From Octopus vulgaris (taxonomy: Eukaryota), in the NCBI GenBank assembly GCA_951406725.2, contig OX597830.1, positions 806,001 to 870,000 of the forward strand: DNA of 64,000 nt, read 5' to 3'. The notes beneath the pieces were generated by a model. That model saw only the letters and a program-made list of their open reading frames with translations, ran no database searches and was not told the origin of the DNA. Position numbers and translations under genes: made by a program. Of this stretch, positions 1 through 64,000 are shown piece after piece. Numbering within the stretch: position 1 is the first letter of the stretch; the number at the start of each line of letters is the position of its first letter.

Positions 1-213
1 GTGCCTATATGAACGCATGTGCGTGTATGTATATACGTACGTATGCGCGTCGGTTCATGTACCCAACTACATGCGCCTTTTTCCATATATATCTGTAAAT
101 GTTTACACGAGAGTACGTATGTATGCTTGTATGCGTGTGGTTGCGTATGCGTGCGTATATGTACGCGTGTATATGTGTGTATGTATCCATGCGTGTACGT
201 ATGTACATGCTGA

Positions 214-1103
214 CCACTTGACACGTTACGAGGAACTAGATAGGCAGTTTAACAAGACAACTCTAATTTACAATACATTAGGTCCCCAGACGCCCCGGTT
301 GATTTATGACACCCACGGCTTCTACGACCAGAATTTGTCATTTTCCTGACCACCATGTTGGTCCGTAACAACTTTATATCCCTTATCCTTATATTCTTAT
401 ATCCTTTATATTTATGATAATTTTTTAAATATTTTTTATAACTTTATATCTTTATATTCATTTATACTTTTTTATATCTCTTTATATCTTTATACTCTAT
501 ATTTTTATATTTCTATACTTATATTCTTATCTTTCACATTTTTAAATTTTTTTATCCTTCGTCCTGAATTCTCGCCCCTCCATCTTTATCCCTATTTACT
601 CTTATTACCAGGTTCCTTCACGTCTGTTTGTATTTATATATGTATATTTTTATTTATTCACTTATTTATATTACCTCAACATCCAAACTTCCTCATTCTA
701 CATTGAGAGAAGGACGAGTTGGACGCTTCATTTTTGTGCTGTTGCCGCATTATGTCGTATGCGAATGAGAGGATTTGCATCCCCAACGTAGAATTTTTGA
801 TGTAATACATGTCCTTGAGGTAGTAATTGTGCGCGGCTGAAGAAGGCCATAGACACACATTATGCATTGTTATAAACCCGTCTAATTTAGGCCCGAAACA
901 TATGTACCGCTGAATCCTTGGCATCGTGTTTTTATTTTGATTAATTTACTCCACCACCTACACCACCAAACGGTATATACAGGTGCTTACAATTATCAAG
1001 TACTCACCCTGAATTTCTGTACCCAACTCACCTACGTTGTCACCTGGATTGAATCCTACATAACCGCGACAACCTTTAGTACTTGACGAACCCAAACATC
1101 AAG

Positions 1104-1105
<2 letters not shown>
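214..1105 (+). mobile_element. Penelope-like element 3'/pseudo-LTR remnant containing a hammerhead motif
   Basis: Non-coding block between (TATG/TA)n tracts. It has a degenerate ATATCTTT repeat (370-560) and a well-formed type-I hammerhead at 833-910, as typical of PLE pLTRs. Boundaries are approximate. Confidence 0.55.
833..910 (+). ncRNA. Type-I hammerhead ribozyme (minimal PLE-type)
   Basis: GCGG-CTGAAGA-aGGCC...GGCCc-GAAAC-ATAT-GTA-CCGC. Stem I is GCGG/CCGC, the core is CUGANGA...GAAA, stem II is GGCC/GGCC, stem III is short with palindromic loop ATAT, and the cleavage triplet is GUA. Confidence 0.8.
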
Positions 1106-1150
<45 letters not shown>

Positions 1151-1169
1151 TGTATGTATGTATGTATGT

Positions 1170-1560
1170 ATAAACTATGAAACGTGAAGGAATATGACGA
1201 TTGAATATATTGATTTAACCACTTAATATCCTTTGGGTTACAACCGTTTCCCAGCCATTTTTATGTAACAATGGTTTCAGTAAGGAACAAAATTATGTTT
1301 ACACGTTTGCATTGATATGCATTCTGCAATTGGGTTGTATATGTGCATATCAGGGCAGAAAGCTATTTTATCATATCCCGAGAGCATCATGTTTATAACA
1401 ATGATTCAACTCTAAGTAAATGTACAATTTCTTTTCTTTTTTATGTATAGTTTGTATGGAAGCCCGAAATTAGCTATGTTTGGCCAGCAAAAATAAAGAT
1501 ATGATTTTTCCTATCAATTAAGGTGCAAGATAAAAGTTCAATGAGTCAACCATCCTTAAT
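1170..1560 (-). mobile_element. Highly degraded PLE 3' end/pLTR remnant
   Basis: Minus strand has GAAACGGTTGTA (hammerhead stem III-like, about 1239-1250) but no intact CUGANGA. It lies next to (TATG)n. Confidence 0.3.
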
Positions 1561-2454
1561 ATTGAAAAAAAAATTCCCGGAGTGTAAATCGAGTTTTACG
1601 TTCTGGCGATCTGATGCGCTAACTTTCATACTTTCCATTGATGTGTGAATATACAATTGTATCGTATAATGTGGGACATGCATATAATGCTAATATGTAA
1701 GTGTAATTACCACCTTCTCACATTTTATGGTTTATTTACTTCTCAGGAAATCATTTCATTGAGTGTATCTTCTGGATGACAGCTGCTTGGAAACCCTATA
1801 TTACACATTCGATCGGTATGTGGTCTGATAGCCGAAACCGCAAGAGGAGATTGTCACACGATTCCTGAATCCATATCTTATACTTCAAATTTACATACCA
1901 TACGTGGACAAAAATGGGTGCATGGTGTACATAGTTACATACATAATACATACATATATACATACATACATGTATACGTACATACACACACATATATATA
2001 ATACATGCATAAGTACATACATACACATGTATATATAAGGAACTCTTCCGTCGTTAGACAACGTATGAGAATTCGGCTGTTTCTTGCCGAACGGGCGTGA
2101 TTTCTTTTTATGCGCGTGAGTTTTTGAATTTTTTTGTTTCTTTCAAGTGTGTAATCTATTTTGGACATTTAAAGTCTTTATAACTGAACCTGCTTGTCTC
2201 CCCCTTTATAAACATAACGACACAGGACATGTGTCAAGGCCGACAGGAAGTGTTGATGCTTCCTAGGGCTAAATAGCGGTGGTGTGATTCCCTTCATGGG
2301 ACTGTCACATTAAGTTGACAGCATACAACTCCTATATATATATATATACACACACACAAACACGAGGGCGTAGGCAGAGAAAACCGGAATTTTCCAATAT
2401 CATTTTACTCAGCTTTACATGTTTACACTTATATCGCCTTCTGAGTATTCTCCA

Positions 2455-2538
2455 TTTGAAGCAATGCTGGGTCTGGGAATCGAACACACGATCTCACAAT
2501 CCTGAGTGCAACATCCGAACCACAAAGCCATGTACCTT

Positions 2539-2540
<2 letters not shown>
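2455..2540 (-). mobile_element. tRNA-like SINE head fragment
   Basis: Minus strand reads ...ggctttgtggttcggatgttgcactcaggattgtgagatcgtgtGTTCGATTCCc, with A-box/B-box-like motifs. Confidence 0.55.
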
Positions 2541-2585
<45 letters not shown>

Positions 2586-2719
2586 ACACACATGCATATA
2601 TATGTTCTTATAACAGCCTAATATTTCGTACATACAATGACAACTGAAAACATCTTTAAAACTCTTTATAGAAATATTCCCATAAATATAATACTGCATA
2701 ATATAAAAGGACGCATTTT

Positions 2720-3288
2720 CTACTATTCGAAGCAGAGCTGGAACTCCTGCGAAGTGATGCTTTTTACAAATTTTGCTGCAACTCTTTTCTTTTACAATTC
2801 ATCGCTCAAAAATTCGTTAGTAGGATCCCCAGGACAGACAGTCATATCATGTTCATCAATTGTTCCGTGACGGTCCTCCAAGATCAGTTAATGACTTTTC
2901 ATTCGCTAGGGAGGGAGGCGGGGTCATCGGTCGTCCCGAACGATGTTCGTCTTCAAACAACATGTAGCCATTCCTATAGCGTAGAAACCACTCGTAAATA
3001 TATGTTTTGCCCATGGCAGCATCCTTGAAAGCTGTTTGAAGCATGGCAACTGTTTGGGTCTCCGTTTTTCCCAACAGAAGCACGTTGTACTTTCATTTCA
3101 GCCAACGCAAAATGCGACAAACTGGGTTAAAAGCACAGCAAAACAAAGACTCATGCCATCAGATAAGGACGCCGCTCGGTAGACTGATGCCTGAGGGTTG
3201 CATCAAGTGATTTTCTGCGATGAAAGCCTGAATTACAACGGGCGTTTCCCACAATGAATGTTTCCCGTTACTTTTGGTTACCCCCTCG
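2720..3288 (-). mobile_element. Mariner-family transposon 5' fragment (TIR plus N-terminal HTH of transposase, decayed)
   Basis: Terminus TA|CGAGGGGGTAACCAAAAGTAAC. Translation LLGKTETQTVAMLQTAFKDAAMGKTYIYEWFLRYRNG..EDEHRSGRP matches the mariner HTH region (W..RF..G...EDE.RSGRP). A VAAKFV-like remnant lies near 2765-2780. Confidence 0.85.
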
Positions 3289-4015
3289 TATACATACATA
3301 TACACACACACATACATATATATACACACGCATACATATGCACACAGAGTGAGATTGAGCAATTTGTTAGAGATATATAGATACATACATACATAGATAA
3401 ATGGATAGGTACACTATATCCAACACCAAGACATAAATGCGATTTTATATATTTGTGTATATATTTGTGTGTGCTCTGCGTGTGTGAGAAACCACTCCCC
3501 CTATTTCTAGAATTGGGAATCAAGATTTATTGAGCAAACCACTTTCTTTTCGAATAGAAAATCATGTTCTAATATTTCCAAACCGTTCAAACCTAATTTT
3601 ATTAAGAAAGGATGGGGCTTCATTTCCCCATCTTCTTCTCCACCTTCTTCATTTACTTCGTCTTCGTCATCTTCCTCATATCTATTTTCTTTGTCAGTAT
3701 ACATCAAGTTAGAATGTTCTACAAGAATTTTTTGCAGGAAGTCAATTAGAGAATATGGTTGCCAATAAAAGTTTTGTGAAAAGATGTCATGGTGCCAGTG
3801 GATCAGATGTATGACTTCCTTCATTTCAAATTATTGCAGTTTTAAATCTTGGAATACAACCGTTTGGCACTCACCTATTGAAACTACACACGTGTCGTTA
3901 CTTTCTTTTTGTTGTTGTTGTTGCAAATAACTTGCTGCCAGTATAACTGAATGATTTCTGAGATAAAAACAATATCAAAACAGCAACAGGGACAACAACA
4001 ACATTAATAATAATG

Positions 4016-4058
<43 letters not shown>

Positions 4059-4163
4059 CTGTGAAGTTGCGTGTGTAATCTGGGAATCCATACAATGATC
4101 TTCTTTGCCCTAGGTGTACGGAAAACACTCGGCGAGAAACGGAAGAAAATTTGAAGAAAGGAC

Positions 4164-4205
<42 letters not shown>

Positions 4206-4206
4206 G

Positions 4207-4398
4207 CCCTTCCACTACTGTAGACACAAGGAAGGTCTGAAATTTGAGCGGTGGGGACACATCGACACTGGCACTAAATTTATCGACTCCGAAATGATGA
4301 AAGACAAAATGGATCTCGGCGGAATTTGAAGATAGAACGAAAAGACGGAAGAAATGCCGCTAAGAATTTTGCCCAGCATGGTAATGCTTCTGCCAAAC
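4207..4398 (-). mobile_element. SINE family A (degenerate copy)
   Basis: Diverged match to the 18120-18332 copy (…catcatttcggagtcgataaatt…), next to (AAT)n. Confidence 0.65.
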
Positions 4399-5168
4399 AG
4401 CATCAACAACACCAACCACAACTTCAGCAACAATTGTCCGGGTTATATCAGCAAATATCACAAGAGGATTCACCACTGGAAGTAGCATGGGAGTCAAAAA
4501 TGCCCTCCACAGGAATACATTCCACGAAATCGAGTCATTCATATTAACATTATGAAACAAAGTAAATTGAAATTCAAAGGCAGAAATATCGGCAACGATA
4601 CGAAATACAAGCAACGGCAGCAACACTGCCATCAGCCATAATGGCAAAGCCAACAGGATTGTTTGGAAGTATTTGATATTTGTTAACAAACCATCTCTGT
4701 TTCCACAGAGAACTGAAATATGTTACGCTAAATTTAAATATGATTTAATAATGTACTGTGAGTTTTACAGACTGGAATCCAGTTGAGCACTTGACATTTC
4801 GTGTATATAGGCATTCTTCACGTTTTTAATTTCCAATATGATGGTATTTATAACTAATATTGTGAATGGGAAATGTTTATTTAAAGATAGTATTGCTCTG
4901 AAGATCTTTTTTTTCTTTCTAAGACGAGAAAAACAAAGTAATCTACATTTCGGACAATATGCCTTCTATCAATAGAACATTATGTTGAACAAACTGTTAG
5001 ACAAAAAAAATGCCAATGTATAAAATCATCTCTGCGATAAACAAATGATATGTATATATATATATATATAACGGGAAGCTTTATGAAAATAGACAAAAGA
5101 CGAAGGCAGGTGGAAAACAAACAAACAATTGTATTAGTATGGCGCTCAGGAAATATAAATAAAACAAG

Positions 5169-5206
5169 TCTTTAACGTTTCGAGCCTACGCTCTTCAGCA
5201 GAAAGA
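5169..5206 (-). ncRNA. Minimal hammerhead-like motif in the PLE pLTR
   Basis: Minus strand TCTTT-CTGCTGAAGAG-CGTAGG-CTC-GAAACGTT-AAAGA. Stem I is TCTTT/AAAGA, stem II is GAG/CTC, and stem III is palindromic AACGTT (would need a dimer). The core is non-canonical (CUGCUGA, or shifted CUGAAGA). Confidence 0.6.
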
Positions 5207-5394
5207 TACACAGAGAGAAAAAAACACAGAAAGAAGGAGAGAAAAAAAAATGCGTGCAGTAACTAACGAACCAACATGGCGATCTGATTTCGGCCAGAGG
5301 TCAAAGATCAAACATGAGACGCGAGAGCGAAATAAGGGGAGATAATAGGGTTGATAATAGGGTTGAGTGACCCTAGGATAGGTCTGGACAGGCG

Positions 5395-5567
5395 TATGTA
5401 TTAGTATGTATTAGTATGTATTAGTACGTATTAGTATGTATAAGTGTGTGTGTGTGTGTGTATGAGAGAGTATAAGTGCGTATGAGGGGTCTGGACGTGT
5501 GTATGTATAGGGTTGGTGTATGTATTAGTATGTATTAGTATGTATTAGTTGGTGTATGTATTAGTAT
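5395..5567. repeat. (TGTATTAGTA)n 10-bp tandem repeat, interrupted, inside the PLE 3' region
   Basis: Repeated tgtattagta units at 5397-5440 and 5521-5567. Confidence 0.85.
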
Positions 5568-5611
5568 GGCACATCAAATATGATGTGATGTGTAAAGTCG
5601 TGTGGTGTAGT

Positions 5612-5890
5612 GAGGAGAAGAGGGGGAGAAGGGGGAGAAAGGGGGGGAGAAGAGGGGGAGGGGAAGAGGAGAGGAGGGGAGAATGGAGGGGAGGAGGAGG
5701 GGGAAAGAGGGGGAGGGGGAGAGAGAAGGGGAGTGAGGGAGCAGAGGGAAGAGGGAAGGAGGGAGGGAGAATGAGGGAAGAAGGGAAGGGGAGTAGGGGT
5801 GAAAGGATGAAGGACTGAAGAAGTAGGGGTCGGGGGGAAGGATAGGTGAGGAGGGGGGAGAGGGGGGTTAGATGAGGAGGGGGGAGAGTT
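5612..5890 (+). repeat. G/A-rich purine tract (G-quadruplex/triplex-prone)
   Basis: Nearly pure purine with many GGG+ runs. It forms the PLE 3' UTR on the opposite strand. Confidence 0.8.
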
Positions 5891-7340
5891 GAGACCAAAT
5901 GGCGTATAAGAGCGAAGAGAGAAGATTAATTCCTGTTCACGGCGCAAACGGGAATCCGGATGGCCTCTGTGTAAGGACAAACCGAACACAGATAGGTGTT
6001 GCAAGGAGTGACCGGTGGAGCGGAAATGGCGTGAGACTGGTGTGTCGTTCGCAAGGTGGATGTCACGAAGGTGTTCCGCGAACCGGTCAGCCAAGCGGCG
6101 TCCCGTTTGTCCGATGTACAAGGAATTGCAGAGAGCGCAAGAGACGCAATAGATAATATTGCTGGAGGTGCAGGTGAAGGAGTGGATGATGGGATAGGGT
6201 CGATGGTGGGTGCTAGTGAGGCGGGTGGTGTTGGAGAGGTAAGGGCAAGTGCGGCAACGTGGGCGGGAGCAGGGGAACGAGCGGGGTTGGGAGGTAGGGT
6301 CAGGGAAGGAGCTATGGACCAAAAGGTATCGAAGGTTGTGTGCTCGTTTGAAAGAGGGGAGGGGTCGGTTAGGGAAGAGGTGTGAAGTGGACGGGTCGGA
6401 CTGGAGATGACGGAAAAGGGTCGTGGGGTGGTAAGTGAGGGGAAACGGGAGGCGGGAGACTACAGGGCGGGTTCGGGGAGAGAGAGCAGATACACGGTCC
6501 ACGGACCGTGCTCTGGCAAGGGCGGTGTGGATAGTGGTGAGGGGGTATCCACGTAGGGTGAAGTGGTGAGCCATACGTTGAGACTGAGTCTCAAAGTCAT
6601 GGTCGTCACTACAGAGCCTACGTAGACGGAGGAATTGGGAATAGGGGATGGAAAGCTTGGTGTGTTCTGGGTGGGAGGAAGAGAAGTTGAGGTATGAGTG
6701 TGAGTCTGTGTGTTTGTAGTGAATGGAGGTGGTAAGAGTGGAGTGAAGAATGCTAACCGAAATGTCGAGGAAGGAGACAGAGGTGTTGGAGATAGTGGAA
6801 GTGAAGTGGAGGGCTGGATGGAAAGATTGGACGAAAGAGAGGAAGGAATCTAGATGTTCACGGGAGAGTGAGGTGGCACCGATAATGTCGTCAATGTAAC
6901 GACCATATAGTTCAGGAGTGGGACCAGTGAAATTAGAGAATATTTGGGCCTCAACATAGCCAACGAACAGGTTCGCATAGTTGGGGCCCATTCGCGTTCC
7001 CATGGCCACCTCCGAGACCTGATGGTAGAACTCGCCCGCGAACGAGAAGCAGTTCAGAGTAAGGACAAGTTCGGCCAGACGAATGAGTGTGGAGGTGTCA
7101 GGTACAGGGTTAGAGCGGAGGTCAAGAAAGTGTCGAAGGGCCTGCAGTCCTTCGTGGTGAGGGATAACAGTATAGAGGCTTTGGATGTCCATAGTAAAAA
7201 GGATTTTGGAGGAGCCGGGAGGAAAGGAGAAAGAGTTGAAAAGCCGGAGAGCATGGTTGGTATCGTGGATGTGGGAGGGAAGAGATGCCACTTGGGGGGC
7301 AAGGACACGGTCGAGGTATTTAGAGATGAGCTCCGTGGGG

Positions 7341-7342
<2 letters not shown>
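5868..7342 (-). CDS. PLE reverse transcriptase / GIY-YIG endonuclease (partial, N-terminus missing)
   Basis: RT motifs FTMDIQSLYT, VAMGTRMGPNYANLF, YGRYIDDI, FLDI, YKHTDSHSYL and SIPYSQFLRLRRLCS. Cys linker CSRPRCRTC. GIY-YIG motifs NIIYCVSC..C..LYIGQTGR.L..RF.EH and RLRREQELI…GLN. The track ORF extension to 7507 is microsatellite. The likely natural stop is TAA at 5868-5870, out of frame by one C in a C-run. Confidence 0.93.
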
Positions 7343-7402
<60 letters not shown>

Positions 7403-7465
7403 ATGTACAAACAAACACACATGCATACATGTGTGTGAGGAGAGATGCACACACAGATTGTTGCA

Positions 7466-7501
<36 letters not shown>

Positions 7502-7839
7502 AGACACGTGGCATGAACAGATGACTGCCAGGTCAAGCCCAACCTTTTGAAGTTGACAGATCCAACGGAGATTTTATTTCAAATGGATTATATTTAAAAT
7601 AATAAAATATGGGATCACAGTGGGGTATCGTAAAGAATCGTCCTGTTACTCCCTCTGTAGGAAAATAACTTCTTCATCCTTAAAAATTTCACAAGACCTC
7701 AAGCGCAAAACGCTAACAAATTCGGCCAAAATAAATAACCACCGACACTATAGATCAAACAATATAAACGTTTAACTGTAAATCAAGAAAAACGTACAAT
7801 ATATCTGTGAAGATGTTAGTCTTGAATTGTTCAAACTTT

Positions 7840-8110
7840 CTCCTAAATAAATTTAAGAACACAAAACAGCAGGACTTCAGATCAATACAGGTTTCACACC
7901 GTCCACCTCTTCATATGTGAAATGAAAGATACTGAATGTTAACATACACGTGAAGCTAGGATGTTCAGACCTTCCTACTCCATTTTATAGGTATACTCGT
8001 CTTCTACACATAGTCACTTGTACGTCTCTCTAAACGTCTGTTCTTCAGCACGGCGTATCATAAACTAATGTTTAACACATTCAGATTTATTAACGTTAAC
8101 ATACAAATGA
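7840..8110 (-). mobile_element. Degraded GIY-YIG-like PLE remnant
   Basis: Broken minus-strand translation ..EQTFRETYK*LCVRRRVY..EH.ASCV..FSIF resembles a YIGET..L..R..H region. Weak. Confidence 0.35.
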
Positions 8111-8774
8111 GGCGATGATATGCTGGTGTATGTGTATTTATTTAAGGCGGGAATTATCAGATTAAATACAGAAGTTGCTCCAGACAAAGCCAATGAAAGG
8201 TCATATATCCATGTTGAATTGGAAGCCAAGGGTATAACTCTATCGGAAGTTTCAAAGTGGCGCTAAAATGTAACCCTATTTCTAGAATCACAAATGAACA
8301 TTTGAGCAATCTAAGAGCTGGTTCCTTCCAAATTTCCTTCAAAGGAAAATCATTGTTTCAAGTGAAGCTGGATAATGTTGCTTGGTACTAATTTAATTGA
8401 AACAGATTGGAAATTAATAAGTTTGTAATTCATTCAAATAAAAAATGAAATATTCAACAAAATATCGAATAAATTAACTGTTGTTTTCGTGGTGGTCTAG
8501 TGGTGCAGATACTGATAATAGTGGTGGTAGTGATGCTAGTGGCATGCTGGTGGTGTCAGCGGTTGTAATGGTATGTTCATGGTGGTGGTTATGATGGTAG
8601 TTGTGTTTTGACAAGGAGTAATATTCACCATTCTTCGATGAAAAGATTCTGACTTTTAGCAATTATGTGTTTCCGAACAAGAATAGCCATCGAGAGAGAA
8701 GAAACCCTACCCTGCATAGAATTACATGGTTAATTCCAACGTGAACCCAACAAATTAAAAGGTCAGGAAGCATA

Positions 8775-9590
8775 ATGGGGGTGTCTCAACAAGGGTGACC
8801 TAAAACAGAATACTGAAAGATCAACACTTCATCGCTCCCCAGTATAAGGTCTTGAACACCAACTCACTGAAAAAGAATATATACCACACAAGTGCAACGT
8901 ACCTCTGCAGAATGTGTGGGAAAATGGTAAAAAGTGTGACTCACATTGTTAGTGTTTGTGCAAGTCTTGCGCAGAAAGAGTACAAGCGTAGAAACGACAA
9001 AGTAGTCCAAAACCTCTACTGGCTACTATACCATAAGTATGGGCATGAGGTTACGGGTGCTTGGTACCAAAATACACCGGAAAAGGTAATGGACGAAAAG
9101 GGGAAGGCAAAAGGTACTCTGGGACTTTGATTCCCAGACAGACAAAGTGTTAGATCACCGAAGGCCTGATATAGTAACCTTTAGGCGGGACAGACAAGCG
9201 GGCCTAATAATTTAAGTGGCAATGCCAGGAGATCAACACATCATGAAAGAAAGAGTAACAGTTGATAAATATGGAACCCCGAGAATTTAGTTTGCTTAGA
9301 TGTAACAGCTACGAGAGTCAAACAAGGGTTATCCCTATTGTCATCGGTGCATCGGGTTCGATACCACTCAATCTGAAAAATACAACTGAAAACCTTAGAA
9401 ATACCCCACAATCTATATGTGTTGCTAAAGTCGGCATTACTTGGAATTGCACGTATATTGCGTAGTGTCTATCTGAGATCCTTGTTGTGACCTGACAAAC
9501 AGTAAAGGCCCCCAGTAGAGACAACTTATTCAATGAACAACCACACGATATCGTATACTGTACGACGTCTGCAATAATAACAACAACAAC
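8775..9590 (+). mobile_element. R4/Dong-clade non-LTR retrotransposon 3' fragment (CCHC zinc knuckle plus restriction-like endonuclease), pseudogenised
   Basis: Motifs CRMCGKMVKSVTHIVSVC, KEYKRRNDKV, LWDF..QTDKVLDHRRPDIV, VIPIVIGA.GSIP and KSALLGIARILRSVL occur across frameshifts. The fragment ends in (AAT)n. Confidence 0.88.

Positions 9591-9682
<92 letters not shown>
9573..9682. repeat. (AAT)n microsatellite
   Basis: About 30 AAT units. Confidence 0.95.
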
Positions 9683-9684
<2 letters not shown>

Positions 9685-10258
9685 GCCCTGATGCAGTACC
9701 AGGTAAATGCCCTGATGCAGTACCAAGCAGTGGCTCTCATTGTTTCTCATCTTAATTGATTGGAAGTGTCCTCATGTACATTGTTTTGTCTTGGTATAAA
9801 GGATGGGCTACAGCAAATATTCTGCTCAATACCACAGATTTGATTGTCAGTTGTTTGACCTGAAACAGTTGAGCATGTCCCTTAGTGGCTGATGATATGT
9901 CCATCTCTGATCACGAGCAGAAGTAGTGGGGGTGCATCATAGCCATGTGTTGAGAGGGATTCTTTGGGGTTTGAATAATTCAACTCTGGAAACATGGGTG
10001 TTTCGTTCAACATCCTTAAACAACCCTTACTCAGGAACCTTTTGAGCAGGATGGGTTACCCAACCAGAAGAAAATTCTAACTGGGCCCCACCTACAAGGT
10101 CATGTGCTGTTTATCTTGATATGAGATCATCATGTCGCGCACATATGGTTGTGATGCATGTGCCTGGTGTACCCTTATGAGACAGGTAGTCATGATGGGT
10201 ATACTGGGCTTCGTATATCTTACCCCAGTGTCACTTTGATGGCATGCACTGCTCTCTC
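9682..10258. mobile_element. About 580-bp non-coding interspersed repeat inserted in (AAT)n (non-autonomous retroelement-like)
   Basis: Flanked by (AAT)n on both sides, with a tandem duplication of aaatgccctgatgcagtacca at the left end. Its right end recurs inverted at about 17965-18020 and its left part recurs inverted at about 27967-28001. Confidence 0.7.
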
Positions 10259-10350
10259 AATAATAATCATAATAATAAGTCTTCTTCCTCTCATCGTCAT
10301 CACCATCATTATCACCATTATTATCATTATTATTATTATTATCATTATCA

Positions 10351-10383
<33 letters not shown>

Positions 10384-10792
10384 GACACATTTAAGACGTC
10401 GATGGCGGTGAAACCATGTGAATAAACTAGATGAAGCAAATGACAAATGGATGACATTAATTATAATTTACTGGAATATTTCACTATGTTTGAAGAAGGG
10501 AACAAATATTAAACATGACACAAACTCCTTGATGAGAGAGAAGACGAATATCAGTAGAAGGAAATTACGGTTGGCGTGCAAAGATATTCGTGACAATAAG
10601 TTGACAACTTAGAAAACGAAATATAAACGAAATTAGAGATGACAATATAGAACTGATGGGTTGTTAAAATATAGGACGAGGTATGGAAGGCATAGTGTTA
10701 GAGACGAAAATAAATGCCTGGTTGCCAGAGCAACGACTAGAGGCGAAAATATTGTAATTATATGAAATGCTTCAAAAACATATATCTATTAT

Positions 10793-11085
10793 CTTTGATT
10801 TATTTCAGACAATGGACCGCGGCCATGCTGGGCCACCTCTCTGGGTAGGCTTCGTCGAACAAATCTATGCCATGACTTATTTTTTAATTTGTTGTTCTTT
10901 TGCTATCGTTTTTTTTTTGCCGAACTGCTTACTTAAAAGAGTAAATACTAATTGTCAAACGGTGGTAAAAGACAAATACAACACAGTCGCACGCAAACGC
11001 GGGTATATACTTATAGACAACAGGTTTGCGCACAGTGTCCGTCTTCCAAAGGCTGTAAATTACGGAGAAGAGCGACCACCTAGGT
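10793..11085 (-). mobile_element. SINE family B (degenerate, 5'-truncated)
   Basis: Diverged reverse complement of the 21683-22094 body and tail (gcggccatgctgg, ttttgccgaactgct, ccgtcttccaaa). Confidence 0.65.
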
Positions 11086-11156
11086 AACTTTATGAAATAG
11101 TTGTGATTATAAGTTAACTTTTTTCATAAATTGGAGACTGTATTATTATTATCAAA

Positions 11157-11217
<61 letters not shown>

Positions 11218-11759
11218 TTACTGGATGTATTAGAATCTAGTCACATCAATGAATAGGAGGCAAGTAATGGCTGGGTAACATTATACTGAATTACAACTTA
11301 TTGAAACCGTTTGCTGGTAGTTTACTGCAGGTACGATTTATACAACGAAGAAACTACACATAATCGTAGATCCGACACAGTGATGGTTTCAGGTGTGGCA
11401 TCATCATGTTGGTTGGTGATTAAGTCATCTTAAAAGTGTTGGTTTTCCTGTTTATATGTGCTTAAAATGTTACTTGAGGATGATGCAATTGTGCTCTAAT
11501 GAAATCTATGTATGCACCAACAAAATGCTACCGTAACAGCTACAGCAAATTTTAAATCCCGCTTATGTTATTCTCACACACACACACACACTCATATATA
11601 CGTACAGACCCCACACATTCTCACTCACAAACACACACCTATGTATATATATATATATATATATACAAAGTGCAGCTACATACATTTGTGGGTTTGCTCA
11701 AAGGTACACACACACATATAAGTACAGATCCCCCACACATTCTCACTCAGAAACACAAA

Positions 11760-11807
<48 letters not shown>

Positions 11808-12526
11808 TACATTGATATGTGTGTGTAAGGGTTGTGTACACTAACACACTCATTGCTGAGTGCGTGTCCGTGTATATTGATTTGACTGAACATTTGATTT
11901 TTTGATAAAGAAAACGAAAGCGATACAAGACACGTAAGGGAAGAAGATAAAGTGCGTCTGATAAGCAGATAGAGTAGCGAAAGACGTTTAAGAGGGAGAG
12001 AGAGAGTGAGAGAATAGGGGAGGGAAGAAGGGAGGGAGACTGCCGGACCAAGAAAGTGAGGGAGATATAGATAACAAACAAAACTCTATATATATCCATG
12101 GCAACAGGGTCTGACACTATTAGTGATGAAAGATTATCGACGAGTGTTTTAATATGAATAATGGATAAAAAAATATAGAAAATACAAATTATTGTGCCTA
12201 TGACAAAGCGAAAAGAGAACAAAAGAGATTAAATTTGCCTCAAGTGAATTTCAAATTTCTAAGTGTGTTGTAGTATTGTAGATAACAATAGCTTTTGACA
12301 GATAAATGTGCCATTAAATCTCTTAGTAATTCCCTGGAGATTATTTTATAGTTTAAATATGTCTTTTATTGCAGCTAGATGCTGATTTGCATTCTGATGT
12401 AGGAAACGATGCAAGGATACTGTCAAAAAATGAAAAGTAGAAATAGAAATCTAACATAAACAACTACAACAATGCTAACAAGAGCAACAAGGAAAAACAG
12501 AACTGAAATAACTATTTATGCTTATA

Positions 12527-12578
<52 letters not shown>

Positions 12579-13025
12579 AATGTATGTAAATAAATAAAAA
12601 TTTCATTTGGCTGAAGCTTTTGAAAAGGAAATGTTAAAAATTAACTTGAAGAAATTCTGTTAGTGTTTTGATACAGTTCTTTATATGTATGTAAACTTTA
12701 TGCGTGTTTGTGTGTGCATATATGTGTGTATGTGTGCGGAATTATATACATGTGCATAAATAGAACGACAGACAAACACGCACATATGTACGTATATAAA
12801 TGAGTATATACATTCAAACATATTTTGACAGGTATATATACATATATAAATCAACGCAACTACACATATAATAGACGCGTGTGTCTGTGTATATACAATA
12901 ATAGAGGGGAATTAACATATAGATGTACACTTATATTTTAAATCTAAACACAAAAAACACGTATATACATATGTATATAATAAAACATTCATAAATATAC
13001 ATATATGAATGTATGTAATAATACA

Positions 13026-13071
<46 letters not shown>

Positions 13072-13864
13072 ATGTATGTATGTATGTATATACACACAGA
13101 CATATATTCATCCATAAATACATGCATAACTATGTATGTGTGTATCATGCATATATATTGGTGTATATATATTAGTTAATATAATAAATTTATAACTTCT
13201 TTTATAACTTTATATCAGCTTTATGGTATGTTTATGGTAAATTAAAAATATACTTACTAATGGTTTCTAGTGAATGGTTATTTATTCTAGAAATGGTTTC
13301 GGTGATCTTTCACCAAAGACGCCTCTCTCAAAACTTTCAACTTATCTAGCTATCTAATGTTATTCATGTATTAAGTTTGTGTCTGGTTATGATAACTATT
13401 GTATTTTATGTGAAGTGTTCTATGATTTTCATCTTTAGGCGGACATTTTGGCTGGAGTTTACGTACGACATTTCAATTTATTAAACTGAACTTTTTTTTA
13501 TCTACCAAGTGATACTAAATAATTGCGCCTACTTATTCGTCCTATCTACAAGATATAACTCGCTTCAAAAATGAATGTTTCAATCAATACAGGAATTTAG
13601 AAAAATAAGCCAAATGGTTAAAACGCTATGGAGATAGATCGTTGCATATATGTTACTGTAAAAGTACTGGGGTAGGTAGAAGACTATTAACTACAACGAC
13701 TTACACAATAGAATTACTGTGAAAATAAAAGAACATATAAAACTACACCGAATGTAGTCTTCTGTTCACTTTTCATACTACACACACACACACACACATC
13801 TTCATCTGTAAACCATAAATCCGAAAGAGAAGCAGGAAGATAGCTATGGCGAATCTGAAGAAAC

Positions 13865-13931
<67 letters not shown>

Positions 13932-16292
13932 TATGTATATATATATATATATATATCATATGGGTGGCTTAGCCTGTTAACAATCTAAGGGCAAATTTAT
14001 GGACGTCACTAAAGTTATAGAGGGTACAAACTGATACAGGCATTGCTAGAAATAAGTATCAAGATGATTCATTAGCCACAAGAGCACTATGTTAATAAGC
14101 TGACCAAGAAGACAAAGTTCCCTACGGTCGAAGATAAAGCCACATCATAAGATTTCGAATTTTTATGCAGAGCTTCTTAATTCTTGCCAGCGGATCTGAC
14201 TGTGCTTAGGATTAACCTTAATTCACCTCGTCAACTTGAAAAAAAAATCGTTGAAAACCTGTGCTAATTTCAAAATAGGTAAACGTGAAAACTATTAATA
14301 ATATGGGTGGCTTATTAGCAATTTAACAACCTAAACGCAAAATTATAGACGTCACTCAATAATAACAATAGGAAATATAATTCCAAACTTACGGAGAAAA
14401 ATTCAATCTATCAATTAATAGAGGTTATTTCTCTTAAATATATATATATATATTTTAAGTATCATTCATCTACATTTAAATAATATTTACACATAAAATT
14501 ATGGTCAATGTTATCTCCGTACTTATTTTGAGAAATATGGAAGAAAGAAACACTTAAAACGAAATTTATTGATTCAGAGTTGATTTTAAGTTTAATGCTC
14601 TACATATAAAATGGAAGAATATTAAACAAACATTTAGGTTAATTTAAAACATGGTTCATATAACTGTGATAAATACAGTTATATATAACAGACATTTATA
14701 ACAGATACAGTCTGAGCAAAGGAGTTTCAGCAATTTTGTAAGGCATATTCAAAGGAATGAAATATAAACTTGAGGACAGTATTCTATATTGCTGAAAATG
14801 GAATGAATTAAAATATTTGGAAACTCTGAACACCAATGTTTGTGACGTTTTAAACAAGGAATCTTTATCATCAGGATCAATACGTGTGAGTGTGTGTGTG
14901 TGTGTCTGTGTGTGTGTATGCCTATGACTAACATTTGTAAGGTTTAATTGAACTAACGCATCTTCCATTAGAATTTTGCTCCCATCATAGATTTTGTTAT
15001 GGGGACATCATATATATCTTTTTGCACAGTAGTCCTCGAATAGTATGTGCAGTATAAAATCATAAATTGTAGTCCACAGTTGGTATATAGACTTACGTAT
15101 GACGTTGCCGTAGTTTAGCTAGAGTTATATATTTTTAACTCTTGAAGAAATAAAAGTGCATATTGCACTTCTAGAAATGGTTTCATTAATAATACCACAC
15201 CACGAGGAGTAGCCAAGACCGAAATCATAATATATACGATTGGTATATACTGGTAAAAGTTAAATAATTAAAGTTCAATTTTAAACCGATTTGTACTATG
15301 GTGTTTATCTCAGATATTTAGTGGACAAGCGAATTCTAGTGAGAGTTGAAGTGACATAAGAGATCATAGTGCGGGGCCTGCGTCGAGTGAATCGGAAGGA
15401 TGTTGACGTATGTTATAAAACAGGAGTACTTAGTGATATCAAGGTAGAAACGTATAAGTTTAATAAGAACGGGATTAATGAAGCAGCTATATTAGGCTAA
15501 AGTAATTAGTGTAATTAACAAATATGGAATACCATTTTCATTTACTGGCTTATAAGATATGTTTTCATAAAAAGGCTTCGTTTTCTGATCAGAATTTTTC
15601 AAGAAATAAAACTGAAAGCTAATGTAGGATTTGGAGCAAAAATCATTTTCTATCAAATGGAAAAAAAAACCGAGTATGTTTAACCAATAAATTAATGCTA
15701 AAGCATTCTTTGGAATATATAAATAATTTAACTACTACGTTAAATATCAAATTTTCAAACTTACACACATACACTCACTCACACAAACACGTATAGTCTA
15801 TCTGTGTACATGTAGTGTATATATATGTGGGCAGATATATACGCAAGCGGGCACGAGTGAATTCATAATTGTATTTAAAAGTTCCTAATTTTCTGAATTT
15901 CGATATAAAATTAAAATGGTAAAAAATATTTTACTTTCACTTATTTAGGCTTTGAACGGAAAATCTCGGAGATTTATGCATTTCAATTTGCAAACAAGAA
16001 ACTGAAAGATAAATGAAAAGTAATGTATTAAAAAAAAACACCTTCTTAGAGAAAACGGTTTGAGATGAAATTTCAGTTGTTGGTATGTAAACTTCATTGA
16101 TCGTTGACAAATCAGTAGGTATTACATATTTGATTTCTGCCATTAAAGAACTGTCAAGACATCCCTGGAAATACTTTCCTTTTCAATGAGTTTTTCTTTG
16201 GGAACTAAAAAAAATGTTAATTCAAAATACTTGAAGCGATTCTTGTATGGAATATATCTACCTTTTCTGCTCTCTCTTTCACTCACTGTAGT

Positions 16293-17139
<847 letters not shown>

Positions 17140-17281
17140 AGAGAGAAGGACTGAGAGAAAGAGAGAAAACAGAAGGTACACAGTGAGAGTGTGTATATAT
17201 ATATATATATATATTTATGTACAAAACAGAGACAGAGAGTATGAAGCTTACAGACACACACACTCACACAAACACACACGC

Positions 17282-17330
<49 letters not shown>

Positions 17331-17747
17331 TCTAGTACTTATATGTGTGTGTTTGCATAAATAATCTCACAGTTCTGAAAGACATTAAGAAGATGATTGT
17401 GAATTAGTAGAATAAATGGAATTTTATTTCAAACCATTTTTTTCTCTTTTTCTTAATTAAGCGGGGTTTCTTTCAAATACTTTTTATGTGTTGAGGACGA
17501 AAGATCAGGTTGAAAAGAATGGCAAATACGACAGTAGAAAGAGTCAATTGATTAGATTTGTTTTTACTTATTACCCTTCATCTTAAGAAATGCGTCAAGA
17601 AGCTGATGTTTATCATCATCATCATCATCGTTAAGCTCATACATAATTTAGTTAGCCAGAATTTTATCTAAAAGTTTGATAAGTTTCCACTATCTCAAGA
17701 ATATTTCATAGTAATAATAATAATAATAATAATAACAATATTCTATG

Positions 17748-17943
17748 AGAGAGCTAGCTGCATGAATTGTTAGCATGTCGTTTGATTTGTTTAGAGGTAT
17801 TTCGTTTGTTACTACGCTCTGAATGCAAATATCACCGAGGTCGGCATTGCCTTTTATCCTTAAGTACCATCGATACACTAGGATCGATGCAGTCGACTAG
17901 TCCCCTCCCCCAAATTTCAGTCCTTCTGCCTATAGTAGAAAGG
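17748..17943 (+). mobile_element. SINE family A (degenerate)
   Basis: Contains caccgaggtcggcattgccttttatcc…gcctatagtagaaagg followed by (ATT)n. Confidence 0.7.
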
Positions 17944-18031
17944 CTTTTATTATTATTATTGTGTGAGAGAGGAGTGACACTGGAGTACAAATATACGAAG
18001 CCCAATATACCCATCATAACTAATACTATTA

Positions 18032-18079
<48 letters not shown>

Positions 18080-18119
18080 GTAGTAGTAGTAGTAGTAGTA
18101 GTAGTGTTATTGTTATCAA

Positions 18120-18332
18120 TGCGGCGAGCTGGCAGAATCGTTAAGAAGCCGAGTGAAATGCTTTGCGGTATTTCGTCTGTCGCTACACTCTGAGTTCAAA
18201 TTTCACCGAGGTCGACTTTTCCTTTCATCCTTTGGGGGTCGATAAATTAAGTACAAGTTGAGTACTGGGGTCGATGTAATCGATTTTTCCCTTCCCCAAA
18301 AATTTCAGGCCTTGTGACTATAGTAGAAAGGA
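18120..18332 (+). mobile_element. SINE family A (tRNA-like head, conserved core, tail ending in ATT repeats)
   Basis: Head gcggcgagctggcagaatcgtt…gagttcaaat, core gaggtcgacttttcctttcatcctttgggggtcgataaattaagtac, tail tatagtagaaagg. At least 8 copies occur in the window. Confidence 0.85.
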
Positions 18333-19679
18333 CTATTGTTATAGTAGTAGTAGTGGTGATAATAATGCTATTATTAGAAATAATATTAGTGGTAGCTGCT
18401 GTTCTTTCTCGGCTCCGAGTTCATGTACAACCAATAAAATAATGTACCAGTTACGTACTGAGTAAGATATGAGAATATGTAAACAACTAAATCTTCCCTT
18501 CCAAATTTCCAACCTTGAACCCCTATCCTTTCTTTCAAACAATTTTATTTGTCATGAATGGCAATGCATACATTTTAATTTGTAATTTTTGATATTATTA
18601 AAGTTTTTGAGATGAAAAATTGGTCTTTCTACAGTTATTTCCCAAACAAGTCTCCACGTCTTCTTTAATACCTGAGCTAGACAGAAAGTCTATTCTAAAT
18701 TTTACTGTTTCTTCTTTAAATTAAAAAACTTTTGTTTCGAAATTTGTATGTATTTACATTAGTTCTCAAAATGTCTGCCTCCACGAAAGAGACATTAGTA
18801 GAGAGTAACCAGAGCGAGTAGCACTGACTCGGTCACTTTGAAAAAAACTGGGCTTTTAATCTTCGAATCTACAAAAACAAAATGTAAAATAAAAAAATTG
18901 GGAATAATTGCAATATAAGAGATACACTTTGAAGTGCATTCCCAATTTAACAAGTGAAAGTTTAACTGCACACAGTAAGTATAAAATTGCACACGCATAG
19001 ACGCAAACACATATATACACACTCAAATGCACAGCCATTTACTAAAGCAGACATTGTAAAACAAAACAAAAAGAAACAGCCGTTTTAGATGTGATCAAGC
19101 TGCCAGTGTCAGGCAGGTTTTGTGCATGAACAAACAAAAGCAGTAAAAATTCGCGTAGCCAAATTTGGAAAATAAGAATGGCGCCTCATTGTTTTTGTTA
19201 TACAATCAATGATAACAGAAAAAAAATAGCTATTTAACACTTCATTACCAAAAAGGAGCAGCTTTCTCATGCTATAAAAAGATTAATACAGGCGGACGTA
19301 ATTCATCGTGCAAAGTAGTCTCCGCTATGAAACTACGGATGGTTTAGACCAGTAAATCTAGATTTTCAATTAGAAGAGGATGGAGAACACTGAGCTAGTG
19401 TGACACACACCACTCGATAATTGGTGCCGCACAACTATGTTGGCAAAAGGAATTGGCAAAATCCTGGTTCTTGACAAGTGTGTCGAATCTCAGGCCAGCA
19501 CACTATAAGCGGCAGAGTGTGTGCGGAGGTGAGAGCCAGAGTAAACTAGAAGATATGTGATGCAATGGTCTGAATGGATATTAAGACCCAGAACAGAGAT
19601 ATCAATGAGAACATTATGTCGTACCGAATGTCCAAGCAATGAAAGCAGATCTGAGGGTGTATATGTAAATATATATATA

Positions 19680-19900
19680 TATGTGTGTATAAGGTGTGTT
19701 ATGAGGATTTATAGAACAAGTATTTTATAGAAACTCAACAAACTGTTAAAGAAGAGGACATGTTAAAGATATTAAAAATAATTTAATCCATGCATACGAT
19801 CGTTTCAAATAGTAAGATTAACATGTAGATAAAATGGTAGAAAAATTTAATTAAAATTAAATTAATTTGTGCTTTCCTCGGGTATGAATGTCGGACCTTT
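19680..19900 (-). mobile_element. PLE pLTR-like remnant with decayed hammerhead
   Basis: Minus strand has CCGAGGA…GAAAC-GATC-GTA (palindromic stem III loop, GUA triplet) between TA-rich tracts. Confidence 0.4.
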
Positions 19901-19961
19901 TATATAGATTTAAATTAATATATAAATACATTTGTGTATGGAATTGTATACGTATGCATAT

Positions 19962-20070
<109 letters not shown>

Positions 20071-20071
20071 G

Positions 20072-20156
<85 letters not shown>

Positions 20157-20159
20157 ATA

Positions 20160-20790
20160 TCTTTATATATATAAAACTGAGAATGTGTGTATGTATGTCA
20201 GTGTGTTTCCCTAAAACTTGAGAACTACACAACCAATTTCATTCAAATTTTACACATGCCTTACTTAGGGTCCATGTAGTTTCATGGGCAAAGAAAAATG
20301 CAATATCATATCTTCTCCACTATTTCAGTATTACGTGGTAAAAGTGAAACAAAAACATTTCTCTGTTTTATGTCAGATACCTTCACTTTAACAATAAAAA
20401 TAATAATAACAATTGAATTATATGTAGTAAGTAATAATTAAAATCAAACTAAAGTATAATATAATCGTAACATAGCAAAGGTAAAAATAGCAATTGGTAT
20501 AAAATTGCATCAGTGACTTGAACAAGTGGTTTCACATGAATGGGAATAAATTAAAAATGAAATTAGCGTGCAGAAATGGAATAGTTCAGATGGATAATAA
20601 AAAATTAAGCTAAAGAAAAGACTATTGTCTATAAAGTATACAATGTAGAGAAAAAATATTTGAACACATGGAGGAAAGCACCTTCGTAAAGTGTCTTGGT
20701 GCGACTATGAAAGGTATCTAATCAGAGGCGGTAAATTCGCCACAATAGAAGCAAGTTTCGAGTCAACGGAGCGTGCAAGGGAGTACTTGA
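20160..20790 (+). mobile_element. Putative non-autonomous Helitron-like element
   Basis: Starts TCTTTATATATATAAAACTGAGAATGTGTGTATGTATGTC, a Helitron-like 5' TC motif with an internal microsatellite. A degenerate GC-rich subterminal segment lies near 20764-20785. There is no clean CTAG end. Confidence 0.4.
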
Positions 20791-21099
20791 TTTTATTTCT
20801 ACATTTATATCTGGGACGTAGGACGTCCGGGAAAAAATTTTAAATGCCCCCCCCCCCCCCCAGAAGTAGAGGTAGGCTGGATTGTAGCCACACTTCTATA
20901 CAAGAGGGAGGACAAGATACAATTGATCGAATTTGCAAGAGCCGGGCCTAGAATTCCAGTCTGTTATATATTTTGAGCATTGTTATCACTAGCGATATCA
21001 AGATATAACTTTGTATTTTGTATTTTATGTGTAGATATATAAAGATGTACATGTAATATGTACACATATATATACACATATATACATGCACTAGCAATT

Positions 21100-21348
21100 A
21101 ATAAGTTATCAAACACTAAAACAAGGTTTGAGGCTTGGCTGTGTTATCGCCCTTCGACCAGTTCAGATGGCAAATTTTCACCGATTACAGCCGGAAAAAT
21201 TCTCCGCCGATTGGAAACCGCCTAGAAGTGGAGATTATCCTTTCACCCCTTTCGCCAGTTATCTCCATAAAATTTGCCATCTCAACTGTCCTAAGGTAGA
21301 TAACTCGGCCAAACCTCAAACGGTGTTTAAGCCTTTGTTTACTTATTA
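21100..21348. mobile_element. MITE-like element with about 80-bp imperfect terminal inverted repeats
   Basis: 21100-21178 (taataagt…gtttgaggcttggc…cagttcagatggcaaatttt) is the approximate reverse complement of 21269-21348. Confidence 0.7.
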
Positions 21349-21495
21349 ACGGACCGTAGCAGTTTTCTGCCTCCAGTTTGAAGAGTGATATGCATCCACC
21401 ATTGAGTCTGACGCGCCGTCTATAAGGCCTAGCACATCATGGATGCAAAACTACTGATCACTCTATAACCGGACATATATTTAACTAGGTGTAAG

Positions 21496-21557
<62 letters not shown>

Positions 21558-21682
21558 CGCGTAAACACATATTTATATGTATATATATATATGTGTATGT
21601 ATATACACACCTATATATATATATGTATAAATATATATATATGTGTGTGTGTATATATACACATGGTATATATATATATATA

Positions 21683-22093
21683 GGCGCAGGAGTGGCTGTG
21701 TGGTAAGTAGCTTGCTTACCAACCACATGGCTCCGGGTTCAGTCCCACTGTGTGGCATCTTGGGCAAGTGTATTCTGCTATAGCCCTGGGCCGACCAATG
21801 CCTTGTGAGTGGATTTGGTAGACGGAAACTGAAAGAAGCCTGTCGTATATATGTATATATATATATATTTATGTGTGTGTATATGTTTGTGTGCCTGTGT
21901 TTGTCCCTCTAGCATTGCTTGACAACCGATGCTGGTGTGTTTACGTCCCCGTCACCTAGCGGTTCGGCAAAAGAGACCGATAGAATAGGTACTGGGCTTA
22001 CAAAGAATAAGTCCCGGGGTCGATTTGCTCGACTAAAGGCGGTGCTCCAGCATGGCCGCAGTCAAATGACTGAAACAAGTAAAAGAGTAAAAG

Positions 22094-22094
<1 letters not shown>
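21683..22094 (+). mobile_element. SINE family B, full length (tRNA-derived; resembles octopus OK-type SINE from recall)
   Basis: Head ggcgcaggagtggctgtgtggtaag…gggttcagtccca, internal (TA/TG)n, tail aaggcggtgctccagcatggccgcagtcaaatgactgaaacaagtaaaaga. Confidence 0.85.
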
Positions 22095-22147
<53 letters not shown>

Positions 22148-22159
22148 GTGTACACATTA

Positions 22160-22195
<36 letters not shown>

Positions 22196-22494
22196 TCAAA
22201 TAAGGATTGAGATAGAATCAGGTATTTAAAAAGATGTGCACCAGGTGGGGATGGGTAATCTTAACGTTCTGGTCTATGTTTCGCAATATAAAATATGACA
22301 TTCCGGTTGTATACAGAGAGAAAAACCAACCCTATGAGGATCTAGCAACTAAGGCCTCGTCCAAATCATGCGTTGCATTGAACAGTATGTTGTTGGTATC
22401 CTCCAGAGTATCCGATAAATCGTAAATCCCCTTGGTGTATTATAATCAATTGAATAACGTCAGAGCTTGGATGGTTGTTACTGTTGTTAAATAA

Positions 22495-22740
22495 GCATCC
22501 TTTTACTAGAAGAACAAGAACATTACTCCATTACAAAAATCTGTAATCATCAGATGAAACGCAATTTTACAAAGAAAAGAATACCCCAAGAATACAGTAG
22601 GAACGTGGCTGCAGTCTGTCGAGGCCAACTGCTGTATTCTTGGGATATTCTTTTCTTTTTTGTAGAATTAAGTTTCATCTGATGATTATGGGCTTCGTTT
22701 TTAATGGAGCAATATTCTCATTCTTCTATTAAATTGATGC
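22495..22740. repeat. About 245-bp imperfect palindrome (foldback/MITE-like)
   Basis: Arms of about 105 bp, e.g. taatcatcagatgaaac/gtttcatctgatgatta and ccaagaatacag/ctgtattcttgg, around a loop of about 25 bp. Confidence 0.8.
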
Positions 22741-22823
22741 GTGACAGCTGTAATGTGCTAACAGTTATCCATCGTACATTATTATTGATTTTCTATATAT
22801 AAATATATACATATTTGTGTGTG

Positions 22824-22894
<71 letters not shown>

Positions 22895-23898
22895 ATATAT
22901 ATGTATACATACACATATTTAGGAGCGTATAAATATGTATATATATATGTGTGTGTGTGTGTGCGTTGTGTGTGAGTGTATTTATGCGAATGTGTATGTA
23001 TGAATGTATGTATGAATAAATATGAATGAATAAATATAAGAAGAGAGTCAGAGACGAGCAAGATGGTTCCAAGCTATATACCATTAATCTCCAGCCCACC
23101 ATTTAACTAGCGAAACCATTTAACATTCTTATTCATTATTGTAAAGACTCATGTCTATTTATTTATCTTGTAAATTCTACTCTTGACCGAACTAACTACA
23201 CTCATCAATTATTTAAATATTCTGGCCACATTTACTTTATTTTATTAACATTTATTTCCGCTTTAGTCAATTCGGCAATTTCTTTCGATTTTTTTTCTTC
23301 TTGTTCTGTTCCATTTCTTCTGAAATTCTTTAATTTAATGTCTTTTCCAATTCTTCAAAGGGATTCCCTTTATATTTCTTTCTTTTGTAGTTTATAGAAT
23401 TAATAAACACACATACACACACACACACACACACATGTATGTATCCATTATTCCTCTTGAAATTGAAATGGCAACAAAATAAGCTCGTTGCAAGCGAGTA
23501 GAGAAATACATAACTAAGAAAATGGTGATAAATATCAAATGCATAAAGTTTTCTATAAATTCGCAAATGTATTCGTTCTTTAGGGTTCTTCATTTTTCTT
23601 TTCTTTCCTTTTGTTGAACAAGAATAACTTCATTTTGTCTCCCCTTGGTTACTTGAAGAGTAAACTAACTGCAACTGTTTTAGTTTCCCAATTTATAATA
23701 TTGCAACAGTTGGACCTATATTTCCCTAAGTGTATGCATGTATACATGATTGTTTATGTGTTATATATATGCGTTTGTGTTTATATTTACACAAACATCT
23801 ACACACGTGTGTGTGTATGTAAGCACAATGTGAGATCCTGTATGCAAACTACGCATATATGTATACGTGTCTATACCTATGTATCTATCTGTATATAC

Positions 23899-24062
<164 letters not shown>

Positions 24063-24204
24063 TCGTTATACGTTTGTCAGCCAGGAAAAGAGAATACCCT
24101 ATAATAAATTGAGTAGTTTATTTTTGTATGTGTAAATTAACAGTTTTAGAGAAATACTATTGGTCTCATATCTAGCGAAATACTATTGGTCTCATATCTT
24201 CACT

Positions 24205-24478
24205 TTCTCTAAACAAGAACTGTTCTCTTCAAGGAATGTTTTTTCGAAAACACAAGAACGCCGGTGTTAGATGAAGAAATATTCTTCTTAAAAATTATGG
24301 CTGCGCGAGTTGTCTCCCTTCGCTTGATAGCTAGGTGTTCCAGTTTTGATGTAAACATTTCCGAAAATTTGGACAACTCCCCACGGTTCCCGTCCAGGAG
24401 TTCAAATAGCTTCCTGGCACATGTAAGTTCATAAGGATTATATATTTTTCTGTCATACACAATTTACATAGCCCTGTA
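24205..24478 (+). mobile_element. Degraded mariner 3' end
   Basis: Broken translation ..KTRTPVLD.. and ..TVPVQEFK.. resembles a mariner C-terminus. It ends in TIR-like …gccctg|TA. Confidence 0.35.
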
Positions 24479-26630
24479 CAATGACTGATTATAGAGGAGC
24501 CCTGGTGTTATAAGAACATTGGATTATGCGTTCTGAATCTTTTGTTTATTTCTTTACAGAATTATATAATGTTACTTTGTTTCGCATTTACATATTATTA
24601 AATGCTTACTAATATCAAACTGTAACCACTGTAGGCTCTTTCAACAAACTGTATTTCGTCTCTTTTCCCTTCCAGCCATCGACTGGGACAGTAGCATTTA
24701 TTTTCTCTCATTCATTCAGATAATTTATATTCTGATTTCATAGTCAAAGCAGACCCGACAATGGAAATCAGACAGATAAGTAGCCAGCCAGCTAACCAGA
24801 CAACCATCTAGTCAAATATATAATCGCAAAGCCATCGAACCCTCGAAATACATAATGGATCAATGGTGACTTGTGGGGGAAGATGGTAAAGTGTTTCAAG
24901 TTATGTCAGCTCTTCTCAAGAAAATGTTCGTAAGCTACTTCAGAAAATATTCTAACTCCATCTACAGCAGAAAACATAATAATGTAATATAACCATACAC
25001 ATTCATACATATATCCACACATACACATACAGATCATTGTAATAAATCATTGTAATAAATTCCTGTATATTCTTTAGTGAATATTTTCAGTGGCAGCTAT
25101 CATGTAATATTTTCTTGTATTACTGGTCTACGCTCTTACATCTAGATCAACTGGCCTAAATAAGGTTAATGGTGCCGTTGGAATTGCGTTCACAATAATG
25201 CAGGATTCAAGAAAATATTTTTTTAAATAGAGCCACTTACACGACTAACTTCCTTACATTTTGCACCATGCTTCCTCCTCAGTAATTCAATGCCTTTCAG
25301 CTAAACACTTTCCCAAACTAAACACTTTCATCTTCATTAGGCACAATCGCATTTTCAGTTTAGTCTAAAAACCTTCGAAGGCTTCTGAATTGTTGGAATT
25401 GTTGTTGTTGTTGCTGTAATTATTGTTGTTACTGTCATAGTAAGCAGCGGCAGGAGGTAAGATGTGAGCGAGCTTATCTACCTGGTTAATTACGGAACGA
25501 TAAGAAATATAAATTTGTTCTTTCAGTTTGTTGCGAATTTGTCTCTCTTGACGATTATTGAAAAGATGAACAAATCTTTGAAGATTTATTAATGAGGTAT
25601 GGATGTTTTCCGTTTGACAAAGAATGAACGGCGCCTCAGTGAGAATTTCGATTTCACTATCAGACCAGTTGCGATTATTGTAACGTTTTGCTGTGCTATT
25701 CCTTTCCTTTTCCCACAATTGTTGTTATTGTTTTCGTGGACTACTTGCGATCCCTTAGTTTGGTTTCATATTCGTTTGAAATGGACAAAGATATGAGTTG
25801 ATTGTCCTTAGTTTAAGTAAAAACAGGGAAAATAGGAAACAACACCAAATAAAATAAATCGTGTTTTGAGGAGTTTTGTATGGAAATCGACGAAGATATT
25901 CGTGTCCGTCAAAATATTGAAAATGTTGATGTGTAAACTTGTGTGCATTTGGTAATAGAAAGATTGTGTAATTGCGAATATTTTTCGATAAAGTATTATG
26001 TTCTTACGGAAGAAAATATCCAAAATATTCAGGAATTCAATATAAGAAAAATACAGACGTGGCTTTGCGGTAGAATTGCTGGCAAGCAGCTTGAGAAAAT
26101 AACGTCTGTACAGTTTGTAGACACACACACACACACCGAGATAAAATCTCTGACTGAGAGAGCGCGAAAGAGAGAGAAAGAGAGAGATGAAAAGAAACGA
26201 AGAGAAGTGGAGAGGTGGGGGAAAGAGTGAAGAGAGTTGTGCGAAAGGTGAGAGTTTGTTGAATGCCGGGGGCGGAAAAACAGAGAGCCTCTCATACGTA
26301 CGATTAAGTTATGCAGTTAGCTGCAATATGATATTATTGCTGGCATTTCCTAATTAAATTTAATGTAATTATTTTACAATGGAGACATTTAATGAGGTGT
26401 AAGATAATTACAGTCTCTCTAATACACTGCGGCTCGTGAGTTATTAATTTCTGATTTGTAAAATAAATATTAACAGGTTGGAAGCTGGAAATATATAATG
26501 TAGAAATAGTTTGACCTTCAATTTAGAAAACTGTTTGTGTTAGAAAACCACCCATTTAAGATGAATATCATTTGACACCCTGGAGGCACTGTGTTGTCAA
26601 TTATTACTCCTGTTGCTCAGAAGGAATAAC

Positions 26631-26705
<75 letters not shown>

Positions 26706-26816
26706 AAAGAGGAGGAGGAGGAGAAAGCGGAGAAAGATGGTGATGACGACGATGATGAAAACTATAATAGCAGCAACAACACTACTAACAACGACAATAA
26801 TAACAATAATAATAAT

Positions 26817-27467
26817 CCTCTCTACTATAGGCATAAGGTCTGAAATTGTGGAGCAGGGTTAAGATGATTACATCGACCCCAGTACGCAACTGGTACTTAT
26901 TTTATCGACCCGGAAAAGATGAAAGTAAAGTCGACTTCGTCGGAATTTGAACTCAGAAGGTAAAGAAAAGCGAAATGCTGCTAACCATTTTGCTCGCCGT
27001 GCTAACGATTCTGCCAACACGCCGCCTTAATAATAATAATTTCAAATTTTTGCCACATGGATAGCTTGTGGGAGGTGGAGATGAGTTGACTAAATCGACC
27101 CCAGTACGCAACTGGTACTTATTTTATCGATACTGAAAAGGATGAAAGGCAAAGTTGACCTCGGCGGAATTAGAACTCAGAGCGTAGAGACAGACGAAAT
27201 ACCACTAAGCATTTTGCCCGGCATGCTAACAATTCTATCAGCTCGCTTAATAATAATAATAATAACTGGAGGCACAGAGCCTGAAATTTAGGGGGAGGGG
27301 ACTAGTCGATTACATCGACCCCAGTGTTTCACTGGTACTTAATTTATAGATCTCGAAAGGATGAAAGGAAAAGTCGACCTCGGCGGAATTTGAACTCAGA
27401 AGGTAGCGACGGACGAAATACCGCTAAACATTTAATCAGCGTGTTAACTACTCTGCCAGCTTGCCTA
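26817..27467 (-). mobile_element. Three head-to-tail SINE family A copies (26817-27028, 27042-27248, 27268-27467) separated by (AAT)n
   Basis: Each has cgaccccagt…actggtact…gatgaaag…gtcgacctcggcggaatttgaactcag…ctgcca. Confidence 0.88.
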
Positions 27468-27473
27468 ATAATG

Positions 27474-27565
<92 letters not shown>

Positions 27566-27571
27566 TTAATA

Positions 27572-27955
27572 GTTTAGTATTAAGGAAAGCAAACGGAGGG
27601 TCTCAGTTCAGAAATAGTAAAGGAAAAATTAATCATTTACATTCCATAGATGATCGGAGGGTTTTAGTCAGACTGAAAAAGATTCCTTGATACAGACTGT
27701 AAGACTTTTTAGCAAAGATATAGGCATGGAATTTGGCATAGGTAAATGTGGAATACTAATCATGAGAAGGGGACAGGTAGACACCAGTGAAGGCATCCAA
27801 TTACCAGATGGCCAGACATTAAAATCATTAAAAGAAGGAGAAAGTTATAAGTATGTCAGGCTATTAGAGTACCGACTATAGAAATGTAAAGCTAATTGCG
27901 AAGGAGTACACCGGAAGGGTGGGGAAGCTAATAAGGTCGAAGCTAAATGCTTGCT
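27572..27955 (+). mobile_element. R4/Dong-clade RT fragment (pseudogene)
   Basis: LVLRKANGG.QFRNSKGKINHL..IDD then IQTVRLFSKDIGMEFGIGKCGILIMRRG…YKY, matching the R4-clade RT domain 5-7 signature (D.GM.FG..KC). It follows (AAT)n. Confidence 0.8.
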
Positions 27956-28951
27956 CTAGTCTATGGCAGTTCAGATTAGAAGCCATGAGAGCCCCTGTCT
28001 GATTATTATTGTTATTATTATTATTATTGTTGTTGCTGCTGCTGTCGTGTCGTGGCTGCTGCTGCTGGCACGCATTACTCTATCCAGATTACAAGTTCAG
28101 ATTTATACCGGTAATTATTGGGGCCCTGGGATATGTACCAATCTGCCTAAATAACAATCATGAGAAATTAGTAAAGTAGCTAGTTGTAAAATCTGAAGAA
28201 GTGATGAGAGTAATAGCTATACTAACAAGTAAGTTTCATCTCCACATCAAAGTAGCTGTTTCATGTTCCTACTAGTCTATTGCCAAACAGATCTTCCGCC
28301 AGCTGGTTATCGGGGCAGACCTGCACCCTGTACATATATATTGCTAGCAGGATACCGAACACCTACTATCCTCCAGCAGATGACAGGATCGGGAAACTGA
28401 CTTTGTTTCGAGCTAGTCTGCACATTTTCAGTCACGATAGAGTAATGATAAACTGCTTTGATGATCGATGTTACTATCTTCACGGAGCTTTCTACTTACA
28501 AATTCATGCATAGTCTTCTGCTCATATAGGCTCAGCCTTTTATCTGATGATATGTTGCAGTAGAGTCGTGCGACTTCTTTGGGCAGGTATTCTAGGTTAT
28601 CAGACAAAGAGTGTTGCTCAAGGAGCTGCCTTTCAAGTCTCACTATATTAACAGCCTCATGTACTGTGGGCGTCTGCAACATCACAGAGGTCTTTCCGAA
28701 AAATCTATATGATGACGTGTCAGCTTCTTCGAATAAAAACCACTGTAAATTTATGGTGATTGCGTCATTCATTTAGTTTTTGTCATTCATTAATTGACAT
28801 CTATTTTGGTGAGAGGATGCGTTTGTGGGTTTGTGTATGCACGTACAAGCATATATATACATAAATAGATATGTAACATATACATATATATGCATATGTA
28901 AATATATTTATGCACGTATATATATATATATGTATGTATGTATATATATAC

Positions 28952-29004
<53 letters not shown>

Positions 29005-30869
29005 ATAAAAGGGCTTAGTAAAATAAATTACTTTGCCACATACTGAACTCATTAGAAATAGCAGCCAAAAAAAGATTTTTTAGCCATTTCTAATACTTAA
29101 AGAAAATTTCTCTCAGATAGTGTTTGCCTGCATGTGAAACTGATGTTATGATGATAAAGCATTTCCTGCTTGAATTTGGTTATCAGCCATTTAGATCCTT
29201 ACAGAGGAAATGGCGGTGAAAATTGTAAATCTGAAAGGGAAAATTCTACCTGTTTCTAATGTGATGGACAAATCAAAACATTGATAAATATTCGATTATA
29301 TTCGTAATATCCTTCTTGTATGCCATCCCGTTGATAACTAACTGTATTCTATGCCATGCAAAGACTTGCAAAAACATTTGAAGAATTCCTTGGATCCAGC
29401 ACTATTCAAAATTTATTGAAATGAAGAAAAAGCAAAAACCACAAAGATTCAAGTATTTCCTCTCTAAGTTTTCATTATAAATCATGAAATGTTATATTTG
29501 TGCACGTGTTAGTGCGTGTATATATGTGTACAAGTGTGTTTGTGTTGTGAGTTTTTATTCATATATACAAATAGTTGGCTGTGTATATAAGAAAGTGAGA
29601 AATCTGAAGACCTAATTAAATCCATGAAACGCACATCTGTCGCCAGCCAGTTCAATGTTCACTTACTCGCAGAAACTCTAAACCAGCCAACTGACCTGTT
29701 CAACGCAGCAAAACGTTAACATTCTGAAACACAACATATTTTCTTGTTCCTGATTAGTTTCGTGAATAGGTATCAGGCAAGCCTTCAACTCTTTATATAC
29801 TCCCCTAAGTCTGCTTTCTGTCCATTATTAACGTGTTTAAATCTGAAATATATCAGTTAATCTTGTTGAAACAATTAATAACATGAGTTAGAGGCTATTT
29901 ACATCATCAGGTAAGACGGAATAATTCAAAAGTATTTTCTAAAGCTGCTGAGCAGAAATAAAGTATTGTCATGATTGAATGATAATCCATTCCGTGTCTG
30001 AAAAATACAGATTCTGTGTGAAATCAGGGAGGGGGAAAATCTGTTGATAAGTTGTAGGCTCAACAGGTGATTTATTTAAATTACATAATTAATGAAAAGA
30101 AAGAAACAACTGTTTGTAATTAAATTTTGTCAAATAGTGAACCGAGATAACTGCAATTTGTTGAAGTTACATAAAATCAAGATGTCAGATTCTTGACAGA
30201 AGTCTTAAAACGAAATCGTCGACCAGGAATGTACCAACACCGTATGGTACATAGTATTTTCTTCAGAGTGGTAACATATAATTCGATCCCAAACATTTGG
30301 ACTTATTTTCAAAATGCGAAAGAGAACAAAAACGGATAGAAATATCGATCGAACTGTCTTCGTTTAATCAACTCAATCAAGCTAGTTGCAAGGAGGAACC
30401 TTAACAACAAACAAACAGTTCACAACAACAACAAAACAATGATTCAGATGCGATACACACATGATTACATCTTGTACTCACACAAACAGTAGTAAACAAA
30501 AATTAGTCGAAATCGCACCATCCTTCCACCCCGCCACCAACATACAACGTTGTCAAAACATCATAAGATTGAGCATCGAATTTAATCAGGGACGAGGTAT
30601 ATTTTTGTATTAATATTTCTGACGAACAAATACTCGTTATTCCTGCTGCTGTTGGTTTTTGATGTCGTTGTTTTCCATTTCCTTATTTGTCTTTCCTTCT
30701 TCGCGTTCTTCTTATTCTTTTCCTCCTCACCCCCTTCTACTCTTCCTTCTATATACACATTAACGTTAACAATTTTTATGCAAGTATATAAAATTGGTAA
30801 GAGTAAATGAAATAGAGATCACTACAAATGTGTCACACAATATTATTGATATATATATATATATATATA

Positions 30870-30998
<129 letters not shown>

Positions 30999-31711
30999 AA
31001 TCCAAACAAGAAAACACAAAAAAAAAATATATATATTGATACTGAAAGGGAGTGACAGAAAGAGAGATCTATGTGTATATGTTTGCCTATGTGTGTATAA
31101 ATACACCTATGCATATATCTCGGGGAAGGGTGCAAATATCGAATATACTTTTTTAATATCCCCATTCTGATAATGGTTCTGCATTCCATTTCAGACACTT
31201 CCTTGTTATTTCTCAGATATACACTGAATTTCAAAGTCTCAATACATAAGTCAAAACAGACACGCACACCAACGTTCACTATTTGCTGTACAAGGTACAG
31301 AAATCCTTCAGCATATCTTACCGTGTATATGAAGGAAACGATGTGCATTAGATATAATCAGCTAGAGTTTAACAGTTCCCAGGATTACCAAAGGTGGGCG
31401 TTCTTTTTTTGGTTGAACTTTAGTCAATCCAAAGCGTCTTCATCTCTTAAAAATCGTATTCTAGCCGTGGTAAACCAGTTTTTTATGGCACAGTGTGTCT
31501 GGGACTATTATTTTTTGTGTTATTCTTTTTAAGTAAAACCTGTGTAAAAGCTGTCTTTGAATGACGGTTGTCGTGCTGACAGATATTGTTGTATTTGGAA
31601 GTGGTCGATAGAATGTTTCTATCTCCAGTCGTACAATGTTATTTTCAAGGTGTTGGATCGATATAACGTCCTCTCAGTATAATTACTGTAACAGTACAGA
31701 TGCAACTATCG

Positions 31712-32099
31712 TTTCCTACTCTAGGCACAAGGCCAGAAATCTTTGGGGAGGGGCCAGTCGATTAGATCGACCCCAGTACGCAGCTGGTATTTAATTTATC
31801 GACCCCGAAAGGATGAAAGGCAAAGTCGACCTCGGCAAAATTTGAACTCAGAACGTAGCGGCAGGCGATATGCCTATTTCTTTACTACCCACAAGGGGCT
31901 AAACACAGAGGGGACAAACAAGGACAGACAAACGGATTAAGTCGATTACATCAACCCCAGTGCGTAACTGGTACTTAACCCCGAAAGGATGAAAGGCAAA
32001 GCCGACCTCAGCGGAATTTGAACTCAGAAGGTAACGACAGACGAAATACATCTAAGCATTTCGCCCGGCGTGCTAACAATTCTGCCAGCTCGCCGCCTT
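31712..32099 (-). mobile_element. Dimeric SINE family A
   Basis: Two cores (31760-31860 and 31940-32040) joined by a unique spacer (ctacccacaaggggctaaacacagaggggacaaacaagg), with one head and one tail. Confidence 0.8.
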
Positions 32100-33243
32100 A
32101 AAACAGACATAGCTACCAATACATCCTACATGTACTTTCCTAGTTATAGTGACTAGGTTATTCCATTCGTCACGTGGGAGGGTGTACCATTATTACTAAT
32201 TCCCTACAATATCCTCCCCCTCTTAAGTTTTACTTAGGTAGTGTCATTTCATTTAGCAATAATATTCTTATTCAACTCATCTCCCTTTTCTGAGTGTATT
32301 TTTTCTGACCAATTTAATTTTGTTTTCCTCCTGGCATCTAATTCACAACAACAACTTAAAACGTGGACTTAATCGGTGGCTTCCTGTAACTCGCCCCCTC
32401 GTTCCTTGGATGCAGTTAACACATTGCCCTCTCCGAATATCCACCCCCAATTCCAGTTCATTGGAATAATATCACCATCAAAAACCTCACATTCATCAAA
32501 AAGCCCCAGAGTGTTCAAACCCTAGGTCCACTGTCATCATTCAACTTACATAATCTCATGAGTCGGTGGCTACAGAAGCAAACCGCCCTCAAATCCTCAA
32601 CCTACCTCTGTATGAAAACAGGTCACACGTTTCTGATTTCTTGCTCTTTGAGAGAGGAAATAATATATTCATGATAGGAGTCCCCTTCATCATACGTCTT
32701 GCGGATCAAGAGCAACTTGGGAATAAGAACAACGACAACAATTACGACCACAAAAATAACTTGAACAGTATCTCCTTGAGAACTGTCTTTAATGTAAATT
32801 GAATGAGGAGAACTCAATGGAAGAATTAGTTTAAAAGTTTATTGAATGGTGGCTTGTTAGCAGTAGAATATTTTGCAGTTGATATTTATTGTCGCTCCAT
32901 ACTGCAATTACTAAACACCTTACTATAAACATCAACTAGATGCACAAACAAATATACACACGTACACATACACGCAGATATATGTTTACGCATACACACA
33001 TAGACATACATGCATGCACACAGATTCCTCTCATTCCCTCGCACGTACACACTCATATAAATGAAAATGGAGCAGCACGTTTCGATACACTCACACAAGA
33101 ATTCCATTCCTGCAATGCACGCCTAAACATAACCATGAACAGATACATACACAGGCATAAAACTACACATACACCAATATACACAACCATACGAGCTTCT
33201 ACATAGACGCAGACGACTATTATGTCACGCCCCCTATACATAC

Positions 33244-33292
<49 letters not shown>

Positions 33293-33624
33293 TGCATACA
33301 TATATACGTACCTACGAATGTGTGCAGATATGCCTGTAAATAAGTGTCCGCATGTGTATATATACATATACACATAGAAACCAAGCTACATTCACGCAAA
33401 CACACACACATACACACTCAAACACACAGACACACACATATAGATACTCACACACGCACTCCATGGCTGTATGTACGTACTCACACATACAGACGTAATG
33501 TCAAATAAAACAAGATTTAATGATAGGTGGTTCTCGCATATTTTCCAATCCGTATATAATAATTAAATCTTCTATGTGATTTCAGAAATCTATATTTCGA
33601 ACAATTTAATTCTTTCACATATGA

Positions 33625-33692
<68 letters not shown>

Positions 33693-34109
33693 TTCGTTTG
33701 AAGCATAAAGAGGAATTAATTGCAAGTTGTCTTCTGCCAGCATCAAAGAATCGTGAATATTTAGTGAGTTCCAAACAATTCTGTAAACTCAACAAGCTGA
33801 CTATAATTCCTGGTAATGAAGCAGCAGACATTCTATAGACTCTATGGAGATTAAGTGGTTTACTTTTACAAATTACAAACTACTTGAAATATTTAACGTT
33901 GAGGACTTCACTGTAGCAACAAGAAAATATAGATTGTGTTTCATGACAGTTAAAACTACAGTACTGCATCATCATTAATTATTAACATCGTAGCAGCAGC
34001 AGCAGTTAAAGGTTTAGGTAGGTGCTGAAGTTGCTGGAAAGAACAGCTGAGATTCTTTCAAATAGCAAAACCTGTCTCTTGGTTATACTCAATGATGGAA
34101 CGTCACAAT

Positions 34110-34865
34110 TGTATCACAACTTCATCGACTCCAATTCGGAATCGATGATGTAGTGATAGACGTCCGATAGATATTGTAGAGGTTTTTCAGTGAGGTCTCT
34201 CATGGTAAATGCTTCCTTCACAGTACTCGTTCTGGACCTAAATCTTGTTTGTTCTTCTGTAAGGATCTCTTCTGCCATCCCCTTAAGTTTGTTTAGCAAA
34301 CCTCTTAACAATAGCTTGTTGGGGTGACTAATTAGGCTGATTGTTCCTATAATTTTGGCTGAGCCTGAAGTTGCCTTTCTTGGGATTGGGTATCATCGGT
34401 GATAGGGCCAACTCGTTTGGCCACTGTTTCGTCTCTCATATCTTCTGACGAGTAATTGTTAGTGCCTTGAGCTTCGGCCTTTCATGTTTTAGGAGCTCCG
34501 GAAGGATGTTTTCCACTCTCGAGGATTTCTCCCCTGTGAGCATGCGCACTGCCTCTTCGTCTTCCTCCTGGGAAATTGGAGCATCCCTAAGTTCCCTGTT
34601 ATTATTGTTGTTAGAATTGTTTAGCATGTTGCTCTCATGTTTGAGTTTGTGATTGTAAAGGTCTTTGCAATTCTCAAACAATTTGTTGATGACATCATAC
34701 TCACAACATGAGATGCAGATCTGTTTTGTCTTCAATGATCATGGTGATGTGTTCCTTTATTTTGGTTAGGATTTTGAGGGTTTCAGAAGAAACCTTGCTG
34801 TTGATATTCTTTATCCTAGCTTCGATTATTTTTTTCTTGACTGTTATCCATTCCTCCTTCTCTTC
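34110..34865 (-). mobile_element. RTE-clade LINE, inverted 5' segment (pre-RT to RT domain 3)
   Basis: EAVRML…KS..V.NILPELLK; PIPKKGN…YRTISLISHPNK; MLRGLLNKLK…EEQ..FR..TST…YHYIID. Confidence 0.85.
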
Positions 34866-34869
34866 CTTC

Positions 34870-35660
34870 GCTTACCCCTTAACCTTCGGAGAATATCATG
34901 CAGGAGACACGTCTACCCCTGTGTTTCCAATGGGGGGACGGCCCATTTCCAGCCAGCGCTTTGCTGGTGATATTGACCTTTTAGGAAGAAGCTGAACAAC
35001 AGCGGCTCGCCACCACAGCGTAAAATGTAGCAGGAGCATACAAGAAAGAAATTAGACCAGAAAAGAACAAAATCTTGGTTGACAGTAACAAATAAAACTC
35101 AGTAAACATCATCCTGAATGTAGAGAGACTTGATTAAGTTGACAGCTACAAGTGCTTAGGATCCAGTCTGGTTAGGGACAGCATATCTCAAAAGGCGAAA
35201 ATAACAAGCCTCAGTTCAGCCTCTGCTTCTATGACGAAACTTAGCACCATATGGTGTTTTCTAACAAGACTCAGAGTGGACAAGTCACTGGTAACTACAA
35301 TCCTTGTCCATAGATGTTACAACTGACATTGAACGAAGAATCTAGGCATTTCAGTATAAGTGCTTCAAAAGCCCGCTGCACATCCGATGCACAAAGCACA
35401 AAAGCGACAGCCCTGTCAGGTATGAAGACAACATATACGCTGGCAAAAACCAGTCTTTGCGCAGGTAAAAAGACGAAATCTTGCTTGGTACGTTCATATA
35501 TCCTGCTACAACTCCATGTCCAAAGCCATTCTTCAAGGTAGAATTGAGGGAGGCCGAAAGAGAAGCAGACACCGACAATCCTGGTTTGACAACGTCAAGG
35601 ACATGACAGGTTATAACAGAGTGGCAACGGCTGACCCCAAAAGCGACCCAAGAGGAGCAT
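34870..35660 (+). mobile_element. RTE-clade LINE, sense 3' segment (RT domains 4-7 to C-terminus)
   Basis: NL..ENIMQET…MGGRPISSQRFAGDIDL (FADD-like), V.SYKCLGS, and SMSKAILQGRIEGGRKRSR..SWFDNVK. Confidence 0.82.
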
Positions 35661-35913
35661 CCCAACGATTGTTTACATCATTTCACGGATCCTGATGATC
35701 ATGACTTAACAGCATGGAAATGCAATATAATTATTCCAGTTTTAAACACAGTAACATTCTATCCTGCATCTTGATATTCTACAACTTCTCACGACCTATT
35801 TTAAACTGTCTCTGAAATCAGAGACTCATAGAGGGAACTATTAAATGGTCATCTCATTTACTAGAAATGATAGCCTCAACCCCTTTAATTATTTCAAATC
35901 CTGTTAAAAAATG

Positions 35914-35996
<83 letters not shown>

Positions 35997-36111
35997 GTGA
36001 AATAGAAAGATGAATAATCTTGTTGCAGATTAATCAAAAGTTTATACTCGAAACACGTGTAGAATGAAATAAAACGATTTCTGTTCAATCTTCGTTCAAC
36101 TCCAATTCACT

Positions 36112-36171
<60 letters not shown>

Positions 36172-36279
36172 GCATGTATGTATGTGCGTGTATGTTTGTG
36201 TGTGTGCCTGTGTGCATACGGTTGGTATGACTTTGATCATACATCAGCCGATGAGTGTTACGGCAGGGAAGATTAAACC

Positions 36280-36860
36280 ACAAAAACAACAACCCTTATG
36301 GAGACGGCATTCATTATGTCTGCCGCACCCTTTTAAGTTTTCAGAATGCAAATATGCGTCCCTCTTTACAGAATAGAAATCCGCAACATAAAAGCTTGGG
36401 GGGAAGAAACCTCAACCTGGTATCTCGAGCTGCTAAAATCAACAATGAAATCTTCTTGAAATTGCATCTCTCTGGACATGTAAACGAGACTTACAAATCT
36501 GAATATAACATAAAACTCAACTGAGCCTCGGATGTCTTTCCGGTTTAAGACGTTAGCCATTGAGTATTTCAAGCAAAGACCAGTTTGAACGAGTTTCCGT
36601 TTCCTGGAGTCTCTAACATTTTTTGCAGTGCTTTTTCTCGATACAGGGAAAGGTGTGATGGACACCGTTTGAACAATCAGGGGTACATTCAATCAATTCC
36701 ACTGTAGGAATAATGCAATAATGGGTAATCTCCTTTTTGTTCATTTTTCTAATTAATTCGTTAAACCCTCCCAGGAAACTGATGTTATATACACTCGTGT
36801 AACATTTCTCTGTAGAAACCATTAATAATATTAACAATACTTCTAATATAAAAGACAATA
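36280..36860 (-). mobile_element. Possible piggyBac-like transposase C-terminal remnant
   Basis: ISFL..FNELI…H..P.IEKKHCKKC…GLCLKY resembles a Cys-rich tail, and aaccctt near 36290 resembles a TIR. Weak. Confidence 0.25.
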
Positions 36861-37322
36861 TAATTAAGTCTTATCTTATTAATTAAGGAACCGATGAACA
36901 AGTTTCCCGTCGCAATTCTCATTGACTAAATCGTAATGAGCTTCTGATATTTATGTGCTAAATATATCGTGGAGTACAAGTGTGAAAATGCATTAGATGC
37001 ACTGAATCGGCTGAAAATTCATTCAACAGATGAATGCGAAGTGGATCTTACCGCATAATTTTATGTTGATCAGAAAAATAGATCACAAACCATTGAACTT
37101 TGATTGATTTACATAGCAAATACAATAGGCACGCAATAGCAAGTGTATGTACAGTCGTATATACATATATATGCGTGTGTGTGTGTGTATGATATATATA
37201 TATATATGAATATATATATGTGTGCGTGTGTGTATATATATAAACATATATATATATATTCACATTACACATATATACATACCTATATACACATATGTGT
37301 AATATATATAATCAATGATATA

Positions 37323-38286
37323 CAGGGTGCAATGGGTAAATTGACGCCATTTTATATTTTTAATTTCGCGCAGGCGCATTGCTTGTGTTTGATTTTGTTG
37401 ACTACACAATCGAGTCAGTTGGGCACCGTCTGTGTGAAAAACAGCACCATGATGCAATTCAGTCTGTCAGAAATTGGGGAACGACATGTCGTGATACTTG
37501 GCATACGAGCAGATAGTGAACACGCAGAACAACTGTTGAGTTGCCGTGTCTCCAAATCATTCCACACAGCAGGAGAACCCTGTCATGGCTGTCAGACAAT
37601 TTCTGCGACTATGTCACCCCTACCTCCTTGGTATGTGGGGCGCATTTCAGAGTGTTTGGGTGTCAATCTGAGGACAATGCAATCTGAGAACATGTACCGA
37701 ATGTGATAAATATCAAACATCCAGTAAACATCATGGTGTTTGGAGTGATCACTAGTGATGGCAACGTTATGCCTCCATTCCCACACAGCCTCGCACTCAA
37801 CACAGAGGCCCCTGAGTCTAGAGGGTGGTTGCTGGAAGATCCTATGTTTGTCATCAGGACTCTGCACAATTCCACACAAACAGGAGAACCTAGTGATGGT
37901 TCTCAGACAATTTCTGCAACCACATCACCCCCTAACATCTGGCCACCTAACTCTCCAGACTGCGACACCCTTGATTATTATGTGTAGGGCACAGTTGAAC
38001 GAGAGACCAACAAAATTCCCTGTAACACCAAAGATGAATTGAAGGCAAAGATTATGGCAGCATTCACCAACTTAAACAAGGAGACCGTCCAAAAGAGATG
38101 TAGGAGATTCCGAAGTTCTCTGGAAGATAGGGTTGAAGCCAATGGCGGATTTTATTGAATACATTTACTCTTTAGTAATTGAAGATATTTTTTTGTAATT
38201 TTGGTAAATATATCTGTTAAAATGAGATGTTCAGTGTTATTTTCATTTTTGCGTAATTTAGACGATAATATATTCACCGCACCCTG
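37323..38286 (+). mobile_element. Tc1/mariner DD37D (maT-like) transposon, internally deleted, both TIRs present
   Basis: TA|CAGGGTGC…GCACCCTG|TA. Translation KHPVNIMVFGVITSDG..MPPF, QDSA..H, IWPPNSPDC..LDYYV, KDELKAKIMAAF…CRRFR..LE..VEANG. Confidence 0.9.
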
Positions 38287-38774
38287 TAAATATTTATAAA
38301 TGTATGTGTGTGTGTATATGCATATGTACATATGTAATATATATGTGTGTTAATTTCAGGGATACCAGTCACCATGATGCGAATGTCTTCCTTGTACTGA
38401 TGACGCTTTTATTATAACCTCTAGTGTAAAAAGGATTTGTCCGTGCCTGACTCTGAACCTCTGTAACAGTGAGACACTAGAATGCTTCCTTAATACTTGA
38501 TTTGTCAAATGGGAGAACGGAGTTGTACTAAAGCTGGCAATGGCTTCAGCACAAATGACAGGAATAATTGTTTGACGTGTTTGCCGATAATTGTGTTCAA
38601 CCTAATTTCGCTTGCAAATCTATGGTTGATGCAAGGCTACTGGAAAACACGCTAATGGCACTTGGCAATAGGAATGATCCAGAAATAATGTTTCTGGAGC
38701 CACATTCTCAACCATATGGCCACAGCATTTCGGCATAATCCAGATTGGCAGAAGATGATTATTTCAAGCATGAT

Positions 38775-38848
38775 CATCAGACATGCTCAGAAGGTAGTGT
38801 GACAATAATAAAGATATGTTATGGCGAATAATTTTTTACTTCACCTCG
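38775..38848 (-). mobile_element. Mariner terminal fragment (duplicate of 39696-39757)
   Basis: cagaaggtagtgtgacaataataaagatatgttatggcgaataatt…cctcg|TA is nearly identical to 39696-39757. Confidence 0.65.
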
Positions 38849-39299
38849 TATATATATATATATGTGTGCGCGCGCGCAAAATCGATAGGAGATATGGAAG
38901 CAACTGTAAAAACAGTTAAACAAGAATCAGAAACAAGAATCAGCCTATTTCCGAAGATTTGAATTTATTCCCTGATACTAACATTTTGAGCGAAGCAGCG
39001 ATAGGTAATGTCACTGCGATGTTAAGAATATAAAACCTTTGTATCTAGATAACTGCATGAAAATAAGACACAACAGATGCAAGTAATAGAGTTCAATGAA
39101 TATCTATCTAACTGTCTGTCTACCTATCTATCCATCTACCTTGTTAGATAAATAGACATGCCGATAGATAATATTTATTCCAACTTAAGAGCGGATGTTC
39201 TATTAGAACAAACTATAACGCGACAGTTATTATGAGAGAAAATCACATATTGGGCCTTTTTGGTGGAAATGTACACTTGCTTATATTGCTAACGTGGAG

Positions 39300-39757
39300 A
39301 TAAGTCCTCACTACTCCCAGGTAGACGTACTTATTTATATGTTGATGTGTTTCGATAATACCATAGAGTATTCTTCGGTGGTTGGTGACACTGGCTAATC
39401 TAGTTCTCTGTGTTATTTGCTCAACCTTTCACGAAACTGCTGAATTATCCTATAAAAATATTCTTTTAATTACTGACTTTCTTGGATTGCTACTTATCTT
39501 TTTGATTACCATTTGTATAATGCTCTTAAGTTGTTAAAAAGAAACAAATGAAGACACTCTTTGTTCCTTGCTCGCCTTTGGTACACATTGTTAGTAAAGC
39601 GAACAGCCATACACAGCAAAGCCAGAAAAACGGCGCAATCAGGCTCAACTTTTGATCACGTGATCACAAGAGCACCGCTTATAAGCACGCATGCGCAGAA
39701 GGCAGTGTGACAATAATAAAGATATATTATGGCGAATAATTTTTGACTTCCCCTCGT
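39300..39757 (-). mobile_element. Degraded mariner 5' fragment
   Basis: Terminus CGAGGGGAAGTCAAAAATTATTCGC with broken CTKGEQ..SVFICF and WI.QFREG-like translation. Confidence 0.55.
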
Positions 39758-40066
39758 GTATGTATATGTGTGTGTGTGTGTGTGTGAAATAGATAAACGA
39801 CACTGAACTTAGAGGATTGAGCGATTATTTGAAATGGCGATTTCTTAATTTGTACCAATCACAATAATTCCATCATAATTCGGCGATGTGTACAGTGAAG
39901 TAGAAAATGCAGAGACATTGACGAAAGAAGATCAAGAGGCGACTGTAAGTGAATATTGCGACTGTGAATATCATTCATTTGACACACACATATATATAAA
40001 TATGAATGCATACATACATACATGTGTGTGCGTACGCGCATGTGAGTGACTGTATGTATATATATA

Positions 40067-40102
<36 letters not shown>

Positions 40103-40103
<1 letters not shown>

Positions 40104-40290
40104 TTTATTTTAAGCAGCAGAAAATTCCACAAAATCTGTTACTCTGAGTTTCTCGTTGCCGTTCATCAGACAGTTTTTGCTAGAACAGATTTTGTTGAAT
40201 TTTCTGCTGCTTAAAATAAAGCATATTACTCTACCACTGGTATTTGAGTACTCTTTTTTCCACCTTGTTTCACATTTATGTGTTTACTCC

Positions 40291-40292
<2 letters not shown>
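40103..40292. mobile_element. 190-bp inverted pLTR mini-element with hammerhead, inserted in (TA)n
   Basis: 38-bp inverted repeat (40103-40140 / 40184-40221, 1 mismatch) enclosing a hammerhead, with AATAAA in each arm and (TA)n on both sides. Confidence 0.75.
40136..40173 (-). ncRNA. Type-I hammerhead ribozyme
   Basis: Minus strand CTGT-CTGATGA-ACG-GCAA-CGA-GAAA-CTCAGAG-TA-ACAG. It has a perfect CUGAUGA/GAAA core, stem I CTGT/ACAG, GNRA-capped stem II (first pair A-A mismatch), near-palindromic stem III and a GUA site. Confidence 0.8.
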
Positions 40293-40375
<83 letters not shown>

Positions 40376-40410
40376 ATATATATGTGTGGATACATATATA
40401 TGAGTGTATA

Positions 40411-40463
<53 letters not shown>

Positions 40464-40494
40464 ATATATATGTGTGGATACATATATATGAGTG

Positions 40495-40541
<47 letters not shown>

Positions 40542-40708
40542 GTATATATATATATGTATATGTATATATATATATGTATATGTATATATATATATATGTA
40601 TATATATATATGTATATGTATATATATATATGTATATATATATGTATATATATATATGTATATATATATGAGTGTATATATATATATATGTATATATATA
40701 TATGAGTG

Positions 40709-40757
<49 letters not shown>

Positions 40758-40846
40758 GAGTGTATATATATATATATATGTATATATATATGAGTGTATA
40801 TATATATGTATATATATATATGTATATATATATATGTATATATATG

Positions 40847-40895
<49 letters not shown>

Positions 40896-40918
40896 GTATA
40901 TATATATATGTATATATG

Positions 40919-40972
<54 letters not shown>

Positions 40973-41000
40973 TATATATGTGGGTGTGTGTGTGTGTGTG
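40293..41000. repeat. About 700-bp (TA)n/(TATG)n compound microsatellite with higher-order TGAGTG-marked units
   Basis: Direct inspection. tgtgtggatacatatatatgagtg occurs twice. Confidence 0.95.
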
Positions 41001-41575
41001 CTTTCACGTTTATATATATATAAAAGTGTGTGTGTATGTATAACATTCTACGTTATTAATCTAGTTTCGGGGTATAATACTTGAGATATGTATTGATCTG
41101 AGCTGCAGATTGTTTTTGTTTAAAACATTTTATTATTTTATAGCTTGAAATTGATGAAAATTCTGTTTGTTTATCGTCGTTGGAATGAAAGAATACACTC
41201 CAGTTATGAGACTTCTAGGCACCAGAATCCTTTAAAGTTTACAAGATAAATGTAATTATAGTACCACTTGTATTATTTGCTTTAAGAATATTCATTCGAG
41301 AGAGCAGACATGTTGAAATGAAATTCTTACACCCCCACCACAATTTCCCTTGTTTTGTTTACCTAACATTCATTCTTTATCGCAATCGCCCTCTGTCTTC
41401 TCTCCGTCACACATACGCGTTCACTTTCACGCACGCACACACGCACACATATGCGCGCAGACGCACACAAAACGCACGCACACACAGACACACAAATACA
41501 CACACAAGAAAACACGCACATAAATATTGAAAATAAATATGTAGGATAAAGTGATGACTATTTCCTTGAAAATGT

Positions 41576-41643
<68 letters not shown>

Positions 41644-42255
41644 AAAGACACACACATATAAAGAATATTATACATATATATGCATATATGTACACATATA
41701 TCTATAAGTATATTTGTATATAAACATATATATATTTATTTGTTTATATGCATATGTATATGTATATATATGTATATATATATATTTATCTATCTATCTA
41801 CCTCACTCTACACACACATTATATATATATATATATTATATATTATACACACACACGCACACACACAAGCATACATAAACATGTGTACACGTAGCAGATT
41901 TTCATGTCTATATTGTTTAAGGAACTATCAGTTTTAGGGAAAAAACTTATTTCACAGAAGATTTCCTGTGGTTTATTAACTCCCAAATAAGGCGTCTGGT
42001 TAATTCAAGGGACCTGTGTTCCTACTTCCACCTGAATTATACTTTCCGCTTTACTTTTAAACTTAAGAAATCTATAAAACACACACATAGGCTTACAATT
42101 ACACACGCATGTAGCTAGGTATGTGTGTATATGCACAAACACAGGAACCCATGCGTATCAGAAGCATTATACCTGCATGTATACATATTTACACACAGGC
42201 ATATATGCATACACATACATATCTACATACATAAGTGTATATATATATATGTGTG

Positions 42256-42301
<46 letters not shown>

Positions 42302-43000
42302 ATATCTTGTATCTTAAACAGGATTCGAATAATCCTATCAGGTGGTGCTATTAAGTTAGTCATGGCCTGGACCAATCTTTGGTCCAAACATATCTAAGTT
42401 TATCTAAGTCTAAGTTTATGTATATAAATACAAATACACACACATACACGCACACACGCAAATGTACATATATATATACAACTTATATACATGTGTCTTT
42501 ATATATATGGATGTATGTGTATGTATGCATGCATGTGTGTGTGTGTATTATGTGACTGTGTATATGCAATCGTAATATGAGCCGGTAGCGTATTCCAGTC
42601 TCTTCTACAGTGGTTAATAAAGAAATATCTTTCATTGATTTTGGCAATTATGAAGGACAGAAACAACCTTTTATTGATAAAGAAACGATTGAGATAAATT
42701 AGAACTCAAGCGAACTCCATCGATAATCTCGTCTAAATAAACATGAACTCCCGAGATATTCAAGGCGCTGTCAGAAATATCTCTTTCGACTTGCAGTTAC
42801 AAACATTCATTTAATCTATGCTTACATTGGTGAAGATGTCTAAAATTCCGGGAAGAGATTTGCTAATTTTCTTATAAATATTATGTAGGCATGCTACTGA
42901 ATTGCATGTGTGCGTTTACATACATACATATATATGTATGAATATGTCTGTGTGCATATGTAATATGTGTATATACATATATGTGTGTGTATGTGTACAG

Positions 43001-43042
<42 letters not shown>

Positions 43043-43959
43043 GTAGATGTATAAATATATCTATCGTAAACTTTCTATATTACTTATATAGTTATGTAGT
43101 TCTATAATAGGCTCCTTGCCGTTAACATACAGAACACTCACCATTTCTATGGCACGCTTCTTCCCTACTCCTACTTCATATTTATTTCTAAGAAGAAATC
43201 GTGTGCTTTCTTTGTGAAGCCAACTGTGTAAATATTGGAGCTGGACTGCGAGACAATTTTGTAGACAAATAACCATACTTCTTTCTTTGACCAGTTTTAC
43301 ATAAGACAAAGAAATGTAGGAAGCACCAAACCTTTAACTAGGATGAATTGCATATTTGGAGAAGAATCAGCGTAGCTTAGTATAATAATTAACCATGCTG
43401 ATTTTAGCATCTTCAGAAGCCAAATATGAATAAGTAACGGTCTTATTTGACCTCAGCGAAGCCCGAATTTAACCAAAGATCCTCAAAATGTGACGAGTGT
43501 ATAACTGAGTAGAATTAGATTATTATCGAAGTCCCCGTTTTGTTCATTGAAATAAATAAACTCATATTTTATATAACAACGTACAACCAAGATTTGATGT
43601 TCACTGCGCTGTTATTGCAACCTTATCTATTGTTATCGCATACAGTGTGTCTACGCCAAATCTCTTCCCGGAATTTTAGACATCTTCACCAATGTTATCT
43701 GGAAAATTGTTAAAAGAAATTTAGCAAATTCTCAACACTAACCTAAAGTCTTGCAGAATAAATCAACTGAAGACATAAAATTTATTAATACTGCAGTCAT
43801 TCTATTATTTATTATTCGAACTAGCTTGATAAATATTCTTATAATTACTTGATGTTTATTATCCCAAGCCAGCAATATCATTCGTTTTGCACATTGATTC
43901 CGTACTCAAGACTAAGCTATAACCACGTTAACTTCAACGAAACGAGTACTGGTCTCACA

Positions 43960-44150
43960 CTTGAATTTAATATTAATTTCTAAATGGAGGAATAATTTTA
44001 GCTCGATGAAAGAATATCTTCTGGTATTTATATACATATCAAACAAGAATGGTCCTGTTGCCTTGAGTTTTGTCAGGCTACCTTCAAAATATTGCACTAT
44101 AGTAATGAATTCGTATCGAGTGCGTCCTGATCCATACGGTTATAGATTAC
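43960..44150 (-). mobile_element. Very degraded CR1/L2-like RT fragment
   Basis: GPFLFDMYIN…LKLF resembles the RT domain 4-5 motif GPLLF..YINDL. Confidence 0.3.
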
Positions 44151-44664
44151 AGGTCATATAAGTATGTTCTAATTTTGATGTATGGGATTGCTGGTTAGAG
44201 GTCATCTTCGTATTTGCCAATTCCAAAATGATACATCTGAAGGGCTGAACACTGAAAAATATCTGACGCTATTTAAATCTGCACATAATCTGTTTAATTC
44301 GATTAACAGAGAATTGTTCTTGTTCTGCTATAAGTGAAAGAAAGGAATACACGTTTGAAAATATTCGCTTCCTCGCCACTCCTGCTACCAACGATATGTC
44401 TGTGTTGCTGTTTTCACAATTATCTTACATGTAAACGAACAAGGTTATTAAGTCTACTAAGAATCTTCAGCTATTTGTTTGACGTGCAGGAACATAGCAA
44501 ACAAATACTTTACAACGAGAGTACACTATGTTAAACTACAAATTCTTAGATGGATAAAGTCTGAATGTCTTTCATTATTCCATATTCTCCTTTACAATTT
44601 TCCTGAAGCTAAAATAACCCTTAACCAACTCATATTTCTGGCTATTATAATTTCATATATAACG

Positions 44665-44875
44665 ACAGTGAGCTAATATAGTCCTTATCGCGCCGAGTAA
44701 AACGCTTAGCGTGATTTATTCCCGTTTTAACGTTCTGAAATAAAATTTCGCCATTATCAACTTTGCCTTCCATACTTCGAGATGGATAAAATTAGTTCCA
44801 GTCGAGCACTGGGGTCGATGTAATTGACTAACTCCCTCCCCCAAATTTCAGGCCCTGCAGCTTGAGTAAAACGTA
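44665..44875 (+). mobile_element. SINE family A (degenerate)
   Basis: caactttgccttccatacttcg…actggggtcgatgtaattgact…caaatttcaggcc. Confidence 0.7.
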
Positions 44876-47390
44876 TTGTTTTATACCTATTGTAGTTATA
44901 CGAGTTTCCTTGTTTAGGATTATCTTCAACATATTTCTATGTTAATAAAGATTCCTAATATACTCAGGTGCTCGCGCGCACAATGAAAAGCTAAATATCT
45001 GATGCTTACCATTTGTAATTCTACAGAGGCTAATTGCAAAGGAAGTGGGGAAGGTTAATAATGAAAGAATTGTGTTGATAAATAGATTGCAAGTAGCAGA
45101 AGAGAGTTCGTAAAGCCCAGGAATTCTTTGCTATTTAATGCTTCTTAATTCATTTGATTTTATCTTTTAATATTGTAATTTTGTAAAATCCGGATTAAAC
45201 CAACAAAATAAAATCCTTCGGTGTAATATGCCACAAAAAAATTCAAAATGCTAAATTTTACTGGACTTTTATGCTTTTTCATTAATTAGTTCGGAATATA
45301 TAATCTGCACGTTCGTTTTTATCATTTTAGCAAAGCGTTTAAGTTATGGAAAACAGGCGAAAAGCAATTAATTTTATCATTTTTTTTCTTCTATGCGTGT
45401 GTGTATTTTTTTCATCCTCTCACATCTTGCAACCAAATTTTTTTTCGCATTTGGTGCGTGGTCGGATAGTTATTTTGTTGAGATAAATTGATTTTACAGT
45501 TAGTGGCTCTTCTGAATGTTACACACAAATCTGAAAGAAGAACAGAAAACAGGTGACGACGAATGGCAAGTCTCTCCTTCTCGCTGCAACTTTAACATTG
45601 AATCTATCAGTTTCAATTCTTATCCGAAACTGTCGCAATAATTTTATAATTCCTAATTTCCCACACGAGATACATAGAGTTATAATTCTGTGGACATACT
45701 TCTTAATCACGAACAAAATACAAAGCAATATGACAGATTAAGCATATTTTTATTTCTAAAAACCTTTCTGTTGGTGATATATTAATTAATGTCCGTTCAT
45801 TAGCCTCCTACTTCTATGTAAATGAGTTTGTACCTTCTCATGTCATTTCACATTTAATAAGTATATAGATACATATACATATATATGTTTGTGTATGTAT
45901 GTGTGTGTGCGTGTGGATATGTGTGTGTGGGTGTTTGTATATGAATGTGTGTATGCTTGCAAAATTATCTTGCATGAATGCACATGAACAGATACACAAG
46001 AATCAATATAGCGTCACGCATATGCACACTCGCACGCACCCACCCACACATACTCTGGGAAACTTTAATGCGTTGCATGAAACACATAGAGCTAAAGTTA
46101 ATGGATAAATATCTACGCAGTCATTAAGGCAATAATTAAAAGCTTCTCATTTTCTCTTCTTTCTGTTTATTATAAATAGACTGAAGAGTAACGATTCTGC
46201 CAACCGGCACTCTGGCACCATCCATTAATAACCTAAGAAATTGGCTTCTGTGAACATTGACCTTTTACTGCGATTCTTATTTGTTCCATCACATCATAAT
46301 CTGCGTCTCTTATACCATTTTCTATATTTTCCTATTTTTCCTGTTGTAATCTTTTTCTCTTCTGGTGTGTGATGGGGTTGTTTCTTGAACGTTATTATTC
46401 AAAGATAGAAATAAGCTGTAGAGCAATGAGCTTTCACACAGTTTCTTCGTCTAAAATCATCGTTTCTAAGTCAGTTATTACATTACATTAGCAATTAAAT
46501 CAGCGATTAATCAATATTGTATTACTTTTGTGTATTTATTAGTCTTTGTTGCTTTAGTTTTGTATTGTTTCTCAATAAGAAGATAAATAGGGTTTACTTA
46601 TATAAATTATTGCTTTACTTGTTCATTATTTCACAGAAAAAATATTGAACTAGTTACCCTTAGACGTCAGCCTTCCATCCATTATCTTTCCGAAATTAAC
46701 AAGAAAAAAAAAAACTTTCAGTGTCCCTCACGAAGATTTTAAAAACGGAATTTATTATTTGTCAGTAATTTAATACACAGAATTCTTTAGTTATATCAAT
46801 ATTTATTTATTTGTGGTTTATTAGGGGTAGATAAATCATAAAGTAATTGCAAACAAATGAAGATAGATAATGTTATTTTGAATATTAGATAAATATTGGC
46901 AGTTGTCGCTTCAGACGTGAACCATTTGTTTCCATCTGAGAGGAAAAGTAATGAAATCAAAACACATTCTATGAGAGACAAAGAGCACACAAAGTACGAG
47001 GACAATTTTACTGATCACCATAAAAAGTTGCAAAATGTCCATCAAAGTACACCATTCTAAATGATTACGGGAGCGACACTTTAAATGACTCTTTAGAAAA
47101 TTACTGGATAATTAGAACCGGAATATCTGATTAAACGGCAGCTTAATCAGAGCCGACTAGGGTTAGATAAACAGAAATGGAATAATATAAAAGCAGTGTG
47201 TAAAACTCAGACACACATATAAAATCAGATGGTTAACTCTTACAGAATAAAGTATTTTGCTATGATAATTCATGCATCAATAACTTTTTGCATGAAAGGA
47301 GCATCATAAGTAAGTCGGTATACCGAGTGGTCCCATGTATCATGTCTGGTTTACGGTTGATGAATGCTTACTATCATCTCTCTATATAAG

Positions 47391-47443
<53 letters not shown>

Positions 47444-47446
47444 TAA

Positions 47447-47857
47447 CTTGTTTATGTACAAGGACCTGTCTCTATACAATAATATAGCTATGTACAATGG
47501 CTCGTTTATATACAGTAGCATTTCTATACACGATAACATTGCTTTGTCTTCATGTGACGTCATGTGTATATACAAAGACAGGTTTCTGTATAATATCTTG
47601 TCTACTTGCTATAACTACAATGTCTAACGACATGTCTACAAGAGGTGATTTCTGTATAAACTATCACATGTTTATATTCCATGAAGTGTCTATAAACACC
47701 ACCATTAGTTTTAACAATGACTCATCTCTATACAATGATTTGACTAGAGAGAGAGAGAGACATGTTTGTATGTTGTAATTCCATTATATATATATAATTA
47801 CCCGCAAGTATCTACGTACGATGGCTTGTCTGTTTATAATGTCTTATCTACGGCATA
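47447..47857. repeat. Degenerate 18-bp minisatellite (consensus about CTTGTCTATATACAATGA)
   Basis: Consecutive units cttgtttatgtacaagga / cctgtctctatacaataa / tatagctatgtacaatgg / ctcgtttatatacagtag. Confidence 0.7.
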
Positions 47858-50344
47858 AAAATGCACCGCCTCAAATAAGCGGATAGCAACATAAATGGAT
47901 AGTGCATTAAGTGTAATTTTTCACATTAAAACCTGGAAGAAAACTAGATCTGTATGTCTTTAGATCTAATACCCATTGCTATATTTCTTAAATTCTGTCA
48001 TTAAACCAGAACATTTAATCTGCTTGGAAGTATATTTACCTGACAATCTGGGATACTCTGCTTGAAACTGAAACAACATCTTCTCGAAGGAATCAACAAA
48101 CAAAAAAGCTACAAGACACACACACATTCACAGGATTCGGCTATATTTACATAAAATATATTTTTTTTGCCTACTAAATATAAAATAAAACATAGGTACG
48201 TGTTTCAAATTGCTATTATGAATTTAACAAGATGGCAATAAATCAGTTCAACCATTAATCCATCATTCTCTAACAGGAAATATTTTTATTACTTTATTTT
48301 TCACTTTTTTTATTGTTAGAAAACATTCGATTATTGTCTGAGAAATAATTTTCGTTTCTTAGAAATTTGTATTGCTTTTTTTTTCATTACAAGATAAGAC
48401 TTTTCTGAACCATTCAATTTCAATAATTCCTTTAGCATAAAATCTAAGTCTCTTTCCAATGCTATCAAGATCATTATTATTTCATTCATAATTAGAATTT
48501 ATATTGCCGCTTTTGAGAACAATGTTTCCGTTTTTGAGGAAAACGGTAAATGCCTGAAAGGGAAAAATGGAAACGGGCAATGAAAGACTGTGTCAAAAGA
48601 CTTGTCCCTGGTGAAATGATGAACTCTCTGAAGAGGTAAAACAATCTCCTTGAAGGGACGAAACGCTTCCATCTCAGATAAGCAGGAATTAATATGCAAA
48701 ACAAATGTACCTAAGTCACACCTATATGAAATAGGTCATTACATTTCAAACAGGTGCTAATTGGAAAGAAGGTGACATTTCATTTCGAAGGACATAAACA
48801 AGATATTGTAGTAATAAAAATTTCACACTGACATTACAAGGTGTTATACATCAATAACCTCCAAGACAAGGGGCCGCGTTGACTCATTGCACTCTAGGAA
48901 TTCCTTACAGAAGATCCTGGAATCTTTAATATTAACAACAATTCGAAGATTGTTTCATCAAGAATGTGGTGTGTTTAGATTAAAAGAGAAGGCGGCTTTC
49001 CCACCATGTGTTATAAGTTGCTTTGTTTCGCCTCGGATATGTTTAATCAAATACATATTTAATCCATGAAATTATTTGCATTTTGTTATATACGTTCCTG
49101 GCTGTAGGTGAAAGAAAATGCAAGAAGATCAATTAATCATGATTTTATTTAACATATTCTCTTTTCGGATTATCGGTCCACCAGTTTTATAAGCCCTATA
49201 AAAGAGCTGGGAATGTTGGCCTTTCATTATCCTCTCCTATATATTAAACTCATCCCATTTGAAAGAGATATCCTTTTCTCCTCCTCACTTTGTCTTTATA
49301 TAACTTCTGTGCACCCCCCCACACATATTTGAAAATTCCTTATGTAACGCCAGATTATTTCATTGTACATTGCGAGCGCTTGCGTCCAATAAAAGTGTGG
49401 CTGCTTTCATCGTCATCCTCATCAGCTGCAGCACCGCCACCACCACCACCACCGCTACCACCACCATCATCTTGTATTTCACTTGCTTCTAGCATAAAAA
49501 ATGCTTTGGTGGCACTAGTGATAATGGAAAGAGTCCAGCAGCAAGGCGTCATTATTCAGATAACTATGTTGAAAAGATGACGGACGAAGGGATGACGATT
49601 GGGACAGAAAGATGATGATCGGGATGGTGGCTGTGGTTATGCTGTTGGTAAGGATGATGATGATGATGATGCTACTGATGGAAACAACAAAACTAAAATA
49701 AAGTAAATAAAGTTAACATGCTCATTGAAGCATTCTTGATATGCACGAATAACTGATTGCTTAAAAATGTCATTTTATTTAAACATCTTGCTATTAACTC
49801 AGATACAAAAGCCAAGCTTTATATCTCCTCATTGTAATTGTCTATCTCTGTCTGTCTGTCTGTCTCTCTCTATCTGTTTGTCTATCCATCCATATGTATG
49901 TGTATATGCACACATATAAATAAACGAACAAAAAGCCACTCTCTCTCACACATACACATGCGTGTGCGCACATGCATGTTACTGGCGATGTTTGTCTTGA
50001 AACAGTGTCACCATTTCTCAAAGGATATTTTCCCAAAAAGTTATACGGAACTCCAAAACACTCCTGGAATGAACTTAAGCTTGTGAAGTAGTAGTCTGCC
50101 ATAACTACTTTGTGAGAGGCAAATAAGAAGGTGCTCATGAGTTTTCGTGTCTTCGAGTCATAAATCGAGAAGCTTTTGTTTTACTGTTAAGTATTTATGA
50201 AACGAATGTAAAAAAAACAATTTGCTTATTTCGAGGAACGAGAAAAAGGCGAGAAGAAATATTAAGGCGTCGGAGACTGGAAAATTGTAGCTCAAATGTA
50301 TGCTACGCTTGTATTTATTTCTAGATTTATAAAACTTGTGAAAT

Positions 50345-50640
50345 CACGTGGCTACTTATTTAGAGGTATTCGGCTGACGAGCCCGAGGTCGTGAGTTCGA
50401 TTCCCAGTGGCATGTTTTGTCCTTGAGACTATTTTCACGTTGCCAAAGTCTTCTCAGCTGGAGAAACAAGTAGTATCTATATTGCAAAGGACCAACCTTG
50501 TTACATTCTGTGTCACGCTGAATCTCCCTGAATACTACCTGCGTGTGGAGTGTTGAGCCACTTGCACGATAATCTTCCGAGCCGGCTGCTCCGTTAGTCG
50601 GATCTACTGGGACACTCGGCCAGTTTATAAACCGTATCAT
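50345..50640 (+). mobile_element. SINE family C (tRNA-derived head)
   Basis: ggtattcggctgacga…ggtcgtgagttcgattccc, gtccttgag, and gtgtcacgctgaatctccctga shared with 57265-57545. Confidence 0.78.
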
Positions 50641-51504
50641 ACAGTGTACTTCTGCAAGATCTATTGTGCCAGATATTAATACAGGTCTTTGACACGTATG
50701 TTTTACTTATCAAGCAAATGTGCTGCTATTAAACGCCATCTACAGAACGGTTTCTTACATGTAACTTCGATTACTATGAGTATTAGTTGGCTCTCAATCC
50801 CAAATGAACTGGTATATCCTTCTAGTTTTACAAATGTACTGAAATATATTAATGTATTAATGTGGCATATATTTAGGCAAAGAGGACAAATAAAAAAGTT
50901 AGAAACGGCAAATATATAGGAGAAGGGAACGATTCTTCGTGGCTGTTGTCACTTACAAGGTTTGTCAATAGTGTTAACTGAAGTCAGTTGGTCACGTCTA
51001 GGAATTGAAACTGTGTTACATGTAAAATATTGACTTGCAAACAGAAATCTCGATAACTTTGGATATACTGTTGCTGTCTTTGAAGGTGGCTAAAGTTTTG
51101 TGTGTATTTCTGTAAGTTTGAATGCATGTAGTGTGTGTTTGTGCATTCGTTTATAATCAAAGTGACAGGAAACAGCAAGAAATATAAAGTACATATATGT
51201 GTGTGTGTGTGTATTTGTAAGTGTTGTGTACGTATTGTTGTCACTTAGTGATCAGAGGAACGGGAACTGATTAACTGTTATAGCAACAGATTGTAGTGGT
51301 CTGATGGAAGATGAAGAAAGAAAGAAAGAGGGACGACAAGACAGTCAAGAAGAGAAAAGCATCTCTGCTGGCAGAGAAATATTTTTGTATCAAAGAAAAG
51401 TACAAAAGAGACGGAGAAGAGAGGCAAACAAATTTCATACTCAGCATGGGATGAAGAAAAATAGCAAAGTCGATAGCAGAGATAAAGAAGTAAAAGACAT
51501 TTAT

Positions 51505-51505
<1 letters not shown>

Positions 51506-51580
<75 letters not shown>
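51506..51580. repeat. (GA)n microsatellite
   Basis: Direct inspection. Confidence 0.95.
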
Positions 51581-51582
<2 letters not shown>

Positions 51583-54500
51583 CAATTGGGGAGAGAGAGA
51601 GAAGGGGAAGATAGGTAGGAGAGAGAAGAAAAAATGAAAGCGAAATGATGAATTAACAGAGAGATGGGATTGAAAAAGGAGGACAAAAGCAGAAGATATG
51701 ATAGTAAAAAAAAGTAAGATTCGGTTGGAAATGAAGTAAAGAGATAAGAGCTGGTTAATTGTACTTTATTGACATCTGAAAGCAAAGAGGATGAAAATCG
51801 AAGAAAAGTATTTATAATGAATATCTTCAAAAGATTTGCAGTGCTCAGTAACATCTTTAAAAGATATGCCGGAACAAACATGAAACACTCCCTCAGATTC
51901 CAAATACACTAATATTGATAAACAGAGAAATTAGATTTAAATTCTAAAAACTTTCGGCATTGCAGTGAGAACTGTCACCGATCAATATTATGTTGTTTAA
52001 AGCGTTTCTGAATGATGGAAATTTGTCGAAGGGAGGGGTGGTGGAAAAAATGGAATCAAATACAACAAAATAACACAGCAAGATTTTTTGAGGACCAAAC
52101 AGAGAAGAGGAAAGCAACCTATATCCATGCAGCTATTTCTGTAGTTCTGCTCTAACCTGTGCACGATTATAAAAAAATCTGAATCAACAATGTCAGATGA
52201 AAGGAAAATATATTATATCTGGATAAATTCTGATTTCATTTGAAAACAAAATGATAAAATATGGAATACTGCGAAATGGATAGAAAAAAAAATCTTCAGC
52301 AAAATAACAAGTTGTTTTGATAAAAGAAGGTTTATATTATCAAATCTATATTTCATGTTTTTAACGGAGGGGTCAAATGACACAACAGTCCAGAAACTGC
52401 CAATTTATGTTTACTAATCATACATATTTTTAAAAATTGTAGGTTTGTATTCTTTTCTCTTTTTACAATTGTACATCCGTTGTGTGATATTAAAATAGTC
52501 TGGGATTCTTGGATATTTTTTATTAATCGCCACCATAGCCATTACAGTTAGATAACTTTCCAAGAACTAAACCGTTGAGTCTAGAGTTAGTCAATGAGAG
52601 TTGAGTATATTAATTTGATCTGTAAAACTTGATGATTGTAGGTAGGGATGTAAATGTATTGGCAAAACCGACCGCCCAAGAGACATACAAGAGAGGTGTA
52701 TAAATTTCTGAATAGAGAATTAAAATGTTTCGGCAAAGTGCGGCCACAACATATATTTTACTTCTTCACTTCTATTTCGTCTTGTCGCGCTAACATTGAA
52801 CCCTCCCCTTAATATTGCTTTCATAACCTCCATCCTGCAAACCCACCATGGTTTGCACATTGAATTTTTTTCGAAGACGGAACTGATCAAATCAGGGTAA
52901 TTTGGGTGCAAACGTTTCCTACTTTCTCCCCATAATGTCAAAACAAATGGAATATTGATTATTGTCTAATAATACATGGGAATTGATTCAGGTATTCGTA
53001 GATTCACGATACCTTAAAACGAATTTATTAAATTTTACGGCAGAAGCCAATTGATTATTGGTCTACGCTTCCAGGATTGATCAGGGTCTGAGCAACAAGA
53101 AAAACTACAACAATAGCAACCATGAAAGCAAAAACAGCACATCATTAAGGTGGAACTGGCAATGAACAAAACTGTTCGCAAATATTTTAAAGGCCACTGT
53201 GAACGAGGATCAACTTTCGGTTTGGTAACCAAAATCCGATTATCATGCAATGTAATGGATTCGCAATTATTACACGATTTAAATGCGTTACTTACTCGGG
53301 CTTGGGTCTGTAGTTATGGCAGTATACTTGTAACAAATTATTTCTATAATGTATATCACTGTCTATCATTGTGAAGAAATATCGTCTGCTAGTACAGGTT
53401 AAAACAATACGCTATGAGTGGAAATAGCGTTGAAACACAGTGTGGAAATCCCTCACACATATGTGTACGTATGTTTGTGTGCATATGGATATACTTTTGT
53501 TGATGTGTGCGTGTCTCAGAGTAGTATATAGTCGAGTGATGTACTCATCATTTTACTTTGAATGTTTTCATTTGCTATATTCATCTCTCACTGATTTACA
53601 CGCACTCTCTTGGTACCTGAGAACATTCATTTAAAGACGCTGTTGTATCCCAATTACAGTAAATATTTGCACCTGATGTAAATATGGTTTCTCTATTGAG
53701 CATGCGCAAATTTACTAAATTGACTTTCATTCTGAAACCATTGTGTGAACTAGTGTGACGTAGGTTTACAGCATATTTTATTGTTGATGATTTCACAATA
53801 ATCTGCTCAAAACTTACTCAAAGAAACCTTATGTTCAGTCACGTTAATTAAAAATAAAATATCATTCGTGATTTGCTACTTTTCGTCTCAGTTCTGCTTC
53901 TCTGTTTCGCATTCTTCCTGCATCTTATGTTTTTACCGTGAATAGAGTGGCATCTACTTCAGCTTATGAACGCTTTTCTTATCATAGAAGCAAAGATATC
54001 AGCATCTTTAGACTCAATTTGCTTTTGAATGAATGCAAGAGAATAATGAACTTTGTTATCTTGGGCTTTTACGCAAAGAAATCGCAGTTTATTAAACGCC
54101 TTCACCGCAAACAGAACAATTATCTTTCTCACAACTGTTATAATTAACCTTCTTGAAAACTGATATAACGGAAAGAATAATAATTAGTGTTACGTTTAAT
54201 TAGCGGTAATTATCTACGGCATATGACAGATGCAACAGCCTAGCTGATACTATAACATTGCCATCATATGAAGAGACAAAACGGTTAATGGCATTACAGT
54301 GGAAGGAGCTGGGAAATAGGTTATGATAAATTCTGGAAGAGCTGATACACAGTTCGAAATATAAAAGATAGTTTCCTCTAAATTGTTTCATAACGAAAAC
54401 GTAAGTTTTGTTATGAGATGTTTCACTTCTAATTACCTCTCTCTCTCTCCACCCCTGTCTCTCCGTCTTGTATCTTAAAAACGGAAAGGAAATATTTCAG

Positions 54501-54837
54501 AAACAACTTACAGTAAAAGAAACTAAGGAACTACGAGGGATACAATTGGAGCCCTATGCACACTAGAGCTGAAATGCAACCATATTTAAGATCCATTGGA
54601 AGAATGGATCTTAATGGATCTCCTTTATGATTTCATGGTTCACCTCGATGTTAATTCTCAAGTGTCAATGCAAACTTAAGTTGTATTTAAATGCTTGATA
54701 ATTTGTGAATCAACCTCATTATCTTTACTAATGCGTAAATAATAATTCTCTATTCTCCATACTGATATGGGTTGGAGTTTGCAATCATACATGATATTAC
54801 CATATCAAATATGTCAAACATTATAAAGATAAACTAT

Positions 54838-55079
54838 GCGTGGAGGCGCAATGGCCTAGCGGTTAGGGCAGCGGACTTGCGGTCGGAGGATCGCGGTTTC
54901 GATTCCCAGACCGGGCGTTGTGTGTGTTTATTGAGCGAAAAAACACCTAAAAGCTCCACGAGGCTCCGGCAGGAGGTGGTGATCCCTGCTGTACTCTTTC
55001 ACCACTCTAAAAGGCGGTGCTCCAGCATGGCCGCAGTCAAATGACTGAAACAAGTACAAAAAAAAAAAAAAAAAAAAAA
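54838..55079 (+). mobile_element. Young SINE with a distinct tRNA-like head, family-B tail and poly(A)
   Basis: A box tggcctagcggttagg and B box gtttcgattccc. The 47-nt tail is identical to 22035-22081 and is followed by about A22. Confidence 0.85.
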
Positions 55080-55449
55080 TTAAAGGATAAAAGAGAGACG
55101 AAAATATTTAATAACCATAATGCTATTTCACGTGAATTAGTATTATAATTAGCAGAGAACGCACAGGCATAGCCATGCCAATTTATATGCAATAATCTTA
55201 CTAATTAAAACATTAGAATCGATTGATTATTAGGAGAAATAATGTTAAATGCCAAAATAATAAACAATAAAAAACGCTGAAAAAATTGATGATGAATTAT
55301 TTATTTACCAACGTTTTCAATGTCCTCTTAATATATACCAGTTCGGTTTCGTAAAGCCAGTTTCACAGAAGACCTACCCTCATATGTTAACTACCAGCAG
55401 GTTTATGCCTTAACGAAAATCGGTAGAAGCAATGTTTTCAACAGAGTCT

Positions 55450-56330
55450 GTAAGCGATTCTTTTACCAAACCTGTCCATCTGTCTCTCAACCACTCTATT
55501 TTTTTCACCATTAACAAGGTTTCGACCCTTCTACTCTCTTCTACACATCAATAAAATACAATCTTTCACATTCAACAGCATCCTTTTTCATGCAGAAGAC
55601 AAGACTCTTCGTTCTTCCCTAAATTATACCGACATTCTTTTATGTAGTTGCAACCTAGACACCATATTGACAACTTTCACTAATTCCATGAACACAGGTC
55701 TTGAAATTATACTTCAAGATGAATGTGTCCAACTTATTTCTCTTACCAGGAATCATCAACATAGTTTTGAACATGTAGTGAGAGCCCTAATCAAAATTTT
55801 GTACCTCAATAGTCTTCTGGATCTTGCCTTGCGAATGTACATTTTTAATGCAGCTTAAGTCCACATCTCGGAGATTGGCCCTTCATCTAAAATCGGAAAG
55901 TACTTTAAGCTGCAAGAATTAGTGACATTGTATAAAATACCCGTACGATACCAAAATTAATGGTTTCATAGCCACATACAGATACAACCTAGGCCATTGC
56001 CGAAAACAAATTTATCTGGTTGATTGGTGTAAAGTAACTCACAAGCACGGTACAATCTCAATCTTACCGTTGTCCTATCTTCTCTCTGTCTCTCTTCTAA
56101 AGCTCCAATAATGGCCTCTGCTTCTCAAATGTGGCACAGTTCAAATCACCTCCACTCGAGCAATCATCTTCCCCAATACTCATGATCTTTGTTGTCCATT
56201 CTCTGCAGATCTCATTGCTACTCTAAACATTCATCCCTTCCTTCCCAGATCAATTTGCTCCAGAATTACATTTCTGTTCATGTGTTCTGTCAGGTATTCA
56301 ATTGTAATATTCCAAGAGAGACATTGGTGG
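55450..56330 (+). mobile_element. Ancient CR1/L2/Jockey-group LINE RT remnant
   Basis: Broken translation P.TL.LLHIN…FNSI..HAEDKTL (ADD.TL-like), then LYK.PVR…SHI and .LIG. Many indels. Confidence 0.45.
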
Positions 56331-57264
56331 TGGCATCCGACTTATCAATTTATTTTAGAGGAGACAACGAAGCCCATTGGAACTGCATCATCTTCAAGAC
56401 TCAGAAAAGTTAAAAAGAAATTCAATAAAACTTTGCGCTGCATATTTTTCCATATGTGGAAAATATCTTCCCTAAAGTATAGAATGGATGCTGAAAAGAA
56501 TGTAAGGATTCATCGAACTGTTATTCACGAAGCGGGCAGTTCCTAGACTTAGCGCCAAAAAATCTAACCGTGTAATTTTCTAATGAAGTATCAATGACAA
56601 AATACCACATTGATAGAGAACTTAAGGAAAGGACATAATTATAAAACAGCAGCACCAGTGAAGTATCTTATCAAACACATTAGAGGACATTGGAACACAC
56701 CATTAACAAGCCTGTATAACTTAGAACGAAGCAGTCATAATAGTAGACAGCTGTATCCCATTAAACGTTGCAGTCTATTATTTCTCCTTTTCTCATCAGT
56801 TGTGAGTTTAATTCAAAATAACAGTTATATCCAAGTAATGATTAGAACAATATGACGAAGTACTATGAAACACGTCTTCTATGTAGATTATGCAAAACCC
56901 TCTGGAATATTAAGTTAATATCTGTAAGAGAACAGCGGGAAAGGGTTTAACGCGTAGATGCTAAATGAATAAAATGTGGAAGAAAGATATTAAAAATGAA
57001 AAATTAGATATATTTGTTTTGATGTAAAGAATGAAGTGAAGGAAATTATAATCCTTAATACAATTACTGATGAATAATTTAACTGATTAGAGACTGAAAA
57101 TTAGAAAAGAATGGCGCATATGAGTTAGTGCTATATTACACATTAAAGAACGCTGCGGAAATGAGGTTATTTTCAATCATAAAATACAGCTTCAGTATTA
57201 ATATATTATAAGTATAGAGACAAACTTAGGAAGGAAGGACAACGCAAGTTCCGGTTAATTTTCT

Positions 57265-57545
57265 GGTCAAGGGGAGAGCCGGATCGTGAAATTAACGTGC
57301 TCCTGGCCGAGTACTCCACAGCCACACGTTACATTTAACGTCGCTCTCAGGGAGATTCAGCGTGACACAAAGTGTGACACGGTCGGTCCTTTGAAATACA
57401 GGTACTACTCATTTTTTCTAGCTAAGCGGACTGGAGCAACATGAAATAAAGTATCTTGCTCAGGGACACAACGCATGGCTGAGAATCGAACTCACGACCT
57501 TATGATCGTGAGCCGAACACCCTAACGACTAAACCATGCGCCTTC
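57265..57545 (-). mobile_element. SINE family C
   Basis: Minus strand aggcgcatggtttagtcgttagggtgttcggctcacg…ggtcgtgagttcgattc…gtgtccctgagcaagatact…gtgtcacgctgaatctccctgag. Confidence 0.82.
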
Positions 57546-58198
57546 ACTCTACGGACTCTGACTATATCTACCACATATCGGCGGTCAAGTGGAGCATGAT
57601 ACCAACAGTGAACCACTTCATAGTATATAGTAATCTCCGCCGGTCTAGAATATTTCTTGGTAACCAACGTAGACAAATGAGTCTAAGGGATTTAAAAGGC
57701 TCTACATAAATCGAACGGGTTATTGTTCTATTCAGTAAAAACTTTATAATTATTCCTCCATGATTTTTGATGAAATCTATTGAATATATTCTTCCATTTT
57801 GTTCGTGTATTTCCCACTCACCTTCGTCGTTCCTCCTCTCGCATGTTCAGAGCAAACGTTTTTTAACAATTTATGGTTTTCACAAAGCGCTATAGTTATG
57901 GTTTCTGCGGTTGCAAGCAATCAAGGCAGGAATTCTATTCCTTCTTTCGTATTTCTTCCCTTCTTCACATATCTAGTACGTTTTGATAACGATGGAACGT
58001 GATACTTTTTCATTTCCGAAGAAGACATTTAAAAGTAAAAACAAAACTTATCTGCTTGGAAACACATTTAATAATGAAAATTTAAGAAAGAGCGATAGGA
58101 CATTGATAGGTAGACATGGAGAGAGTGGGATAGAAATGTTACATATATATATATATATATATATATACAGATACATACACATATTTTGAGAAAGAGAA

Positions 58199-58238
<40 letters not shown>

Positions 58239-58540
58239 GGAGAGGGCGGGCAGATTATAGAATACATTCTATGTGAAGCTACGGTGAAACAGTTCCACTT
58301 GGTCTACTTTAACACAATAAATGGGAATTAAATGGAATTTAGCCAAAGTTATGAAAACGATTGAAATAAGAAATCTTGTGTAAGTGCGATTTGAACAATT
58401 GGCTTCATACTAAAGATCTTTTAGTGCTTGAAAGTGCTTGTGAATATGTGTACGTATGCAAGTGCGGGCATATATAGATACAAATATACACATGTATATG
58501 TATATATATGCTTATATATGAATATGTATATATACATATA

Positions 58541-58594
<54 letters not shown>

Positions 58595-59237
58595 AATACA
58601 CACACACACACATATATATATTTATGCGAATAAATGTATTCTAATATAGTATAGATATATATTGCTTGATTCATGATATCCTAAGAAATATAAATTTTAA
58701 AAACTTATATCATCGCCATCACCATCGCCGTCACAACACTTGCAAGAACGACACCCAAGGTTTTCTACCTCAGGATCTTAATTCGAAGACAAAATGTTTT
58801 CGGTGGCTGATTCTGTTGCCTAGCAACGTGCATTCATTTCTTCCAGTAAACCAACCATGTAACTGTTGTTATTTTGATTGTTGTTCGCGTTGTTGTTGTT
58901 GTTCTGGTGTCTTATTGTTTTCATTCCAGTTATGTCTATCACTCAGAGGGCCATCATAATAATATTTTATTGATCAGACTAAGAATGTTTTCCTTTTTGT
59001 TTCTTTTTTGTTTTTGTTTTTCGCTTTTTTGGATTCTACCTCATCTCAGCCATTAATAGCATAAGCAATTGTTTAATATAATTAGTGGAAATTGGCAAAA
59101 TATGAAGAAAAAAATCCATAACAAGAATCTGCAACATAGACTTTAACAGCAAGAATTCATGATTGCTGCAAAAGTTCAGCTGAATAAAAAGAGCCAAACG
59201 AAAGAAAACACTGTGGTATGAATGTGTTTATGCAAAT

Positions 59238-59301
<64 letters not shown>

Positions 59302-59480
59302 ATATGCATGCATAGGTATATGTAAATTTATAGATATATACATTGGTACATGTGCAAGTATATGTCTATATACGAGTCTGTATATTATGCATATAAACAT
59401 ACATGTATCGATGCATTTATCACTACACGTACTTTACACATTTATCTGCGTATAGACATACCTTCATACATGTACGTGCA

Positions 59481-59530
<50 letters not shown>

Positions 59531-59559
59531 CTATATCTACCTCGGTGTGTGTGTTTGGT

Positions 59560-59609
59560 TATGTGCCACCCTATATTTGCATATACATGCAAATATAGGG
59601 TGGCACATA
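59560..59609. repeat. Perfect 23-bp hairpin
   Basis: TATGTGCCACCCTATATTTGCAT-atac-ATGCAAATATAGGGTGGCACATA. Confidence 0.92.
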
Positions 59610-60324
59610 TGTTTCTAGAGTTTTAAATGAAGACTCGTACCCCGTCGCACACATACACACTTGAATGTATGAATGTGTGCATGTATTTTTGTGTTTTTGT
59701 GTGTGTGTGTCTGTGCGCGTGTGTGTGATTGACTTGTGTACGCCTATATTTGTATCATTACATCGTATAAATATTCTTTATAAGTTGAAATTGTTCTGAA
59801 TATTATTATAATCTTATAATCAAGGTAAATTTCTTTTAATAATTCATGTATTTTAGTATATTCATATATTATTATTAATATTATTGTATTTCTGTAATAT
59901 TCTTTACATATTTATTTCAGTTTCATTATAAGAAAATAGTTTCAAGAAACTCTGTGAAATATACCAACAAATCAATTTCACGCTTGAGTAAATTCTGTTG
60001 TATTTCTTTCTAAGCAGAAATATATTCGATATCTATTGGTGGTGAACTACCAGTTTCATTGTTCTCTCTTGCTCTCTCTCTCTCTCCCTCCCCCATCTAA
60101 TTTGTTTTTGCTCGCCATTCGGCTAATGCTATTTGTTAGTAAGTAATAGGTAGCATTTTCATTGCTAACTTAATAGAATATTTTCTTCGATTTTCGCTAG
60201 CTGCTCATCTATAAACAACAATATTTCGAATAAACAAAGTTCACTCGATCAGATATGAAAAACGTTCGATTATAACACACACGCACACATACACACACGC
60301 ACGCACGCACGCACAAACACACAC

Positions 60325-60355
<31 letters not shown>

Positions 60356-60405
60356 GAACAGATACACAAATACACAACTATGTATGTGAATGAGTGTGTG
60401 TGTGC

Positions 60406-60449
<44 letters not shown>

Positions 60450-60495
60450 GTTTGTATATTTATTGGCTAAACTGGCAAAATGACCATTCCGAAAT

Positions 60496-60558
<63 letters not shown>

Positions 60559-61334
60559 CAGACAGAGTGAGAGACGAATGTATATAATGTGTGTGCTGTA
60601 TCATGAAGTCTCTATTATTGCACATGCAATAATAAAAGGGTTGCTGAAACAATTATCAGGAAAAACAGTCCAACCTCTAGAAATGCATTCATGTTTATGG
60701 GAATACATTTTCTGTACCTTACATAACACGCACATACATACACACACATATGCTTGCACAAAGACTCCCACACATTCACATATATATACGCATATATATG
60801 TGCATGCAAATATTTATGCGTGCATTTCTGTGTGTGTGTGTGTGGGTGCCCATGTTTCTATGTGTGTTTCTAAACCACAGAAACAAGATCTGGATCAAAA
60901 CTTTTATTTATTTGTAAAATTCTTTTATTTCTACCTTCTTTTGTTAGTAGAAGATGAGGTTTTGATATTTTCAAGAAATTCTTTCAGGCATATATTTAAA
61001 TATCTGTCCTCCACAGTAACAAGGAATTCTCAAACTCTAGGTTTTACTCCGCCATTTCAACAACGACATCTACTTCCGTTTCGAATCTCGGCTACTGTTA
61101 AGTGACCACTACTGCATAAATCTCCCTTCGACATTTCACATCACCAATTCTCTCTGATATTTCATCTGCACTGCATACCAATTCCTTCTTTCGCGTGTTT
61201 ATATTGCATTATTGTCATTCATTTATTGTCATTCAAGGTAGGGGTAATTTCAAAGTATCTATTTTAGGGAAGTATTACTTTATACGCACACATAGACATA
61301 CATAGATATACATAATAAATAATATATACATATA

Positions 61335-61600
61335 TGACGCCGCTGTGACACAAATAACATGAAATACATAAACAACGAGAAAAAGACAAGTAACCATAGA
61401 GAAAGGACGCTTCATCAGTTGTCGGCTGTCTATCTACTCCGCATTTCGAGAATTCAACGACAATATGAGTCTTCAGAGATAGTTGCTCCCATGAATTATA
61501 AAGTAAAATTTAGGATTTATGAAGGGTCAAAGCTGGGAACGAAAACATGACAGTGGAGACGTACAAGGAAACCGAACGAAAACAAACATAAAGAGTCGTT
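61335..61600 (-). mobile_element. PLE pLTR-like remnant with decayed hammerhead (61430-61482)
   Basis: Minus strand ctatct-CTGAAGA-…-GAAA-tgcgga-GTA-gatag, with a second CTGATGA just downstream. Stem II is poorly paired. Confidence 0.45.
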
Positions 61601-62199
61601 ATATCAGAACGAGAGGAAACTAGTGAACTCTGGGAGAAACTTTTTTTTCTTTTGGAAAGAGAAAAGATAGAAGAGAGAGAAAAAAACACGTGCGCTATTT
61701 TTAAACGTCCGTGCAGGAAAAGGTAGACGGCCACCTGAGGAAAAGAAAGATGGGGGATGGTCACGTTTGAGCAAAGAGAGAGAGAGAGAGAGAAATAAAA
61801 AGAGAAGGGAGAGAGAGACACACATAGAAAACGGTGAGATGCCCTTGTCAAGTCTTGCCAAACCTTCTACCTTTTCATTTCTGTTTCAACTTATACTTGG
61901 CTGCTCAAGACAAAGCCACATTTGCCGCTTCAGCAAGGCAATCACAACATCACAAGTTCAACTCCGGTTCAAGGCAAACATTTAGTGGCATACGAAATTG
62001 AGCATTCGGAGTTCATACCTTTTAGCTTGGATCACATTCATGGAAAGTCTTCATATCTGTTTTATATATGTATTTTTTCTGCATCTCTCATCTACCGACC
62101 AGCATTCCACCTGAATACATATGGATTTCACTGGATTCTTCCGTTGATGAAACATCTCTCCAATACACCACGACCTTTGAAACTTTTTGAACTCCTTTC

Positions 62200-62428
62200 A
62201 ACTTTCTGCTTTTTCTAATTGTCGTTTTTTCTTACTCTGCTTTCTCTCAATCACTAAAGCTTTTTTTTTATTCTCTCTCTGTTTATTTCCTCTTATTTCT
62301 TTCTGTTGAACAGCGTAGGCTCGAAACGCAAAAGACTTTCTCACCTTCCCGAGTGTTAAACTAACACACCTGTTTGTTGTTTACACATCTGTCTTCGTCT
62401 TTTGTTTTTTTTTTGTAAATTCCAACTA
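62200..62428 (+). mobile_element. pLTR remnant related to the 5071-7342 PLE, with hammerhead-like motif
   Basis: tctttctgttgaacagcgtaggctcgaaacgcaaaagac…tgtttgtt…ctgtcttcgtcttttgt matches the reverse complement of 5090-5206. It ends at (CA)n. Confidence 0.75.
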
Positions 62429-63444
62429 CACACACACACATTTATGTATATATATGATTGTATTAAAGGGCGTGAATAAACTCCACCAACACATTAGAAA
62501 TAGACGCCATATGGTTCTAAAAATCCCATCTACGCTCTGTTAGTACAGGCTGAAAGTGAGTAGATGAATAAATAAAAATGCTTTTAAAAAAATTAAAGAG
62601 TTTAAAAAAATCTTATTTAATCATCTGGTCGCTTTTAACCTGTGCTAATGGAGTTTAGATGTGGCGTTTAGAGCCATTTGGTGTTAATTTCTAGCGTATT
62701 GGTTGGGTTTATCCGCACCCTACAATATAATTATATTTATGCAATTTCGGAATCAAAACCACGACTTTGAGAGCAACACGCTAATCACTCAGCCACTCAT
62801 CTTTCACAATATATATGCATATGTGAGTGCGTGTATGTGTGTGTGTGTGTGTATGTATGTGCAATATGAGATTTTGCCACACACAGTGTTATTGTATATT
62901 ACCATATATAGTTGGACGTCTATAAATCAATTACCATTTAATGGAATGGCATAAAATTACTGTAAATGGAAAAGAAGAAAGTTAGAAGAGTGACAAAATA
63001 ATGGATTCCGATATAAATTGCGATCAAATTCTAAGACTTCTGGTCTGTCCTGATGCACTTTTCAATCTTTCAAGCGTCATCTTTATATCTATGTGTGTAA
63101 GTGTGTGTGCATATATGTATACATATATACATATAAATATATAGACACACACATATATATATACGTATGAATATATATACACACATATATACACATATAA
63201 ATATATATATACACATACACACACACATATATATACATATAAATACACACACACACATATATGTATATACATATAAATACCTATATATATATACATATAT
63301 ATATATGTATATGTGTGTATATATATTTGTATATATACATATATTATGTGTTTGCATATATCATATTCATGTATAAACGCATTTGTATACTACATATACT
63401 TGCAAGTAGACACTGACCTCTATACATACACACACACAAACGCT

Positions 63445-63538
<94 letters not shown>

Positions 63539-64000
63539 CATACACAGACACGTATCCCTGCATATCTACGTATGTATGAAAGTCCTCATTCTATCCCTGT
63601 CTCTATCTATCAATGTGTATGTATATATATACGTATGTACATGTATATATCTATATATGTATATAGCATTTGCATCGTTTAGCTAATTATTTCCTCCTAC
63701 TGATACCTAAGCTCCATTTTCATTTATCTAAATACCACAAAAGTCACAAAAACTGATGTACAGTCATTGATATTCTGATAGACTCGTCCAATTTATCACA
63801 AAATCAGCCTAACCTTTATGTCACCAGTCTAATGTTTTCACTAATTCGATTAATACATCTTGTCTAACACCTACGATATACATCTAAACTATGCCACCAT
63901 CATAATTCTCTTTTACTTACATTAAATACACTTACACCGTGACACGCCACTTTAGTTGTTTTGTAGGAAACATTAAACTGTTATACAATAATGTAATAGA

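What the first reader, a model, noticed from the sequence alone, without database searches (positions are those of the whole stretch)
40103..40292. Hammerhead mini-element whose sense arm starts at the predicted self-cleavage site
Seen: a 190-bp island in (TA)n holds an intact-core hammerhead on the - strand (40136-40173) inside a 38-bp inverted repeat. On the - strand the sequence after the GUA site is ACAGATTTTG…AATAAAG. The + strand arm (from about 40184-40185) begins with that same post-cleavage sequence and continues about 70 bp past AATAAA. Known: PLEs carry pLTR hammerheads and often form inverted pLTRs. Inference: the insertion was copied from a ribozyme-cleaved RNA. It may belong to a coding-free, retrozyme-like family that targets TA repeats.
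Basis: partly seen in the sequence, partly recalled or inferred. Interest (0 to 1): 0.75.

Follow-up and report, generated by a model that had tools for sequence, protein, structure and literature searches.

The report
Head-to-head stub of a Penelope retroelement
This is a short, back-to-back double copy of the end of a protein-coding Penelope-like jumping gene that has thousands of such stubs in this genome; its start at the ribozyme cut site is likely a coincidence, but sister stubs stop sharply 46-47 letters further upstream, which likely marks where the element's RNA begins.

Summary
The anatomy is real (hammerhead 40136-40173 on -, 38-bp inverted repeat, 72-nt tail, TA flanks); the reading mostly fails. 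The island is a 5'-truncated, head-to-head insertion of an autonomous 3.35-kb Hydra-clade Penelope-like element found in the same genome (tail arm 110/110 identical; RT plus GIY-YIG ORF). The family gives 9,331 exact arm-end matches. Sense arms do not pile up at the cleavage site: 0 of 106 sampled arms start at +1..-2, and of 62 junctions like this one, 3 join there against 19 and 16 at two other AAC sites. The junction has a 2-nt microhomology. Short same-strand ribozyme pairs in the loci held are separate TA-split insertions, not retrozyme arrays. The scan has noted such pairs before, in this genome and others. What may be new: arms end abruptly at -43..-47 (32 of 51; genome-wide 31% loss over 2 nt versus 1.7% in a control), while arms passing that point a second time never stop there (0 of 55) and decay smoothly up to 1.9 units. 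This suggests two templates, a linear RNA starting near -47 and an endless, possibly ribozyme-made circular one. Untested at RNA level.

The parts
40053..40102 (.). (TA)n target, left flank
40103..40185 (-). Short arm: pLTR copy from -46 to +36 (numbered from the first base after GUA), ending at AATAAAG next to TA
   Evidence: (97.7% to parent L091 incl. TA)
40136..40173 (-). Type I minimal hammerhead (stem I CUGU/ACAG, CUGAUGA, weak stem II, GAAA, GUA); identical to the parent's; predicted locked in the long hairpin (forced ribozyme fold 13.8 kcal/mol above MFE)
40141..40149 (-). Palindromic stem III ACUCAGAGU, predicted dimer interface (self-duplex -7.4 kcal/mol)
40139..40140 (-). Predicted cleavage site (between 40140 and 40139)
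   Evidence: sequence; activity untested
40184..40185 (.). Head-to-head junction: 2-nt microhomology AA shared by both arms
40184..40293 (+). Long (tail) arm: -1 to +108, 110 of 110 bases identical to the parent
40215..40220 (+). AATAAA, possible poly(A) signal, directly before the short-arm end site (+37)
   Evidence: sequence; function untested
40222..40293 (+). 72-nt PLE tail: in the parent the 5' leader between pLTR and ORF
40227..40250 (+). Bulged hairpin 1 (5-bp stem ending CUC/GAG, UUU bulge), 5 nt behind the +37 end site; its twin lies 6 nt behind the +109 end site in the parent and is absent from this stub
   Evidence: z -1.7 and -2.1, weak singly; lead from e1-8673755
40294..40979 (.). 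(TA)n-rich target, right flank

Best explanation
The island is a short, 5'-truncated, head-to-head insertion of an autonomous Hydra-clade Penelope-like retrotransposon in a TA microsatellite, likely made when the element's enzyme started two DNA copies of uncleaved element RNA from opposite target strands and their ends were joined through a 2-letter overlap. Shown: the parent (3,354-nt unit, one ORF with RT and C-terminal GIY-YIG), the two fixed arm ends (+37 and +109/+111), variable junctions, no pile-up at the cleavage site, a sharp stop at -43..-47. Inferred: (1) the GIY-YIG domain nicks both strands of (TA)n; (2) RT starts internally at +37 and +109, probably positioned by the twin bulged hairpins; (3) here the +37 copy ran to -46, the likely 5' end of the RNA (about 0.5 that this is the transcription start; it sits on an initiator-like CCA(+1)TT, motif recalled); (4) its terminal AA annealed to the partner copy at one of several AAC sites, this time the one at the cleavage site, and the overhang was trimmed. 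The ribozyme in this copy is predicted to be trapped in the 38-bp hairpin and the + arm has no core, so the copy is probably dead.
For: Parent in L091/L092/L093/L180. Same two-arm anatomy at every length from 49 nt to over 5 kb. 9,331 exact arm-end matches. Census of 98 of the first 100 listed matches: 0 of 106 arms at +1..-2, 32 of 51 at risk end at -43..-47, 0 of 19 at -48..-60. Genome-wide nested counts 3,367 (-46), 2,727 (-47), 2,323 (-48), 1,904 (-52) versus control 1,596 to 1,569 over 2 nt. 62 like junctions: 3 at -1, 19 at -36, 16 at -24, 24 other. Either arm may reach further upstream (tail 9, short 16, within 4 nt 11, of 36 pairs), as two separately made copies would give. Arms agree at subfamily sites (115 of 116, 104 of 107; shuffled means 61, 53). 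Frangieh 2024 (PMC11167929) shows both strands cut and extended, two internal RT starts defining the tail, and uncleaved RNA as the dominant substrate.
Against: No RNA 5'-end data exist here, so the -47 end is inferred from DNA only. Ten of 106 breakpoints were corrected by hand and the bins were chosen after seeing the data; 12 arms at -44 are helped by the CTAG palindrome; a further 18% loss from -48 to -52 shows the edge is not one base (partly subfamily variants and TA-flank mimicry). Arm concordance and 8 rare variants shared by both arms (against 73 on one arm) also fit one arm being copied from the other. One second-pass arm (L301) also starts at -1. Full-length copies never end at -47 (0 of 55), so a single linear RNA starting there cannot be the only template.
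Confidence: 0.8

Rival explanations
1. One reading: this tail arm was copied from the 3' product of ribozyme cleavage.
For: The arm starts within 1 nt of the predicted cut; core intact; 3 of 62 like junctions and L301 also start there.
Against: 0 of 106 sampled arms; the site is the least used of the three AAC classes counted (3 vs 19 vs 16; a fourth AAC at -11 had 0); one of the 3 is a short arm, 2 of 3 carry a U4C core variant; AA overlap explains the junction.
Confidence: 0.07
2. A non-autonomous, retrozyme- or SINE-like family that copies itself as a unit using the PLE enzyme.
For: Most sampled arms are short (87 of 106 end at -47 or later); only 70 exact tail-to-ORF junctions against thousands of arm ends; animal retrozymes are proposed PLE derivatives (bioRxiv 10.64898/2026.07.22.740005).
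Against: Junctions are copy-specific and recur independently in both subfamilies and on either arm; the 4 same-strand core pairs under 450 nt apart in 238 loci all have a TA run of 22-34 nt between them; stubs lack the second hairpin behind +109.
Confidence: 0.06
3. Self-priming: one DNA copy (or an antisense template, as proposed in PMC3846280) folds back and makes the second arm.
For: Palindromic junctions (perfect CTAG fold-backs in L007, L121, L123, L145); arm concordance and 8 shared rare variants; complex multi-switch junctions.
Against: Simple fold-back of a tail-started copy needs the tail arm to reach furthest upstream; the short arm does so in 16 of 36 pairs and in the window copy. 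Both arms have their own fixed 3' end behind a similar hairpin.
Confidence: 0.15
4. The -47 edge is not a transcription start but a nuclease-trimmed RNA end or an early RT barrier at the base of the folded ribozyme domain, or reflects processing at the splice-acceptor-like TTCCATTCTAG|C.
For: The extended stem I fold begins at -45/-46; in D. virilis the intron end maps to the 5' end of helix I (PMC4209133).
Against: An RT moving 3' to 5' meets a stem at its 3' side, not at -47; arms include TTCTAG, so they are not spliced at -41; a sequence-set barrier should also stop second-pass arms (0 of 55).
Confidence: 0.3

Closest known systems
Hydra clade of C-terminal EN+ Penelope-like elements (Craig et al. 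2021, PMC8557442; passages, section 11 and supplement parts seen), e.g. Hydra-1_Obim, Hydra-2_Amil
   Same: Single ORF, RWK, DKT, CxCX5C linker, CxxC and CxH in the EN, 3' sense hammerhead, (TA)n targets. Hydra-2_Amil's listed ribozyme has the same stem I (ctgt/acag), core and actc-n-gagt-a stem III. N-terminal and RT motifs match Hydra-1_Obim by eye.
   Different: A separate family: different hammerhead from Hydra-1_Obim, 3.35-kb unit (Hydra generally <3 kb), clear pLTR and tail, thousands of arms. No alignment score or tree against the published proteins was computed.
PLE insertion architecture: partial tandem, inverted 5'-truncated copy, tail at one end (PMC8557442 Fig. 2 legend; PMC3846280 passages); opposite-strand min-HHR pairs 100-700 bp apart ascribed to truncated PLEs (PMC4209133 passages)
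   Same: Head-to-head arms, tail on one arm, microhomology or palindrome at the junction, palindromic stem III.
   Different: Tail is 72 nt rather than 30-40; the sharp first-pass stop at -47 and its absence on the second pass were not found in the passages read.
Poseidon_Ac in vitro mechanism (Frangieh 2024, PMC11167929; parts 1-2 of 4 read)
   Same: Two internal RT start sites bounding the tail, both target strands primed, AT-rich target, cleavage not required, no RNA reads ending at the cut.
   Different: Different clade; there the hammerhead overlaps the ORF start, here it lies 190 nt upstream of it.
Animal non-LTR retrozymes (PMC7229834 passages; bioRxiv 10.64898/2026.07.22.740005, part 1 of 5)
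   Same: Type I hammerhead, no coding in the short copies, PLE connection.
   Different: Retrozymes are head-to-tail repeats of 150-450 bp with a ribozyme per unit and give circular RNAs; this copy is one inverted pair with one locked ribozyme.

Membership tests
Hydra-clade PLE (parent element) | Single ORF, RT with C-terminal GIY-YIG | tested here: met
   727-codon open stretch in L091 and L180 with FDIIDFYPSI, GAYDG, YRDD, GVVY...YTG; assigned by motifs, since Pfam and PDB searches gave no usable hit
Hydra-clade PLE (parent element) | RWK motif and DKT in place of DKG | tested here: met
   RWK at 53, DKT at 129, no DKG
Hydra-clade PLE (parent element) | CxCX5C linker | tested here: met
   CNCKNESSC in 3 of 6 copies read (L093, both L180 arms); CNF variant in L091, L092, L182
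Hydra-clade PLE (parent element) | No CCHH in the EN; CxxC and CxH near the end | tested here: met
   No cysteine inside the GVVY..YTG core; CRLC at 683, CRH at 711
Hydra-clade PLE (parent element) | N-terminal GxKF/Y not conserved | tested here: inconclusive
   A GNKY string occurs at 67; equivalence to the canonical motif not aligned
Hydra-clade PLE (parent element) | Canonical hammerhead and (TA)n insertion | tested here: met
Hydra-clade PLE (parent element) | Placement in the Hydra clade on an RT tree | not tested
   Published proteins were seen only as supplement text
PLE inverted pLTR + tail insertion | Head-to-head 5'-truncated arms, tail on one arm, derived from an autonomous element | tested here: met
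Non-LTR retrozyme | Head-to-tail tandem units of 150-450 bp, each with a type I hammerhead | tested here: not met
   Window copy is an inverted pair; in 238 loci the 4 same-strand core pairs under 450 nt apart are split by TA runs; no genome-wide array search was run
Non-LTR retrozyme | Non-autonomous, copied as a fixed unit | tested here: not met
   Variable junctions, recurring independently in both subfamilies
Non-LTR retrozyme | Self-cleavage and circular RNA in vivo | not testable with these tools
   Only assembled contigs of runs guessed to be RNA were offered
Copy of ribozyme-cleaved RNA | 5' ends piled at the cleavage site | tested here: not met
   0 of 106; 3 of 62; 1 of 67 second-pass arms

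The most novel reading that the evidence does not exclude
The breakpoint map records a two-template life cycle for Penelope-like elements. A linear mRNA starts at -47, just enough to hold the whole hammerhead, and ends after AATAAA in the second pLTR; RT starting at its 5' hairpins runs off the end and leaves the thousands of stubs (a PLE 'strong stop'). The two hammerheads of that mRNA pair through their palindromic stem III, cut out a 3,354-nt unit that is circularised, and RT running round this circle makes the long copies and, by overshooting one turn, the partial tandem that is called the pLTR. This fits 0 of 55 second-pass stops at -47, 1 of 67 at the cut site, smooth exponential decay at the same rate on both passes (0.0012 vs 0.0010-0.0011 per nt), ends spread to -2,874 without an inherited upstream junction, and no same-strand tandem among 70 full junctions. 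Circular PLE RNA has been proposed (PMC6765202); long read-through multimers or repeated template jumps fit the same data.
Probability: 0.3. Interest if true: 0.72.

Novelty: new member of a known kind. Interest (0 to 1): 0.38.

Why it matters
As a single locus it is ordinary: a dead stub of a known class of retroelement, and the proposed cleavage-site signature fails its test. That bears on two open questions for Penelope-like elements, what the hammerhead is for and how the partial-tandem pLTR is regenerated, and names the exact RNA ends to look for.

Tried and rejected
Rfam: no match at gathering score in the window; the 33 weak matches around the locus are hairpin or TA artefacts, none a hammerhead. 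Pfam and PDB sequence searches of the parent protein: nothing usable. Sequencing runs: no RNA holder listed on record; contigs of runs guessed to be RNA cover all 30 bins of the unit in 4 of 4 runs but cannot show starts, ends or levels; a second lay on the pLTR (4 runs, 2 samples, 1 study) showed no pile of ends and no adapter-linked end at -47 or 0; this is no evidence either way. My first idea, that the family had a fixed short template with no long form, was rejected: the apparent upstream sequence was the partner arm. Identity with Hydra-1_Obim rejected (different ribozyme and protein). A simple model with one linear mRNA as the only template was rejected. Inherited master junctions upstream of long copies were looked for and not seen (some ends lie within a few nt of each other but have different flanks). 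Look-up of earlier findings by sequence gave nothing. [quoted passage not shown]

Full report
Numbering. Position 0 is the first base after the GUA triplet. On the window's - strand, position = 40139 - rel; on the + arm, position = 40185 + rel.

Observation. All described parts are present. The inverted repeat is 38 bp with one mismatch and dominates folding: -52.6 kcal/mol, z -10.9. The hammerhead has an intact core, a 4-bp stem I extendable by a second helix, a 2-3 bp stem II and a palindromic stem III. Forcing the ribozyme fold costs 4.7 kcal/mol in the isolated arm and 13.8 kcal/mol once the second arm is included, so a - strand transcript of this copy is predicted to be locked; the + arm lacks the core. 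The junction reads ...GCTAG-AA-CAG...; AA (40184-40185) belongs to both arms, so the + arm may start at -1, 0 or +1.

It is a large family with an autonomous parent. A DNA search of G000 gave 98 matches from 40 scored candidates; an arm-end 21-mer has 9,331 exact matches, control 0. A pattern for tails not followed by A gave 550 matches; 6 of the 30 loci read continued into a shared sequence leading to an ORF. L091 holds (TA)n - inverted arm from +41 to -1954 - partial pLTR from -134 - hammerhead - tail - ORF - 3' UTR - hammerhead - tail - (TA)n, unit 3,354 nt. The window's tail arm is 110/110 identical to it. The ORF (727 codons open in L091 and L180; likely start at MELYP because 69 of 70 junction copies lack L091's upstream ATG) has RWK, DKT, RT motifs, a CxCX5C linker in 3 of 6 copies read, GIY-YIG-like GVVY..YTG, CxxC and CxH. 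These are the Hydra-clade features of Craig et al. 2021 (PMC8557442, section 11). It resembles but is not Hydra-1_Obim (supplement text, by eye). Pfam and PDB gave no usable hit. Inverted 5'-truncated copies with a tail at one end are standard PLE anatomy (PMC8557442; PMC3846280), and opposite-strand hammerhead pairs were already ascribed to truncated PLEs (PMC4209133).

Test of the cleavage-site claim. I took 98 of the first 100 listed arm-end matches on C1 (the last two were viewed but not added: one ends near -48 in a TA flank, one near +17). They gave 69 rows (37 short two-arm pairs, 32 single arms, some being the two ends of one long insertion) and 106 arms; partner arms ending inside the tail or near +28 were not counted, and 10 breakpoints were corrected by hand after viewing. 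None of 106 starts at +1..-2 (upper 95% bound 2.8%). As a matched control I read all 62 genome matches in which one arm ends at -46 followed by C, as in the window: the partner starts at the AAC at -36 in 19, at -24 in 16, at -1 in 3 (window, L002, L027), elsewhere in 24 (the script's printed labels -37 and -25 are -36 and -24). The same junction classes occur in both core variants and on either arm, so they arise repeatedly and are not inherited. Frangieh et al. likewise found uncleaved RNA to be the main substrate and no RNA reads ending at the cut (PMC11167929).

Test of the retrozyme claim. Retrozymes are head-to-tail units of 150-450 bp, each with a ribozyme (PMC7229834; bioRxiv 10.64898/2026.07.22.740005). 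In the 238 loci then held, 4 same-strand core pairs lay under 450 nt apart, each split by a TA run of 22-34 nt; no genome-wide array search was made. TA targeting is confirmed (41 of 49 tail arms followed by (CT)ATAT; the short-arm end was fixed by the search pattern and is no independent test).

How the pair is likely made. Arms end at two fixed sites, +37 and +109/+111. Following a lead from an earlier scan note (e1-8673755) I folded the sequence behind each: both have a 5-bp stem ending CUC/GAG, an inner stem and a UUU bulge, 5-6 nt behind the end site (z -1.7 and -2.1, weak singly; L091 has a variant that loses the inner stem). This fits two internal RT starts on opposite target strands (PMC11167929). 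In 36 pairs the tail arm reaches further in 9, the short arm in 16, within 4 nt in 11, which simple fold-back of one copy does not give. The arms agree at subfamily sites (115 of 116 at +28, 104 of 107 at +4; 117 pairs from all loci held, a biased mix), so they come from the same RNA or source; 8 rare variants are in both arms, 73 in one. Stubs lack the second hairpin, so their own transcripts would not be expected to template tail arms (inference).

The unexpected pattern. Arm 5' ends pile up at -43..-47: 32 of 51 arms at risk, then 0 of 19 at -48..-60, in both arm types (12 of 19 tail, 20 of 32 short; bins chosen after the fact). Genome-wide nested patterns agree: 3,367 reach -46, 2,727 reach -47, 2,323 reach -48, 1,904 reach -52, a 31% loss over 2 nt against 1.7% for a 2-nt extension at -92. 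Position -47 is the A of CCATT, which resembles an initiator (consensus recalled, not from a call); D. virilis Penelope has an internal pLTR promoter with Inr and DPE (PMC2377424 passages). All 70 exact tail-to-ORF junctions were then read: 67 measurable, 3 ending inside the tail. The 55 ends decay exponentially (mean 863 nt, KS p 0.34) at 0.0012 per nt, close to the first-pass estimate of 0.0010-0.0011 from exact counts, reach -2,874, share no upstream junction, and no two of the 70 junctions are same-strand neighbours within 20 kb (absence of two-unit copies has probability 0.25 under that decay, so it is weak). This argues against one linear mRNA as sole template and for two: an RNA ending at about -47 and an effectively endless one. 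A ribozyme-made circle is the simplest endless template and has been proposed (PMC6765202); long read-through multimers or repeated template jumps are not excluded. No RNA data here can decide: only contigs of runs guessed to be RNA were offered.

Papers seen: PMC8557442 passages, section 11, supplement searches and part 2; PMC11167929 parts 1-2 of 4; bioRxiv 2026.07.22.740005 part 1 of 5 (supplements closed); PMC2377424, PMC3846280, PMC4209133, PMC7229834, PMC6765202 passages only. The host looks like an octopod by its size and repeats; that is my recall, not a tool result.

Verdict. Observation confirmed; cleaved-template and retrozyme readings not supported; new family of a known kind, already noted in kind by this scan. 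Interest 0.38, resting on the breakpoint map and not on this locus.

Noticed in passing
L338-L344 (G000 C4, C8, C10, C14, C20, C21, C29): 7 of 67 second-pass arms end at +27..+38; 4 of them have their 3' end at +36..+41, so they are almost exactly one unit long. Could be RT meeting its own start on a circle, or an AT-rich joining hot spot.
   Followed up: partly
L091:7910-7920 (-), window 40180-40185: TTCCATTCTAG|C just upstream of stem I looks like a 3' splice acceptor; in D. virilis the intron ends at helix I. No spliced joint there in the contigs laid.
   Followed up: partly
Family-wide: Subfamilies differ in the ribozyme: CUGA versus CCGA core (U4C) and stem II 3' strand CGA/CGG/CGT/CGC.
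   Followed up: partly
L091:7871, run X5: One contig has a 22-nt loose end that I recall as a template-switch adapter, joined at -2 in the antisense direction. Single observation.
   Followed up: no
L094:758-1804 (-): A 349-codon open stretch with a YVDD motif of an unrelated non-LTR element beside a rearranged copy; L094 itself has an internally deleted tandem with cores 799 nt apart.
   Followed up: no
window 26866-27483: 219-bp unit in 2.8 tandem copies followed by (TAA)n, likely another interspersed repeat.
   Followed up: no
Family-wide: Thousands of near-perfect hairpins of 40 bp to several kb would form double-stranded RNA in host transcripts (possible editing or small-RNA substrates); differences in the contigs laid cannot be told from copy variation.
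   Followed up: no
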